NCBI GenBank assembly: GCA_963702425.1
Contig: CAVPCQ010000016.1
Coordinates: forward strand, 96,001-160,000
Length of the DNA stretch: 64,000 nucleotides
From: an uncultured Acidobacteriota bacterium
GTDB taxonomy: Bacteria; Acidobacteriota; Polarisedimenticolia; J045
Direction of reading: 5' to 3'
Shown here: positions 1 through 64,000 of the stretch, in pieces
Layout of the letters: every line of letters starts with the position of its first letter
Position numbering within the stretch: position 1 is the first letter of the stretch
Program-made: the position numbers and the translations under genes
Notes under the pieces: model-generated
Told to the model about the DNA's origin: nothing
The model's input: only the letters and a program-made list of their open reading frames with translations
Database searches by the model: none

Positions 1-843
1 GACGCCGCGATCTGGATCTTCGCACCGGCCGGCCTGCCGCTCTTCCGCACCGACAACGCCCTGACGATCGACCAGGGCTACCAGCTCGCCACGTGGGACC
101 TCAGCGGGCAGATCGACGGCAAGCCCTCGGTCTTCCTCGAGTTCCAGCAGAAGGCGAACGGCGCGGACCAGTACGCCGGCTGGACGGTGGACGAGATCAT
201 CTTCAAGGACGGCAGCAAGCCCGACTTCGGACCGTGCGGCAACTGCGGCAGCGCGCCGACCTTCGCCGGCGCGACGTCCGCGATCGACAACAACGCCTGC
301 GGCGCGACCGGCGTCACGGTCTCCTGGGACGGCGCCCCCGCGTGGGGGACCGGTGCGAGCGGAACCTACTCCGTCTACCGCGGCACCACGCCGGGCTTCG
401 CCGCGGACCCGGCGCACCGCGTCGCCAAGGGCGTCGTCGGGCTCTCCTACAACGACACTACCGCGCCCGCGGGGACGCTCTACTACCTCGTCCGGGCGGA
501 GAACGACGAGACCTGCTCCAGCGGACCGCAGAACGGCGGCCTCGTCGATGACAACGCGGTCTATGTCCCGGTGACGGAAACGACCAGCCGGCCGACGCCC
601 GCGGGAATCGGCGGCCTGGCCGTTTCCCGGCCGTCGCTGTCCCACATTCGGCTGTCGTGGTCGGCCGCCTCCGGCGCCACGGCCTACCGCGTCTTCCGCT
701 CGCTCTCCCCCGCTCCCGGCGGCTTCGGCGTGCTGGGCGAGGCGAGCGGGCTCACCTTCGACGATCTCGGCTCGGGCGCCACGCTCGAGACCTACTTCTA
801 CCTGGTCCGCGGCCTCAACCCCTGCGGCACGGAAGGTCCTTAG
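1..843 (+). CDS. 5'-truncated secreted multidomain protein, C-terminal jelly-roll and FN3-like module
   Basis: Frame is open from base 1 (DAAIWIFAPAG...WTVDEIIFKDG) to TAG at 843. Highly similar to the tails of the proteins at 871-4627 and 7470-11515; ends YFYLVRGLNPCGTEGP. Confidence 0.8.
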   Translation, partial: DAAIWIFAPAGLPLFRTDNALTIDQGYQLATWDLSGQIDGKPSVFLEFQQKANGADQYAGWTVDEIIFKDGSKPDFGPCGNCGSAPTFAGATSAIDNNACGATGVTVSWDGAPAWGTGASGTYSVYRGTTPGFAADPAHRVAKGVVGLSYNDTTAPAGTLYYLVRAENDETCSSGPQNGGLVDDNAVYVPVTETTSRPTPAGIGGLAVSRPSLSHIRLSWSAASGATAYRVFRSLSPAPGGFGVLGEASGLTFDDLGSGATLETYFYLVRGLNPCGTEGP

Positions 844-870
844 TCCACCGGAAAGGTGAAGGTACAGATC

Positions 871-3800
871 ATGACGCGCGCGCTCGTCGCCCTGGTGGTG
901 GTGCTCGGCTTCACCTTCACGCTGGGCGGCGAGCCCGCGCTGCTGATCCGGCTCGATCGGCGCGGGCCGTCCGACCTTTCTGCGCTTGCCGCGGACGGTG
1001 TTCCGGTCGTCCTCGATGCCCAGACGCTGCTGCTGGTCCACGGTGACGCTGCGCGACTGGCGTGGCTGCTGGAGCGCGGCTGGAGCGCCTCCGTCGTCGA
1101 CACCGGCCCCGGCCGATGGGACTACGTCCAGGCCGGGCTGCGCGACGACAGCGACATCGGTGCGCTCACGGTCGCCGGGCCGATCGTGATGTCGGCCGAG
1201 AACTGGGTCCTGGTGCGGATCCCGGCCGGCGCATCGCTCGAGCCGCTGACCCGCGCCGGGGCCTTCCTCTACCGGCTCCCGCGGCACGGCATCGCCCCGC
1301 CGCGGGTCCCCTCCGAACCGGCCGAGACGCGCTCCGACTTCGGCTCCCCCGACCCGATCGTTCAGAAGATCGTGTCCGCCGTCAGCCCGGCACAGATCGA
1401 CGACAACTGGCTCGACCTGACCACCAACCCACCGACCGGCACGCGCTTCTCATCCGCACAGGGTTGCCGCGACTCCGCGACCTACTGCCGCGACGTCTTC
1501 GCCGGCCTCGGCCTCGGCGCCGAGCTGCAGAACTGGAGCGTCTCCCACGCGCCGAACGCGATCGGCACCCGCCAGGGGGCGATCGACCCCTCCAAGGTCT
1601 ACATCGTGATCGGACACCTCGACGACCTTCCTTCGAGCGGGCCGGCCCCGGGCGCCGACGACAACGCCTCGGGCACCGTCAACGTCCTCGAGAACGCGCG
1701 CGCGATGAACTGCTGGGCCTTCCGCAACACCGTGAAGTACATCGCCTGTACCGGCGAGGAGCAGGGCCTGCTGGGCTCCGACGCCTACGCCCAGGACGCG
1801 CTGAACCGCGGCGAGGACATCCGCGGCGTGATCAACATGGACATGATCGCGTGGGCCGGGAACAACGCCCCCAATCCGGAGAATCTCGACCTCAACTACA
1901 ACGGCCCGTCCCAGTGGCTGGGCGAGAAGTTCGCCGACGCGGCCACGACGTACGGCACCGGCCTCGTGGTCGACGCCTTCTACTGCCCGTCGCTGACCGC
2001 CTCCGACCACGCCTCGTTCTGGGAGCGCGGCTGGCCGGCCGTCTGCGGGATCACCGACAACGAAGGCTACTGCGGCCACGCCGGGAATTACCCCTACTAC
2101 CACCAGTCGACCGACACGATCGCCAACTGCGGCGACAAGCAGTTCTTCTACTCCGTCGTGAAGACCTCGGCCGCGACGCTGGCGGAGCTCGCCGGGGCGT
2201 TCAAGATCTCGTTCTCGAAGCCGACCTACGCCTGCGGAACGAACCTGACGGTCGTGCTCGGCGATCGCGACAAGGACACCAACCCGGCCACGCGCGAAAC
2301 GGTGGCGGTCGAGGTCTGGAGCGACACCGAGACCGTGCCCGAGACGCTCGTCCTCACCGAGCGCACGGTGCACTCGATGATCTTCGACGCCGTCCTGCCG
2401 ACGACGACCGCCCCCCCGCTCACCGGGGACGGGCTGCTGTCGGTGGCCCCCGGCGACGCGCTTCACGCCCGCTACGTCGACGCGCTCGACTGCGACGGCG
2501 GGACGAACGTCCCCTACCTCGCCGACGCGCGCGTCGACTGCGTCGGCCCGGCGATCTCGGCGGTCGGCACGACGGGGGTCAGCGACACCGCGGCGAGGAT
2601 CGTCTGGACGACCGACGAGGCCTCCGACAGCGTCGCGACCTGGGGACCCGTGAAGCCGCCGGCCACGACGACGCCCGGGAACCGCGACACGACCGCGCAC
2701 GAGGTCAGCCTCTCGGGGCTGCAGTCCTGCACCGTCTACTGGTTCGACACGCGCTCAGCGGACGGCGCCGGCAACCTCGCGCTGGCCGACAACGGCGGCA
2801 CGTACTTCCACTTCGAGACGCTGGGGAACTTCGGCAGCGGGCTGCAGCCCTGCCACGCGGGCCGCGTGTCGATCGACAGGCCGACCTTCGCCTGCTCCGA
2901 GGCGGCGACCTTCCGGGTCACCGACATCGACCTCAACACCAATCCCGGGGTCGCGGAAACGGTGCTGCTCCAGGCCTCGTCGACCACGGAGCCGGCCGGC
3001 GAGTGGATCACGGCGACCGAGACGGGGCCGAACACTTCGGTCTTCGCCGCGTCGATTCCGCTGCAGGCGGGCTCGCCCACGCCCGGCGACGGCGTCGCTG
3101 GCCGTCGCAGACGGCGACACGCTGACCGCGACCTATCGCGACGCCGACGACGGCGCGGGGGCGCGCGCGATCTCGTACGCGACGGCGGCGCTGGACTGCG
3201 CCGGACCGCTCGTCTCGAACCTGCGCGCCGAGGCGATCACCGACGTCCGGGCGACGATCCGCTTCACGACCGCCGAGCCTGGCGACACCGTCGTCGAGTG
3301 GGGCACGACCCCGGCGCTCGGCCAGACGATCACGAACGCTGCGCTCGTGCTCGAGCACGCGGCGACGATCAACCAGGGGAACAGCTGCCAGGCGCTCTAC
3401 TTCCGCGTCCGGTCGAAGGACCAGTTCGGCAACGAGCGGGTCGCCTCGGAGGGGGGCGCGCCGTACCAGCTCCAGGTCGGCCGGATCCCGGGGCTCTACT
3501 GGAAGGAGAGCTTCGAGAGCGGAACGAACGGCTGGACGCTGCAGGGCGACTGGGAGATCGGTGCGCCGCAGGGCAAGGGCGGCTCCGGCGGCGGCCGGCC
3601 CGATCCCGCCGTGGCCTACAACCAGGGCAGGTCGCTCGGCCACGACCTGAGCGGCAAGGGGACCTTCCCCGGCGACTACGAGCCGGGGAGGACGGAGTTC
3701 GCCCGCAGCGCCGCGCTCAACGGCACGACCTGGCAGCGCACGAAACTGCTCTTCCAGCGCCGGCTGAACAGCGGCGCCGGTGACCAGGCCACCGCCTGGA

Positions 3801-4627
3801 TCTACGCGCCGAGCGGCACCAGTTTCTACAACTCGAACAACCTGCCGGTGATCGAAAGCGAATGGTCGCTGCAGAGCATCGACGTGCGCTCGGCGGTCGA
3901 CGGCAAGCCCTCGGTGCAGATCGAGTTCCGCCAGAAGTCCGACGGCGCGGGCAACTTCTCGGGCTGGAACGTCGACGAGATCATCTTCAAGGACGGCGCG
4001 CTGCCCGACTACGGCGCCTGTGGCGGCTGCGGGGCCGCGCCCTCCTTTGCCGGGGCGAGCGGCGCCGTGGACACCGACGCCTGCGGCGCCGGCGGCGTGA
4101 CGGTGTCCTGGCAGCGGAGCGCCGCCTGGGGCTCGGGAGCCGGCGGCAGCTACGCCGTCTACCGCGGGCCGGCTCCCGGTTTCCCGGCCGACGCGGCGCA
4201 CCGCGTCGCGAGCGGCGTGACCGCGCTCGCCACCACCGACGCCGGCGCGCCGGATGGCGCGCTCCACTACCTCGTCCGCGCCGAGAACGACGAAACCTGC
4301 TCGACGGGTCCCGGCAACGGCGGCGTGATGGACGACAACGCCGTCTACGTTCCGGTGACCAACACGGGGGTCCGGCCGCTGCCGGCCGAGGTCCGGACGC
4401 TCGCGGTCTCGATCGTCGGCGGTGCGCACGTCCACCTGGCCTGGAGTCCCGTGGCCGAGGCGCCGCGAACCCGCGTCTACCGCGCGCTGGCGCCGGAGCC
4501 GGGCGGGTTCTCGACGATCGGCGAGAGCACCGGGGCCGCATTCGACGATCTCGGCCAGGGAGCCGACCTCGAGACCTACTTCTACCTGGTGCGCGGCGTC
4601 AACGCCTGCGGCCAGGAAGGCCCCTAG
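871..4627 (+). CDS. Secreted M28 family metallopeptidase with repeated Ig/FN3-like C-terminal domains (frameshift near 3095)
   Basis: Signal peptide; motifs GHLDD, GADDNASG, GEEQGLLGS, NMDMI, SDHASF, YYHQSTD. ORF 856-3783 continues in the frame of 3347-4627. Confidence 0.85.
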
Positions 4628-4638
4628 CGGCGCGCTCG

Positions 4639-5028
4639 ATGACAAAGCGCCCGAACAGGACGATCGATCGCGAGCGGCTGGTCGGCGGCTGGCGGCTCGT
4701 CACCTATGACCACATCGACATACGCGACCGCCGTCGTCCGGCGGCGGCCTGGTTCGACGGTCTCGTCGTCTTCGAGCCCGGCGGCTACCTGACCGTCGTG
4801 ATCAACCGCGACGCGCCTGCCGACCGGCCGCAGGACGGGACGATCGCCTACGGCGCACGGTACGAACTGGACGGCAACACGATCCGCAACGAGGTCCGCG
4901 TCGCGAGCGTGCGCCACTGGGTCGGCACCGTGCTCGAGCGGACCGCGACCCTCGACGGCGACCGGATCACCTTCGCGACCGCGAAGTCCGAATCCGGCCA
5001 CTACGAGCTGATCTGGGAGCGGCTGTAG
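4639..5028 (+). CDS. Lipocalin-like domain protein (Lipocalin_5-like)
   Basis: ATG at 4639; LVGGWRLV...IAYGARYEL...LIWERL pattern, 129 aa. Confidence 0.7.
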   Translation: MTKRPNRTIDRERLVGGWRLVTYDHIDIRDRRRPAAAWFDGLVVFEPGGYLTVVINRDAPADRPQDGTIAYGARYELDGNTIRNEVRVASVRHWVGTVLERTATLDGDRITFATAKSESGHYELIWERL

Positions 5029-5184
5029 GGGCCGGCCTCTGTGCCGGCCCGAAACGGGCCACGCGTTGGCCGGGCCGGCACAGAGGCCGGCCCCTACGGC
5101 GCCACGCGGAACGCGGTCGAGGCGAGCCGGGCCGGCACGGAGGCCGGCCCCTACGGCGCCACGCGGAACGCGGTCGAGGCGAGC
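5025..5184. repeat. GTAG-type REP cluster (inverted pair plus a third copy) containing a 57-bp tandem duplication
   Basis: GTAGGGGCCGGCCTCTGTGCCGGCCC at 5025-5050, its reverse complement at 5072-5097 and again at 5129-5154. 5071-5127 is repeated at 5128-5184 with one mismatch. Confidence 0.85.
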
Positions 5185-7283
5185 AGCCCCGGCGGGCGCG
5201 CGGCGGCGGGCGCTCCGGCCGTGCCGATCGACCCGGCCACCAACTCCGGATCCGCTGCCGTGTCGACGACGGCGAAGGTGTAGTGCCCCTCCGTCAGCGT
5301 GAACTCCGGGATCGTCAATCGCGCCTGCGTGCAGAAGGTCCCCGGGCCGTCCGGCTCGGCCAGCGCCAGCGCCGACTCGGGCATCGGCTGGACCGAGCGG
5401 GCCCCGTCGGGCGCGGTCGAGATCAGCAGGTGACGGACCTTCCGGCGCGCCTCGGCGCGATCCGGCCCGCACAGGACGTAGCTCAGGGACACGCGGTCGC
5501 CCCCGTCGGCCGGTCGCCCCTCGGTCACGACGCGGAACGACCCGCGCCCGCTCTCGCGCTTCGCCGCGGTCATGCCGGGCCGCCACACCAGATCGAGCCC
5601 CGACGCGGCCTCGACCCGCGCCGCCATCGCCGTCCACTCGTCGCGGCCCCCCTTGCGGAACACGACCGTACTCCGACCCGCGCCGGCGGCGTCGGCCTCG
5701 AGATCGGTGATCACGCCGCGCGCGACGTGGATGCCGTCCTTGCGGTAGGCGCAGGGCACCTCGATCGTGAACCCGGCACGGGCCCTGGGCGAAGGCAGCT
5801 TCGGCAGCCGGAGCGCGACCTCGCCGAGCGTCTCGCCGCCGACCTGGCAGACCGGGTCGAGCCCCGCCCCGTTGTCGCGCTGCACCACGGCATCGACGAG
5901 CAGGCGCGCGCCGAAGGTCCCGTCGGAAGCGGGGATCCAGGTCAGCTCGGACAGCGGGACGCGGAAGCGGGCGAGCAGGACCTCCTTCCCCTGGATCGTC
6001 GACGGGTAGTCGAGCATCACGGACACCGGGGGACGAACGAAGTCGTCGGGCGCCAGGAGGGCGGCGACGCGCCGGTGGGTCAGGCGCTCGGCCCGGGCCT
6101 CGATCGCGACCTGCGAGGGGGCCATCACGCGCAGCCCCCAGAGGTCCTTGAAGCGCTCGGTGTCGAGCTTGACCGCGAGAGAGTGGCGTCGCGTCGGACC
6201 GCCCGGCGGGACCGGCAGGCTGAAGAGGTAGTAGCACGAGAGCTGCTCGGCGGCGCCCGCGAGCGCCGCGCCGAGATCGGTGACGTTCCGGACGGCCCGG
6301 CCGCCGGAGTCGTTCGCCAGCGACGAGAGGATCTCCGAGTTTCCGCCCCCGCCGCTCAGCCCCTCGACGTCGACGGTCCAGATCGCGAACCCCTGCTGCG
6401 CGAGGTCGAGCACCGGGCGCAGGGTGCGCTCGAGCTTCTCGGATTCGGCCCCGAGGAAGCGGAAGCGCGGCGAGGAGAAGAGCACCGCCGCCTTGCGGCC
6501 CGGGAGGTGGGTGTGAGCCTGCAGCATCCCCTCCAGCGCGGCCAGCGTCGCCTGCGGGGAGTAGAGCCCGGCGCCGGACGTCGGCGCCGCGCCGGAGGTG
6601 TTGAACTCGAAGCTCTCCGCCCGGAGAGCGGTCGCGGCGGGCATTCAGCCCGAGCAGCCGCCCTTGCCCGAGCCGGCCGCCGCGACGACCGAAAGATCGT
6701 CGCTCGCCAGCACGCCCGCGATCGCGGCCTGGCCGCCGTCCCCGCGGAAGGCGACCGCGCGGATCGCCGCCGCCGCCTCGCGCAGCCGCGCCGGATCGCG
6801 CGTGAAGCCGGCCGTCAGCTCGCGGACCTGGCGGGTCAGGGCGTAGACCTTGTAGACCTCCGGCCGCGCCGCGGCGCCCGCCGCGACGCCGTCGATCGCG
6901 TCCGCGACCTTCGCGCGGCCGCGCGCGTCGACGTAGTTGAAATCGACGATCACGAGGATCGGCCGCGGCATCCCGTCCCCGACCGCGTCGCAGATCGGGT
7001 CGAAGCGCAGCGCCGCGCGCTCTTCCGTCGTCAGCGGCTGGCCGTCGAGCCGGAAGTCGAACTGCTCGGCGGTCAGGCCGGGGACGGACCGGTAGCTGCC
7101 GGCCTTGGGATCGACGACCGAGACGTCGACCTGCACGAGGCGAGCCTCGGCGCGCTCGACGAGATCGGTCGCCGCGTCCGGAGACGGGGCCGCCGGCGCC
7201 TCGGCGGGGCCGGCCCACGCGGCGGGGCACCCCGCCAGGATCGACGCGACGACGAGACGCGAGAAGAACGGTGAAGGCCGCAC
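5151..7283 (-). CDS. Secreted VWA-domain (acidobacterial VWFA-related) protein with in-frame TGA at 6645-6647; probable selenoprotein
   Basis: ORFs 6645-7412 and 5151-6644 are in the same frame, separated only by TGA. VWFA-type motifs lie on both sides: LVQVDVSVVD, VPGLTAEQF, VIVD, FTRD / LPGRKAAVLFS, IWTVDVEGL, LANDSGG, YYL. GTG start at 7283 followed by a signal peptide. Confidence 0.75.
6602..6647 (-). promoter_or_regulatory. Putative bacterial SECIS hairpin directly after UGA
   Basis: m[49 protein letters not shown]: 7-bp stem with a G-starting 4-nt loop 22 nt after UGA; UGAAU can pair with GUUCA. Confidence 0.6.
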
Positions 7284-7469
7284 GGTCTCACCCCCCGGCG
7301 CAGTGCCGCTACACCGTTGGCAGGTTACGCGCCTCCGCGGCCTCCTGTCGAGTGGCATCGGGCTCGGGGACGCGGCCCCCCGCGGACCGGCTGCGAGCGC
7401 GTCCGCCCGCATCCGGGGTTCCCCCGGCGGTGCTTTCCCGGTACATTCCGGCAGCTCGGGGAGGTTCTC

Positions 7470-10400
7470 ATGAGGCCGATGTCCCGCCGTGCGGCGTGCG
7501 CCGCGTCCGTCCTGTTCGCCGTCCTGCTCGCGATCGTATCGGTTCCGCTCGCGTCGGCCGCCGGTTCAGCCGCGGCCCCGACCGGAGCCAAGCTGATGGG
7601 CGACCTGCCCGCGGTGCTCGACGCCGCGGGGCCGGGGGAGCGGATCCCGGTCTACTTCGTGCTCGCCGACCAGCTCGAGGGGGACGCGCTGCGCGCGCGG
7701 GTCGCCGCCCTCACCGCCGGGGCCGCGCCGCCGGCCGGCGCCGCGGGCAAGGCCGCGCGCCGCCAGGCCACCGTGAGCGCGCTGCGCGAGCACGCGACGC
7801 AGGCGCAGGCCGGGCTGCTGGCCGCGCTCCGCGCGCTCGAAGCGCAGGGCGCCGCCGCGCGCGTCCGCCCGCTCTGGATCGGCAACGTCGTCGGCGCCGA
7901 CCTGGCGCCGGACGCGGTCCGCGCGCTCGCGGCGCGGCCGGAGGTCGTGCGCGTCAACTGGAATCCCAAGCGCGACGTCTTCCTCGGCGCGCGCGCGAGT
8001 GCCGGACCGAGCGCCGCGCCGGCCGGCTGGCGCGCCCGCTACGGCCTGTCGCCGCTGGCGCCGGCCGGGACCGACGGCCCGGGCATCGACGCCCTCGAGT
8101 GCGGCGTCGTCAAGATGCGCGCACCCGAGGTCTGGAACGAGCTGGGCAACACCGGGGCCGGGGCCGTGATCGCGGTGATCGACACCGGCGTCTGCTGGAC
8201 CCACCCCGACATCGCGAACCAGATCTGGGTCAACCCGGGCGAGGACCTCAATCACAACGGCGTCGTGATGGACGCTGCCGACATGAACGGCGTCGACAAC
8301 GACGGCAACGGCTTCATCGACGACCTGATCGGCTGGAACTTCGACCTCAACACCAACCAGCCGACCGACGAGAACTCGCACGGCTCGCACTGCGCGGGGA
8401 CGGTGGCGGGGGACGGGACGGGCGGGAGCCAGTCCGGGATGGCGCCGGACGCGAAGATCATGGCGGTGCGGGTCGGGGTCAACTTCTCGGACGAGGTCGA
8501 CGTCTGGAACGCGATGCAGTACGCGGCGGCCAACGGCGCCGACGCGATCTCGATGAGCCTGGGCTGGCCGCACGGCCAGAACCCGGACCGGCCGACCTGG
8601 CGCACGAACTGCGAGAACACGATCAACGCCGGGACGGCGATGGTGATCGCGGCCGGCAACGAAGGCCAGGGCGCGGAGCCGGACAACGTCCGGACGCCGG
8701 GCGACGTGCCGCGGGTGATCACGGTCGGGGCGACCGACTGCAGCGACGTCGCGGCGGGGTTCTCGTCGCGCGGGCCGGTGACCTGGCAGGGGATCGCGCC
8801 GTGGAACGACTGGCCCTGGCCCCCGGGGCTGGTCAAGCCGGACATCTCGGCGCCGGGCGTGGACACACTGAGCCACGACGTCTGCTCGGGTTACTCGTAC
8901 AAGTCGGGAACGTCGATGGCGACGCCGCACGTCGCCGGCGCGGTCGCGCTGATCGTGGCGGCCAACCCCGGGCTCGAGCACGACGACATCAAGGCGCTCT
9001 TGGAAGAGACCTCCGTCGACCTCGGCGAGCCGGGCAAGGACAACACCTACGGCACCGGGCGCGTCGACGTCTACGAGGCGGTGCTGCTCTCCGGCTCGCG
9101 CGACGGGCGGATTGCGGTCAAGGAGCAAGCGGTGCGGTGCGGCGGGTCGCTCAACGTCACCGTCTCGGACACCGATCTCAAGAACTTCGGGACGATCCAG
9201 GTCACGGCCGTCTCGACGACGGAGACCGCACCCGAGAGCATCACGCTGACCGAAACCAATCCCGGCAGCGGCGCCTTCAAGGGCGTGGTCCCGATCGGCG
9301 GCGGCGCGCCGCAGGCCGACGGCGTGGTCCAGGCCGCCGACGGCGACACCGTGACCGTGACCTACGTCGACGCCGACAACGGCGCCGGCGGCCTCAACGT
9401 CCCCAAGTCCGACAGCGCCCCGGTCGACTGCAGCACGCCGCGGATCTCGGGCGTCAGCGCCGAGCCGACGATGACCTACGGCGCGATCATCCGCTGGACC
9501 ACCGACGAGGCGTCCGACAGCCTGGTCGACTACGGCAAGCAGATCCCGCCCGACCGCAGCACCCTCAACGGCGCCCCGACGACGCAGCACCAGGTGACGC
9601 TGACCGGGCTCGAGCAGTGCACGATCTACCGCTACCGGGTCAGCTCGACCGACCGGGTCGGCAACAAGGCGACCGACGACAACGGCGGCGCCTACTACTA
9701 CTTCGAGGTGATGGGCGACTTCGGCCAGGGGCCGCAGTCGTGCCACGCCGGCAAGACGACGCTCGACCGGGCGGTCTACTCCTGCGCCGACACGGCCACG
9801 CTCGAGGTCTCGGACATGGACCTCAACCTCGATCCCGGCGCGATCGACGGCGGCGATGCTGCTGGTCACGAGCACCACCGAGCCGGCGGGCGAATGGATC
9901 GCGGTGACGGAGACCGGCGCCAACAGCTCGCGCTTCCGCGGAACCGTCGCGACTGCCGGCGGGGCGCCCGCGCCCGACGGCCGGCTCCAGCTCGCCGAAG
10001 GCGACACCCTGACGGTCAGCTACCACGACGCCGACGACGGCGTCGGCAACCCCCGCTGGACGCTATGCGACCGCGATCGCCGACTGCGCCGGCCCCCGCA
10101 TCTCGGACCTTCGGATCGACACCATCACCGACGCGCGCGCGACGGTCCGCTTCACGACGGACGAGCCGGCGAGCGCGGTCGTCGAGTGGGGCACGACGCC
10201 GGCGCTGGGTCAGACCACGTCCCGCGCGTCGCTCCAGACGGCGCACGACGATGCTGCTCAACGACTTCAGCTCGTGCCAGCGCGCCTACGTCCGCGTGCG
10301 CGTCACCGACGAGCACGGCTACGAGACCGTGGCCGACAACCTCGGAACGCCGCACGCCTTCAGCCTCGGCCTGATCCCGGGCCTCTACTGGAAGGAGAGC

Positions 10401-11515
10401 TTCGAGGGCTCGACCGCGGGCTGGACGCTGGGCGGCGAGTGGCAGGTCGGCGCGCCGCAGGGCGAAGGGCGGATCGGGCGGCAGTCTCCCCGACCCGACC
10501 AGGGCGTACAACAACGGCAAGGTGCTGGGACACGACCTGACAGGCCTCGGCGGCAACCCGGGGGCCTACGAGCCGAGCCGCACCGAGAAGGCGCGCTCCC
10601 CGAACCAGAATGCGACGACCTGGCACAACACCAGGCTGCTGCTCTACCGCCAGCTCAACGCCGGCGACGGCGACGAGGCCTCGCTCTGGCTGTACGCGGG
10701 CCCGGGCCTCCCGCTGTTCCGCAGCACCGGCGCGGTGATCGAGGGCGACTGGTCGCTCCAGACCTTCGACATCGCGTCGCAGGTGGACGGGAAGCCGGTC
10801 GTCTCGCTCGAGTTCAGCCAGAGGTCGGACGCGTCGGGCCAGTTCTCCGGCTGGAACGTCGACGAGATCGTCTTCAAGGACGGCACCAAGCCCGACTACG
10901 GACCCTGCGGCGGATGCAGCGGGGCGCCCACGTTCAGCGGGGCGGTCTCGGCGCTGGACAACAACGCCTGCGGCGCCGGTGGGGTGACGGTCAGCTGGAC
11001 TGCGGCCCCGGCCTGGGGTACCGGCAGTGCCGGGACCTACGCCGTCTACCGCGACACGACACCCGTCTTCACGCCGTCCGCCGCCAACCGCGTCGCCGCC
11101 GGCCTGGGCGGCCTCTCGTTCAACGACGCCGCGGCCCCGAACGGCGCGCTCTACTACCTCGTGCGCGCGGAGAACGACGAGACCTGCTCCTCCGGCCCGA
11201 ACAACGGGGGGCTCACGGACGCCAACGCGCACACCGTGCCGGTGACGAACACGGCGACCCGCCCGCTGCCGGGCGCGATCGGATCGCTCGCGGTCTCGGT
11301 CGTCGGGGGCAGCCACCTGCGGCTCTCCTGGAGCGCGCCAGCCGACGCCAGCGGCTACCGCATCTACCGCTCGACCTCGCCGCTCCCTGCGTCGTTCGCA
11401 GGCGGTCGGCGACACGGCGGGGCTGACCTGGGACGACACCGGCCGCGCGGCCGATGCGTCGACCTACTTCTACCTGGTCCGCGGGACCAACCCCTGCGGG
11501 CAGGAGGGGCCCTGA
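7470..11515 (+). CDS. Secreted S8 subtilisin-like serine peptidase with the shared Ig/FN3 C-terminal module (several frameshifts, 9850-11420)
   Basis: RBS GGGAGG before ATG 7470; catalytic motifs VIDTG, HGSHCAG, AAGN, SGTSMATPHVAG; ends YFYLVRGTNPCGQEGP-TGA. Confidence 0.88.
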
Positions 11516-11538
11516 TCGCGGGACGGGGCCTGATTCTG

Positions 11539-11612
11539 GTAGGGGCCGGCCTCTGTGCCGGCCCGCCCGTCGCCGACCGGCATTGCGGGCCGGCACAGAG
11601 GCCGGCCCCTAC
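11539..11612. repeat. REP inverted pair (REPIN-like), same family as 5025-5154
   Basis: GTAGGGGCCGGCCTCTGTGCCGGCCC ... GGGCCGGCACAGAGGCCGGCCCCTAC. Confidence 0.85.
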
Positions 11613-11645
11613 CGTCGGCGGCGGGCGCGAGGGACAATCCCCGCC

Positions 11646-13811
11646 GTGCGCGCCGCCGCCCTGCTCCTGCTCGCCGCCGCCGGCCTGGCCGGGGCCGCCG
11701 TCGCCGCGCCCCCCGCCGCGCCCCCGAACCCGCCCGCCGCCGCGACCCCCCGCCCCAGCCTCCTGCTCGTCACCTTCGACACGACCCGCGCCGATCGCAT
11801 CGGCTGCTACGGCGCGAAGGACGCCGCCACCCCGGCGCTCGACGGCCTGGCCCGGCGCGGCGTGCGCTTCGCCGAGGCGCTCTCCCCTGCCCCGCTGACC
11901 CTCCCCGCCCACGCCTCGATCCTGACCGGCCGGTCCCCGCGCGAGCACGGCGCGCGCGACAACGAGGGCTACCGGCTGGCCGAGGCGCAGGTCACGCTGG
12001 CCGAGCGGCTGCAGGCGGCGGGCTACACGACGGCGGCCTTCGTCGGCGCGGCGGTGCTCGATCGCATCACCGGCATCGGGCAGGGGTTCGCGACCTTCGA
12101 CGACCAGGTGCGCGTCGGGCCCGAGCGCTGGTTCGCCTGGCAGGAACGCGCGGCCCAGCAGGTGGTCGACGCGGTCGACGCGCGGCTGGCCGGGCTGAAG
12201 CCGCCCTTCTTCCTGTGGGTCCACTTCTACGACCCGCACCTGCCCTACGTTCCCCCCGAGCCCTGGGCGGCGCGCTTCGCGAAGAGCCCCTACGACGGCG
12301 AGATCGCCTACGCCGACGCGCAGCTCGCGCGGCTGCTGGCGCGGCTGGCGGCGCGCGGGCTCGACCGCAGCCTCGTCGTCGCCGTCGCCGGCGATCACGG
12401 CGAGAGCCTGGGCGAGCACGGCGAGCCGGCGCACGACGTCTTCGTCTACCAGGCGACGCAGCGCGTGCCGCTGATCCTCGCCGGGCCGGGGGTCGCGGCC
12501 GGGCGCGTCGTCGAACAGCGGGTCGGACTGGTCGATCTGGCGCCGACGCTGGCCGAGCTGCTGGGCGTTCCCTTCCCGGAAGCGAGCGGGCGCTCGCAGG
12601 CCCCCTGGATCCGGCCGGCTCCCGCGCCGCCGAAGCCCGCCGAGCCGCGCCTTCTCGAGATCGAGAGCGTCTTCCCGGCGCGCGCCTACGGCTGGGCGCC
12701 GCTCTTCGGCGCCGTGCAGGGGAATCTCAAGTACATCGACGCCCCGCGGCCGGAGCTGTACGACCTGGCGCGCGACCCGCGGGAGTCGACGAACCTGCTC
12801 GACGGCGCGTCGCGCGACGCCGCCGCGCGCGACGCGATCGACCGCGGACGGGCGCTGGCCGCGCGGGTCCACGAGCTGTTCGCGAAGGACGCTGCCGCCC
12901 TCGCTGCGGGGGACGCGCCGGCGGGCGAGGCCGTCGTCGATCCCGAGCAGCGCGAGCGGCTCGCCGCGCTCGGTTACGCGGGCGGCTCGGCGTCGCGGCC
13001 GGGCGACCCGCGGATCGATCCCAAGGACGGCATGACCTTCATCGGCGACCTCGACCGCGCCCGCGAGCGGCTGCAGCGGGGCGACCCGAAGGAGGCCGCC
13101 GCGCTCGCCGCCCGCGTGCTCGCGAGGAACCCGCAGAACCTCCCGGCGCGACTCGCGCTGGGCCAGGCGCAGCTCGCGTCGGGCGACGCGCGGGCCGCGC
13201 AGGCGACCTTCGAGCAGGCGATCGCCCGCGCGCCCGACGACCCGCTGCCGCGGCTGCAGCTCGGCAACGCGCTGCGCCGCCTGGGCGCGACCGATCCCGC
13301 CGCGGCCAAGGCCGCGGCCGAGAGCTACCGCGAAGCGCTCGCGCTGCAGCCGCGCCACGCCCCGACCGTCTACGCGCTGGCCTCGCTGCTGGTCGAGCGC
13401 GGCGACCTCGCGGGCGCCTGCGCCGTGCTCGAGGATGCCGAGCGGCGCGGCGTCGCCGACGGCGCGCTCCTGACGCTGCGCGGTGCGAGCGAGGCGGCGC
13501 GCGGCCGCGCCGAGGCCGCCGACGCCGCCTTCGCGCGCGCGCTGGCGCTCGACCCGTCGGCGGCGCAGGCGCTGGAAGCGCGCGGCAAGCTGGCGTACGC
13601 ACGCGGCGACGCGGCGGCGGCGGCGGGGTTCTACCGGCAGGCCCTGGCCGTCGAGCCGTCGGCCGCGCTGGCGCGCACGCTCGGCGCGATCCTCTGGTTC
13701 GACCTGAAGGACGCCGCCGGTGCGCGGGCCGCCCTGCAGCAGGCGCTCGTGCTGGAACCGGCCGGCCCGGACGCGGACGAGGTCCGCGCCCTCCTGGCGG
13801 AGATCCGCTGA
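11646..13811 (+). CDS. Sulfatase-like hydrolase/transferase with C-terminal TPR repeats
   Basis: VTFDTTRAD, PLTLPAHASILTG, WVHFYDPH, YDGEI, GDHGESLGEHGE, followed by Ala-rich TPR helices; signal peptide after GTG 11646. Confidence 0.85.
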   Translation: MRAAALLLLAAAGLAGAAVAAPPAAPPNPPAAATPRPSLLLVTFDTTRADRIGCYGAKDAATPALDGLARRGVRFAEALSPAPLTLPAHASILTGRSPREHGARDNEGYRLAEAQVTLAERLQAAGYTTAAFVGAAVLDRITGIGQGFATFDDQVRVGPERWFAWQERAAQQVVDAVDARLAGLKPPFFLWVHFYDPHLPYVPPEPWAARFAKSPYDGEIAYADAQLARLLARLAARGLDRSLVVAVAGDHGESLGEHGEPAHDVFVYQATQRVPLILAGPGVAAGRVVEQRVGLVDLAPTLAELLGVPFPEASGRSQAPWIRPAPAPPKPAEPRLLEIESVFPARAYGWAPLFGAVQGNLKYIDAPRPELYDLARDPRESTNLLDGASRDAAARDAIDRGRALAARVHELFAKDAAALAAGDAPAGEAVVDPEQRERLAALGYAGGSASRPGDPRIDPKDGMTFIGDLDRARERLQRGDPKEAAALAARVLARNPQNLPARLALGQAQLASGDARAAQATFEQAIARAPDDPLPRLQLGNALRRLGATDPAAAKAAAESYREALALQPRHAPTVYALASLLVERGDLAGACAVLEDAERRGVADGALLTLRGASEAARGRAEAADAAFARALALDPSAAQALEARGKLAYARGDAAAAAGFYRQALAVEPSAALARTLGAILWFDLKDAAGARAALQQALVLEPAGPDADEVRALLAEIR

Positions 13812-14776
13812 TGGAAGTCCTCGAGCTGGCGCGCACCAACCTGCTCTCGCCGATCGTGCTGGCGTTCGTGCTGGGCGTGATCGCGACGCTGGTGAAGAGC
13901 GACCTCGAGATTCCCGAGCCGCTGGTGCAGGGGCTGTCGATCTACCTGCTGCTGGCGATCGGGATCAAGGGCGGCGCGGCCCTGTCCGAGGCCAGCCTGG
14001 CCCAGCTCGCCGGGCCGGCGCTCGCGACGATTCTGCTCGGCGTCGCGATCCCGGTCGTCTGCTACGCCGTCCTGCGCCGGGTCGGGAAGTTCGCGGCCGC
14101 CGACGCGGGAGCGGTCGCGGCGGCGTTCGGCTCGGTCTCGGTCGTGACCTTCATCGCCGCCAACACGCTCGGCCAGCTGCGCGGCACGCCGCCGGAGGGG
14201 TTCATGCCGGCGCTGGTCGCGATGCTGGAGGTCCCCGGCATCCTCGTCGCGCTCGGCCTGGCGGCCAGCGCGGAGCATCGCAAGGAGCCCTGGGGCGCGG
14301 TGCTGCGCGAGACGCTCTTCGGCCAGAGCATCGTCTGCCTGCTCGGCGGGCTCGTGATCGGCTGGGTCACCGGCAAGCCGGGGCTCGACGAGGTCGCCGG
14401 CTTCTTCGTCACGCCGTTCAAGGGGGCGCTGGTGCTCTTCCTGCTCGAGCTGGGGATGGTGGCGGCCAAGCGGCTGCGCGACCTGCGTGCCGCCGGCCCG
14501 TTCCTGGTCGGCTTCGGGCTGGTGGCCGCCCCGGTCTTCGGGATCGCGGGCGTCTTCGCCGGCCAGCTCTCCGGGCTCTCGCCGGCGGGCGCGGCGGTGA
14601 TGGGGGCGATGGCCGGCTCGGCCTCGTACATCGCCGCCCCGGCCGCGGTCCGCGCCGGCCTGCCCGACGCCAATCCGGCCTACTACCTGCCGCTGGCGCT
14701 CGGCGTCGTCTTCCCGTTCAACCTGACGATCGGGATCCCGCTCTACTACGAGCTCGCGAAACTAACGGCGCGGTAA
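13811..14776 (+). CDS. sbtA: Sodium-dependent bicarbonate transporter family permease (Sbt_1 / SbtA-like)
   Basis: KSDLEIP, YLLLAIGIKGG, GSVSVVTF, SASYIAAPAA, FPFNLTIGIPLY; ATG overlaps the upstream TGA. Confidence 0.85.
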   Translation: MEVLELARTNLLSPIVLAFVLGVIATLVKSDLEIPEPLVQGLSIYLLLAIGIKGGAALSEASLAQLAGPALATILLGVAIPVVCYAVLRRVGKFAAADAGAVAAAFGSVSVVTFIAANTLGQLRGTPPEGFMPALVAMLEVPGILVALGLAASAEHRKEPWGAVLRETLFGQSIVCLLGGLVIGWVTGKPGLDEVAGFFVTPFKGALVLFLLELGMVAAKRLRDLRAAGPFLVGFGLVAAPVFGIAGVFAGQLSGLSPAGAAVMGAMAGSASYIAAPAAVRAGLPDANPAYYLPLALGVVFPFNLTIGIPLYYELAKLTAR

Positions 14777-14825
14777 GCGTATCAGGCCGCCCCATGGCGT
14801 CTCTCCTGGGCAAAGGAGAGACACC

Positions 14826-15626
14826 ATGAGCCGCTCGATCCGCACCGCCGTTCTCTCGCTCCTCGCGCTGGGCGCGATCTCCGTTGCTGCACCTCCCGCC
14901 CGGGCCGCGAGTTCCTCCCTTCCGACGATCGTCGCGCTGGTCAACGCCGGCGTCGACGGCAACGCTGCCGGCAAGGCCCGGTACGAGGTCCGCCGCGACC
15001 GCACGCGGTTCTCGGTCGAGGTCGAGAAGCTCGACGCCGGGAGCTACGAGCTTCGGGTCGGCGGCGCCGCGCAAGCATCGCTCGCCGTGAACTCGCTCGG
15101 CCGCGGCAAGGCCGAGTTCTCGACCAAGCGCACCGGCGCCGACCGGATGAAGCTGCCGCTCGACTTCGATCCCAGCGGGCAGCTGATCGAGGTCGTGCAG
15201 GGCGGCACCGTGTTCCTGTCCGTCGTCTTCCCGAGTGCCACGGGCGGCAACGGTTCGGGCGGCGGCAGCGGCTCGGGCGGCGGCGGCGGCGTCCCGGCCG
15301 ACCAGCGCACCCGGGTCGACCTGGTCTCGACCGGTGCGATGGCCAAGGCCAAGGGCTTCACGGAGTACCGCGTCGACTCCGGCCGGATCCGCTTCAAGGT
15401 CGAGATCGAGGACGTCCCGGCCGGATCCTACGCGGTCGCCGTCGACGGCATGCAGCGCGCCACGCTGGTGGCGGCGCGCGACGCCTCCACCGGCGAGATC
15501 CAGGGCGAGGTCCAGTTCGACACGAAGAGCGAGGCCGGCAAGCTCCCGCTCACCTTCGACCCGCGCGGCAAGCTGGTCGCGGTGCAGGACGGGGCCACGA
15601 CGATCCTGCAGGTCGTCTTCCCCTGA
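14826..15626 (+). CDS. Secreted hypothetical protein with two tandem homologous domains
   Basis: RBS AAGGAG, signal peptide, two copies of RF.VE.E...GSY...F.TK...KLPL.FDP.G...VVFP joined by a Gly/Ser linker. Confidence 0.75.
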   Translation: MSRSIRTAVLSLLALGAISVAAPPARAASSSLPTIVALVNAGVDGNAAGKARYEVRRDRTRFSVEVEKLDAGSYELRVGGAAQASLAVNSLGRGKAEFSTKRTGADRMKLPLDFDPSGQLIEVVQGGTVFLSVVFPSATGGNGSGGGSGSGGGGGVPADQRTRVDLVSTGAMAKAKGFTEYRVDSGRIRFKVEIEDVPAGSYAVAVDGMQRATLVAARDASTGEIQGEVQFDTKSEAGKLPLTFDPRGKLVAVQDGATTILQVVFP

Positions 15627-15786
15627 GGTTTCAAGGGGCCCCTCCCCCGGGGCCCGCCCCAGCCCGTCCCCGGGACCCCCCTCCCGGGGGCGGGCGTTCT
15701 CCTGCCGGATTCGGGCTGGTCCCCCGCGCGGCACGAGGCGCCCGTCCGCGCTTTCGTTGGGAATGGAACGGTTGCCGGGGGGCATG

Positions 15787-16353
15787 TCAGCGGCGTGGAC
15801 CAGCGGCATCACGGCCGTGCCGGCCCGTGTGCTGCGCACTCCTGAGTGGCCACACCACTTCACCACGACGAGAAGCGGGCTCCAGCAGTACGACTGCCTT
15901 CTCTGCCAGCCGGCGAGCGGACTCAGTTCGCCCGCCGACAAGATAGCGCCGGATAGCCGTTGCGGGATCTTCACCTTCGTTGGCGTCGATGGAGCGGCCG
16001 ATGAGATCGACGCAGCGCCCAAGATACTCGGAGCGCACCGTGGACCGACCGAACCGAGGGTCGCCCAGCGCGCGCTCGCCCCGTCGCCTGGGAGGGAAAG
16101 CGCCTTCGGGATGAAGGCGGAAGAAAGTCCACACATCCCAGTCCTTCACGCCGTTTCGGCCGTCGACGAAGTGTAGGGCCGCGCCCTGGCAAAGCGCAGT
16201 GCACAACACGCGTGCTCGATAGAGCCGGCCCCAGCGTGGATTGCGACGAAAGAACGCCTCGCGGTCTTCCGCCGCGATCAACGCCAGTCGGGCGAGAACC
16301 GCGTCGTCGATCGGCAAGTAACTGCGCTCCGTGACCCCGTTTGCGTCAGGCAT
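15787..16353 (-). CDS. Hypothetical cassette protein, possible nucleotidyltransferase-fold
   Basis: RBS GGAGGTG before ATG 16353, directly after an attC-like site; LCQGAALHF...KDWDVWTFF with a later VDL. Confidence 0.6.
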   Translation of the reverse strand: MPDANGVTERSYLPIDDAVLARLALIAAEDREAFFRRNPRWGRLYRARVLCTALCQGAALHFVDGRNGVKDWDVWTFFRLHPEGAFPPRRRGERALGDPRFGRSTVRSEYLGRCVDLIGRSIDANEGEDPATAIRRYLVGGRTESARRLAEKAVVLLEPASRRGEVVWPLRSAQHTGRHGRDAAGPRR

Positions 16354-16383
16354 CGCACCTCCTGCAGAGGCGGTATTCATGCG

Positions 16384-16443
16384 GTCCAGCGCTCCGGTTC
16401 AGCGGCGGCGAGAAACGCCCTCCGCTGCATGCTGTTGTTCGGC
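16384..16443 (-). mobile_element. attC-like integron recombination site
   Basis: GCCGAAC-AACAGCATGCAGCGG...CCGCTGAACCGGAGC-GCTGGAC, 60 bp imperfect palindrome. Confidence 0.75.
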
Positions 16444-16511
16444 GCCCCCTCGCCGATGACTTGGTCCACGTGAACCGAGGGAATGTGCGCCCGAGTTGCG
16501 ATGCCCGCCGC

Positions 16512-18041
<1,530 letters not shown>

Positions 18042-18045
<4 letters not shown>

Positions 18046-19511
18046 AGGTCGGCGGTCAACTCCTCGAGGTCCTGAGGGATGTAGCCGGCGCGCTCGGCGG
18101 CGAGACGCGTGTCCGGGGAGTGGCGGGTGGCGATAGCGGCCTTCTCGACGCGCCATCCCTGGAGTCGAGCCATGTACTTCATGAAGCGCGCGACGTGGGC
18201 GTCGAAGCCGGAGAAGTCCGGGGCGAGCGCTTCGGCGGACCGTTTGCAGGTTCCCAGCCGGACGACGCGGTCGAGCTCGTTCAAGGCGACGAGATCGATC
18301 TCCGTGTCGCCCCGGTCCCAGAACCCCTGAACTCGCTGAGTCAACCGGAACCCCTCCAACCCCTTGCGGCTGCGTTCTTCGTATAGGGTGGCCACGAGCT
18401 TCTCGAAGCCGTGCCCCTCCGCATCGGCGAGGCGCTGGTCGGCCTCTTTCACGAGATCGTCGACTGGTCGGAAGTTCACCGACGCGGCGGGCGCCGCGAG
18501 GGCGGCGAGCCACGAGCGGAGGAAGTTGTCGGAGATGTAGTAGCGGCCGTTCCGCTCCGTGCTCTTCGCGAAGATCGGCTGCAGCTGCTCGACCATGCGG
18601 TAACGCTCCCGTAGAACCTTGACGTAGCCGCCGATCTGTTTCTCGGCGTCGGGCTCGACGGAGCGTGCGTGGTCGTGGATCTTCCCGTTCGTGCAGCCGG
18701 GATGACGAGCGATGTATTTGAGCACCAGGTCGTAGCGCCCGCGCAACTCACGCAGGAACCAGTTCTCGGCCTCGGTGCGCAGCGGCGACGAACTCGAGAA
18801 GAACAACTCGCGCAGGAGTTCGCGCCGGTCCGCGGACAAGACCCCTTCTTCGTAGGCGTCGCGGTAGAACTTCGGGACGCCCTCAAAGAGGTTCCAGAGG
18901 AACAGCAGGCGCTCTGCCTCGGACCTGGTGTGTGCGCGCAGAATCTCCAGCACGGACGCGATGTCCAGGTGAGGGACATCGAGGGAGTGCGTCAGCCGTG
19001 CGAACAGAGGTGCGCCTCGGTCCTCCAGGAGGGCCGCCATCTCGGTGTGGATCGACCCCAGGACGACCAGGCCGCCTTCGACCTCGGCCGCGTCCCGCGC
19101 GAGCCGGTCGACCTCCAGCTGCAGGTGCGAGGTGAATTCGAACAGCGCCTTGCGGTGGAAGTACTGGAACTCGTCGACGGCGACGACGTAACCGCGCCGG
19201 ACGAGCTCGCCGATCGAGGAGGCGAGCGACCGGAGGTCCGTGGGCGGAGGGACGTCGACTCGGAACAGCTCGAAAAAGTCGCGCGCGGTGGCGACCACGC
19301 CGGCCGGGTCCGAGTCGGGCACCTGGATGTACAGGACCTTCTCGTGGCCCTCCGCCTGGAGGGCCTGCTGGACCAGGCTGGTCTTTCCGATGCGGCGCCG
19401 GCCGGACACCTTGAGGAAGAACCAGCGCCGGCGGCGGAGGATTCCCCGGAGGGTGTCCAACTCGTCGCGACGGCCGTAAAAGGCCCATTTGCCTGAGTTT
19501 AGAGCGTTCAT
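18042..19511 (-). CDS. ATP-binding protein of the archaeal ATPase/DUF234 type (AAA, wHTH, PD-(D/E)xK-like C-terminus)
   Basis: FYGRRDEL, Walker A GRRRIGKT, Walker B VDEFQY, C-terminal FWDRGDTEIDLVAL...GTCK. Confidence 0.85.
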
Positions 19512-19514
19512 AGA

Positions 19515-19540
19515 TTTAAGGTAAAAACTTTTACCTTAAA
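19515..19540. promoter_or_regulatory. AT-rich perfect inverted repeat (operator-like) just upstream of the ATPase start
   Basis: TTTAAGGTAAAA-AC-TTTTACCTTAAA; the minus strand also has TTGCAT-N17-TAAAAG overlapping it. Confidence 0.6.
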
Positions 19541-19579
19541 CTTGGCGGCCATGCAAGCCCTTTCTGGGGCCCGCGTCGA

Positions 19580-21196
19580 TCAGGCGCGGGCGTTCGTCCT
19601 GACCCGCGCGCGGCGAGGGCTCCGCGCCGTCTCGTCGCCGGTGGATTTGCGCTCGGCGCGGATGCGTTCGAGGAGGACGGACGCGGGCTCGTCGGTTGGG
19701 TCCTGGTCCACGAGGCGGCCCTCGAAGGCCCACTTGAGGATGGATTGGCGGAGGCGGGAGCAGCGGACAACTTCGCGTCGACATCGCTCCTAGCAAAGCG
19801 TCGGCCACAGAGAGGTGCGCTCGACCACCGAGTCGCGTATTCGCCGCTGCTCGGCGCGCGGAGGAACGGGGACGGGGAGTCCGCGAAGCTTCGTCATGTT
19901 GATCGACCTAGGTTCGTGGTGTGCTTGCCCTCGTCGAAGAAGTACTGCTGCCCGGCCTGTGTTGCCGTACCAAGAGAGCAGCTCGGGAAGAAGATCATCC
20001 GTAAGGATGCGAGCCCGAAACACATGGTTCTGATGGATGCACTCAGGCAACTCTTCTCTCCAGATCCACCCTCGACCAAGCTTGTCTCTGTCGCCGCCTT
20101 CGTTGAACAGCACGTCGCCCGGCTCCAAGCGCAGTTCCGCGACCTGCGATTCGCTAGCCTCAATGGTCTTCATCTCCGAAAGATCCAAGAAGCCGCGCTG
20201 AACGTTCGCGACCCGGAGATACGGAACCGCCCGATAGTGTTCCTCCTTCTTGGGCTTCTGTCCCTTGGTGATCCCCCCCCTCACCGTGGCTAGCATGTCC
20301 AGCGTCGCCCAGCACCATCCCTCCGGCAGCTCGGGCAGCTCGCTCGTATCCGGCGCGACCGGCTCCACGTACTTCGCCTTCCACTTGTCGTCCTTCGGCG
20401 CTTGGCCCTTGGTCGTCATCTTCGCCAGCTCGGCTTCCTCCCAGCGGCGGCGGCGTTCGGCGAGGATTCGCGAGAGGAGCACCGAGGCCGGCTCGTAGCT
20501 TCGGCCCTCGGCGCGGGCCAGCTCCGCCTCGGTCGGTACCAGCCGCCCTTCGACGGCAGCCTTGAGCACCGAGGCCCGGTAGCGCTTCAGGTTGCGCTGC
20601 ACCCGCTCCAGCGTCGCCACCGCGTCGTCGAGCCGAGTGAAGTAGGACTCGATGGCGGAGACGATGCGGTGCTGTTCGGGGAGGGGCGCCAGCACTACGG
20701 GCAACCTCTTGAAGCGGCCGTGGGTCAGATTGAGCCCGCTATCGCTGATCCCCGTCTTCATCCGGTCGATAGCCGCCTGTGCCGGGTTTGCCAGGAGGTA
20801 GGATTCAAGGTAGCGGGGTTCGACGAGGCCCTGTCGCGCTCGGAAGCGGTACATCTTGCCTGACAGGATCAAACGGGGGCGCGTTTCACGGACGAGGCAC
20901 GGCACGCCGCACCGTGCACGGGGGCCTGCGCAGGTTAGAAGTAGGTCACCGGCCTGGACCTCAAGGTTCGTCCGGGGGGACAGCTCGTCCGGAAGCCTCT
21001 TGTTGTGCTCGTCGTGAAAGGCCCCGGGCTGAATCGAGGTCGTTTTCAAGACCCCCCATTCATCCTCCGAGCGCGCAGGCTCCTTGTGACACTGCGGACT
21101 CCATCCGTGATCAAGCAACTGCCCCTCAGCCAGCGGCTCAAGCAACTCCGCGATCGGAGCAACAATCCAGCTTGCCGGGGTCTCAGGCGCGCTCAT
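19580..21196 (-). CDS. hsdS: Type I RM specificity subunit (frameshifts near the 3' end)
   Basis: Two TRDs with PLPEQHRIV, SVLKAAVEGRLVP, ELPEGWCW, PYLRVANVQ; final LRQSILKWAFEGRLV in a shifted frame ending TGA at 19580. Confidence 0.9.
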
Positions 21197-24067
21197 GCCG
21201 CCAACACCTCATTCAGCTCATCCAGCACCCTGGGCAAGTCCTCCCCGAACACCTGCGCCGCCTTCCCCCGTCCGCCCGCCTCCGCGAACGGCGCGTAGTC
21301 CAGATCCTCGACCGTCATCTCCAGGCTCGTCGCGATGTGGTCGCGCATCATCTCGAGCCAGCGGCGCTGCTCGGCGGTGAACGGCGCGCCCCGGTTCTCC
21401 TGCTGCGCCATCCACGCGTCGAACCGCGTGCGCACCTGCTCGCCGAACGGCACCAGCTCGTCGTCCTTGTGCGTCGCGAAGCGCACCAGCGAGACGATGT
21501 CTGTGAGCAGCCGCTTCCCCGACGCGCCCCGCACCTTGTCCTTCCTCAGCGTCTCGTAGGCCCGCCAGAGCTTCTCTGGCGTCCACGCGCGGGGCGGCGC
21601 CTTGATGGCCTCGGCCAGCGCCTTGATGTCATTGAACGACAGCCGCTTCGAGTACGGCTGCGCGTAGAAGAACTGGAGCGCGTCGATCTCGTCCTTGTGT
21701 TCCTCGATGAAGCGCTCGAAGTCGGCGACGAGCGACCGCGCCTTCTCCTTCGCCTCAGGGCTCGCGCCGGCTTCCGAGCAGCTCGTCCGGCGACACTTCG
21801 TCGATCACCTGCTCCATCTCGCGCTTGAGGTCCACGAGCAGGGTGCGGAGCGCGGGCTTCGTGGCGAGCGGCTCGGTGGCGCGCTTGAGCAGCGACTCGG
21901 CGGCCTGCTTCACCTGGCTCGCGGTCGGCTCCGCATCCGCGGGCACCGCGAACGCGTGGCGCGCTTCGGCGATCTGCCGGTCGGGGTCGAGGCCCTCGAC
22001 GATGGCGCCGCAGATCGCGGGGAGCTTCACCCCTCCCGACGCTTCCACGACCCGCGCCTGTTCCTCGGGTCCGCACTGCTTGGCGATCCGCGCGAGGCGA
22101 CTCGCGAGCGACGAGAGCACCTCCGCGTCGGTTCCGCCCATCGCCACGTGCTCGAGCAGCGCCTTGAGGCTCACCGTCCGCTGGCGCTCCAGCGGCTGGG
22201 TGTCGGCGAGCTGGGTCTCGGTCATGCCGACGCAGTCCACGATCACGAAGTGCGTCTTGGCGACGGCGTCCTCGCCGCTCACGGCGCGCAGGTCGGTCGG
22301 GTCGATGATGCGCACGCCGCGCCCCTTCATCTGCTCGAAGAGCACGCGGCTCTTCACGGCGCGCATGAACATCACGATCTCGATCGGCTTGATGTCGGTG
22401 CCCGTGGCGACCATGTCCACGGTCACGGCGATGCGCGGCTCGTACTGGTTGCGGAAGGCCTGGATCAGGTCGCGCGGGTTCGCGGCCGGTGACCTTGTAG
22501 GTGATCTTCTGGCAGAAGGCGTTGCCGCGACCGAACTCGTCGCGCACGATCTCGACGATGTCCTCGGCGTGGCTGTCGTCCTTGGCGAAGATCAGCGTCT
22601 TCGGGACCTCCTTGCGGCCGGGGAAGATGTCCACCGGCAGCCGGTCGCGGAACGTGCGGATGATGGTGCGGATCTGGTCCTTCGCCACGACGCGGCGGTC
22701 CAGCTCGTTCGGGTCGTAGGAGAGGTCCTCGTCGGGCGACTCCCAGCGCAGCGCGCGGGTCTGGCGGTCGCGGTAGCCGAGCATCGTGTCGGGGTGCGCT
22801 TCGACCGTGGCGCCCTGCTCGGTGATCTTCGTGCGGATGTTGTAGACCTCGAAGTCCACGTTGACGCCGTCGGCCACGGCGCGCGCGTGGTCGTACTCCA
22901 TGACGAGGTTCTTGTTGAAGAAGCCGAGCGTCTGCTTGCTCGGCGTGGCCGTGAGGCCGACGAGGAAGGCGTCGAAGTACTCCACCACCTGCCGCCACAG
23001 GGTGTAGATCGAGCGGTGCACCTCGTCGATCACCACCACGTCGAAGTACTCGGGCGGGTAGGCGGCGTTGTAGACCACCGGCAGCGGCTCCTTCAGGGCG
23101 GCGCCGCCGGTCTCGAACTGCGAGCCTTCTTCCAGCGTGGGGTCGAGCTCGGGCTCGCCCTTGAGCATCGAGTAGACCCGCTGGATCGTCGAGATGACGA
23201 CGCGGCTCGAGTCCATGATGGTGTTCGAGGAGAGGCGCTGGACGTTGTACAGCTCGGTGAAGAGCCGGTGGCTGTCGGGGGCGCGGTAGCCCTGGAACTC
23301 CTTCTCGGCCTGCTCGCCGAGGTTGCTGCGGTCCACCAGGAAGAGCACGCGGCGCGCGCCGCCGTACTTGATGAGCCGGTAGATGGCCGTGATGGCGGCG
23401 ATCGTCTTGCCCGAGCCGGTCGCCATCTGGATCAGCGCGCGGGGGCGGTTCTTCTTGAAGGAACTGCTCGAGGTTCGTCACCGCCTCGATCTGGTTCGGG
23501 TAGAGCGAGCCATGTTCGAGCGGCGGCAGCGTCTGAGGCGCGCGCGGAAGGAGGCGGGTCGCGTGTCGTCGGCGCGCGGTGTAGAGGCCGCCCCTCGGCG
23601 TGCAGGCGCTTGACCCAGGCGTCGAGCGTCTCGGCGCCGATCCACTCGGCGAGCGTCGCGGGCCGGTGGATGTGCGGGAGGTTGGCGGAGATGGCGCGCG
23701 TCTTCGGGTCGGGGTCGAGGCCGTTGATGAAGCGGGTTTCGACCCCGGTGCTGAGGTAGAGGAACGGGAGTGGGTGCACGGGCGGGTTGAGCCCGGCGGG
23801 GAGCCCGGTGGCGTACTTGTCGGCCTGCAGTTCCACGTTGGTCAGCGCGTAGCCAGCGGGTTTGGCCTCGAGCACGCCGACGGCCTTGCCGTTCACGAAG
23901 AGCAGGTAGTCGGCGAAGCCGTGCCCGGACGCCATCTTGAACTCCCGCACGGCCACGCCCGGCGCGGCGGCGAGGTTCATCGCCGCGCGGTCCTGGACGA
24001 TCCACCCAGCGGCTTCCAGCGCGGCGTCGATTCCGATGCGGGCCTGCTGTTCGGGCGTCGGGCTCAT
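21193..24067 (-). CDS. hsdR: Type I RM endonuclease/helicase subunit, EcoEI_R_C-like C-terminus (frameshifted)
   Basis: ADYLLF...VLEAK nuclease motif, MATGSGKT, IDEVHRSIY, GLTATP, QMKGRG, C-terminal LDELNEVLAA. Confidence 0.9.
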
Positions 24068-25429
24068 GCCGGTCCCTTCTCGGCCAGGAAGTATCGCCGC
24101 CGGGGATCCTGAGGTCCGGTGCCGATCTCGCGCACGAGCCCGCGGCCGACGAGGCGGGCGAGCCGCGTGCGGGTAGCGCGCGGGAGAGAGGCCGATGGCC
24201 GCGGCGATCTCGCTCGTGGCGAGGCCCTGGGCTCCGCCGAGCGCGTCCAGGATGGCCTGGTCCGTGTCCTCGACCGCCCTCGGGCCGACCCGGGTCGTGG
24301 CGATGGTGACACGAAAGCGCGTGGCGATCTCCTCGAAGACCGGCGCGGGGAGCCCGGCCGCCTGACACGCGGCGGTCATGCGCTGGATACCGCTCCCCCA
24401 TTGCTCGATCAGGCCGAGCGCGTGGAAGACCCGGCCGATCACGCGGTTGCGCAGCTTCGAGACGCCGCGCGGCAGGTCCTCGATCGTGAGACCGAAGGGC
24501 AGGAGCCCGGGATTCTCGATCTCGAGGCGGTCGTCGAAGATCGAGAGGCGGATCGGCGCGCCGCGCTGGGCGTAGTCGGTGTGGACCACCGCGTTGATGA
24601 CGGCCTCGCGCACGGCCTCGGGGGGCACGCTCCAGTGGTCCTTCCGGCGCACCGCGCCGATCGCGGCGCCGTGCCAGGCGTGCTTCTGTACGAAGGCGAC
24701 GGATTCCTCCACGCCGCGCGCCGGGAAGGAGCGGATCTCGGCACGGTCGAGGATTCGGCTCTTGTCGATGCCTGCGAAGCGCCCCGCCTGGATCCAGGCG
24801 TCCGGGAAGTGCCGCTCGCGCTCCCGCCCGAAGAGGATCATCCCGCCCACGGTCGGCACCTTGCGGCCCTGGTGTTCCGTGACGAGGCGCAAGGTCTCCA
24901 GATCGCGACGGGCGAGCGCGCGGACGGGGGCGAACGACTCGGAAGCCGCTCGGAAGTCGAGGGCTTCCGAGTCGAGCCCCGGCATGGGCTGCTCGTCGAA
25001 GCCCTCGCCCCGCGCGAAGCGGCGCAGTTCCTCGATCAGTTCGGCGTCGGCGCGCCGATTCGTGGAGCCCACCCGCACGTAGACACCGGCGGTGGGCCCT
25101 TCGCGGATCAGGTGGTGCGGCCGGCTCGGGCTCGGATGGACCTGCAGGGCCAGCACCTGCGACCGGCGCCAGGGCAGGATCTCGATCTCCGGGACGAGGC
25201 GCGGGCTGATGCGGTCGCTGACGAGGCTGGCCAGACGCTCCTCCAGGTCGAGGGCGTCGGGCACGCCGCGGACGTGGCGGGTGCGGTCCTCCACGCCGAC
25301 GAGCAGCGTGCCGCCGGCCGTATTGGCGAAGGCGACGATCGTCTTGAGCGCCCCGTCCGGGGAGGACAGGTCACGCTTGAACTCCAGCGTCTTGCCCTCG
25401 GGGCGTTTGAGGATCTCGACCAGGTCCAT
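24064..25429 (-). CDS. AlbA_2/Schlafen-like + HATPase_c_4 (RecG-C-like) + HTH protein (frameshift near 24180)
   Basis: EGKTLEFK, IVAFANTAGGTLLVGV, REAVINAVVHTDY, IENPG, RN...LIEQWGSG, C-terminal HTH. Confidence 0.85.
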
Positions 25430-26609
25430 GGTGCTCGGCAATATACTCGGAAGCACCGCACGGTATCAAGCTTCCGAGTCGACGAGCGGGCAGGCGCGGT
25501 TGCTGGTGTGACCAATGCTCCGGTTCAGCGGCGGGGGCGAGCGGCGAAACCGCTCCGCCACCGTCCGCTGCAGCGGCTTCTTCGCCCGAAGCCTTCTCAG
25601 CTCGCTTTCTCTCTTCCTGCTCGTTGATTTCCTGAACCCACTTCTCGATCTCTTCCTGAGAGCTCTCCCAGAAAATAGAGCGGAAGATCGGGGCCCTTCG
25701 CTCAATGAGGAACTGGTTGTTCGAGATGTCCTGAATCAGCTTCGTGACCGGTCCGCGGACGCGGAAAATGCCCTCAAGAGCCGCGTCAGCGAAGTGCTGG
25801 TAGACCCCGCTGTTCTGCTTTCGAAGCTCGTCGTGTGGCGCTGTAAGGAGCTTCGCGAGGTAGTCGAGCTTCTGGAAGCTGAGTAGTGTCTGCTTGAGGA
25901 TGTAGTTGGCCTCAAGCCCGATATCAACGTACTGACTCGTCAGGATGTCCTCCGTAGCCCGAGTGAACACCCCGAGAATCGGCCAGGCAGGATCAAGGAG
26001 ATGGTGCTTGTTCCGAATGATGGTCGTGGCGTTGTCGTGGAGTTCCGCGTGAAGAGCGCTGAGTCTGCGGAGAATGTCGTGGCGCTCATAGTCAAACAAC
26101 AGATAGCTACGGTTTTTCAGATAATCCCCGATGGGGCTATCTGCACGATCAGGATCGTCCTGTAGCTTCTTCAAGAGGCGCTTCATATCTTTCTTGAACG
26201 TCGTGAGACCTTTGATTTCCGGATTGTACTCAATGGCACCGTAGCCTGCCAAATCGCTTGGGATATGCGCAAGGCACTGGGTGATTAGGATCGTCCGATT
26301 CCGGAGAGTGTGGCGTACTCCCAGCTCGTAGAAAACGTTCGGGTTTCGATCCGTGAGGTCGGCGACGACGACGTCCGCCGCGAATAAGTTCGTGAGTATG
26401 TCCTTGATGAAGGGTCCACCCAGTATGCTTGAACGCTCGCAATCGTAGCCCAGACCGGAGCCCGTAATCGCCGGCGCAATGAGCTCCTCGAACACTACTG
26501 TCCAGTCGCCGCACGACGGAGTGGGCGAGAAAGGCATGATGACAAAAGCCTTCTTCTTCACCCTCTCCTTGTTGGCGCCTGCAGGGCGTGCTCTTTTCGT
26601 GTCAGTCAT
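25371..26609 (-). CDS. Nucleoside 2-deoxyribosyltransferase/TIR-like domain protein with uncharacterised C-terminus (cassette ORF)
   Basis: AFVIMPF, ADVVVADLTDRNPNVFYELGVRH; lower GC than the flanks. The ORF runs through the degenerate attC, so its true end is uncertain. Confidence 0.7.
   Translation of the reverse strand: MTDTKRARPAGANKERVKKKAFVIMPFSPTPSCGDWTVVFEELIAPAITGSGLGYDCERSSILGGPFIKDILTNLFAADVVVADLTDRNPNVFYELGVRHTLRNRTILITQCLAHIPSDLAGYGAIEYNPEIKGLTTFKKDMKRLLKKLQDDPDRADSPIGDYLKNRSYLLFDYERHDILRRLSALHAELHDNATTIIRNKHHLLDPAWPILGVFTRATEDILTSQYVDIGLEANYILKQTLLSFQKLDYLAKLLTAPHDELRKQNSGVYQHFADAALEGIFRVRGPVTKLIQDISNNQFLIERRAPIFRSIFWESSQEEIEKWVQEINEQEERKRAEKASGEEAAAADGGGAVSPLAPAAEPEHWSHQQPRLPARRLGSLIPCGASEYIAEHHGPGRDPQTPRGQDAGVQA
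25440..25479 (-). promoter_or_regulatory. Putative sigma70 promoter overlapped by a 10-bp inverted repeat
   Basis: Minus strand TTGATA-N18-TATATT, 10 nt before ATG 25429; ACTCGGAAGC-N15-GCTTCCGAGT at 25445-25479. Confidence 0.55.
25510..25586 (-). mobile_element. Degenerate attC-like site
   Basis: GGCGAAG-AAGCCGCTGCAGCGGACGG...CCGCTGAACCGGAGC-ATTGGTC; shares inner boxes with the other attC sites, but the core sites are mutated. Confidence 0.6.
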
Positions 26610-26620
26610 CTCATTCTCCG

Positions 26621-26679
26621 GCCGAACGCTCAGCACAGCATGGACGCGCAGCGCCGTCCGCTGCATGCTGTTGTTAGCG
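26621..26679 (-). mobile_element. attC site (59 bp)
   Basis: CGCTAAC-AACAGCATGCAGCGGACGGCGCTGCGCGTCCATGCTGTGCTGAGC-GTTCGGC. Confidence 0.8.
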
Positions 26680-26692
26680 TCCTCGCGCTGAG

Positions 26693-27610
26693 TCAGACGG
26701 GCGCACCCAGAGCCCCCTGTGTGCCTGATGAGAACTCAGTGTAAAAACACACATGACCAAGAAACGCGCCCAACTCATCAATCGATATCTTGTGCTCAAC
26801 AACATCCTGGGGCGAGATCACGATTGTTAGCCGATCGGCAAACACGCGTTCAGAGCACGCGGCAACGAACGACTTCACGATCTCTCTGACTACTTGCTCC
26901 CTAGTCTGGGGTAACCGTGAGAACCCGGTGCCAAGCACGGGCATCACAAGTCGCTCCTTCAGGCCGCGAGATCCAACGTAGACCCAGAGCTCTGCTAGCG
27001 AGATCCGGAGTCTCTCGAAGCTACCCTCAGCAACTCCATGCTCGTTGATGTCCGCAATGGCTACAAAGTACGCGGTGCGGCCCTTTGGGTTGAGCCGGAC
27101 CACCGTTCCGATCGGGTATCGGTCCGACTTGCCCTGGCGCTTGCCAGGAAGTTGCTGCGCCTTGCCAGCGTCCAGCCCGGCAGCAATCTCGTCGTCCAGT
27201 TTCATCTCGTCAGCGAAGTACCGTCTAGTGAAGGCGCCTTGAACACTGCTTTCCGCGATGAGGGTTGGGGCAAGGCGCGTATCAAATGTTGTGTTGCTTC
27301 CTACGATTATGGCGCCATCAAACGAGAACACGTCGCCAATAGCAATTTCCACGGTGACATCTCGCCCGTTCAGCTTCTGCGCGACTGCTGTCTTGGGGTG
27401 GCACATCATGATTGCTATTGCTGCACCGATAATGCCGAACATCCACCAGTGATCGCGCAACCACTGTGGAATCGAGGTGGAAGCGAAGAAGAACGTGGTG
27501 ATTTCAACGAACAGCCACAACGTCCCGAAGGCGCTGAGGACAGCGGTGGCGGCGCGGGCAGAGAACAGTCCCCGAAGCCATGCGTCGAGTGTGAATCGCA
27601 AGCGTTGCAT
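26693..27610 (-). CDS. thsA: Thoeris ThsA-type effector: N-terminal TM helices plus Macro domain
   Basis: Two hydrophobic N-terminal segments, then IAIGDVF, IVGSNTTFDT, SVQGAF, YPIGTV, MPVLGTGFSR; start overlaps the TIR gene stop. Confidence 0.8.
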   Translation of the reverse strand: MQRLRFTLDAWLRGLFSARAATAVLSAFGTLWLFVEITTFFFASTSIPQWLRDHWWMFGIIGAAIAIMMCHPKTAVAQKLNGRDVTVEIAIGDVFSFDGAIIVGSNTTFDTRLAPTLIAESSVQGAFTRRYFADEMKLDDEIAAGLDAGKAQQLPGKRQGKSDRYPIGTVVRLNPKGRTAYFVAIADINEHGVAEGSFERLRISLAELWVYVGSRGLKERLVMPVLGTGFSRLPQTREQVVREIVKSFVAACSERVFADRLTIVISPQDVVEHKISIDELGAFLGHVCFYTEFSSGTQGALGAPV

Positions 27611-28113
27611 TACAGGCCAAGCCCGCTGTAGACGGTCTCGTTATAGTAGTAGGGCCCGGTCCTATTCGCGCGGCGGTTCTCCATGTCAGAGGCCGGCCAG
27701 TTGTCGAGGGCATGCTGCATGATCGCCACATTGAAGCTTACGTGAACGGCAAGCTCACTCTGAAGCACTGGCGGACACCTGTCCGCATCCATAGAGCGTC
27801 TACCATTGAGGTTCACGGCAATGATCGGCAGCTGCCGACTGATCGCCTGCTCAATTTCCCAACGCACGAACTTGGTGAGGTATCTCGTACGTTCCCCGAC
27901 GAGCAGCACGAATACCTTGGTGTTGCGCATCCGCTCAGCGAGTTGCGCCTTGATCGACGCTTCCTGGCTGGAGTCGCGCGCAGTATTCAAGTCGTGGGCG
28001 TCATAGAAGTTGAAGGTGATGCCGTCGTTCTGCTTCCACGCCTGCATCAGCCGGTAGTACGACATGTCTGAGTCTCCATCGAAGGAGACGAAGGTCTTAT
28101 TGCGATAGGGCAT
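27610..28113 (-). CDS. thsB: Thoeris ThsB-type TIR domain protein (MTH538/DUF1863-like)
   Basis: YRNKTFVSFDGD, FYDAHDL, VLLVGERT, VRWEIEQA (catalytic Glu). Confidence 0.85.
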   Translation of the reverse strand: MPYRNKTFVSFDGDSDMSYYRLMQAWKQNDGITFNFYDAHDLNTARDSSQEASIKAQLAERMRNTKVFVLLVGERTRYLTKFVRWEIEQAISRQLPIIAVNLNGRRSMDADRCPPVLQSELAVHVSFNVAIMQHALDNWPASDMENRRANRTGPYYYNETVYSGLGL

Positions 28114-28132
28114 GCTCAGTCCTCCCTCGCGG

Positions 28133-28196
28133 CGCTAGCGCCCCGGTTCAGGGGCAGTTCGCGAAGCGGCCCGTCCGCTGCAACCGGTTGCTAGTT
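28133..28196 (-). mobile_element. attC-like site overlapping the Abi gene stop
   Basis: AACTAGC-AACCGGTTGCAGCGGACGG...CTGAACCGGGGC-GCTAGCG; arms CCGGTT(G)CAG / CTGAACCGG with one extrahelical base. Confidence 0.75.
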
Positions 28197-29030
28197 GGTT
28201 CCTTTCGAAACATTGTAGTCTTTTGTTTCCACGATGAACTCAGCGAGCGTCTTTGCCGCGTTCACCACTAGGACTGCGTGTCGTTTCGCGGGCTGATAGG
28301 AGCGCACGTGCGCGTCGCCCATCTTATTTCGGAGACCCGCCAATCCAGAAACGACGCTCGTCAGACCGCCAAGTACTTGCTTCAGTGGCTCCGCGATGTC
28401 GGTTCGGCCGGGTTCGAGATTGAGGAGCTTCTGGACACGCTTGTACAGCTTCGTGAGGTCGCCGTCATACGGCGGTAGGCTCTCTTCCGAGAGTTCCTGC
28501 TCGACGTCGGATAGAACAGCCTCCAGGAGCGACCGGGCGTTGGTGATGGCGCCATCGAAGTCGTTCTCAGCCAGCTTCCTATCGCACTTCTTGCTCTGTT
28601 GTTCGATGAAGAGCTGATTGATCTCGCGAGATGCTTCCGAAAGGTAGTTGAAGGCAACCGCGCCGCCGGTGAGACTCCGCACGGAGAGGAACTCGCCGTC
28701 GCGGGCGATCTCAAGCCCGTCGTATTTCAGGTAGTCGTTCAAGTAGGAAACCGCGTTGTCGCGCGGATTCTCGAACTCGAGCCATTCACGTGGATCGAAA
28801 ACTGTGCGGATCAGGGCTGGGAGCTGCGCCGTACCGTTCAAGGCTCGAATCTTCTCCTCCGCGTAGTACCAGCGGGAAGGAAAACCTTGGCCGTAGACGT
28901 CGTTCGCGCCGAACTCGTTGAACAACCGGACGAGGACCGGTCCGCTCTTGTAGGGCGAAACATGGGAGTCGCCCGTGACGATCTTCGCAAGGGCCGAAAT
29001 GCTGCGTTCGGAGATCTTCATGCGTGCCAC
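28191..29030 (-). CDS. Abortive infection family protein (Abi_C, HEPN-like; AbiJ-like N-terminus)
   Basis: GAITNARSLLEAV, LTKLYK, LRNKMGDAH (RxxxxxH), VNAAKTLAEF. Confidence 0.8.
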   Translation of the reverse strand: MARMKISERSISALAKIVTGDSHVSPYKSGPVLVRLFNEFGANDVYGQGFPSRWYYAEEKIRALNGTAQLPALIRTVFDPREWLEFENPRDNAVSYLNDYLKYDGLEIARDGEFLSVRSLTGGAVAFNYLSEASREINQLFIEQQSKKCDRKLAENDFDGAITNARSLLEAVLSDVEQELSEESLPPYDGDLTKLYKRVQKLLNLEPGRTDIAEPLKQVLGGLTSVVSGLAGLRNKMGDAHVRSYQPAKRHAVLVVNAAKTLAEFIVETKDYNVSKGTN

Positions 29031-29042
29031 TTCCGGTCGGGC

Positions 29043-29152
29043 AGCTAACTAGACTTCATTTGCGGTCGGGCTAACCCACTTCGGGCCGCGAGACTGTCGA
29101 CCAAGCAGGCGCACCCCGGCTCTTTCTACGCCGGCATCCCCCGCGCCGTCAA
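29043..29152 (-). promoter_or_regulatory. attI-like head of the cassette array with a possible Pc-like promoter
   Basis: GTTAGCT at 29043-29049 just before the first cassette, a second GTTAGCC at 29069-29075, and upstream TTGACG-N18-TAGAAA (29152-29123). No intI nearby. Confidence 0.4.
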
Positions 29153-29233
29153 CGCTTACGCGGCAAGGCGCCGCGGTTTCCCCGCGTTATCCGCCGGATT
29201 CACGCTACCGCCTTGACCGGGTCACGCCCCCAG

Positions 29234-30658
29234 TCACCACCGCGAGCCCCGGGAGCAGCGCCCTCCCGAAGGCGCGCACCCCCCTACGACCCCACCCGCC
29301 GCGCCCCCCACCCCGATCCCCGCGAACACCGCCGCCACCGCCAACCCCGGCACGATCGGCTCGACCCCCAGCGCCGGCCCGTCCGGCCCCGCGGCCAGCA
29401 GCCACCCCAGCGTCACCCCGCCCGACGCGAGCATCGCCGGCGCCACCAGCCGCGGGTGCGAGCGCCAGCGCGGGTGCAGCGCCCCCAGCAGCGGAAACAG
29501 CAGCACCGCGGTCCCGACGCTGCCGAAGCCGTACCACAGCGCGACGACCGACTCGGAGGCCAGCGCGATCCCCGCCGCGACCGCCGCCGACAGCACGACC
29601 CCGATCCGCGACCAGCGCACCTGGTCGGCCCGCCCGCCGGAGAGCCGCCACACCAGGTCGCGCCCGATCGTCACGCCGCCGACCAGCAGGAACGAGTCGA
29701 CCGTCGACATCACCGTGGCCAGCATCCCGGCGTAGAACAGCCCGAGCAGCCCGGCGGGCAGCAGCGCCTCGCCCAGCGCGGGGAAGGCGTCGACGCCGCT
29801 CGGCAGCGCCGGGAGCAGCGCCCGGGCGCACATCCCGGTGAAGGTCGTCAGCCCGTCGAAGAGTGCGAAGCAGCCGATCGCCGCCAGGATCCCGAGCTGC
29901 GCGACGCGCGGGCTCCGGGCCGCGAAGCAGCGCTGGTAGAAGGTCGGCTCGACCAGCGTCTGCAGCGCGATCAGGTACCAGGCCAGGACCCAGCCCGCGC
30001 CGCGCCCGCCGTCCCACGCCAGCATCTCGGCCGGGAGGCTCGCGCTCAGCCCCGTCCAGCCGCCGGCGCGGCCGAACGCGACCGGCAAGAGCAGCGCGAA
30101 GCCGCCGTACATCAGCACGAACTGCAGCCCCTTGGTCTCGACCACCGAGCGGAAGCCGCGGGCCACGATGTAGGCCAGCGTGAAGAGCGTCGCCAGCACG
30201 ATCGCCGTGCCCTGCCCGATCCCGGCCATCCGCCGCAGCAGCACCCCCAGCATCAGCAGGTAGGCCGCGGGCGAGGTCAGCGCGAAGACCGTCGCGGTCC
30301 CGATCACGCCGGCGGCGCGGCCGTAGCTCGCGAACAGCAGGTCGGGGATCGTGTAGTCCTCGCTGGCGCGCGCCCGCCTGGCCAGGAAGAGCGCGAACAG
30401 CAGCGCGGCGACGTAGTACGGCGCGCCCAGCACCAGCCAGTTGGAGATCCCGTAGGTGTAGGAGTACTCGCCGACCCCCAGCACGCCGCCGTACCAGGTC
30501 GCGACCAGCGTCACGACGAAGGCCGTCAGCGAGAGGGTCCGCCCGGCGACGAGGTACTCGTCGGTCCCCTGCCCTGCGCGCCGTCGCCCGCCGCGCGCGC
30601 CCAGCCAGAGGGTCGCGGCGAGGTAGGCCGCGACGACGAGCAGGTCGGCCGCGTGCAT
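29234..30658 (-). CDS. Sodium:solute symporter family protein (probably thiamine or precursor uptake)
   Basis: YLVAGRTL, ATWYGG, YQRCFAARS, ATVMSTVDS; coupled to the TonB receptor below a TPP riboswitch. Confidence 0.85.
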   Translation of the reverse strand: MHAADLLVVAAYLAATLWLGARGGRRRAGQGTDEYLVAGRTLSLTAFVVTLVATWYGGVLGVGEYSYTYGISNWLVLGAPYYVAALLFALFLARRARASEDYTIPDLLFASYGRAAGVIGTATVFALTSPAAYLLMLGVLLRRMAGIGQGTAIVLATLFTLAYIVARGFRSVVETKGLQFVLMYGGFALLLPVAFGRAGGWTGLSASLPAEMLAWDGGRGAGWVLAWYLIALQTLVEPTFYQRCFAARSPRVAQLGILAAIGCFALFDGLTTFTGMCARALLPALPSGVDAFPALGEALLPAGLLGLFYAGMLATVMSTVDSFLLVGGVTIGRDLVWRLSGGRADQVRWSRIGVVLSAAVAAGIALASESVVALWYGFGSVGTAVLLFPLLGALHPRWRSHPRLVAPAMLASGGVTLGWLLAAGPDGPALGVEPIVPGLAVAAVFAGIGVGGAAGGVVGGCAPSGGRCSRGSRW

Positions 30659-32953
30659 CAGAAGCCGGCGGAGAGGCCCAGCCACCAGGCGCGGACCGCG
30701 GCCGGGTAGAACTCGGTGTAGAAGGCCGTGAAGGTCGGATCCGGGTAGGAGTAGCCCATCGTGACGTACTGGCGGTCGAAGAGGTTGTCGAACCGCCCCT
30801 CGAGCGCGAGCGCGCGCACCCCCTTCGGCGCGTACTTCGTCAGGTCCCAGGCCACCCGCAGGTCGGCCACCGCCCAGGGATCGACCTGCTTGGCGACGTA
30901 CCCCGGCGCTTCGCGCAGCGCCGGGTTCTTGCGCTCGTTCTGGCTGTTGTCGGTGTAGATCGGGCCGACCCAGCGCCCGCCGAGCTGGACCAGTCACCGG
31001 CCCGAAGCCGCGGCTGGCGACGAGCCGCCCCTGCCAGACCGGAAAGAGCGCGATCCGGTTTCCGGCCTGGTCGACCCGCACTCCGTCGCCGCGCACGACC
31101 AGGTCGACGATCTCGTCGCGGCTGTACGCACCCCAGCCGCTGAGCTGGATCAGCCACGGGAGCCGGACCGCGCCCTGCAGCTCGATCCCCTGGTGGACCG
31201 TCTGGCCCGCGTTGACGGTCTGCGGGTTGCCGTCGTCGTCGATTCCCGCGCCGTAGACCAGCTCGTCGCGGAAGTCCATCCGATAGAGGTTCACGCCGAA
31301 GCTGGCCGTGCCGCGCGCGTAGCCGGCGCCGACCTCGTACGAGCGCAGCCGCTCGGGCTTGGCGTACGGGTCGGCGTAGCTGGTCAGGCTCCGCCGGTCG
31401 GCGAAGAGCGTTTCGGGCCGGACGAACGGGTCCTGCTGGTCCCAGATGTCGCGCGTGCGCGGCTCGCTGGCGGCCGCGGAGGCGGAGGCGTAGAGGTTCC
31501 ACTCCCCGCTGACGTTCCAGTTGACGCCGAGGCGCGGCAGCAGGAAGGCGTAGCTCGCGTCGTAGGACAGGCCGCGGATCTGGTCGTCCTTCATCGCGTA
31601 GCGATGGAAGGCGGCGGCCAGCTCTCCGCTGACGACCAGGCTCGGGGTGGCGCTCCAGGCCTCGCGCACGTAGACGGTCGCGGTGCGCTTGGTGTTGACG
31701 TAGTCGTAGAGCGGCAGGTCGCCCTGGATCGGCTCGCCGCCGACGCGGCCCTCGTTGACGTCCCCCTCGTGGTGGCCGCGGTAGGCCCGCAGCTCGAGCC
31801 CGGCGACCAGCTCGCCGTTCCCGTGCTGCCAGGCCACGCGCGGGATCCAGCCCAGCTGCCGCTCGGTGATCTCCCGCCTGCGCCAGGCCCCGTCGACCTC
31901 GACGGCCTCGGTCGGAAAGCCCGAGGGATCGTAGGCCGTCGCGGCGACGAAGACCGGGCTGTACTGGCGGAAGTAGCCGCCGCCCCCGACCAGGTAGGCG
32001 GTGTTGGAGAGCGCCAGGTCCGGGCGGATCTGCCAGTCGTTGATCACCTCGAGCCGCGGCTGGAAGTAGTGGTCGACTTCCCCGGGCTTGAGGAAGTTCA
32101 CCCTGCGGTCGACCGCCGCATCGCCCGTCACCGCGCCGTCGAGGTACTCCTTCGGGACGCCGAGGTACGCCAGTTGCAGGTCCTCCGGCCCGCCGTAGAG
32201 GTGGATCCGCGTCAGCGAGCGCTCGCCGAAGTGCTCGACCGCCAGGAACGCCATCGCGTGGCGCGTCCAGGCGTCGTCGCGGTAGCCCGCGCTGGTGATC
32301 CGCGACGCGCGGGCCAGCCAGGCCCACTCCGTGCCGAGCGGGCCGCCGTACTCGAGCGCCACGCGGTCGGTCCCGAACGAGCCGGCGCCCAGCAGCACCT
32401 GCCCCTGCCCGGCGCGCGACAGGTGCGCGGTCTGCATGTTCACCGAGCCGCCGACCGCCGGCGAGCCGTACTGCGTCATCCCCGGGCCGCGCTTGACTTG
32501 CAGCGCGTCGAGCGACCCGGCCAGGCCCGCGTAGTCGACGAAGTAGACCTGCTGCGCCTCCGGCGTGTTGAGCGGCACGCCGTTGACCGTCACCGCGATC
32601 CGCCGCTGGTCGAAGCCGCGCAGGCTGAAGTAGCTGTAGCCGACCCCGTTGCCGGCGTCGCTGTAGGCGTAGCCGTTGGGCAGCTCGGCCAGCAGCATCG
32701 CCGTGTCCTGCGCGCGGTCGAGCGCCTCGATCTGCTGCCTGTCCAGCTCGGAGAAGGAGATCGCGTCGCGCCGCGCCTCGGCGCGGGTCGCGGTCACCGT
32801 GACCTCCTCGACGATCTCCGGCGGCTTCGGCGCGGGCGCGTCGGACGACGCCGGCGGCGACGACGCGGTCCCGTCCGGGTCCGCGCCGAACGCGGCCGGG
32901 ATCGCGGCCAGAAGGGCGAGCAACACGAGGGAGCGAGCCACGACGCCTCCCAC
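30658..32953 (-). CDS. TonB-dependent receptor, TPP-regulated (frameshift near 30990)
   Basis: EEVTVTATR, SDAGNGVGYSYFSLRGFDQRRI plug, NLFDRQY, C-terminal Phe (LSAGF). Confidence 0.88.
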
Positions 32954-33011
32954 CGGGCCCGCGCAGGAGGAAGACGGCTCGCAGGGATCGAGGGGATCGC
33001 GGCGGCACGTC

Positions 33012-33092
33012 CCGTTTCCCTACGCTGGTATGACCCAGATCAGGTTCTAGGGTGTTCTCTCAGCCCGGTTGTCTCCCGGGCACCCCTAACGG
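33012..33092 (-). ncRNA. TPP riboswitch
   Basis: AGGGGTGC...GCTGAGA...ACCC-TAGAACCTGATCTGGGTCATACCAGCGTAGGGAA matches the TPP aptamer consensus. Confidence 0.95.
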
Positions 33093-33164
33093 AACGGCTC
33101 GACCTTACGCCTCCGGCGCGGGGCGGGCAAGCGCCGACCGGCCGGGAGGCGCCCCGCTGGCGGC

Positions 33165-33701
33165 TCAGGGCTGGTCCGGGTAGGCCTCGGCGTACATCTT
33201 CTGGTTCTCGCGGATCGTGCGCCGCGCTTCGGCCGGGTTGAGGAAGTCGTGGACCACGACCTCCTTCTCCTCGAGCTGCTTGTAGTCCTCGAAGAAGCGC
33301 CGCAGCTCGCGCAGCTTGTGGCTGGGGAGCTGCTCCAGCGAGTGGATCTCCGCGACCTCGGGGTCGTCGACGTGGACCGCGATGATCTTGTCGTCGAGCT
33401 TCCCCTGGTCGGTCATGCGCATCATCCCGATCGGCCGGGCCCGCATGATCGCGCGCGGCACCACTTCTTCCTGGCCGAGGACGAGGATGTCGAGCGGGTC
33501 GCCGTCGTCGCAGTAGGTCCGCGGGATGAAGCCGTAGTTGGCCGGGTAGTGGACCGCGCTGAACAGGACGCGGTCGACCTTCAAGAGGCCGCTCGTCTTG
33601 TCCAGCTCGTACTTGACCTTGGAGCCCTTCGAGATCTCGATCACCGCGTTGACGATCTCGGGGCAGTGCTCGCCGATCGGGACCTCGTGCCAGGGGTTCA
33701 T
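33165..33701 (-). CDS. ppa: Inorganic pyrophosphatase (family I)
   Basis: [34 protein letters not shown]. Confidence 0.95.
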
Positions 33702-34849
33702 GTCGTTTTCACCCAGCGGCCGTCGCGCATCAGGGGCACGATCGCGCCGCCCTTCATGTGGAGGTCCACCGCCCGGACGGCGACGTCGGGCTGGACCTCC
33801 GGAATGTAGACCCGGTCGATGTGGACGACCTTCTCCGGCGCGCTGAACTGCGTCGGGCCGGTCACGCCGCCGAAGTGATCGCTGCGCCCGAACGCGACGT
33901 GCAGCCCGAGCTTCTCGTCGAGCAGCAGCTCCCCCACCGGCGCGATCCCGTAGTCGGCGAGGATCCCGAGCCCCAGCTCCGCGACGTTGCGATAGCCCGG
34001 CTCGCGCTCCATCTCCGCCCACTCGGCCCGCGCCACCGGCCCGTCGCCGAGCACCGCGACCACCCGGTTCCCGGCGATCCGGTAGGCGAAGATCTCGCCG
34101 CCGAGCTGCAGCGGCAGCATCCCCTCGCTGCGGGAGGGGTCGCCCTCGATCTCCCCCTCGTAGGGGACGATGTAGGTCTCGCCCGACGGCAGGTTCCCGG
34201 CGACCCCGGGCTCGGCGATCATCCCGCCGCTGGCGTGCGCGGAGCGGTGCCGCAGGTCGAGGTAGAGCCGGTGGTCCTCCTCCAGCGCCGTGGTCGCGAT
34301 CTCCGCCCCCTCCGCCGCGTCCAGCTCCTCCTTGAGCGCGCGGCAGCGGGAGTGGATCTCCATCCAGTCGAGGCGCAGCGCCGGGACCATCGCGTCGGAG
34401 AAGCCGGGCATCGTCGCCGCCCGGAAGCGATGCGCCTTCGCGGCCAGCTTGAGCGGCGCGGTGGCCGAGAACTCGGTCGGCGCGATCAGGATCTGGTGCC
34501 CGCGGTACAGCTCCTCGAACGCCGTTCCCGCGCCGGACAGCTCGTCGGCGCGCTGCGGCAGCGCGCCGCCCGCGTGCACCTGCGCGCCCGCCGGCAGGTC
34601 GGCGTTGTTGCGGCGCACGTTCCGGTAGTGGACGAGCGACACGCGGGCGAGTCCCAGCTCGCCCTTCGCGGCGTCGAGCTTCGCCGCCCAGCCGGCGGCC
34701 ATCGCGCGGCGGGCGGCCCAGGCGGCGTTGTCGGGCGTGTGCTCGTCGGGCAGATCGACCAGCACGGCGAGGCCGCGGTCGTCGGGGTGGCGCTGGAAGA
34801 CGCGCCGGACGAGGTGGACCAGCTCGAGTTCGGTCAGTGGCGCGGACAT
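33698..34849 (-). CDS. Aminopeptidase-like protein (M29/thermophilic metalloprotease-like)
   Basis: [30 protein letters not shown]. Confidence 0.7.
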
Positions 34850-34952
34850 GGGCGCTCCCGTGGGGCTCATCGTAGCGCAGCGGCGGCCCGCCGTCGCGGG
34901 GCGCTCCGGCCCGGCGCGCGGTGCTATCGTCGCCCGCGAAAGGACCGTCCCG

Positions 34953-36570
34953 ATGCCCTCCGAACCCGTCCGCCCGCACCAGACCGAGGCCGAGATCGCG
35001 CGCCTGGCGCTCGACTTCCTCCAGCGCGTCGTCGCCGTCGACAGCCAGAGCGACGAGCACTCCGGCACGATCCCCAGCACCGAGGGGCAGCGCGAGCTGT
35101 CCCGCGCGGTGGGCGAGTTCTTCACGCAGGAGGGCTGCCGGGTCGAGATCGACCGGAACGCCAACGTGATCGCCGAGCTGGCCGGCCGCGGCGCTCCGGC
35201 CGGCGAGCCGCCGGTGGCGCTGATGGTCCACCTCGACACCACGCGGGGCACGCGCGCCGTACCGCGGCTCGCCGTGCTGCCGCGCTGGGACGGACGACCG
35301 ATCCCCTACCCCGCGAACCCCGGGCTGCTAGGTCGGCGTCGAGACCTACCCGGCGACCGCCGCGTTCGTCGGGCAGGACCTCGTCCACGGGCCGGGCGAC
35401 AATCCGTTCGGCCTGGACGACAAGCTCGGGCTGACGCACCTGATGAGCCTCGCCCGGCTGCTGCGGGGCAACTCCGGGATCCCTCACCCGCCGCTGCTCT
35501 TCATCGCCCGACCGGACGAGGAGATCGGGCGGATGGCGGCGGTCGAGGGGCTGGCCGCGGAGCTGGCGCGGCGCGGCGTCCCCTACGGCTACACGATCGA
35601 CGGGATCGTGCCGTTCGAGGTCAACGTCGAGAACTTCCACGCCTCGCAGGCGACGGTCACGTTCCCGCGGCTGCCCGTCGCGGGCGATGGCCTGCCACAG
35701 GAAATCGCGGTCGCGATCGGCGGCGTCAACACCCACGGCTGCACCGCCAAGGCCGAGGGGTACCGCGCCGCGACGCGCTTCGCGTCGCAGGTCGCAGGGG
35801 CGCTCGAAGAGGGCGGCCTGTCGCCGGCGCGGATCCTGCCGGCACGCTTCGTCACCGACGCCGCGCGCGAGTGTGACGCCGAGCTCGCGTTCCGCACCGA
35901 CGGATCGGCCGCGGCGGCGGACGCGCTCCGCCGCGCGGTCGAGGCGGCGATCGACCCACACCGCCTGCGCGGCGCGTCGTGGCGGATCGGCGAGGCGCGT
36001 CCGGCGACGGGGCCGGGCCCGATCGACGGCGCCGCGGCGGAGATGCTGCGCTTCGTGCGCGCGTTCCTGACGAGCACCCCCGGCTTCGTGCTCCCGGCCG
36101 AGGCCTCGGAGGGGCGCGAAGGCTACTCGAACCCGTTCCGGTCGGTGCCACTCGAGGCCGGCGGCGCGACCCTCGATGTCCGTCTGCGCGATTTCGACCG
36201 CGACGGCGTTGACGTGCCGCGAGCAGCACGTGGCCGCGGTGGCCATCGATTTCCCCGGCGCGCGCGTGGCGGTCCGGCAGCAGTACGTCAACATGGGTCC
36301 GCGGCTCGCCCCCATGCCCACCTCGTGGACTGGCCGCGCGAGGCGGCCGCCGCGCTGGGCCTCGCGGCGCCGGTGCTGCCGATCCGCGGCGGGACCGGCG
36401 TCGACCCCTTCCTCGATCGCGGAATCCCGGTCGCGAACCTGGGCACCGGCTACTTCGCCCCCGAAAGCGAGAAGGAGTTCACGACGCTGCAGCTGATGGC
36501 CCGCCACGCGCTGTGGCTGACGCTCCTCGTCCAGCGACTTCGGCACGCCCCGGACGACCGCGGAGCTTGA
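34953..36570 (+). CDS. Peptidase T-like M20 metallopeptidase (frameshifts near 35330 and 36210-36310)
   Basis: DSQSD...PSTEGQ, HLDT, GLDDKLG, PDEEIG, YTIDG, PIRGGT. Confidence 0.75.
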
Positions 36571-36625
36571 CCGGGCGCACGATCGGCGCGACCCTGATGG
36601 CGATCGCTTTCCAGGGAGCAGCGTG

Positions 36626-36853
36626 ATGGTCCGACCGAAGGTCTCCACCCCGCCCGCACGCGGGACCGCGCCGGACGTCCGCTACCGCGCGGTCCGGCTC
36701 GACGCCGGGCGGCTGATGCCGATCGAGGTCCGCCTCGGCCGGCGCCTGCTGCGCACGATCCCCGCCGACAGCGACGAGGGGCTGGCGCTGCTCGCCTCGG
36801 GCAAGGTCGAGATCATCCTGTTTCGCGACTGGGAGCGCGGCCGGGAACACTGA
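36626..36853 (+). CDS. Small hypothetical protein
   Basis: GGGAG RBS, 75 aa, codon usage consistent with the genome, fills an intergenic gap. Confidence 0.45.
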   Translation: MVRPKVSTPPARGTAPDVRYRAVRLDAGRLMPIEVRLGRRLLRTIPADSDEGLALLASGKVEIILFRDWERGREH

Positions 36854-36884
36854 TCCGCGCGCTACGCAGGGCGGGTCGCTCGGC

Positions 36885-37574
36885 TCAGCTTCCGGCTTTG
36901 CCGAAGCGGTAGGCGACCCCGATCTCGATCTGCCACGGATCGATGTTGATCTCTCCGATCCCTTTCAGCGAGCCTGTGGCTTCCCGGAACTCCGCCTCGG
37001 CCTGCACGAAGCGAACCGCCCCCGAGATCGCCCACGGGCCGCCCAGACCGACGTCGAGCCCAGCGCCCAGGCCGTAGATGAAGTGATCGTCGAGCTTGGC
37101 GCCGTACATGCTGTCGTACCAGACGTACCCGAGGAGCGGGCCGGCATACAGGTCGAACCGCCCCGGAGGAAGCAGGTGGACGTCGAAGACCCCGAACAGC
37201 GGGACGAACACGGTCTCGTCCGAGGCCTCGCTGACGGTGTCGGAGATCGTCGTCGCGGTCGCCGGGTCGAACACGCGGGCATGCTCGTACCGGGTGAACT
37301 CCTCCGTGACGGCGGAGAGATGGGCGGTGTACCCGAACCAGCGGCCGAAGCGCTGGGCGAACTCGAGCCCCGCGCCCGCCATGCCTTGCGCCTGGTAGGC
37401 GGCGTGCCTCTCCCCCGTGATCCCGCCCACCCCCTCGGTCTTGATTCGCGCATCGAGCTGCGCGCTGGGGCTGAAGGCCACGTAGAGGGTGCGGCCGGTG
37501 CTTTGGGCGAGCACACCCGGGCCGGCAGCGCCGAGAAGCAGCGCGAGGAGCATGCCGGCCGGGCCGATTCTCAT
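36885..37574 (-). CDS. Outer-membrane beta-barrel protein (OmpW/OmpA-TM-like)
   Basis: Signal peptide, alternating beta strands, DLYAGP, IDPWQIEIGVAYRF near the C-terminus. Confidence 0.7.
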   Translation of the reverse strand: MRIGPAGMLLALLLGAAGPGVLAQSTGRTLYVAFSPSAQLDARIKTEGVGGITGERHAAYQAQGMAGAGLEFAQRFGRWFGYTAHLSAVTEEFTRYEHARVFDPATATTISDTVSEASDETVFVPLFGVFDVHLLPPGRFDLYAGPLLGYVWYDSMYGAKLDDHFIYGLGAGLDVGLGGPWAISGAVRFVQAEAEFREATGSLKGIGEINIDPWQIEIGVAYRFGKAGS

Positions 37575-37777
37575 CGAGGTCCGCTCCGAACGGGGTCAGC
37601 CGCGGATCGTAGCAGATTGCGGTCATTTCAAGCCGCCTCGCGCGCCATCTGATTGATCGATCGTCGTACGGATCCTCGCCAGGGAGACTGACTGGGTTGT
37701 TTGGCAGCCCGGCTGGAACGGCGCTCCGATCACCAGGCGAAGCGAGGGCACGCCTCCTCCGAAGCGGACGCGCGGGG

Positions 37778-39219
37778 TCAGCGCTCGGCGGCGAGGATCG
37801 CGGCCAGCCGCTCGGCAGCGTTGTCGCCGAGCCGCTCCGCCTCGTGCGCGAGCAGCCAGCTCCGCGCCCCGGCCAGGTCGGCGAATTCTCCGTCGAGCTG
37901 CGCGTCGTAGCCCCGCGCCAGCAGCGTGCCGATCGCCGGCCCCGGCGGAAGCCCCAGCTCGATCAGGTGCCGGCCGAGCAGCACCGGCGCGGGGGCCGCC
38001 GCGGCGACGTCCTCGCACCGCGCCGCCTCGAGCAGCGCGACGACGTGCGGCGGGACGACCGCGGGCAGCGGCGGGCGCCCCATCGCGTCGGCGGTCATCA
38101 CCACCGCCAGCCCCTCGATGTTCTCGGGCGCGAGCCGCCGCGCCAGCCGCCGGATCGCGCGCGGCGTCATCTCCTGCATCCCGACCAGGTGCTCGCGCAC
38201 GAGCGGCGCGACGCGGCGGACGATCGCTTCGGGCGCCCCGATCCGCTCGAAGAAGCGCTCGGCGCGCAGCACGCCGGCCGCTTCGTGACCCGGCGAGACG
38301 ATCCGCTGGACCCCGCGCTTGACCTCGCGCTGCGTCGTCTCCGGCTTGCCGAAGTCGTGGGCCAGCACCGCCAGCGCGTAGACGACGCGCGACTCGCGGT
38401 CGGCGTCGCGCCAGCCCGGCAGCTCGACCAGCCGGTCGAGGCAGTGGCCGGTGTGGACGAAGACGTCCCCCTCGGGGTGCCACTCCGGATCCTGCGGCGT
38501 TTCGGCCAGCGCGGCGATCTCCGGGAAGAGGACCAGCCAGCCGCTGTCGGCGAGAAAGCGCAGGCCGCGCGAGGGGACGGCGCTCTGGGCCGCCCACTTG
38601 AACCACTCCTCGCGCACCCGCTCTTTCGACAGCTCGTCGAACGTGCCGACCATCTCGCGGCAGAGCGCCACCGTCTCGGGCGCGACCGCGAGGTCGAAGC
38701 GCGCCACGAACTGCATCGCCCGGAGCACGCGCAGCGGATCCTCGACGAAGGCCGGCCCGACGTGCCGCAGCACGCGCCGCTCGAGGTCGCTCGAGCCCGC
38801 CGAAGAAGTCGAGCAGCTCGCCCGGTGCGCAGGTCGAGCATCAGCGCGTTGATCGTGAAATCGCGCCGGGCGGCCGCGTCGCACGGCGCCATGTCCGGAT
38901 CGAACTCGACCTCGAACCCGCGGTGCCCGATCCCGATCTTCGAGTCGCGCCGCGGGATCGAGAGGTCGTAGGACGAGCCGGACGGAAGCGTCCACTTGAC
39001 GATCCCGAACGAGCGCCCGACCAGGTCGACCCGGCCCGCGGCCGACAGGCGCTGCGCCAGCTCGTCGAGCGAGACGCCGAAGACCTCGACGTCGACGTCC
39101 TTGGAGTCGATCCCGAGCAGGCGGTCGCGCAGATACCCGCCGACGACGTAGGCCCGCTCGAGCCCCGGCGTCGCCGCGAGGGCCACCGCGAGGTCGTCGG
39201 GCAGCGGGATCCGCACCAT
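37778..39219 (-). CDS. cca: CCA-adding enzyme / poly(A) polymerase family with HD domain (frameshift near 38810)
   Basis: VGGYLRD, KDVDVE, RRDFTINA, EDPLRVLR, HPEGDVFVHT, HDFGKP. Confidence 0.85.
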
Positions 39220-39237
39220 GCGCGGAGTCTAGCGCGG

Positions 39238-41511
39238 TCAGCGGCGCGCCGGCTCCGCCTGCGGAACGCGCGCCGTCGTCTCGTTGCCGGCGGCGTCGAC
39301 GACGGTCACGACCAGCGCGCGGCCCTCCATGGGCGCGTCGACGGCGCCCTCGAACGTCTCGACGTCGCCGTCCACGACGCCGTCCGCGGCGCCCAAGATC
39401 CGCTCCGCGCCCGGCGCGGCCGCGACTTCGCAGCCGGCGAGCCGGCCGCCCGGGTCGCGCGCGGCGATCCGCAACCCCACCTGGTCGCCCGGCAGCGGCG
39501 TCCGGTCGATCGACTCGATCACCGGCGCGGTGTGGTCGATCCGCACCGCGTCCGACACGAGCGTCCCGCTCAGTTCGGCGCCGACGGCGTTGTCGGGCGC
39601 GTCGCTGGCGGTGACCCGGAAGCGGTAGATGCCGTCCGCGAGCCGTCGCGAGTCGAAGCTGAAGAACCCCTGCTCGAGATCTTCCGCCAGGACGATCCAG
39701 TCGCGGCAGGGGACGCCGCCATCCGTGCAGTACTCCAGCCGGTAGGCGAGCGCGTCGTCGTCGGGATCCTTGGCCTGCCAGGTCACCGTCAGCGCCTCGG
39801 ATTCATAGGCGCGCTTGCTGCGCGGCGTGCTCCCCTGCTCGCCGAGCGCTTTCTGCGCGTCGGGACCACGCGGCGGCGGCACGACCGGGGCGTCGCCGGC
39901 GGCGACCGCCGACGGCGGCATCGCGCGCACCGCGACCCCCTGCGGCAGCGCGTCGACGCTCTCGACGCGCGGCGCGCGATTCGCCGCCTGGTAACGCGCC
40001 TCGGCGCGCATCGCCAGCGGAGCCGCGAGCGCGGCACCCGCCGCAGCGCCGGCCTCGATCCGCACCTGCAGGAAGCGCGCATCGGGCACGCCGGCCGCCA
40101 CGCCGGCCGCCCCGGGTGCGCCGGCGGCCCCCGGCACCGCGGTCCACTCGCTCCAGCCCGGGCCGGGCTCCGCGCTGTTGCCGGAGCGCGCCAGCACGCG
40201 CACCGGCGCGGCGCCGGCGACGACCGCGACACGGCCGAAGCGCGCGCTGCGCCGCGCGTCGAGCACGTCCGACGTCCAGCGCGCCGTCGTCGCGCGCCCG
40301 GGCCCGTAGAGCACCACCGCCGCCGGGTTGCTCGCCGCGGCGAGCACGCGCTCGCCGTCGCCGTCGAGCGCCGTCACCGCGCCGTTCTCCGGCAGCTCCG
40401 CCCACCAGCCCTCGCGACCCGCGGCGTCGAACCACCAGATCCGCGCCGGCCCCGCGGTCCCCATCAGCACGCCACCGTCGGGGCGCGCGAGCAGCGCGAG
40501 CGGCGTCTCCTTGCCGTCCGACCAGAGCGAGCGCGGCGCGCGGCCGGAGGCGATCAGCACCAGCTCGCCGCCGCCGGCCGGCATCTCCGGTGCGCGCGGC
40601 GACTCGCCCGCCGCCGGCTCCTTCGGCTTGCTGCTCTCTTCCTCGCCGGCCGCGCGCGCGCGCACGCTGATCGTCGTCGCGGGTGCCTCGCCGCCCTCGA
40701 CCTTGCGCGCGCGCTCCCCGGTACCGCCGCCCTCGGCGCGACCCGTCGCCCCGGCGAACGCCGCCCAGAGCTGTCCCTCGGGGCCGGCCGCGATCGCCGA
40801 GACCTCGGGCCGCTCGGAGTCCCAGACGACGAAGCCGCCCCCCTTGCCGTCGAGCCGCACCAGCAGCCCCGAGCCGGCGGTACCGGCATAGAGCGTACCG
40901 TCCGGCGCGAGCGCGAGCCGTCGCACGTGCGGTTCGCGCGTCTCCCACAGCGTCGTCACCTGGCGCGTCGCGTGCGCGACGCGCAGCACGCGGCCGGGCA
41001 TCCCGGTCGCCAGCGCGATGTCGCCCCCCGGCAGCACGGCGAGATCCCAGATGTAGACCGCGTCCGGCCGCGCCAGCTCCTCGAACGCACCCTTCGCCCG
41101 ATCGAAGCGATAGACCGCGCCGCGTGGACCGGTCGCCAGATAGATCTCCCCTTGCTCGCCGCGCGCGAGCGCGAAGACGTCGGGATCGGCCGGCAGCCCC
41201 GGCAGGCGCTGCGCGTCGGTGCCGGCCGCGAGTCGCCAGAGACCCATCGCCTCGCCCGACCCGGCGAGCGCTTCGTCGCCGGCCAGCAGCGCATCCCACA
41301 GCACCGGCGCCTCGGGGCGACCGAGCGTCGTCGCAGCCGGACCGGCCACCAGCGCCCCGCTCGGGGCCAGCGACATGCCTTCGAAGGTCCCCGCGCGCAG
41401 CGTCTTCCCCTCGCGCACCCAGACCTCGGTCTCGACCGCCTGCGCCGCCGGACCGGCCAGTGCGAGCCCCGCGGCGAACAGGGCGCCTCTCTTGGCCAGG
41501 GACAGACTCAT
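39238..41511 (-). CDS. Secreted beta-propeller (WD40-like) protein with C-terminal Ig/FN3-like domains
   Basis: Signal peptide; repeats ATGPRGAVY, ATGMPGRVL, GTAGSGLLV; RSGNSAEPGPGWSEW; DPDDDALAY; IDHTAP. Confidence 0.7.
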   Translation of the reverse strand: MSLSLAKRGALFAAGLALAGPAAQAVETEVWVREGKTLRAGTFEGMSLAPSGALVAGPAATTLGRPEAPVLWDALLAGDEALAGSGEAMGLWRLAAGTDAQRLPGLPADPDVFALARGEQGEIYLATGPRGAVYRFDRAKGAFEELARPDAVYIWDLAVLPGGDIALATGMPGRVLRVAHATRQVTTLWETREPHVRRLALAPDGTLYAGTAGSGLLVRLDGKGGGFVVWDSERPEVSAIAAGPEGQLWAAFAGATGRAEGGGTGERARKVEGGEAPATTISVRARAAGEEESSKPKEPAAGESPRAPEMPAGGGELVLIASGRAPRSLWSDGKETPLALLARPDGGVLMGTAGPARIWWFDAAGREGWWAELPENGAVTALDGDGERVLAAASNPAAVVLYGPGRATTARWTSDVLDARRSARFGRVAVVAGAAPVRVLARSGNSAEPGPGWSEWTAVPGAAGAPGAAGVAAGVPDARFLQVRIEAGAAAGAALAAPLAMRAEARYQAANRAPRVESVDALPQGVAVRAMPPSAVAAGDAPVVPPPRGPDAQKALGEQGSTPRSKRAYESEALTVTWQAKDPDDDALAYRLEYCTDGGVPCRDWIVLAEDLEQGFFSFDSRRLADGIYRFRVTASDAPDNAVGAELSGTLVSDAVRIDHTAPVIESIDRTPLPGDQVGLRIAARDPGGRLAGCEVAAAPGAERILGAADGVVDGDVETFEGAVDAPMEGRALVVTVVDAAGNETTARVPQAEPARR

Positions 41512-43298
41512 CGCATCGACTCCAGGGGGAGGATCTCGATCGGCACGCGCGCGATCGCCGTCACCGCGCGCTCGAGCGGCGCGCTCGCGCGGGCCACCGT
41601 CACGGCACGCACGCGCCCGGCATCGCCGGCCGCGGGGCGGGAGCGCAGCAGGAGCTGGGCCGTGCCCGGAAGCGCCGGGTACTCGCGGCCGTCCGCCACC
41701 AGCCCTTCCGCCGGCAGCGCGAGCGCGATCTCGACCGCGTCGTCGGCGAGCGACGTCTCGAAGGAGGCGAGGTAGTCGGCCGCGTCGCGGGCGGTGCGGC
41801 GCCGCGCCTCGGCCACGCCGCCCAGCTCGCCCGCCAGCGTGCGCGGCGAGCCGGCGAGCAGGACGTAGCGTCCCGGGAGCGCCGACTCGGGAACGCGCAG
41901 CGAGAGCGTCTCCCGCCGCTGGCTGCCGCGCGGCCCGTCGAACTCCAGCGCGACCCGCAGCGTCTCCCCCGGCCGCGCGACGAGCCGGTCGGGCAGCGCG
42001 CGCGTGAGCTTGTAGACCCCTTCGGGATCGACGCTCGTCACCGTCAGCTCGATCCGCGTCACCGCGGGCAGCGCCATCGGCGGCCGCATCAGCGCCACCA
42101 GCTTGCGCCCCAACTCGGCGCCGATCGCCTGCTCGTCGCCGGCCATCGCGCCGGGGCCGGTCGCCTCGAACGGCAGCCGGCGTCCATCGGCAAGCACGAT
42201 CTCGCCCTGCGCGCGCAGCACCTCCTCGCGTTCGCGCCCCAGTTCCTGGCCCAGCGCGATCCGCAGCGCGAGGTCGGCCAGGGGCGGCGCGATCATCGGG
42301 TCCTTCGCCACGCTGAACGAGCGGATCAGCGGCGCCTCGCCGGTGCGGCTGCGCTGAATCGCGAGCGACACCGGCAGCCCCTCGGGCACCGGGCCGATCG
42401 TGCCGGCCACGGCCGTCAGCCGGTCCTGGGTCATCGTCCCGGCGGGGCGGCCGACGTTGGAAATCTTGAACGAGCTGAGCAGCGACGGCACCGTCCAGGC
42501 GATCGTCGCCGGCGCGAAGGGGATCTCGGCGCGGCCCGTGCCCATGAACGGGTGACCGAAGGCGAGGATCTTCTCGCCGTCTCGCCAGGTGACCGTCCCG
42601 GTCGCGGCGAGCTGCACGTCGCCCCAGACCAGCAGCCCCGCGACCGCGTCGCCCGGCTCGAGCGCGGGCGGCGGCCCCGCCTCGGACGACAGCGCGGGCG
42701 CCACGCCGCTCGGCACGACCTGCACCGGCCGCGCCAGGCCCAGCGAGCGCAGCAGCTCGTCGCTCCCGTCGAACAGCGCCGGGTCGAGCCCGCGCGCGGC
42801 GAGCGCCAGCGGCACCGGCGCGAGCCCCGACGCGCGCGCCGAGGCGCCGAGCGTCCAGGGCGAGAGCCCGGCCGGGTAGCGCTCCAGCGCCAGCATCGTC
42901 TCGATCGGCGTGATCCCGCAGAGCGGCTCCTTCGAGAAACCGCCGATCGAGTAGGACAACGCGCCGACGAGCTTCCCGTCGACCGTGACCGGGCTCCCCG
43001 ACATCCCGGCCGCCACGCCGGTCCAGGTCCCGAGCTCGCCGCGCAGCCGGCAGAGGATCATGTCCACCCCCGGACCGATCCCGTCGTCCAGCACGCCGAG
43101 CAGCTCGATCTCGAGCGTTTCGCGCTGCGTGCCGCGCAGGACCGTCGAGAGCGTGCCGACCATCCCCGGCCGGACCTCGTCGAGCGGCAGCGTCGCCGGC
43201 GGGGCCGGCGGGGGCGCCGCGGCTGCCACCCCGGCCGCCGCCGCCAGCAGTCCGGCCGCGACGAGCGCGCCGGGGGCGAGTCGGGCGGGAAAAACCAT
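41508..43298 (-). CDS. SpoIVB peptidase S55 domain protein
   Basis: GVAAGMSGSPV, GITPIE.M, TGTVT, AFGHPFM, QDR. Confidence 0.85.
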   Translation of the reverse strand: MVFPARLAPGALVAAGLLAAAAGVAAAAPPPAPPATLPLDEVRPGMVGTLSTVLRGTQRETLEIELLGVLDDGIGPGVDMILCRLRGELGTWTGVAAGMSGSPVTVDGKLVGALSYSIGGFSKEPLCGITPIETMLALERYPAGLSPWTLGASARASGLAPVPLALAARGLDPALFDGSDELLRSLGLARPVQVVPSGVAPALSSEAGPPPALEPGDAVAGLLVWGDVQLAATGTVTWRDGEKILAFGHPFMGTGRAEIPFAPATIAWTVPSLLSSFKISNVGRPAGTMTQDRLTAVAGTIGPVPEGLPVSLAIQRSRTGEAPLIRSFSVAKDPMIAPPLADLALRIALGQELGREREEVLRAQGEIVLADGRRLPFEATGPGAMAGDEQAIGAELGRKLVALMRPPMALPAVTRIELTVTSVDPEGVYKLTRALPDRLVARPGETLRVALEFDGPRGSQRRETLSLRVPESALPGRYVLLAGSPRTLAGELGGVAEARRRTARDAADYLASFETSLADDAVEIALALPAEGLVADGREYPALPGTAQLLLRSRPAAGDAGRVRAVTVARASAPLERAVTAIARVPIEILPLESMR

Positions 43299-43563
43299 CC
43301 GGGATGGAGTCGATCGCACGCCGGGCCTCCGGGCGCTGGTGAAGGGCGGCGATTATACGGGCCGCCCCCCGGACGCGCCGACCGGCGCCCCGTTTCGCCA
43401 ACCCGGACGAAACCGACCCAGTTCGAGCTGATTCTTCCCGGTACGGCGGACTGGCCCGGCTTCGTCCGAACGGCCCGAACCGGGCGCGGAATCCGTTTGA
43501 CTACGCCGGGGCCGGAACCAAGCGTTGACCTCGGAGGGACTTTCGAGTCCAGGAGGAACGACG

Positions 43564-43905
43564 ATGGGAACCCACCCGAGAACCCGCGTGGCGGTGTTGC
43601 TCGTCGCGGCCGTGGCCGCGTGCTCGGGAGTGACCCTCGCTCTGCCCTCCGCCGCGCCGGCGGCCTCGCCGCCGGCCGCCCCCGCCAGCCCCCGGATCGC
43701 CCCGCTCGAGTTCGCGCTGTGGGTCGCCTCGGGAGCCGTTTTCGCCGGCGAGTTGGCGGTCGGCGCCGCGACGCCGACGGCCGGACCACCGGCCGCGAGC
43801 CTCCCCGGCCCGATCGACGGTGGAAAGCAGATCTCCGAGCCGAGCCCGATCCCCGAGTGGGGAACGGGCGGAGACGATCCCTCGGGGCCCTGGCCGGTCG
43901 CCTGA
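43564..43905 (+). CDS. Small exported hypothetical protein
   Basis: AGGAGG RBS, signal peptide, Pro/Ala-rich, 113 aa. Confidence 0.55.
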   Translation: MGTHPRTRVAVLLVAAVAACSGVTLALPSAAPAASPPAAPASPRIAPLEFALWVASGAVFAGELAVGAATPTAGPPAASLPGPIDGGKQISEPSPIPEWGTGGDDPSGPWPVA

Positions 43906-43981
43906 CGGGCGCACCGCGCCGGGCCGGTGCGTCGCGATCTGAGACGGTCCGGGGCTGCTAGACTGCGCGCACGGGATCCCC

Positions 43982-48856
<4,875 letters not shown>

Positions 48857-48937
48857 GACGGTTCTGCAGTCGGAGCGGTCCGGCCGCCACTCAGCCAACT
48901 CGTTGGCCAAGAGCCGCTTGGGTCGATCGGCACAGCG

Positions 48938-48953
48938 CGGCACGCGAGTTGCT
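48938..48953 (+). promoter_or_regulatory. Sigma54 (-24/-12) promoter
   Basis: CGGCACGCGAGTTGCT matches YGGCACG-N4-TTGCW, with GG at 48939-48940 and GC at 48951-48952. Confidence 0.8.
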
Positions 48954-48963
48954 CTACCCGCTC

Positions 48964-49165
48964 TCACCTCCCGGCCGCGGAACGGGGATCGAAAGGCCCG
49001 GACCGCTGCCGACCCCACAACGGCCCTCCGGGGCCGGAACGCTCGCCGGTCCCAGTCAGTCCGACAGGGCTCGACGCACCCAGGGGACCGGCGAAACCCC
49101 GCCGCGGGGCGGGCCGTGCGATCCGCCGCCATCCTGTGCCGGACGCACGGCCGCCCCGCCCTTTT
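48964..49165 (+). ncRNA. Putative sigma54-dependent structured small RNA
   Basis: No ATG; hairpins at 49021-49036 and 49043-49094 (11-bp perfect stem); terminator-like stem 49106-49157 followed by TTTT at 49162-49165. Confidence 0.55.
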
Positions 49166-49205
49166 GTCGACGGACGATGCCGGACCGGCAGCGCCGGCGC
49201 GCCCC

Positions 49206-50483
49206 TCAGCCGTGCGCTCGCCCCAGCACGAGCGCACGCAGTTCCCGCGCCTCCGCCACGCCGTTCCCGCCTGCGGTCCGCCGCCCGTCGGCGCGCGCCG
49301 CCTCCCACCCGGGAACGAGCGCCGCGTCGAAGCGCGGCTCGAAGCGGCGCGCCAGTTCGACCGCCAGCGCCGCACGCGTCGCCGGCGCGCGCCCCGGCGC
49401 GAGCACACCCGCGAGGAAGAGCGCCCCCTGCGCCAGCGCGGCCATCAGGTTCAGCCGCGCGAGGAAGATCGCGTTGGCCTCCGGAACGAAGGTCGCGCCG
49501 CGCGCCTCGGCCGCCGCAAGCGCTCCGTCCACGGGGGTCGCGAGGGCCCGCGTGCCGGCCAGCCAACGGACGAACCGGGCGCGCTCGTGGGGCCCGAAGA
49601 CAACCGGGAAGAGGTCCGCCAACCAGCGTGCGCGTCCCGCGCGCGTGCCTCGCGGGTCGATCCCGACCCCCTGTGCCAGCGCGTCGATCAGGCCGTGCAC
49701 GAACAGCGGCACGTCCAGGTCGGGAGCCGGCGAATCCTCGCGCGCCCAGCGCCGCACGACGCGCGAGAACGCGGGGACGCGGCACCCCGGCGCGGCGCGC
49801 CGGCGCTCCAGGGTCCCCTTCCCCGCGCGCCGCCAGCCCGTGCCGGCCGCGTCGCCGTCGAGGTCGTGAAAGACGCGGACCAGCGCCTCGCCGCCGATTC
49901 CGTGCCGCGAGAGAGCGTGCGGCAGGTGCGGGGCGGCGAGGTGCGCTTCGCCGAAGACGACGATCACCGTACCCTGCGGTCCGAGCGTCTCGGCCAGCGC
50001 GGCGATCCGCTCGGCGGCGACGCGGTCGCGGCGCGCCAGGCTCTCGACCCCGCCGCGCGGCGGCAGGTCGAGCCCGAGCGCCGGCACGCCGTGCGCGCGG
50101 GCGCACCGCAGCAGCCGCGCCGATGCGGCCCACGGATAGCCCCATTCCTCTTCGTAACGAATCAGCCGCCGCAGTTCGGCCGCGCCGACGCCGCCGGAGA
50201 GGTAGCGATCGAGCGCGGCCTGGTCGCGCGCGTGGACCATCTCGAGTCCGAGCGCGAGCGGCCGCGCCGCGAGCCGGTGGACCAGCGCGACCGCGGTCTC
50301 GAGCGCCGAGGGGAGCGCGTGAAACTCGCCGAGCAGCACGACCCGCGCGCGGCGCACGGTCGCCAGCGCCTCGGCCGCGCGGCCGCGCGCGAATCGCAGG
50401 CCGCGGACTTCGCGGTGGAAGCGGCGGACGTAGGGGGATCCGGCGACCGGATCGAGGTCGACGGGCAGGTCGGAGGCGCTCAG
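49206..50483 (-). CDS. ChaN/EreA-like family protein (start codon uncertain)
   Basis: [15 protein letters not shown]...[11 protein letters not shown]...A, VVFGEAH. Confidence 0.6.
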
Positions 50484-50677
50484 CGCGGGCTGTCCTTGCG
50501 TGAATCGTCGGCGGGTCCGTTGGTGGAGTCGCCCGAGGCCCCGTCCTTCATCGAGTTGCGGAAGTTCTTGATCCCCTCCCCGAGGCCGCGTCCCAACGCC
50601 GGGAGCTTCGACACGCCGAAGAGCAGGACGACGATCACGAGAATCAGCAGCAGTTCGGGGAAGCCGAGATTGGGCAT
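50480..50677 (-). CDS. tatA: Twin-arginine translocase TatA/TatE subunit
   Basis: [37 protein letters not shown]. Confidence 0.92.
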
Positions 50678-50736
50678 GAGCCGTCTCCTCCCTTTCATTA
50701 TGGGGCAAGCGGGGTGGATCCGCCCTGCCGCTCGGC

Positions 50737-52674
50737 TCAGCGCGGGGGCCGGACCTTCCGCTCGTTGCCGATCCGCTGGGTCACGGCCTCGGCATCGAGC
50801 TTCTCGAGCAGTGGAATGGCGTACTTCCGGCTGATCCCGAACAGCTCCTTGAAGGTCGCGACGTCGATCGTCGCGCGGCCGGCCGCCGCTTCGTCACGCA
50901 GGGTCCGCACCACCCGCTCCCACGCGCCGCCGCCGAGCCAGAGGCTCTCCTTGAGCTTGATCGCCTCGCCCCGGCGGGCGGCGAAGGCGAGCAACTGCCG
51001 CGCAGCGGGGCCGCCGCCGAGCCGGGCCAGGAGATCGGCCTCCGGCAGCGCCTCGAAGGCGGCCGCATCCAGCGCGCTCTTGACCGAGGCAAGCCGCTCG
51101 GCCTGCTCCCCTTCGGGCACGGCCCGGTGGCTCGCGAGGCGGACCGCGTCGGGTCGCACCGCAATCGCGCCGCGGGCCTCGAGCCGCGCCAGCAGGCCGC
51201 GAAACTGCTCGGCGCTCCACCCCGGCGCCATGGCGCCGCGCAGCCGCTCGGGAGCCGGGCCGTCCTCGAGCGGCCGGTCGGCATGAGCCCGGGCCAGTTC
51301 CTCGGTGATCCGCGAGAAGAGCGTCTCGCGCGCCGGCACCGAGACGACCCGGTCCCCCTCGAGCAGCACCACCCGAGCCGCCGCGGCCGGGGCCTGCTCC
51401 AGCTCCGCCGCAGCCGCCCGGGCCGCCGCGCGGGTCAGCCCCAGGCGCACCGCGCGCTCGGCCAGATCGACGCCCTCGGGGCCGGCATCGTGCGTGGCGC
51501 GCGCCAGCCGCCCGGCCGGTGTGGCGCGCGCCAGTTCCTCCGTGCGCTGCGGCCACGCCGGATCGTCCCGCCGCCGACGTGGCGGATCGAGGTCGACCAC
51601 GATCCCGCCGCCCAGCGTCGTCACCGGGCTGTAACGGCGCAGGATGAAGCGATCGCCGGGGAGGGCGGCGAGCGGCGCTTCCAGGCGGATCTGCGCTGCG
51701 CCGCGCGCCCCCGGCGCGAGCGGCCGTTCGCGCGGCAACCGCAGGCGCCCCAGCACCTCGGCCGTCCCGTGGTGCACCCGCACGCGCTGCTCGTCCTCCA
51801 GCGGCGCGGGCGCGTCCGCGGTCACCTCGACCAGTGCGTCGAAGACCAGGGTGACCGGCCCGAGCCCGGGCGGAACCAGCACCATCCCGCGCTGGAGCCG
51901 CTCGCGGTCGACCCCCTGGAGGTTCACCGCGACCCGCCGCTGCGGGCCGGCGACCTCGACCGCCGCGCCGTGGACTTGCAGCCCGCGGATCTTCCCGGTC
52001 GGGCCGCCGGGCACCGCTTCGAGCGGTTCGCCGACACTCAGCGCGGCCCCCTGCAGCGTCCCGGTGACGATCGTGCCGAAGCCGCGCGCGGCGAAGACGC
52101 GATCGACCGGGAGTCGCGCCCACGGCCCCGCGGCGCGCTCGGGGAGCCGCGCGGCGACGGCCACGAGCGCCTCGCGCAGCGCGTCGAGCCCGCGGCCGGT
52201 GATGCCGCTCACCGGGATCACCGGGGCCCCCTCGAGGAAGCTCCCCGCCACCAGCTCGCGGACCTCCTCCGCGACCAGCTCGAGCATCCCCTCCTCGACC
52301 AGGTCGCTGCGCGTGATCGCCACCAGTCCCCCCGGGATCCCGAGCAGCCGGCAGATCGCGAGGTGCTCCCTCGTCTGCGGCATCACCGACTCGTCGGCGG
52401 CCACGACGAGCAGCACGAGATCGATCCCGGTCGCGCCCGCGAGCATGTTGTGCACGAAGCGCTCGTGCCCCGGCACGTCGACGAACGAGACCACGACCTC
52501 GCCGATCCGCGCCGGCGCGAAACCGAGATCGATCGTGATCCCGCGCTCCTTCTCCTCCGGCAGGCGGTCGGGATCGATCCCCGTCAGCGCGCGGACGAGC
52601 GTCGACTTGCCGTGATCGATGTGACCGGCGGTGCCGACGACGACGTGGCGCAGGGTTTCGGTGGCGTCGCTCAC
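50737..52674 (-). CDS. selB: Selenocysteine-specific translation elongation factor
   Basis: [41 protein letters not shown]-terminal winged helix [10 protein letters not shown]. Confidence 0.95.
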
Positions 52675-52685
52675 GGCCGGAGGGC

Positions 52686-54740
52686 TCAGTGGTGCGTCGG
52701 CCCGCTGGGGCGGCGTCCGGCGCGCCACGCCGCGCGCGGCTCGGGACGCTCCTCCGACAGCGGGAAGGGCGGCGCCGTAGCCGCGAGCTCCTTCACCAGC
52801 CGGAGCACCTCCGCGACGCGGAACGGCTTGGCGATCACCGGCCGCGGCGCGGGCCCTTCCAGCTCCGCCCGCCGTGGGTCGCCGGTGCTGAAGAGCACGC
52901 GATCGGCGAGGTGCGGCGCGCGGCGGCGCAGCTGCTCGTAAAGCTCGAGCCCGGACAGCCGCGGCATGCGCAGATCGGAGACGATCACGTCGGCCCCACG
53001 CTCGAGCAGCCAGGCGAGCGCCGCCTCGGGGTCCTCCATCGCCCGCGCCTGGGCGCCGGCCTCGCGCAGCGCGGCGACGAGCACGGCGCCGACCGCGCTC
53101 TCGTCGTCGACGACCAGCACCGAGAGGCCGTCGAGCCGCGGCAGCAGCGGCGGGACCGTGTCGGGCGGCTCCTCGAGCGCCCGCCGCACGAGCCCCGGCG
53201 CGCCGGCCGGCAGGCGGACGCCGGCCACCGGCCGGTCGACCGATTGCGGCAGCGTCAGGATGAAGCGCGCGCCGCGCCCCGGCGCGGAGTCGACGTCGAG
53301 CGTGCCGCCGTGCTCAGCCACCGCGCCGCAGACGACTGCGAGCCCGAGACCGGTCCCCTTCCCCTCCGGCTTGGTCGTGAAGAACGGGTCGAAGATCCGG
53401 CCCATGTGCTCGGGCGCGATCCCGGGCCCGGTGTCGCCGACGACCAGCCGGGCGCCGCCCGGGGCGGGACCGATCTCGATCTCGATCTCGCGCCGGCCCG
53501 GATGCCCCTCGAGCGCGTGCAGCGCATTGGTCAGCAGGTTGAGCAGCACCTGGAGGATCTCGTCCGGCGCGACCTCGACCGCGGGCGTGTCCGGATCGAC
53601 GTGCAGCACCGCCTCGACGTGCTCCGTGCGCAGGGTCGCCGCCATCGTGGACAGCGCGCGATCGGCGATCCCCGCCAGCGCCACCGGCGAACGCCGGTGC
53701 CCGCCGGGACGCGCGACGCTCATCAGCTCCGACACCAGCCGGTGGCAGCGCTGCGCCTCCTCCTCGATGATCGAGAGCCACGCCCCGCGCTCCACCGACT
53801 CGGGGTCGCGCCGCAGGAGCTGCGCGAAGCCGATCACGGTCGTCAGCGGGTTGTTGATCTCGTGCGCCAGGTTGGACGCCAGCTGCCCGGCCGTCGAGAG
53901 CCGCTCGGCCCGCGCCAGCAGCGACTGCCGCGCCCGCTCGTCGGTCACGTCGCCGATCAGCAGCACGACTCCCCGCTCGTCCGCGCCGGGAAGCGCCGCG
54001 CCCGGTACGGCGCGGACGGCGAGCGTACGGCCGTCGCCGGGCAGGAGCAGCTCGGCCGACGCGCGTCCTCGCGCTCGAACCTCCAGCAGGAGTGGCGCGA
54101 GCGGCAGCGACGCGATGTGCGCCAGCGGGGCCCCCTCCACCGGCCCGGCCCCGAGCGGGGCCAGCAGCTCCGCAGCGTGCCTGTTCGAGAGCCGCACGCA
54201 CCCGTCGGGATCGAGCAGGACGAGTCCCTCGGGAATCCCCTCGATCACGCTTTCCAGCCGCTCGAACTGCTCGCGGCCCGGGGCCGCCCGGCCCGGCCGC
54301 CGTCCGAGCCCGTCGAGCGCACCCGCCAGCAGTTCTGCCGGCTCGGCGAGTGCGACCAGGTCGTCGATCACGAAGGGGACCTCGGCCCGCGCGAGCACCA
54401 GGACCCCGGCCCCCGACGTCGACAGCGGCAGGACGAGCTGCTCGCGCTGCCCGAGCGACCAGAGCAGGTCGTCCTTCGCGTCGCTCCGCCCGTCGGCCAG
54501 CGAGAGGGCGACGGGCTCGCGCCGGAGCGGCCCCAGCGGAACCGGCGGCGCGGCGAGCGGGACCCACTGCGTCTGATGGCGCCGGCGCACCACCTCGAGC
54601 CGCGCTGCCGACGGATCGCTCAGCGCCACCAGGTCGGCGGCCGGGTCGCAGGCCGCACACCACGCCGCGAAGACCTCCTCGCGGCCGTCGGCGGCGAAGA
54701 GTGCGAGCGCGAGGTCGGCGATCGTCGAGAAACGCCCCAT
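52686..54740 (-). CDS. Hybrid sensor histidine kinase/response regulator (PAS, HisKA, HATPase, REC)
   Basis: AHEINNPL, NLLTNA, DTGPG, FFTTK, GTGLGL, VLVVDDE, SDLRMP. Confidence 0.9.
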   Translation of the reverse strand: MGRFSTIADLALALFAADGREEVFAAWCAACDPAADLVALSDPSAARLEVVRRRHQTQWVPLAAPPVPLGPLRREPVALSLADGRSDAKDDLLWSLGQREQLVLPLSTSGAGVLVLARAEVPFVIDDLVALAEPAELLAGALDGLGRRPGRAAPGREQFERLESVIEGIPEGLVLLDPDGCVRLSNRHAAELLAPLGAGPVEGAPLAHIASLPLAPLLLEVRARGRASAELLLPGDGRTLAVRAVPGAALPGADERGVVLLIGDVTDERARQSLLARAERLSTAGQLASNLAHEINNPLTTVIGFAQLLRRDPESVERGAWLSIIEEEAQRCHRLVSELMSVARPGGHRRSPVALAGIADRALSTMAATLRTEHVEAVLHVDPDTPAVEVAPDEILQVLLNLLTNALHALEGHPGRREIEIEIGPAPGGARLVVGDTGPGIAPEHMGRIFDPFFTTKPEGKGTGLGLAVVCGAVAEHGGTLDVDSAPGRGARFILTLPQSVDRPVAGVRLPAGAPGLVRRALEEPPDTVPPLLPRLDGLSVLVVDDESAVGAVLVAALREAGAQARAMEDPEAALAWLLERGADVIVSDLRMPRLSGLELYEQLRRRAPHLADRVLFSTGDPRRAELEGPAPRPVIAKPFRVAEVLRLVKELAATAPPFPLSEERPEPRAAWRAGRRPSGPTHH

Positions 54741-54854
54741 GTCTCCCCGGCACGCGGTGCGCGCCGGGCCGATTCTAACCCCGGCACCCCGCGAACTGGG
54801 GCGGACCGTCACGGGTTCGTGCGAGGAGCAGCGACCGGGCGCGGGCGCGCCGCG

Positions 54855-55856
54855 TCAGGAGCGGCGCTTGGTGCCCTTGGATCGGACGGGCTGGGCCGCC
54901 GCCGGACGGGGCCGGTTGAAGATCCGGCGCAGGCGCTGCTTGGCCTGGGTCTCGATCTGCCGGACGCGCTCGCGGCTGACCCCCATCTTCTCGCCGATCT
55001 CCTTGAGCGTCAGGATCGGGCAGCCCTCGAGGCCGAAGCGGTGCCTGATCACCACCTGCTCCTGGTCGGACAGGTACTGCAGCGCCTGCGTCACCAGCGT
55101 CGTCCCCTCGCGCTTGAGGAGGTTCTCCTCCGGGCTCTCATCGTCGGGATCGGTCAGGAAGTCGGAGACCGGCGTCTTCTTGTCCTTGCCGACGGTGTCG
55201 TCGATCGAGGTCTCCCGGGAGTGCACCTGCAGCACCTGGTCGACCTTCTTGATCGAGACGTCCATCCGGTCGCTGATCTCCTGCCGCTCCGGCGAACGGC
55301 CCAGCTCCTTGCGCAGCGTGCGCTCGGTGTCGCGGACCTCGCGGACCTTCTTCATCTGGTAGGTCGGAACGCGGACCAGGTTGACCTGCTCCGCCAGCGC
55401 CTTGAGGATCGACTTGCGGATCCACCAGATGGCGTAGGTGATGAACTTCGTCCCCTTGGCGGGGTCGTAGCGCTTGGCGGCCTCGATCAGCCCGAGGTTC
55501 CCCTCGTTGAGCAGGTCCTCGAGCGGGAGGCCGAGGTTGCGGTACTCGCTCGCGACCTTGACCACGAACGAGAGGTTCGACGCCACGAGGTGATCGAAGG
55601 CGTCGGAGTCGCCGGCCTGCACCCGTCGCGCGAGCTGCTGTTCCTGCTCCTTGGTGAGCAGGGGGTACTCGCGGATCTCGGTGAAGTAGCGCGACAGGAT
55701 CGTCCGGTCGGATGAGCCCCCGTCCGACGACCGCTCCCCGGGCTTGCGGGATGGGGAGACTGCGCGCGCGGGGCTGGGCCCGCGATCAGAACTGCTCGCC
55801 ACGTGACCTGCTCCGCCACGGTCCGGGTCTACCGGACCATTGGCCAGATCGAGCAC
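54855..55856 (-). CDS. RpoD/SigA-family alternative sigma70 factor lacking region 1.1 (start uncertain)
   Basis: YFTEIREYPLLT, DLLNEGNLGL, KFITYAIWWIR, TLKEIG...SRERVRQIE. Confidence 0.9.
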   Translation of the reverse strand: MLDLANGPVDPDRGGAGHVASSSDRGPSPARAVSPSRKPGERSSDGGSSDRTILSRYFTEIREYPLLTKEQEQQLARRVQAGDSDAFDHLVASNLSFVVKVASEYRNLGLPLEDLLNEGNLGLIEAAKRYDPAKGTKFITYAIWWIRKSILKALAEQVNLVRVPTYQMKKVREVRDTERTLRKELGRSPERQEISDRMDVSIKKVDQVLQVHSRETSIDDTVGKDKKTPVSDFLTDPDDESPEENLLKREGTTLVTQALQYLSDQEQVVIRHRFGLEGCPILTLKEIGEKMGVSRERVRQIETQAKQRLRRIFNRPRPAAAQPVRSKGTKRRS

Positions 55857-56033
55857 CCGTCTCCCCGTGGCGGAAGCTCCGCCTTACCCGTGATCCTCAT
55901 CCGTCGGACAGCCTCGGTGCCAACTGGATCCGAACGGCGTGCGGGTAAGACGCTGGCGAGGGCGAATATGACGGCTGGATCGGCGGGCGTCAACAGAGGT
56001 TCTGTGACAGCCCCGAAACACCCGGTTTACGGT

Positions 56034-56795
56034 TCAGTTCGTCCACCGGTCGTCGTCGCGATCCCCGCGCACGACGCGGAAAGGCGGCCGCGAGGGGTCC
56101 CGCCCGCCCCCCCCGGTCCAGCCCCCGAATCCGCCCCCGAAACCGCGGCTCATCCCGCGCTTGAACAGCCACGCGGCCAGCGCCCCGACGGCCAGGCCGC
56201 CGAGGTGCGCCAGGTGCGCCACGGGGTCGCGCGGGTTGGACGAGACGCTGCCGAGGACCGTCACGACGGCGTAGACGATCACGACGACCTTGGCGCTCAG
56301 CGGGAACGGGATCGGGAAGACGAACAGCTGGCGGTTCGGAAAGAGGACCGCGAAGGCCGCCGACACGCCGAGCACGCCGGCCGACGCCCCGATCACCGGC
56401 GACGAGATGCCGCGCAGCAGGCCGACCGCGGCGTAGAGCAGGCCACCGCCGACCACGCAGTAGGCGAAGAAGCGCAGAAAGCGCGGGGTCCCGAACATCC
56501 GCTCGACGTCCCCGCCGAACATCCAGAGGCCGAGCATGTTGAACAGCAGGTGCCAGACCCCGCCGTGCAGCAGCGCGTAGGTCGCGAGGGTCCAGAGTGG
56601 GTATGGCGGCTGCAGCAGCATCGGCGGCCAGAGCGCGACGTAGCCCAGGATCCCGTCGGCCCGCACGACCGTCTCCAGCACGAACTGGATCGCGTACGAA
56701 ACGCCGAGGACCCAGAGCAGGATCTTCACGCCCGGCGTGACGGGGGGGAAGGCGAGCGTGACGGACGTCCCCTGCGGACCACGGTAGTAGGACAT
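56034..56795 (-). CDS. Rhomboid family intramembrane serine protease
   Basis: HLLFNM, GASAG, AHLAHLGG. Confidence 0.9.
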   Translation of the reverse strand: MSYYRGPQGTSVTLAFPPVTPGVKILLWVLGVSYAIQFVLETVVRADGILGYVALWPPMLLQPPYPLWTLATYALLHGGVWHLLFNMLGLWMFGGDVERMFGTPRFLRFFAYCVVGGGLLYAAVGLLRGISSPVIGASAGVLGVSAAFAVLFPNRQLFVFPIPFPLSAKVVVIVYAVVTVLGSVSSNPRDPVAHLAHLGGLAVGALAAWLFKRGMSRGFGGGFGGWTGGGGRDPSRPPFRVVRGDRDDDRWTN

Positions 56796-56829
56796 GGGCG
56801 AGGCAGTATACCTTCCGGGACCGGGCCGG

Positions 56830-57498
56830 CTATCGCCGCGGAGCGCGAACGGGAGGAGGAGCGGGTTCGGGAGCGGGATCGCGTTCGAGTTCGATGATCC
56901 CCTCGGACAGCTTCACGTGGAGCCACACGCCGCCGGCGGGGAAGGTCCCCTGTGCGTCGGCCGGCTTCCCGTCCGCCGTGCAGCCCGACCGGCCGGTGAG
57001 CCCGCACGCGAAGGTCTCCTTCTTCCCTCCCACCTCGAGCACCCAGCGCCAGGCCCGCATCCCGCGCTGGTTGACCACCTCGGCGGTCAGGTGGTGCGGA
57101 CCGTCGTCGAGCAGCGTCATCAGGTCGAACCACTCCGCGCGCAGCTGGGCCGGCGGCGCGATCTCCTCGCCGTCGAGCAGCAGCCGGACCGCGTCGTCGG
57201 CCTCGGCCACCTTGACCCGCGCGACGAGCGGCGGGGGCGGCGCGTCGCCGAACTCGATCCGTCGCACCTCGCGACGCTGGACCGTGCGGCGCGCGCCCTC
57301 GACCTCCACCACCAGCACGAAGGCATCCAGCGAAACGACGCGGCCGGCGAGTTCGCTGCCATCGGCCAGCGTGACGCGATCGGCAGCCTCGCGCGGCTCC
57401 GCGGCCAGGGACGCGTGCGCCGTGAGCGTGAGCGCGACCGCCAGGCCGAGCGCCAGCGCCGCGCCGAGGATCGGCGTCCGATTGCGTGAGCGGGACAT
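56830..57498 (-). CDS. Secreted hypothetical protein
   Basis: AGGAGG RBS, signal peptide, DRVTLADGSELAGRV motif, Cys pair. Confidence 0.6.
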   Translation of the reverse strand: MSRSRNRTPILGAALALGLAVALTLTAHASLAAEPREAADRVTLADGSELAGRVVSLDAFVLVVEVEGARRTVQRREVRRIEFGDAPPPPLVARVKVAEADDAVRLLLDGEEIAPPAQLRAEWFDLMTLLDDGPHHLTAEVVNQRGMRAWRWVLEVGGKKETFACGLTGRSGCTADGKPADAQGTFPAGGVWLHVKLSEGIIELERDPAPEPAPPPVRAPRR

Positions 57499-57569
57499 CG
57501 CGCGCCTCCTTTTCGTCCACGCGCGGCCCGGCGGCGCTAGCCTGCCTCGGCCCGCGGAGGAGGATCATC

Positions 57570-58898
<1,329 letters not shown>

Positions 58899-60549
58899 CC
58901 ACGCCGGCGGCGAGCCGCACCAGGAGAAGCGACAGGACCGCGGCGAAGACCGTCCAGCCGGCCACCAGCGCGAGCGTCAGCCGGGTGCTGTCCAGGACGA
59001 TCAGGCCGAGCGCACCGAGCAGGACCGGAGGAACGGCGGCGAGCGCCGCCAGCAGCATTCCGAGCAGGCTGGCGGCCGGGCTGGGATTGCTCGCCGATCC
59101 GATCCGGCCGAGGTCCACCGCCTTCGGGAAGAGTGCGGAGAGCAGCGCGGCGAGCGGCGCGAAAACGAGGTACGCGGAGAGGCCCACCAGCAGGGACGCG
59201 ATCCAGAGCCAGGGTGACGGGTCGGGCGCGAAGATCGCGGCCACCGCCAGGTAGATCAGCGTCGAACCGCCGAAGAAGATCCCCAGGCCCGCCGCGTTCC
59301 CGACGACGATGTCGCGCCCCGAGATCGGGGAGAGCAACTGCAGCGTCAGCCCGGCCCCGTCGGCGGCAAACTGGTTGAGCTGCAGGTTCTGCATCGAGAG
59401 CAGCGCGAGGAGCGCCGCGCCGGCGGCCAGAATCGGCCCCGTGTGCGGACCGAGGCTCGAAGCCAGGCCGCCTTCCGTGAGGCGGGTCATCGCCACGGCC
59501 GCGATCAGCATCCCGACCGGCGTGTAGAAGAGCGCCATCTTCCCCTGGATCGTCCGCAGGCTCAGCTTTCATCTTGGCCGAGGCCACCGCGGAGGCCGCC
59601 GCGCCGATCCCGGGGATCTTCAACGTGGCGGCGCGCGTCGACGCGCGCGCGCGGCGCGACGGGCCGGACTGCGGCGAATCGAGCAGGCGCCGGTACGCGG
59701 ACCAGGAGATCCCGTAGAGCCCCGCCGTGATCAGGGCCAGCGCCCCGAGCGAGAGGGCGCGGGAGGATGCGAGAGCGGGGCCCGGCTGGATGGCCCGCGT
59801 GTAGAACACCGTGGGCGCGAAGCGCGTGATGTCGATCGTCGGCTCCCCGCGCTTGCGCCCGTCGCGTTCGGCGTCGTGGCGCACGCCGAGCAGCGCCGGC
59901 ACGAAGCCGATCATCGACAGCGACACGAGGATCAGCAGCGACGCGAGCTCGCCGCGGCGGCGGTTGCGGTACAGCAGGGCCAGCACGTGCGAGACGCAGG
60001 ACCCCAGCGCGAGGTAGAAGGCGAGCAGCACGATCCCCGCGACGAGAGCGACCACGGCCGACCCGATCGCGCCCGCCGCGGCGAGGCCGGCCGGCAGCAG
60101 GAGGACCACCGGGACGACGAGCGCGATCCAGGGATCCATCACCCCGGCGACGAGGTCGAGCAGGTGCAGCAGCGGGCGCGGGATCGGCAGCAGCAGGAGG
60201 CGCGTGAGGCTGAGGTCCTTGCGGCTGATCGATCGGACCATCGGGGCCACCAGGACCACGATCGTGATCGTCGCCAGGAAGGCGCCCAGCACGATCGGGA
60301 TCATGCGGGCCGTGTCGGCATCGGCACCGCCGCCCCCGCCCGAGCAGGTAGCCGGCGACGAACGCGAGCGCGCCCAGGCCGATCAGCCCGGGAACGAAGA
60401 GGACTCGCGAGGACGATCGGGACGATCGCCGACAGCGCGCGCGCGCCGCGCTCGAGCGCATCGCGGCGCCGCGTCCCCCGGAAGGAGTTCAGGAACTCGC
60501 GCCAGCGCAGCCAGGCGAACGCGCGGAGCAGCGGGATCACGGCGCCGGC

Positions 60550-61317
60550 TCAGGCCTGGAGCCACGCGAGGGCCGGCTTCTGCAGCTCCCCCGCGCCGAC
60601 CAGCCCGAGGAAGATCTCCTCCAGCGTCCGGCCCCCGGACGCACCGGCGCGCAGCTCCGCGACCGGGCCCTCGGCGATCAGGCGGCCCTTGTGGATCACG
60701 CCGATCCAGTCCGAGAGCCGCTCGACGATCTCGAGGATGTGCGAGGTCAGGAAGATCGTGCCGCCCCCCTTCACGAAGCCGAGCAGCAGGTCCTTGATCT
60801 GCCGCGACGCGATCGCGTCGATCCCCTCGAACGGCTCGTCGAGGAAGAGCAGGCGCGGCGCCGGGAGCAGGGCGACCGACAGCGCGAGCTTCTTCTTCAT
60901 GCCGTGCGAGTAGTCGGCGACCATCGCGCCGGCGTCCCCGGCGAGGTCCATCACCTGCAGCAGCTCCTCGCTGCGCGCGCGGATCGTCTCGCGGTCGAGC
61001 CCGTGCACCTGGCCGACGAACGAGAGCGTCTCCGCCCCCGAGAGGCGCTCGAAGAGGGCCAGGTCCTCGGGCATGACCCCGACCCGGCGCTTCACCCCGA
61101 CGGGATCCGCCAGCGGATCGATCCCGAGGATCCGCATCGTGCCGGCCGTCGGCCGCAGCAGGCCGGTGAGGCACTTGATCGTCGTCGACTTGCCCGCGCC
61201 GTTCGGGCCGAGGAAGCCGTAGAGCGACCCCTTCGGCACGGCGAGGTCGATCCCGTCCACGGCGACGAGGTCACCGAAGGAGCGACGCAGGCCCTTCGTT
61301 TCGATGGCGATGTCCAT
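60550..61317 (-). CDS. ABC transporter ATP-binding protein
   Basis: GPNGAGKS, YSHGMKKK, FLDEPF, SH. Confidence 0.95.
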   Translation of the reverse strand: MDIAIETKGLRRSFGDLVAVDGIDLAVPKGSLYGFLGPNGAGKSTTIKCLTGLLRPTAGTMRILGIDPLADPVGVKRRVGVMPEDLALFERLSGAETLSFVGQVHGLDRETIRARSEELLQVMDLAGDAGAMVADYSHGMKKKLALSVALLPAPRLLFLDEPFEGIDAIASRQIKDLLLGFVKGGGTIFLTSHILEIVERLSDWIGVIHKGRLIAEGPVAELRAGASGGRTLEEIFLGLVGAGELQKPALAWLQA

Positions 61318-61328
61318 GGGCCGGGATT

Positions 61329-62424
61329 CTAGCGCCGCCGCCCCGCCCCCGGCAGCGCCAGCGGGTGCGCCGCCGCGGCCTCGATCGCGATCGCGATCAG
61401 CCGCTCGAGCAGCTCACCGTAGGCCACCCCCGAAGCCGCCCACAGCCGCGGGTACATCGAGATCGGCGTGAACCCCGGGAGCGTGTTCACCTCGTTGAGC
61501 ACGAAGCGGCCGGTCTCGCGCGACAGCAGGAAATCGACGCGCGCCAGCCCGGCCAGGTCCAGTTCGCGGAACGCCCGCACCGCATGGTCTCGCAGCGCGT
61601 CCGCCAGCGGCGGGTCGAGCGGCGCGGGGATCAGCAGCTGCGAGTCGGGATCGTTGTACTTCGCGTCGTAGTCGTAGAACTCGGCGCCGGGGAGGATCTC
61701 GCCGACGACCGAGGCCTCCGGCCGCCACAGCCCGAGCACCGCGACCTCGACCTCGCGTGCCGCCGGGATCGCCTCCTCGATCACGACCTTCGGGTCGACG
61801 GCGCGCGCCGCGGCGACGGCCGCCGGCAGCTCCGCCGCGCCGCGCGACCTTCGTGATCCCGACCGACGACCCGGCGCGCGCCGGCTTGACGAAGACCGGC
61901 CAGCCCAGCGCCTCGGCGGCCGCCAGCAGGCGCGGCGCGTCGTCGGCCTCCGGCCCCTCGAAGACCGCGTCCCGCACGACCGGGATCCCGGCCTGCGCCA
62001 GCACGCGCCGCGTGCGGTCCTTGTCCATCGCCAGCGACGAGCCGAGCACGCCGGCCCCGACGCACGGGATCCCGGCCAGCGTCAGCACCCCCTGCAGCGT
62101 CCCGTCCTCGCCCCCCGAGCCGTGCACGATCGGGAACACGGCGTCGAGCGGCGGCGTCAGCGCGCGGCCGGTCGCCTCCTCGCGCAGCGCCCGGTCGCCG
62201 CGGTGCGACGGCCAGCGCACGACCGTCCCGGCCCCGCGGTCGAGGCCGCCGTCGAGCAGCTCCTCGCCGCCGACCCGCGGCCGCCCCTCGCGGTCGACGC
62301 CGACCAGCACGATCTCGTTCCGCGCGCGGTCGAGGTTGTCGAAGATCCCGCGCGCCGAAACCAGCGAGACCTCGTGCTCGACCGAGCGCCCCCCGAAGAC
62401 CAGCGCCACGACCCGTCGGCTCAT
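61329..62424 (-). CDS. ddl: D-alanine--D-alanine ligase (frameshift near 61845)
   Basis: FGGRSVEHEVS, HGSGGEDG, KPARAGSSVG, FYDYDAKY, NEVNTLPGFT..SMYP. Confidence 0.92.
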
Positions 62425-63728
62425 CGCGTCGCCTCCCCCGCGCCGTCGAGCGCGCGGCGCAGCTCGTCCAGCACACCCTCCGCCGCGCGCAGCGTGACCT
62501 GGAGCACCCCGCCGGGTCCCTCGTCGACGCGCTCGATCGTCCCCACCCGGTCGGCCCGCGCCAGCAGGTCGCCGCGCTCGGGCGGCAGCGTCAGCGTCGC
62601 GCTGGCTTCGCGCCCGAGCAGCCGGTCGGCGATCGACAGCACCAGGTCGTGCACGCCGTGACCGGTGCGGGCCGAGACGACGTGCGCCTCGGGCCGCCGC
62701 TCGGCCAGCCAGGCGCACTCTTCGGGCCCCAGGCGATCGGACTTGTTGAAGACCAGCAGGCGCGGCAGGTCGGCCGCGGCGGTCTCCTTCAGCACCGCCT
62801 CGGCGATCTCCATCTGCTCCAGGCCCGACGGGTGCGAAGCGTCGACGACCAGCAGCAGCAGGTCGGCCTCGGCCGCTTCGTCGAAGGTCGTGCGGAACGA
62901 GGCGACGAGGTGATGCGGCAGCTTGCGGATGAAGCCGACGGTGTCCTTCAGCAGGAATGCGCCGCGCTTGCCCAGCTCGACCTTGCGCACGGTCGGGTCG
63001 AGCGTCGCAAACAGCCGATCCTCCACGAAGACCCCGGCCGAGACGATCGCGTTGAACAGCGACGACTTGCCGACGTTGGTGTAGCCGACGAACGCCGCCT
63101 GCGGCGTCGTGGCCCGCCCGTGGCGCCGGACCTCGCGCGCCTTGCCGACCCGCTCGATGTCGCGGCGCAGGTGGTCGATCCGATGGCGGATCATCCGCCG
63201 GTCCAGCTCGATCTGCTTCTCGCCCTCGCCCTTCGTCCCGCCCGGGCCGCCGCCGACCTGCCGCGAGAGGTGCGCCCAGCGGCCGGCCAGGCGCGGCAGC
63301 AGGTACTGGAGCTGCGCCATCTCGACCTGCGTCTTCGCCTCGCGGCTGCGCGCGCGCGCGGCGAAGATGTCGATGATCAGCCCGGCGCGGTCGACGACCG
63401 GCAGCTCGAGCACCTTCTCGAGGTTCTTCACCTGCGCCGGCGTGAGGTCCTCGTCGATGATCACCAGCGAGGCACCGCTGCCGCGGGCGACGACGCCCAG
63501 GTCCGCCGCCTGCCCCTTCCCCATCAGCGTCGCCGGCGACGGGGCGCGCAGCGGGAGGATCGCGCGGCCGGCCTCGCGGAAGCCGGCGGTGTCGGCCAGC
63601 GCGGCCAGCTCGTCGAGGTGTTCCTCGACCGTCACGGACGAGGCCTTCGGCCAGACCAGCCCGACGAGGTAGGCGCTGCCGCGATCGCCGGCGTTCGCGC
63701 CGGGGACGGGCCGCGGCTCGGAATTCAT
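62421..63728 (-). CDS. hflX: Ribosome-splitting GTPase HflX
   Basis: QLQYLLPRL, GEGEKQIE, GYTNVGKSS, FATLDPT, DTVGFI, NKSD. Confidence 0.95.
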   Translation of the reverse strand: MNSEPRPVPGANAGDRGSAYLVGLVWPKASSVTVEEHLDELAALADTAGFREAGRAILPLRAPSPATLMGKGQAADLGVVARGSGASLVIIDEDLTPAQVKNLEKVLELPVVDRAGLIIDIFAARARSREAKTQVEMAQLQYLLPRLAGRWAHLSRQVGGGPGGTKGEGEKQIELDRRMIRHRIDHLRRDIERVGKAREVRRHGRATTPQAAFVGYTNVGKSSLFNAIVSAGVFVEDRLFATLDPTVRKVELGKRGAFLLKDTVGFIRKLPHHLVASFRTTFDEAAEADLLLLVVDASHPSGLEQMEIAEAVLKETAAADLPRLLVFNKSDRLGPEECAWLAERRPEAHVVSARTGHGVHDLVLSIADRLLGREASATLTLPPERGDLLARADRVGTIERVDEGPGGVLQVTLRAAEGVLDELRRALDGAGEATR

Positions 63729-64000
63729 CGGCCGGAGGGCCCCCCGAGCCAACCGGCGACCGCCGTCGCATCGGGCACGCCGTCGGACGCGTGGAGCACC
63801 GCGCCCTTGCTGTCGACGACGACGTGCCACGGAAGGACCGCGACCTCGAAGGCCTTCTCGAGCTTGCCGTCGGCATCGAAGACCAGCGCACCGCCCATCC
63901 CGGCGCCGCGCGCCCAGCGCACGAACTCCTCCTGCGTTTGCCGCTTGCCGGTGCCGACGACCACGACCCGCATCCCCTGCCGCGCGAAGCGGCCGGCCAG
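63725..64000 (-). CDS. TlpA/redoxin family protein, C-terminal part (start lies beyond the window)
   Basis: VVVVG...LVFDADGKLEKAFEVAVLPWHVVVDSKG thioredoxin-fold tail. Confidence 0.65.
   Translation of the reverse strand: MAGRFARQGMRVVVVGTGKRQTQEEFVRWARGAGMGGALVFDADGKLEKAFEVAVLPWHVVVDSKGAVLHASDGVPDATAVAGWLGGPSGR

Follow-up and report, generated by a model that had tools for sequence, protein, structure and literature searches.

An in-frame UGA, very probably a selenocysteine codon, in an exported VWA-like protein of an uncultured Acidobacteriota bacterium

The locus and the protein it encodes

The window analyzed here is a stretch of 64,000 nucleotides from the metagenome-assembled genome (MAG) of an uncultured Acidobacteriota bacterium, and on its minus strand lies a complete coding sequence at 5151–7283, with a GTG start at 7283, 710 codons, and a TAG stop (5151–5153). 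Translation of this frame encounters a single TGA, at residue 213 (6645–6647, minus strand), which we propose to be a selenocysteine (Sec) codon, and a TGC shortly before it (6654–6656, minus strand) encodes Cys210, the putative partner of the Sec residue in a C-S-G-U motif. The original prediction had read GGC TGC TCG GGC TGA ATG CCC on this strand, in a frame that stays open on both sides, and both the letters and the frame are as it described. The open reading frame list gives the gene as two halves (6645–7412 and 5151–6644), and the protein collection stores it as two truncated entries, P0002 (212 aa) and P0016 (497 aa). No operon context was found for the gene, whose neighbors are a divergent S8 peptidase gene and a convergent lipocalin-like gene; the frame of the adjoining S8 peptidase looks disrupted. 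Contigs from a run guessed to be RNA (X19) cover 6329–6638 and 6679–6829, leaving the TGA unbridged.

That the source assembly is a MAG (91% complete, 5.85% contamination) and that a neighboring frame appears broken could both speak for a pseudogene carrying a nonsense mutation, or for a TGA introduced by an assembly or sequencing error. The original prediction had recommended confirming the codon in reads, and two public sequencing runs, each from a different study and either of which may be the source sample, have contigs in which it is preserved: record 5 of X1 covers 6499–6812 with three differences, none of them at the TGA, and record 18 of X2 covers 6484–6692 with no differences, TGA included. 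Moreover, the same TGA occurs in five independent assemblies whose proteins are 48%–81% identical, with both halves intact, and ten more truncated proteins come from other sources. Set against these observations, a pseudogene or an error has a negligible probability, and we regard this reading as effectively refuted already.

Inspection of the translation by eye predicts a signal peptide at residues 1–24 (MRPSPFFSRLVVASILAGCPAAWA|G; 7212–7283, minus strand), and the N-termini of orthologues likewise have a basic, hydrophobic, AxA layout. Residues 44–355 (6219–7154, minus strand) probably constitute a VWA-like domain, judging from a TIGR03436 match, the AF2 model, and Foldseek. The match to TIGR03436 (NCBIfam) is one stretch that spans the TGA and covers profile positions 4–289 of 324; it remained under the cut-off of that model (67 bits versus 81.25), although it was the sole family matched in the NCBIfam scan at E ≤ 0.1. 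A Pfam scan of the read-through protein returned no family at E ≤ 0.1 and hence no VWA match. The TGA falls between the FTRD (160–163) and LPGRK (260–264) motifs, inside one domain, which agrees with where it had been placed originally. The Sec motif itself is located within a hypervariable insert, at about residues 180–242 of the protein's VWA-like domain, and the length of this insert ranges from 43 to 176 aa among 51 full-length relatives.

The AF2 model of the read-through protein has a pLDDT of 86.1 overall and of 86 at residues 211–220, with values below 50 at residues 1–37, 180–197, and 231–239, the insert thus being partly of low confidence. In this model, Sec213 is flanked by a short strand (209–210) and a helix (216–229), and strands and helices alternate over residues 107–358. 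VWA structures matched by Foldseek include 4fx5 (probability 0.96), 5nus (p44, 1.00), and 6fpy (ITIH1, 1.00), as well as integrins; TM-scores on the query were 0.15–0.19, and these are low because the query was the whole multi-domain model, with its three regions. VWA domains bind metal at a site known as MIDAS, with the motif DxSxS...T...D. The canonical form of this motif was not found here, as D114-F-N116-Y-V118 occupies the DxSxS position after strand 107–114, and S-S stands instead of D-G after strand 264–270; across 60 sequences, D114 is invariant and N116 nearly so. The remainder of the protein is a C-terminal beta-sandwich (Ig-like) region at residues 365–708 (5160–6191, minus strand), identified with AF2 and Foldseek. 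It is modeled as nearly all strands, with pLDDT mostly above 90, and its Foldseek matches are Ig-like domains, transglutaminase C-terminal barrels, and RbmA, while the Pfam scan assigned it no family.

Selenocysteine machinery and the hairpin downstream of the UGA

The presence of selB in the window, pointed out originally, is borne out by a gene at 50749–52644 on the minus strand (G000:C16:146749–148644) that matches TIGR00475 with 313.2 bits (cut-off 242.25). It had also been advised that selA, selC, and selD be sought, and the genome proved to have all three: selA scored 507 bits, selD, which contains one TGA of its own, 340 bits, and tRNA-Sec (selC) 70.8 bits. Each of the four components scores above its curated cut-off, and selA is present in 23 of the 23 genomes of the taxonomic family. 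Further in-frame TGAs are located at classic positions in genes of four cataloged selenoprotein families, namely those for Prx (FTFVU), a Prx-like protein (PGUAGC), a thioredoxin-like protein (PGUGAC), and a DUF1573 protein (PGUGC), and these four genes match their Pfam families when TGA is read as U. Hairpins of 7–8 bp with small loops, akin to that of the VWA-like gene, accompany three of them (the Prx, thioredoxin-like, and DUF1573 genes), but not the Prx-like gene.

In the VWA-like gene, the proposed bacterial SECIS hairpin is located at 6612–6629 (minus strand), with the 5' arm GCUCUCC at 6623–6629, the loop GGGC at 6619–6622, and the 3' arm GGAGAGC at 6612–6618. The stem is 7 bp long and begins 15 nt downstream of the UGA, and the loop follows the UGA at 22 nt, the distance first described. 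By itself, this hairpin is weak evidence, and taken alone, it is not beyond chance, because 2.0% of the TGA trinucleotides in the whole genome (1703 of 85254) precede a hairpin that has bSECIS geometry and 7 or more perfect base pairs. Its stability compared with shuffled sequences is also unexceptional (z = −1.27 for 76 nt and +0.11 for 42 nt), and an Rfam scan of 5000–7500 at E ≤ 1 gave four sub-threshold chance matches and no SECIS family.

What significance the hairpin has comes from its conservation across other genomes, which had been singled out beforehand as a point to check. It stands in the same register in all five DNA sequences, where 34 of 35 cells are paired, compared with 40%–60% in slid controls, and the observed covariation score was reached by 5 of 500 shuffles. 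Compensatory changes on both sides affect three of the seven pairs (G-C to A-U, C-G to G-C, and U-A to C-G), although the covariation data are thin, comprising five sequences with all double changes from one lineage (L063). The peptide encoded at the hairpin differs in L063 too (SLQLEA versus ALRAES). Loops read GGGC (three times), CGUGCC, and AGUU, stems are 7 bp long (6 bp in G015), and the minimum free energy (MFE) lies between −14.0 and −16.3 kcal/mol for the 42-nt segments. The published bSECIS model specifies a loop of 3–9 nt, a stem of 4–16 bp, a G at loop position 1 or 2, a UGA–loop spacing of 16–37 nt, and an MFE ≤ −7.5 kcal/mol (PMC13188914), and the hairpin set falls within all of these bounds. 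The 5' arm also retains GCT, a rare Ala codon that accounts for 4 of the 116 Ala codons of the gene.

Relatives with and without the UGA

A search for homologues with either TGA or Cys aligned at residue 213 had been proposed, and only the first of these was recovered with clarity. At the DNA level, five of five Sec-type loci (G000, G001, G003, G015, and L063) have their TGA in one shared column of the alignment; the first three belong to one genus, G015 represents another genus (54% identity), and L063 is a metagenome contig (48% identity). Ten further database proteins end right after C-x(2–4), and for these 10 of the 15 Sec-type sequences (P0003, P0005, P0007, P0008, P0076, P0080, P0085, P0088, P0089, and P0093), the stop position is deduced from the end of the called protein, the codon itself being unseen. 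A Cys precedes the stop by 2–4 residues in all 15 sequences, with the motif CSG-U in 12, CGSSG-U in 2, and CFSG-U in 1. In the protein collection, seven of seven N-terminal-half matches of 116–371 aa stop exactly at the UGA position, and among representatives at 50% identity, 9 of 10 N-terminal fragments of 185–230 aa end in C-x(2–4)-stop. Scans of metagenomes and of a genome collection yielded six loci each, the new ones being the Sec form L063 and the non-Sec form L062, and relatives at 30%–47% identity are uninterrupted, with both halves conserved. A supposed TGA-containing paralogue (G001:C176) was rejected, its TGA being the ordinary terminal stop of that paralogue. A weak match in G034 (G034:C102, 26 bits) also contains one TGA and plays no part in any conclusion drawn here. 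The subfamily as a whole is small, with 221 representatives at E ≤ 0.001 among 1.84 billion, and within the class, it is restricted to one taxonomic family (22 of 23 genomes versus 0 of 96 others at E ≤ 1e-40).

The codon after the TGA is ATG in G000, G001, G003, and G015, which share the ALRAES peptide, and CTG in L063. An ATG at this place would suit a conserved split gene, in which the UGA is a real stop, an exported fragment of 212 aa is followed by a protein of 497 aa produced through termination-reinitiation at the AUG, and the hairpin serves pausing or coupling rather than SelB. Gene callers indeed yield exactly these two proteins, and the lack of a Cys homologue at the Sec position also speaks for a split gene. 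However, L063 has CTG in place of ATG, and termination would cut a single domain in two, despite an unbroken TIGR03436 match over residues 44–355 and one confident fold in AF2; the N-terminal half would be exported, but the C-terminal 497 aa would carry no signal peptide. A split gene also offers no role for the Cys 2–4 residues before the stop, nor for its loss jointly with the TGA, and the hairpin has bSECIS geometry and resembles those of the Prx, thioredoxin-like, DUF1573, and selD genes. We consider such an arrangement improbable.

The second part of the homologue search came out differently from what a selenoprotein would ordinarily show. In non-Sec relatives, the Sec column is occupied by Pro (P0009–P0015, G004, and L062) or Ala (L054). 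No Cys was found there in ten close full-length homologues (P0009–P0015, P0018, P0021, and P0022) or in L054, and no clear one among 51 full-length representatives; of these, P0011 is G004/L025, and P0010 seems to correspond to L062, as judged only from matching residues near the site. The sole possible exception is P0048, which has a Cys-rich KCRSGCGC at compatible spacing and is ambiguous, as BLAST leaves its CRSGC unaligned to CSGU.

According to the deep-Sep study, there are few accepted selenoprotein families for which Cys homologues are lacking (PMC12013277), and the original prediction had named a non-Cys residue at this position in homologues as grounds for discarding it. Pro or Ala is what we found, yet in our judgment this counts for less than the joint disappearance of the TGA, the upstream Cys, and the pairing of the hairpin. 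The upstream Cys is lost in P0009–P0014, G004/L025, L062, and L054 and retained only in P0015, and the homologous hairpin arms in non-Sec relatives pair at 4/7, 4/7, and 6/7 positions. The existence of Cys homologues is a usual criterion for bacterial selenoprotein genes, not a defining one. Genome-wide loss of the Sec trait was rejected as the background of the non-Sec form in G004, where TGA is retained in selD and Prx.

Tolerance of Pro or Ala at the site, together with a frame that is clearly continuous and conserved, would also be compatible with readthrough of the UGA by a near-cognate tRNA that carries Trp, Cys, or Arg; with the hairpin as a stimulus, this would give a selenium-free protein of full length. 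Nevertheless, the genome possesses the full Sec machinery, UGA also occurs within at least five more of its genes, all from known selenoprotein families, the hairpin has bSECIS spacing and a small, G-first loop, and the conserved nearby Cys completes a CxxU arrangement of the kind that characterizes selenoproteins (Table 1, PMC13188914). For a selenium-free protein, a sense codon would be simpler, and the lineages that dropped the UGA also lost the Cys (except P0015), with decay of the hairpin. On this balance, we regard Sec-free readthrough as very improbable.

Proposed role and place among known selenoproteins

The stop-like codon inside the exported VWA-like gene is very probably a Sec codon, and comparison of the sequences makes it highly likely that the locus encodes one exported selenoprotein of 710 residues, with UGA213 decoded as Sec via SelB and the hairpin. 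A VWA-like selenoprotein of about this length, exported and with a CxxU motif and SECIS element, was what the original prediction put forward, and every computational test run supported it. SelB and Sec-tRNA(Sec) would read the UGA at residue 213 as Sec, and the 7-bp hairpin, with its 4-nt, G-first loop 22 nt after the UGA, would direct this decoding. The signal peptide, recognized by inspection, is probably cleavable and of the Sec pathway, and the protein would act either in the envelope or extracellularly. Based on the model and general VWA topology, Cys210 and Sec213 would immediately precede the N-terminal end of a helix and lie within the hypervariable insert between alpha2 and alpha3, and this site would be expected on the ligand-binding face of a VWA-like domain with a degenerate MIDAS.

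Provided that the protein is a selenoprotein, we tentatively suggest that the pair could be a reversible selenenylsulfide or a soft-metal site, and thus an accessory module rather than an indispensable catalytic center, carried by a protein of the scaffold or adhesion type. Such a module would have been lost several times over: non-redox residues would have taken the place of Sec, and in most cases of the Cys too, in a protein that was otherwise retained. The original prediction had imagined a redox- or selenium-switched adhesion or scaffold protein in the envelope, a conjecture to be seen beside the sub-cut-off TIGR03436 score and the lack of both a Pfam VWA match and a canonical MIDAS. A more specific scheme, which strikes us as rather unlikely, is that sulfur is unable to replace selenium here and that the C-x-x-U, situated on the MIDAS-equivalent face of a MIDAS-less VWA, is a selenium site replacing a metal site. 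It would then act as a selenenylsulfide catch for a thiol ligand, or as a high-affinity site for a soft metal or metalloid, on an exported scaffold of sediment Acidobacteriota, and lineages that cannot afford selenium would delete the module with no downgrade to Cys. Mammalian thioredoxin reductase has a C-terminal Gly-Cys-Sec-Gly, a flexible, Gly-rich redox motif. The VWA-like protein is comparable in that Cys and Sec are near each other in a Gly/Ser-rich, surface-exposed GGCSGU where a selenenylsulfide would be possible, but the spacing here is C-x-x-U, or in certain lineages C-x3-U or C-x4-U, the motif lies away from the C-terminus, and there is no flavoprotein domain; this resemblance can serve only as a lead.

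VWA proteins had been thought not to be a known selenoprotein family, and there is indeed no VWA or TIGR03436 entry among the 119 prokaryotic selenoprotein families and subfamilies cataloged in 2026 in Table 1 of PMC13188914, the list on which this comparison was based. Likewise, none of the selenoprotein-specific NCBIfam models matches the protein at E ≤ 0.1. The gene resembles bacterial selenoprotein genes that are decoded through SelB and a bSECIS, such as those for Prx, the thioredoxin-like protein, DUF1573, and SelD in this genome, in its in-frame UGA, conserved frame, hairpin of 7 bp and 4 nt, and CxxU motif. It differs in belonging to a family without Cys homologues, with Pro or Ala at the Sec column, and in that its Sec is housed by a hypervariable insert, in a fold that does not look enzymatic, instead of a conserved active site. 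TIGR03436 (acidobact_VWFA) is its best and only family match and likewise describes Acidobacteriota proteins, from which the VWA-like protein is nevertheless set apart by its sub-cut-off score, the lack of a Pfam VWA match, the lack of a canonical MIDAS, and its membership in a small, separate subfamily.

If this interpretation is correct, the protein would represent a bacterial selenoprotein family that is missing from current catalogs and unusual in having no Cys counterparts. The bacterial selenoproteome would gain a fold class with this exported, VWA-like scaffold of several domains, which would also be a first concrete selenium-dependent envelope protein in Acidobacteriota of freshwater and sediment metagenomes. 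It would also expose a blind spot in discovery pipelines, which lean on Sec/Cys homologue pairs; the deep-Sep authors note that selenoproteins without Cys homologues may be missed (PMC12013277). The split annotation as two "hypothetical proteins," one of about 210 aa and the other of about 497 aa, is probably a consequence of this lack of Cys homologues, and at least 15 database entries would have to be merged and corrected. Furthermore, repeated loss of the Sec–Cys module without conversion to Cys, with Sec kept in SelD and Prx (G004), would amount to a natural experiment on the cost of selenium.

Non-enzyme envelope selenoproteins have been predicted earlier, including a TonB-dependent receptor (FCYXU), an outer-membrane protein of the MtrB/PioB family, DUF1573, and the ABC substrate-binding proteins SaoB/SaoX (PMC13188914). 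The VWA-like protein is similar to these in being exported or envelope-associated and no classical oxidoreductase, and in that their Sec often stands beside a Cys. It differs from them in fold and family and in belonging to a family without Cys homologues, whereas every new family reported by deep-Sep, the TonB-dependent receptor included, is stated by that study to have them (PMC12013277). A DUF1573 selenoprotein with a UGC motif is present in the same genome.

Gene, frame and predicted fold

The coding frame on the minus strand starts with a GTG at 7283, ends with a TAG at 5151-5153 and yields 710 residues when a TGA at 6645-6647 (residue 213), its sole interruption, is read through. The surrounding codons are GGC TGC TCG GGC TGA ATG CCC, giving the read-through peptide ...GSGKGG-C-S-G-U-M-P-AATALRAES..., and the CSG-TGA-MP context with the frame open on both sides is present as originally predicted. 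A mechanical ORF listing splits the gene in two (6645..7412 and 5151..6644), and one of the truncated halves carries the NCBI name "hypothetical protein". The TGA is identical in contigs from two public sequencing runs of different studies, either of which may be the sample behind the assembly: the X1 contig (record 5, 6499-6812) has the same TGA letters and three differences (at 6516, 6576 and 6579), and the X2 contig (record 18, 6484-6692) includes the TGA with 0 differences from the window.

The NCBIfam model TIGR03436 (acidobact_VWFA) matches residues 44-355 in one unbroken stretch that crosses the TGA, placing it inside a single VWA-like domain as proposed, at a score (67 bits) below the curated cut-off of 81.25; a Pfam scan of the read-through protein found no family at E ≤ 0.1. 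An AlphaFold2 model based on an alignment of 60 sequences (mean pLDDT 86.1, pTM 0.86) has a low-confidence, signal-peptide-like N-terminus followed by a small beta unit, strand/helix alternation at 107-358 and an all-beta region at 365-708. Foldseek matched it in the PDB to VWA structures (4fx5, 5nus p44, 6fpy ITIH1, integrins) and to Ig-like or transglutaminase-type beta barrels, with low TM-scores because the query was the whole multi-domain model. In the model, Sec213 lies in an insert bounded by helices 164-178 and 243-256, which varies from 43 to 176 residues across 51 full-length relatives; the motif falls between a short strand (209-210) and a helix (216-229), with pLDDT 86 at residues 211-220. 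VWA domains carry the MIDAS metal-site motif DxSxS. Here the position reads D-F-N-Y-V, and the canonical metal site is therefore absent.

From inspection of its signal peptide, the protein is probably exported. A lipobox-like L-A-G-C lies within this peptide (7226-7237, residues 16-19), and lipidation is doubtful given that its Cys is not kept in the orthologues P0003 and P0004. The gene appears monocistronic, since its downstream neighbour, a small lipocalin-like protein (4639-5028, plus strand; PF13924, 38 bits), is convergent. A 57-nt unit in two tandem copies (98% match; 5069-5184) duplicates the last 11 codons and TAG stop of the VWA-like gene together with a terminator-like arm rich in G+C; an inverted copy near 5025-5046, in the gap separating the convergent genes, pairs with the second of the two. 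The divergent neighbour is a subtilase (Peptidase_S8, 192 bits; 7317-11426, plus strand), whose translation turns Arg-rich, apparently out of frame, after ~870 residues; it has a segment (...PGLYWKESFE..GWTL.G.W..GAPQG...) in common with an ORF at 3347-4627 (plus strand), which points to either a disrupted frame or a C-terminal domain of paralogous origin.

Conservation of the TGA and the downstream hairpin

With stops read through, orthologues in two related genomes (G003, 81% identity; G001, 80%) and in one of another genus (G015, 54%) each contain one TGA, as does the metagenome contig L063 (48%; ...HSGCSG-U-LPAPSSLQLEAE). The orthologue TGAs share one alignment column, and the search for homologues called for in the original prediction thus places the TGA in the same column of five assemblies, with the hairpin kept. 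In a collection of 5.8 billion proteins, all seven N-terminal-half matches (116-371 aa) stop exactly at the TGA position, ending in GGCSG (P0002, the window's own 212-aa half, and P0003, P0004 and P0005), ACGSSG (P0006, P0007) or PACFSG (P0008). Similarly, the top 150 among the 221 representatives (50% identity level) include 10 N-terminal fragments, 185-230 aa in length; nine end in C-x(2-4)-stop: CSG (P0004, P0076, P0080, P0085, P0088, P0089, P0093), CGSSG (P0006) and CFSG (P0008). The tenth (P0084) ends in SVGG. A C-terminal fragment, P0043, begins MPSPASLQLEAD, the L063 type. Sec-type sequences total 15, the TGA being observed in DNA for five and deduced from the protein end for 10, and CSG-U occurs in 12 of them. 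A pseudogene or an error is excluded, its probability being negligible, because the TGA recurs in five assemblies and in contigs of two runs, and ten more proteins end at its position.

The hairpin was as first described: a perfect 7-bp stem on the minus strand (5' arm GCUCUCC, 6623-6629; 3' arm GGAGAGC, 6612-6618) closed by a GGGC loop (6619-6622), with 15 nt from UGA to stem and 22 nt from UGA to loop. Taken alone, it is not more than chance. In this genome of 71% G+C, a fully paired hairpin of ≥7 bp that fits bacterial-SECIS geometry follows 1,703 of 85,254 TGA trinucleotides (2.0%; 5.9% at ≥6 bp), and no extra stability was found relative to shuffled sequence (z = -1.27 for 76 nt, +0.11 for 42 nt). 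The case for a selenoprotein stands on comparison with other genomes. Across the five Sec-type DNA sequences the hairpin occupies identical columns at a UGA-to-loop spacing of 22 nt, pairing in 34 of 35 cells, while only 40%–60% of cells pair when the partner is slid by 1-3 columns. Three of the seven pairs in L063 are altered on both sides (G-C to A-U, C-G to G-C, U-A to C-G), and its encoded peptide over the hairpin also differs from the other four. The observed covariation score was reached by 5 of 500 shuffles, in a sample of five sequences where every double change comes from one lineage. The Ala codon GCT in the 5' arm is kept in all four ALRAES sequences; GCT accounts for 4 of the 116 Ala codons in the gene. 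Loops read GGGC (three sequences), CGUGCC and AGUU, and the values of all five satisfy the published bSECIS model (loop 3-9 nt, stem 4-16 bp, G at loop position 1 or 2, UGA-to-loop distance 16-37 nt, MFE ≤ -7.5 kcal/mol; PMC13188914).

A conserved split gene with stop and restart at the UGA would accord with the TGA-ATG junction seen in four sequences. However, CTG follows the TGA in L063, the split would bisect one domain and leave the second half without a signal peptide, and the Cys and hairpin geometry would go unexplained, making this reading improbable.

Relatives without a TGA

A Cys in place of the TGA, which the original prediction had allowed for in homologues, was not found: the Sec column of close non-Sec homologues holds Pro or Ala, never Cys. 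Six close, full-length proteins (P0009-P0014) read GGGG-[ILF]-[SA]-x-P-L-P at the site, P0015 reads GGCSG-P-MS and the G015 tandem paralogue (L054, 53% identity) LGSSG-A-LP; the partner Cys is absent from all but P0015. The homologous hairpin arms pair at 4/7 positions in the G004 orthologue (83% identity; locus L025, P0011), 4/7 in L054 and 6/7 in L062, which appears to be P0010 as matched by residues around the site only. TGA, neighbouring Cys and hairpin are lost jointly. Among full-length members at greater distance, the inserts are unrelated and lack a conserved Cys, and one candidate Cys form (P0048, KCRSGCGCGGC) has compatible spacing and was not aligned by BLAST.

In a quick tree of 73 sequences, none of them dropped (152 N-terminal columns; short, with many open forks), the 15 Sec-type rows are dispersed, with 10 parsimony changes, at least five of them forced by well-supported branches. 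Well-supported small clades contain both forms (L063 with P0034; G015a and P0007 with G015b; G000, the source genome, with P0011). We read this pattern as pointing to an older Sec module repeatedly lost, not repeatedly gained. Loss in G004 is gene-specific, as this genome keeps the TGA in selD and a peroxiredoxin. Its selA match falls in two adjacent pieces (G004:C4:1016061-1017270; profile 2-207 and 208-409), suggesting a frameshift; for the same reason, an indel in this 5-contig assembly seems likelier than loss of the trait. In G015, the Sec form and the non-Sec paralogue (C15:44778-46799 and 49341-51416), at 53-54% identity to the window's protein, share a strand and are separated by ~2.5 kb, a natural side-by-side pair.

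Selenocysteine system, family and possible role

The Sec system is present and in use in the source genome (5.1 Mb, 42 contigs, 91% complete), where the window corresponds to C16:96001-160000. The predicted selB was found in the window (50749-52644, 313 bits), and the checks for the remaining genes returned selA (507 bits), tRNA-Sec (70.8 bits) and selD (340 bits), which itself contains an in-frame TGA. All 23 of the 23 genomes in the taxonomic family contain selA. Of 108 candidate in-frame TGAs picked out by a crude scan for strongly coding sequence on both sides, most are ordinary gene ends; four match catalogued families with TGA as U, confirmed by Pfam. Outside the window, TGAs at positions classic for selenoproteins lie in five genes, for a peroxiredoxin (C37:238451, plus; FTFVU), a Prx-like/redoxin protein (C18:167809, plus; WSPGUAGC), a thioredoxin-like protein (C40:119439, plus; YTPGUGAC), a DUF1573 protein (C5:41377, minus; KPGUGC) and SelD (C16:54520, plus; NCAGU). 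Stems of 7-8 bp with 3-5-nt loops follow the UGA in the peroxiredoxin, thioredoxin-like and DUF1573 genes; the Prx-like gene has just a 6-bp stem and a loop without G, and in selD the upper stem has 5 bp and the loop reads GUCC. At E ≤ 1e-20, this 91%-complete genome gave no match to formate dehydrogenase alpha (TIGR01553), the bacterial selenoprotein of widest occurrence.

Selenium-free read-through of the UGA is very unlikely. Selenocysteine decoding of UGA213 is the best-supported reading: SelB and the downstream hairpin would direct Sec insertion to give one exported protein of 710 residues, as first proposed, and it is favored by the continuous, conserved frame, by the conserved TGA, Cys and co-varying hairpin, by the joint loss of these three and by the working Sec system. 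The gene would work in the same way as bacterial selenoprotein genes in general; the protein belongs to none of the catalogued families. Table 1 of a 2026 review comprises 119 families and subfamilies with no VWA or TIGR03436 entry, and neither that review (PMC13188914) nor the BSepDB main text, supplementary family lists of BSepDB and deep-Sep aside, mentions Willebrand, VWA or Acidobacteri. Full-text literature searches returned nothing relevant on VWA/von Willebrand, TIGR03436/VWFA-related or Acidobacteriota selenoproteins. The deep-Sep paper reports 0 new selenoprotein genes for one Acidobacteriota genome and states that the method may overlook selenoproteins without Cys homologues (PMC12013277). 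A new selenoprotein family, unusual in being without Cys counterparts, is well supported.

Its clean deletion time and again, with no Cys form arising, argues that the Sec module is dispensable, and suggests that Cys is no useful substitute for Sec. The insert occupies what we take, from VWA topology, to be the ligand-binding face, where the Sec motif would then lie. If this is a selenoprotein, the mechanism that we tentatively prefer is an accessory module, carried by a protein of the scaffold or adhesion type, in which Cys210 and Sec213 would either form a reversible selenenylsulfide or bind a soft metal.

The subfamily is small: among 1.84 billion representatives, 221 match at E ≤ 0.001 and 72 of them still do at E ≤ 1e-30. 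Within the class, it occurs in 22 of 23 genomes of one taxonomic family versus 0 of 96 others (E ≤ 1e-40). Record titles of related loci denote Acidobacteria or Acidobacteriota MAGs, and freshwater and sediment metagenome are the labels of the runs in which near-identical contigs occur.
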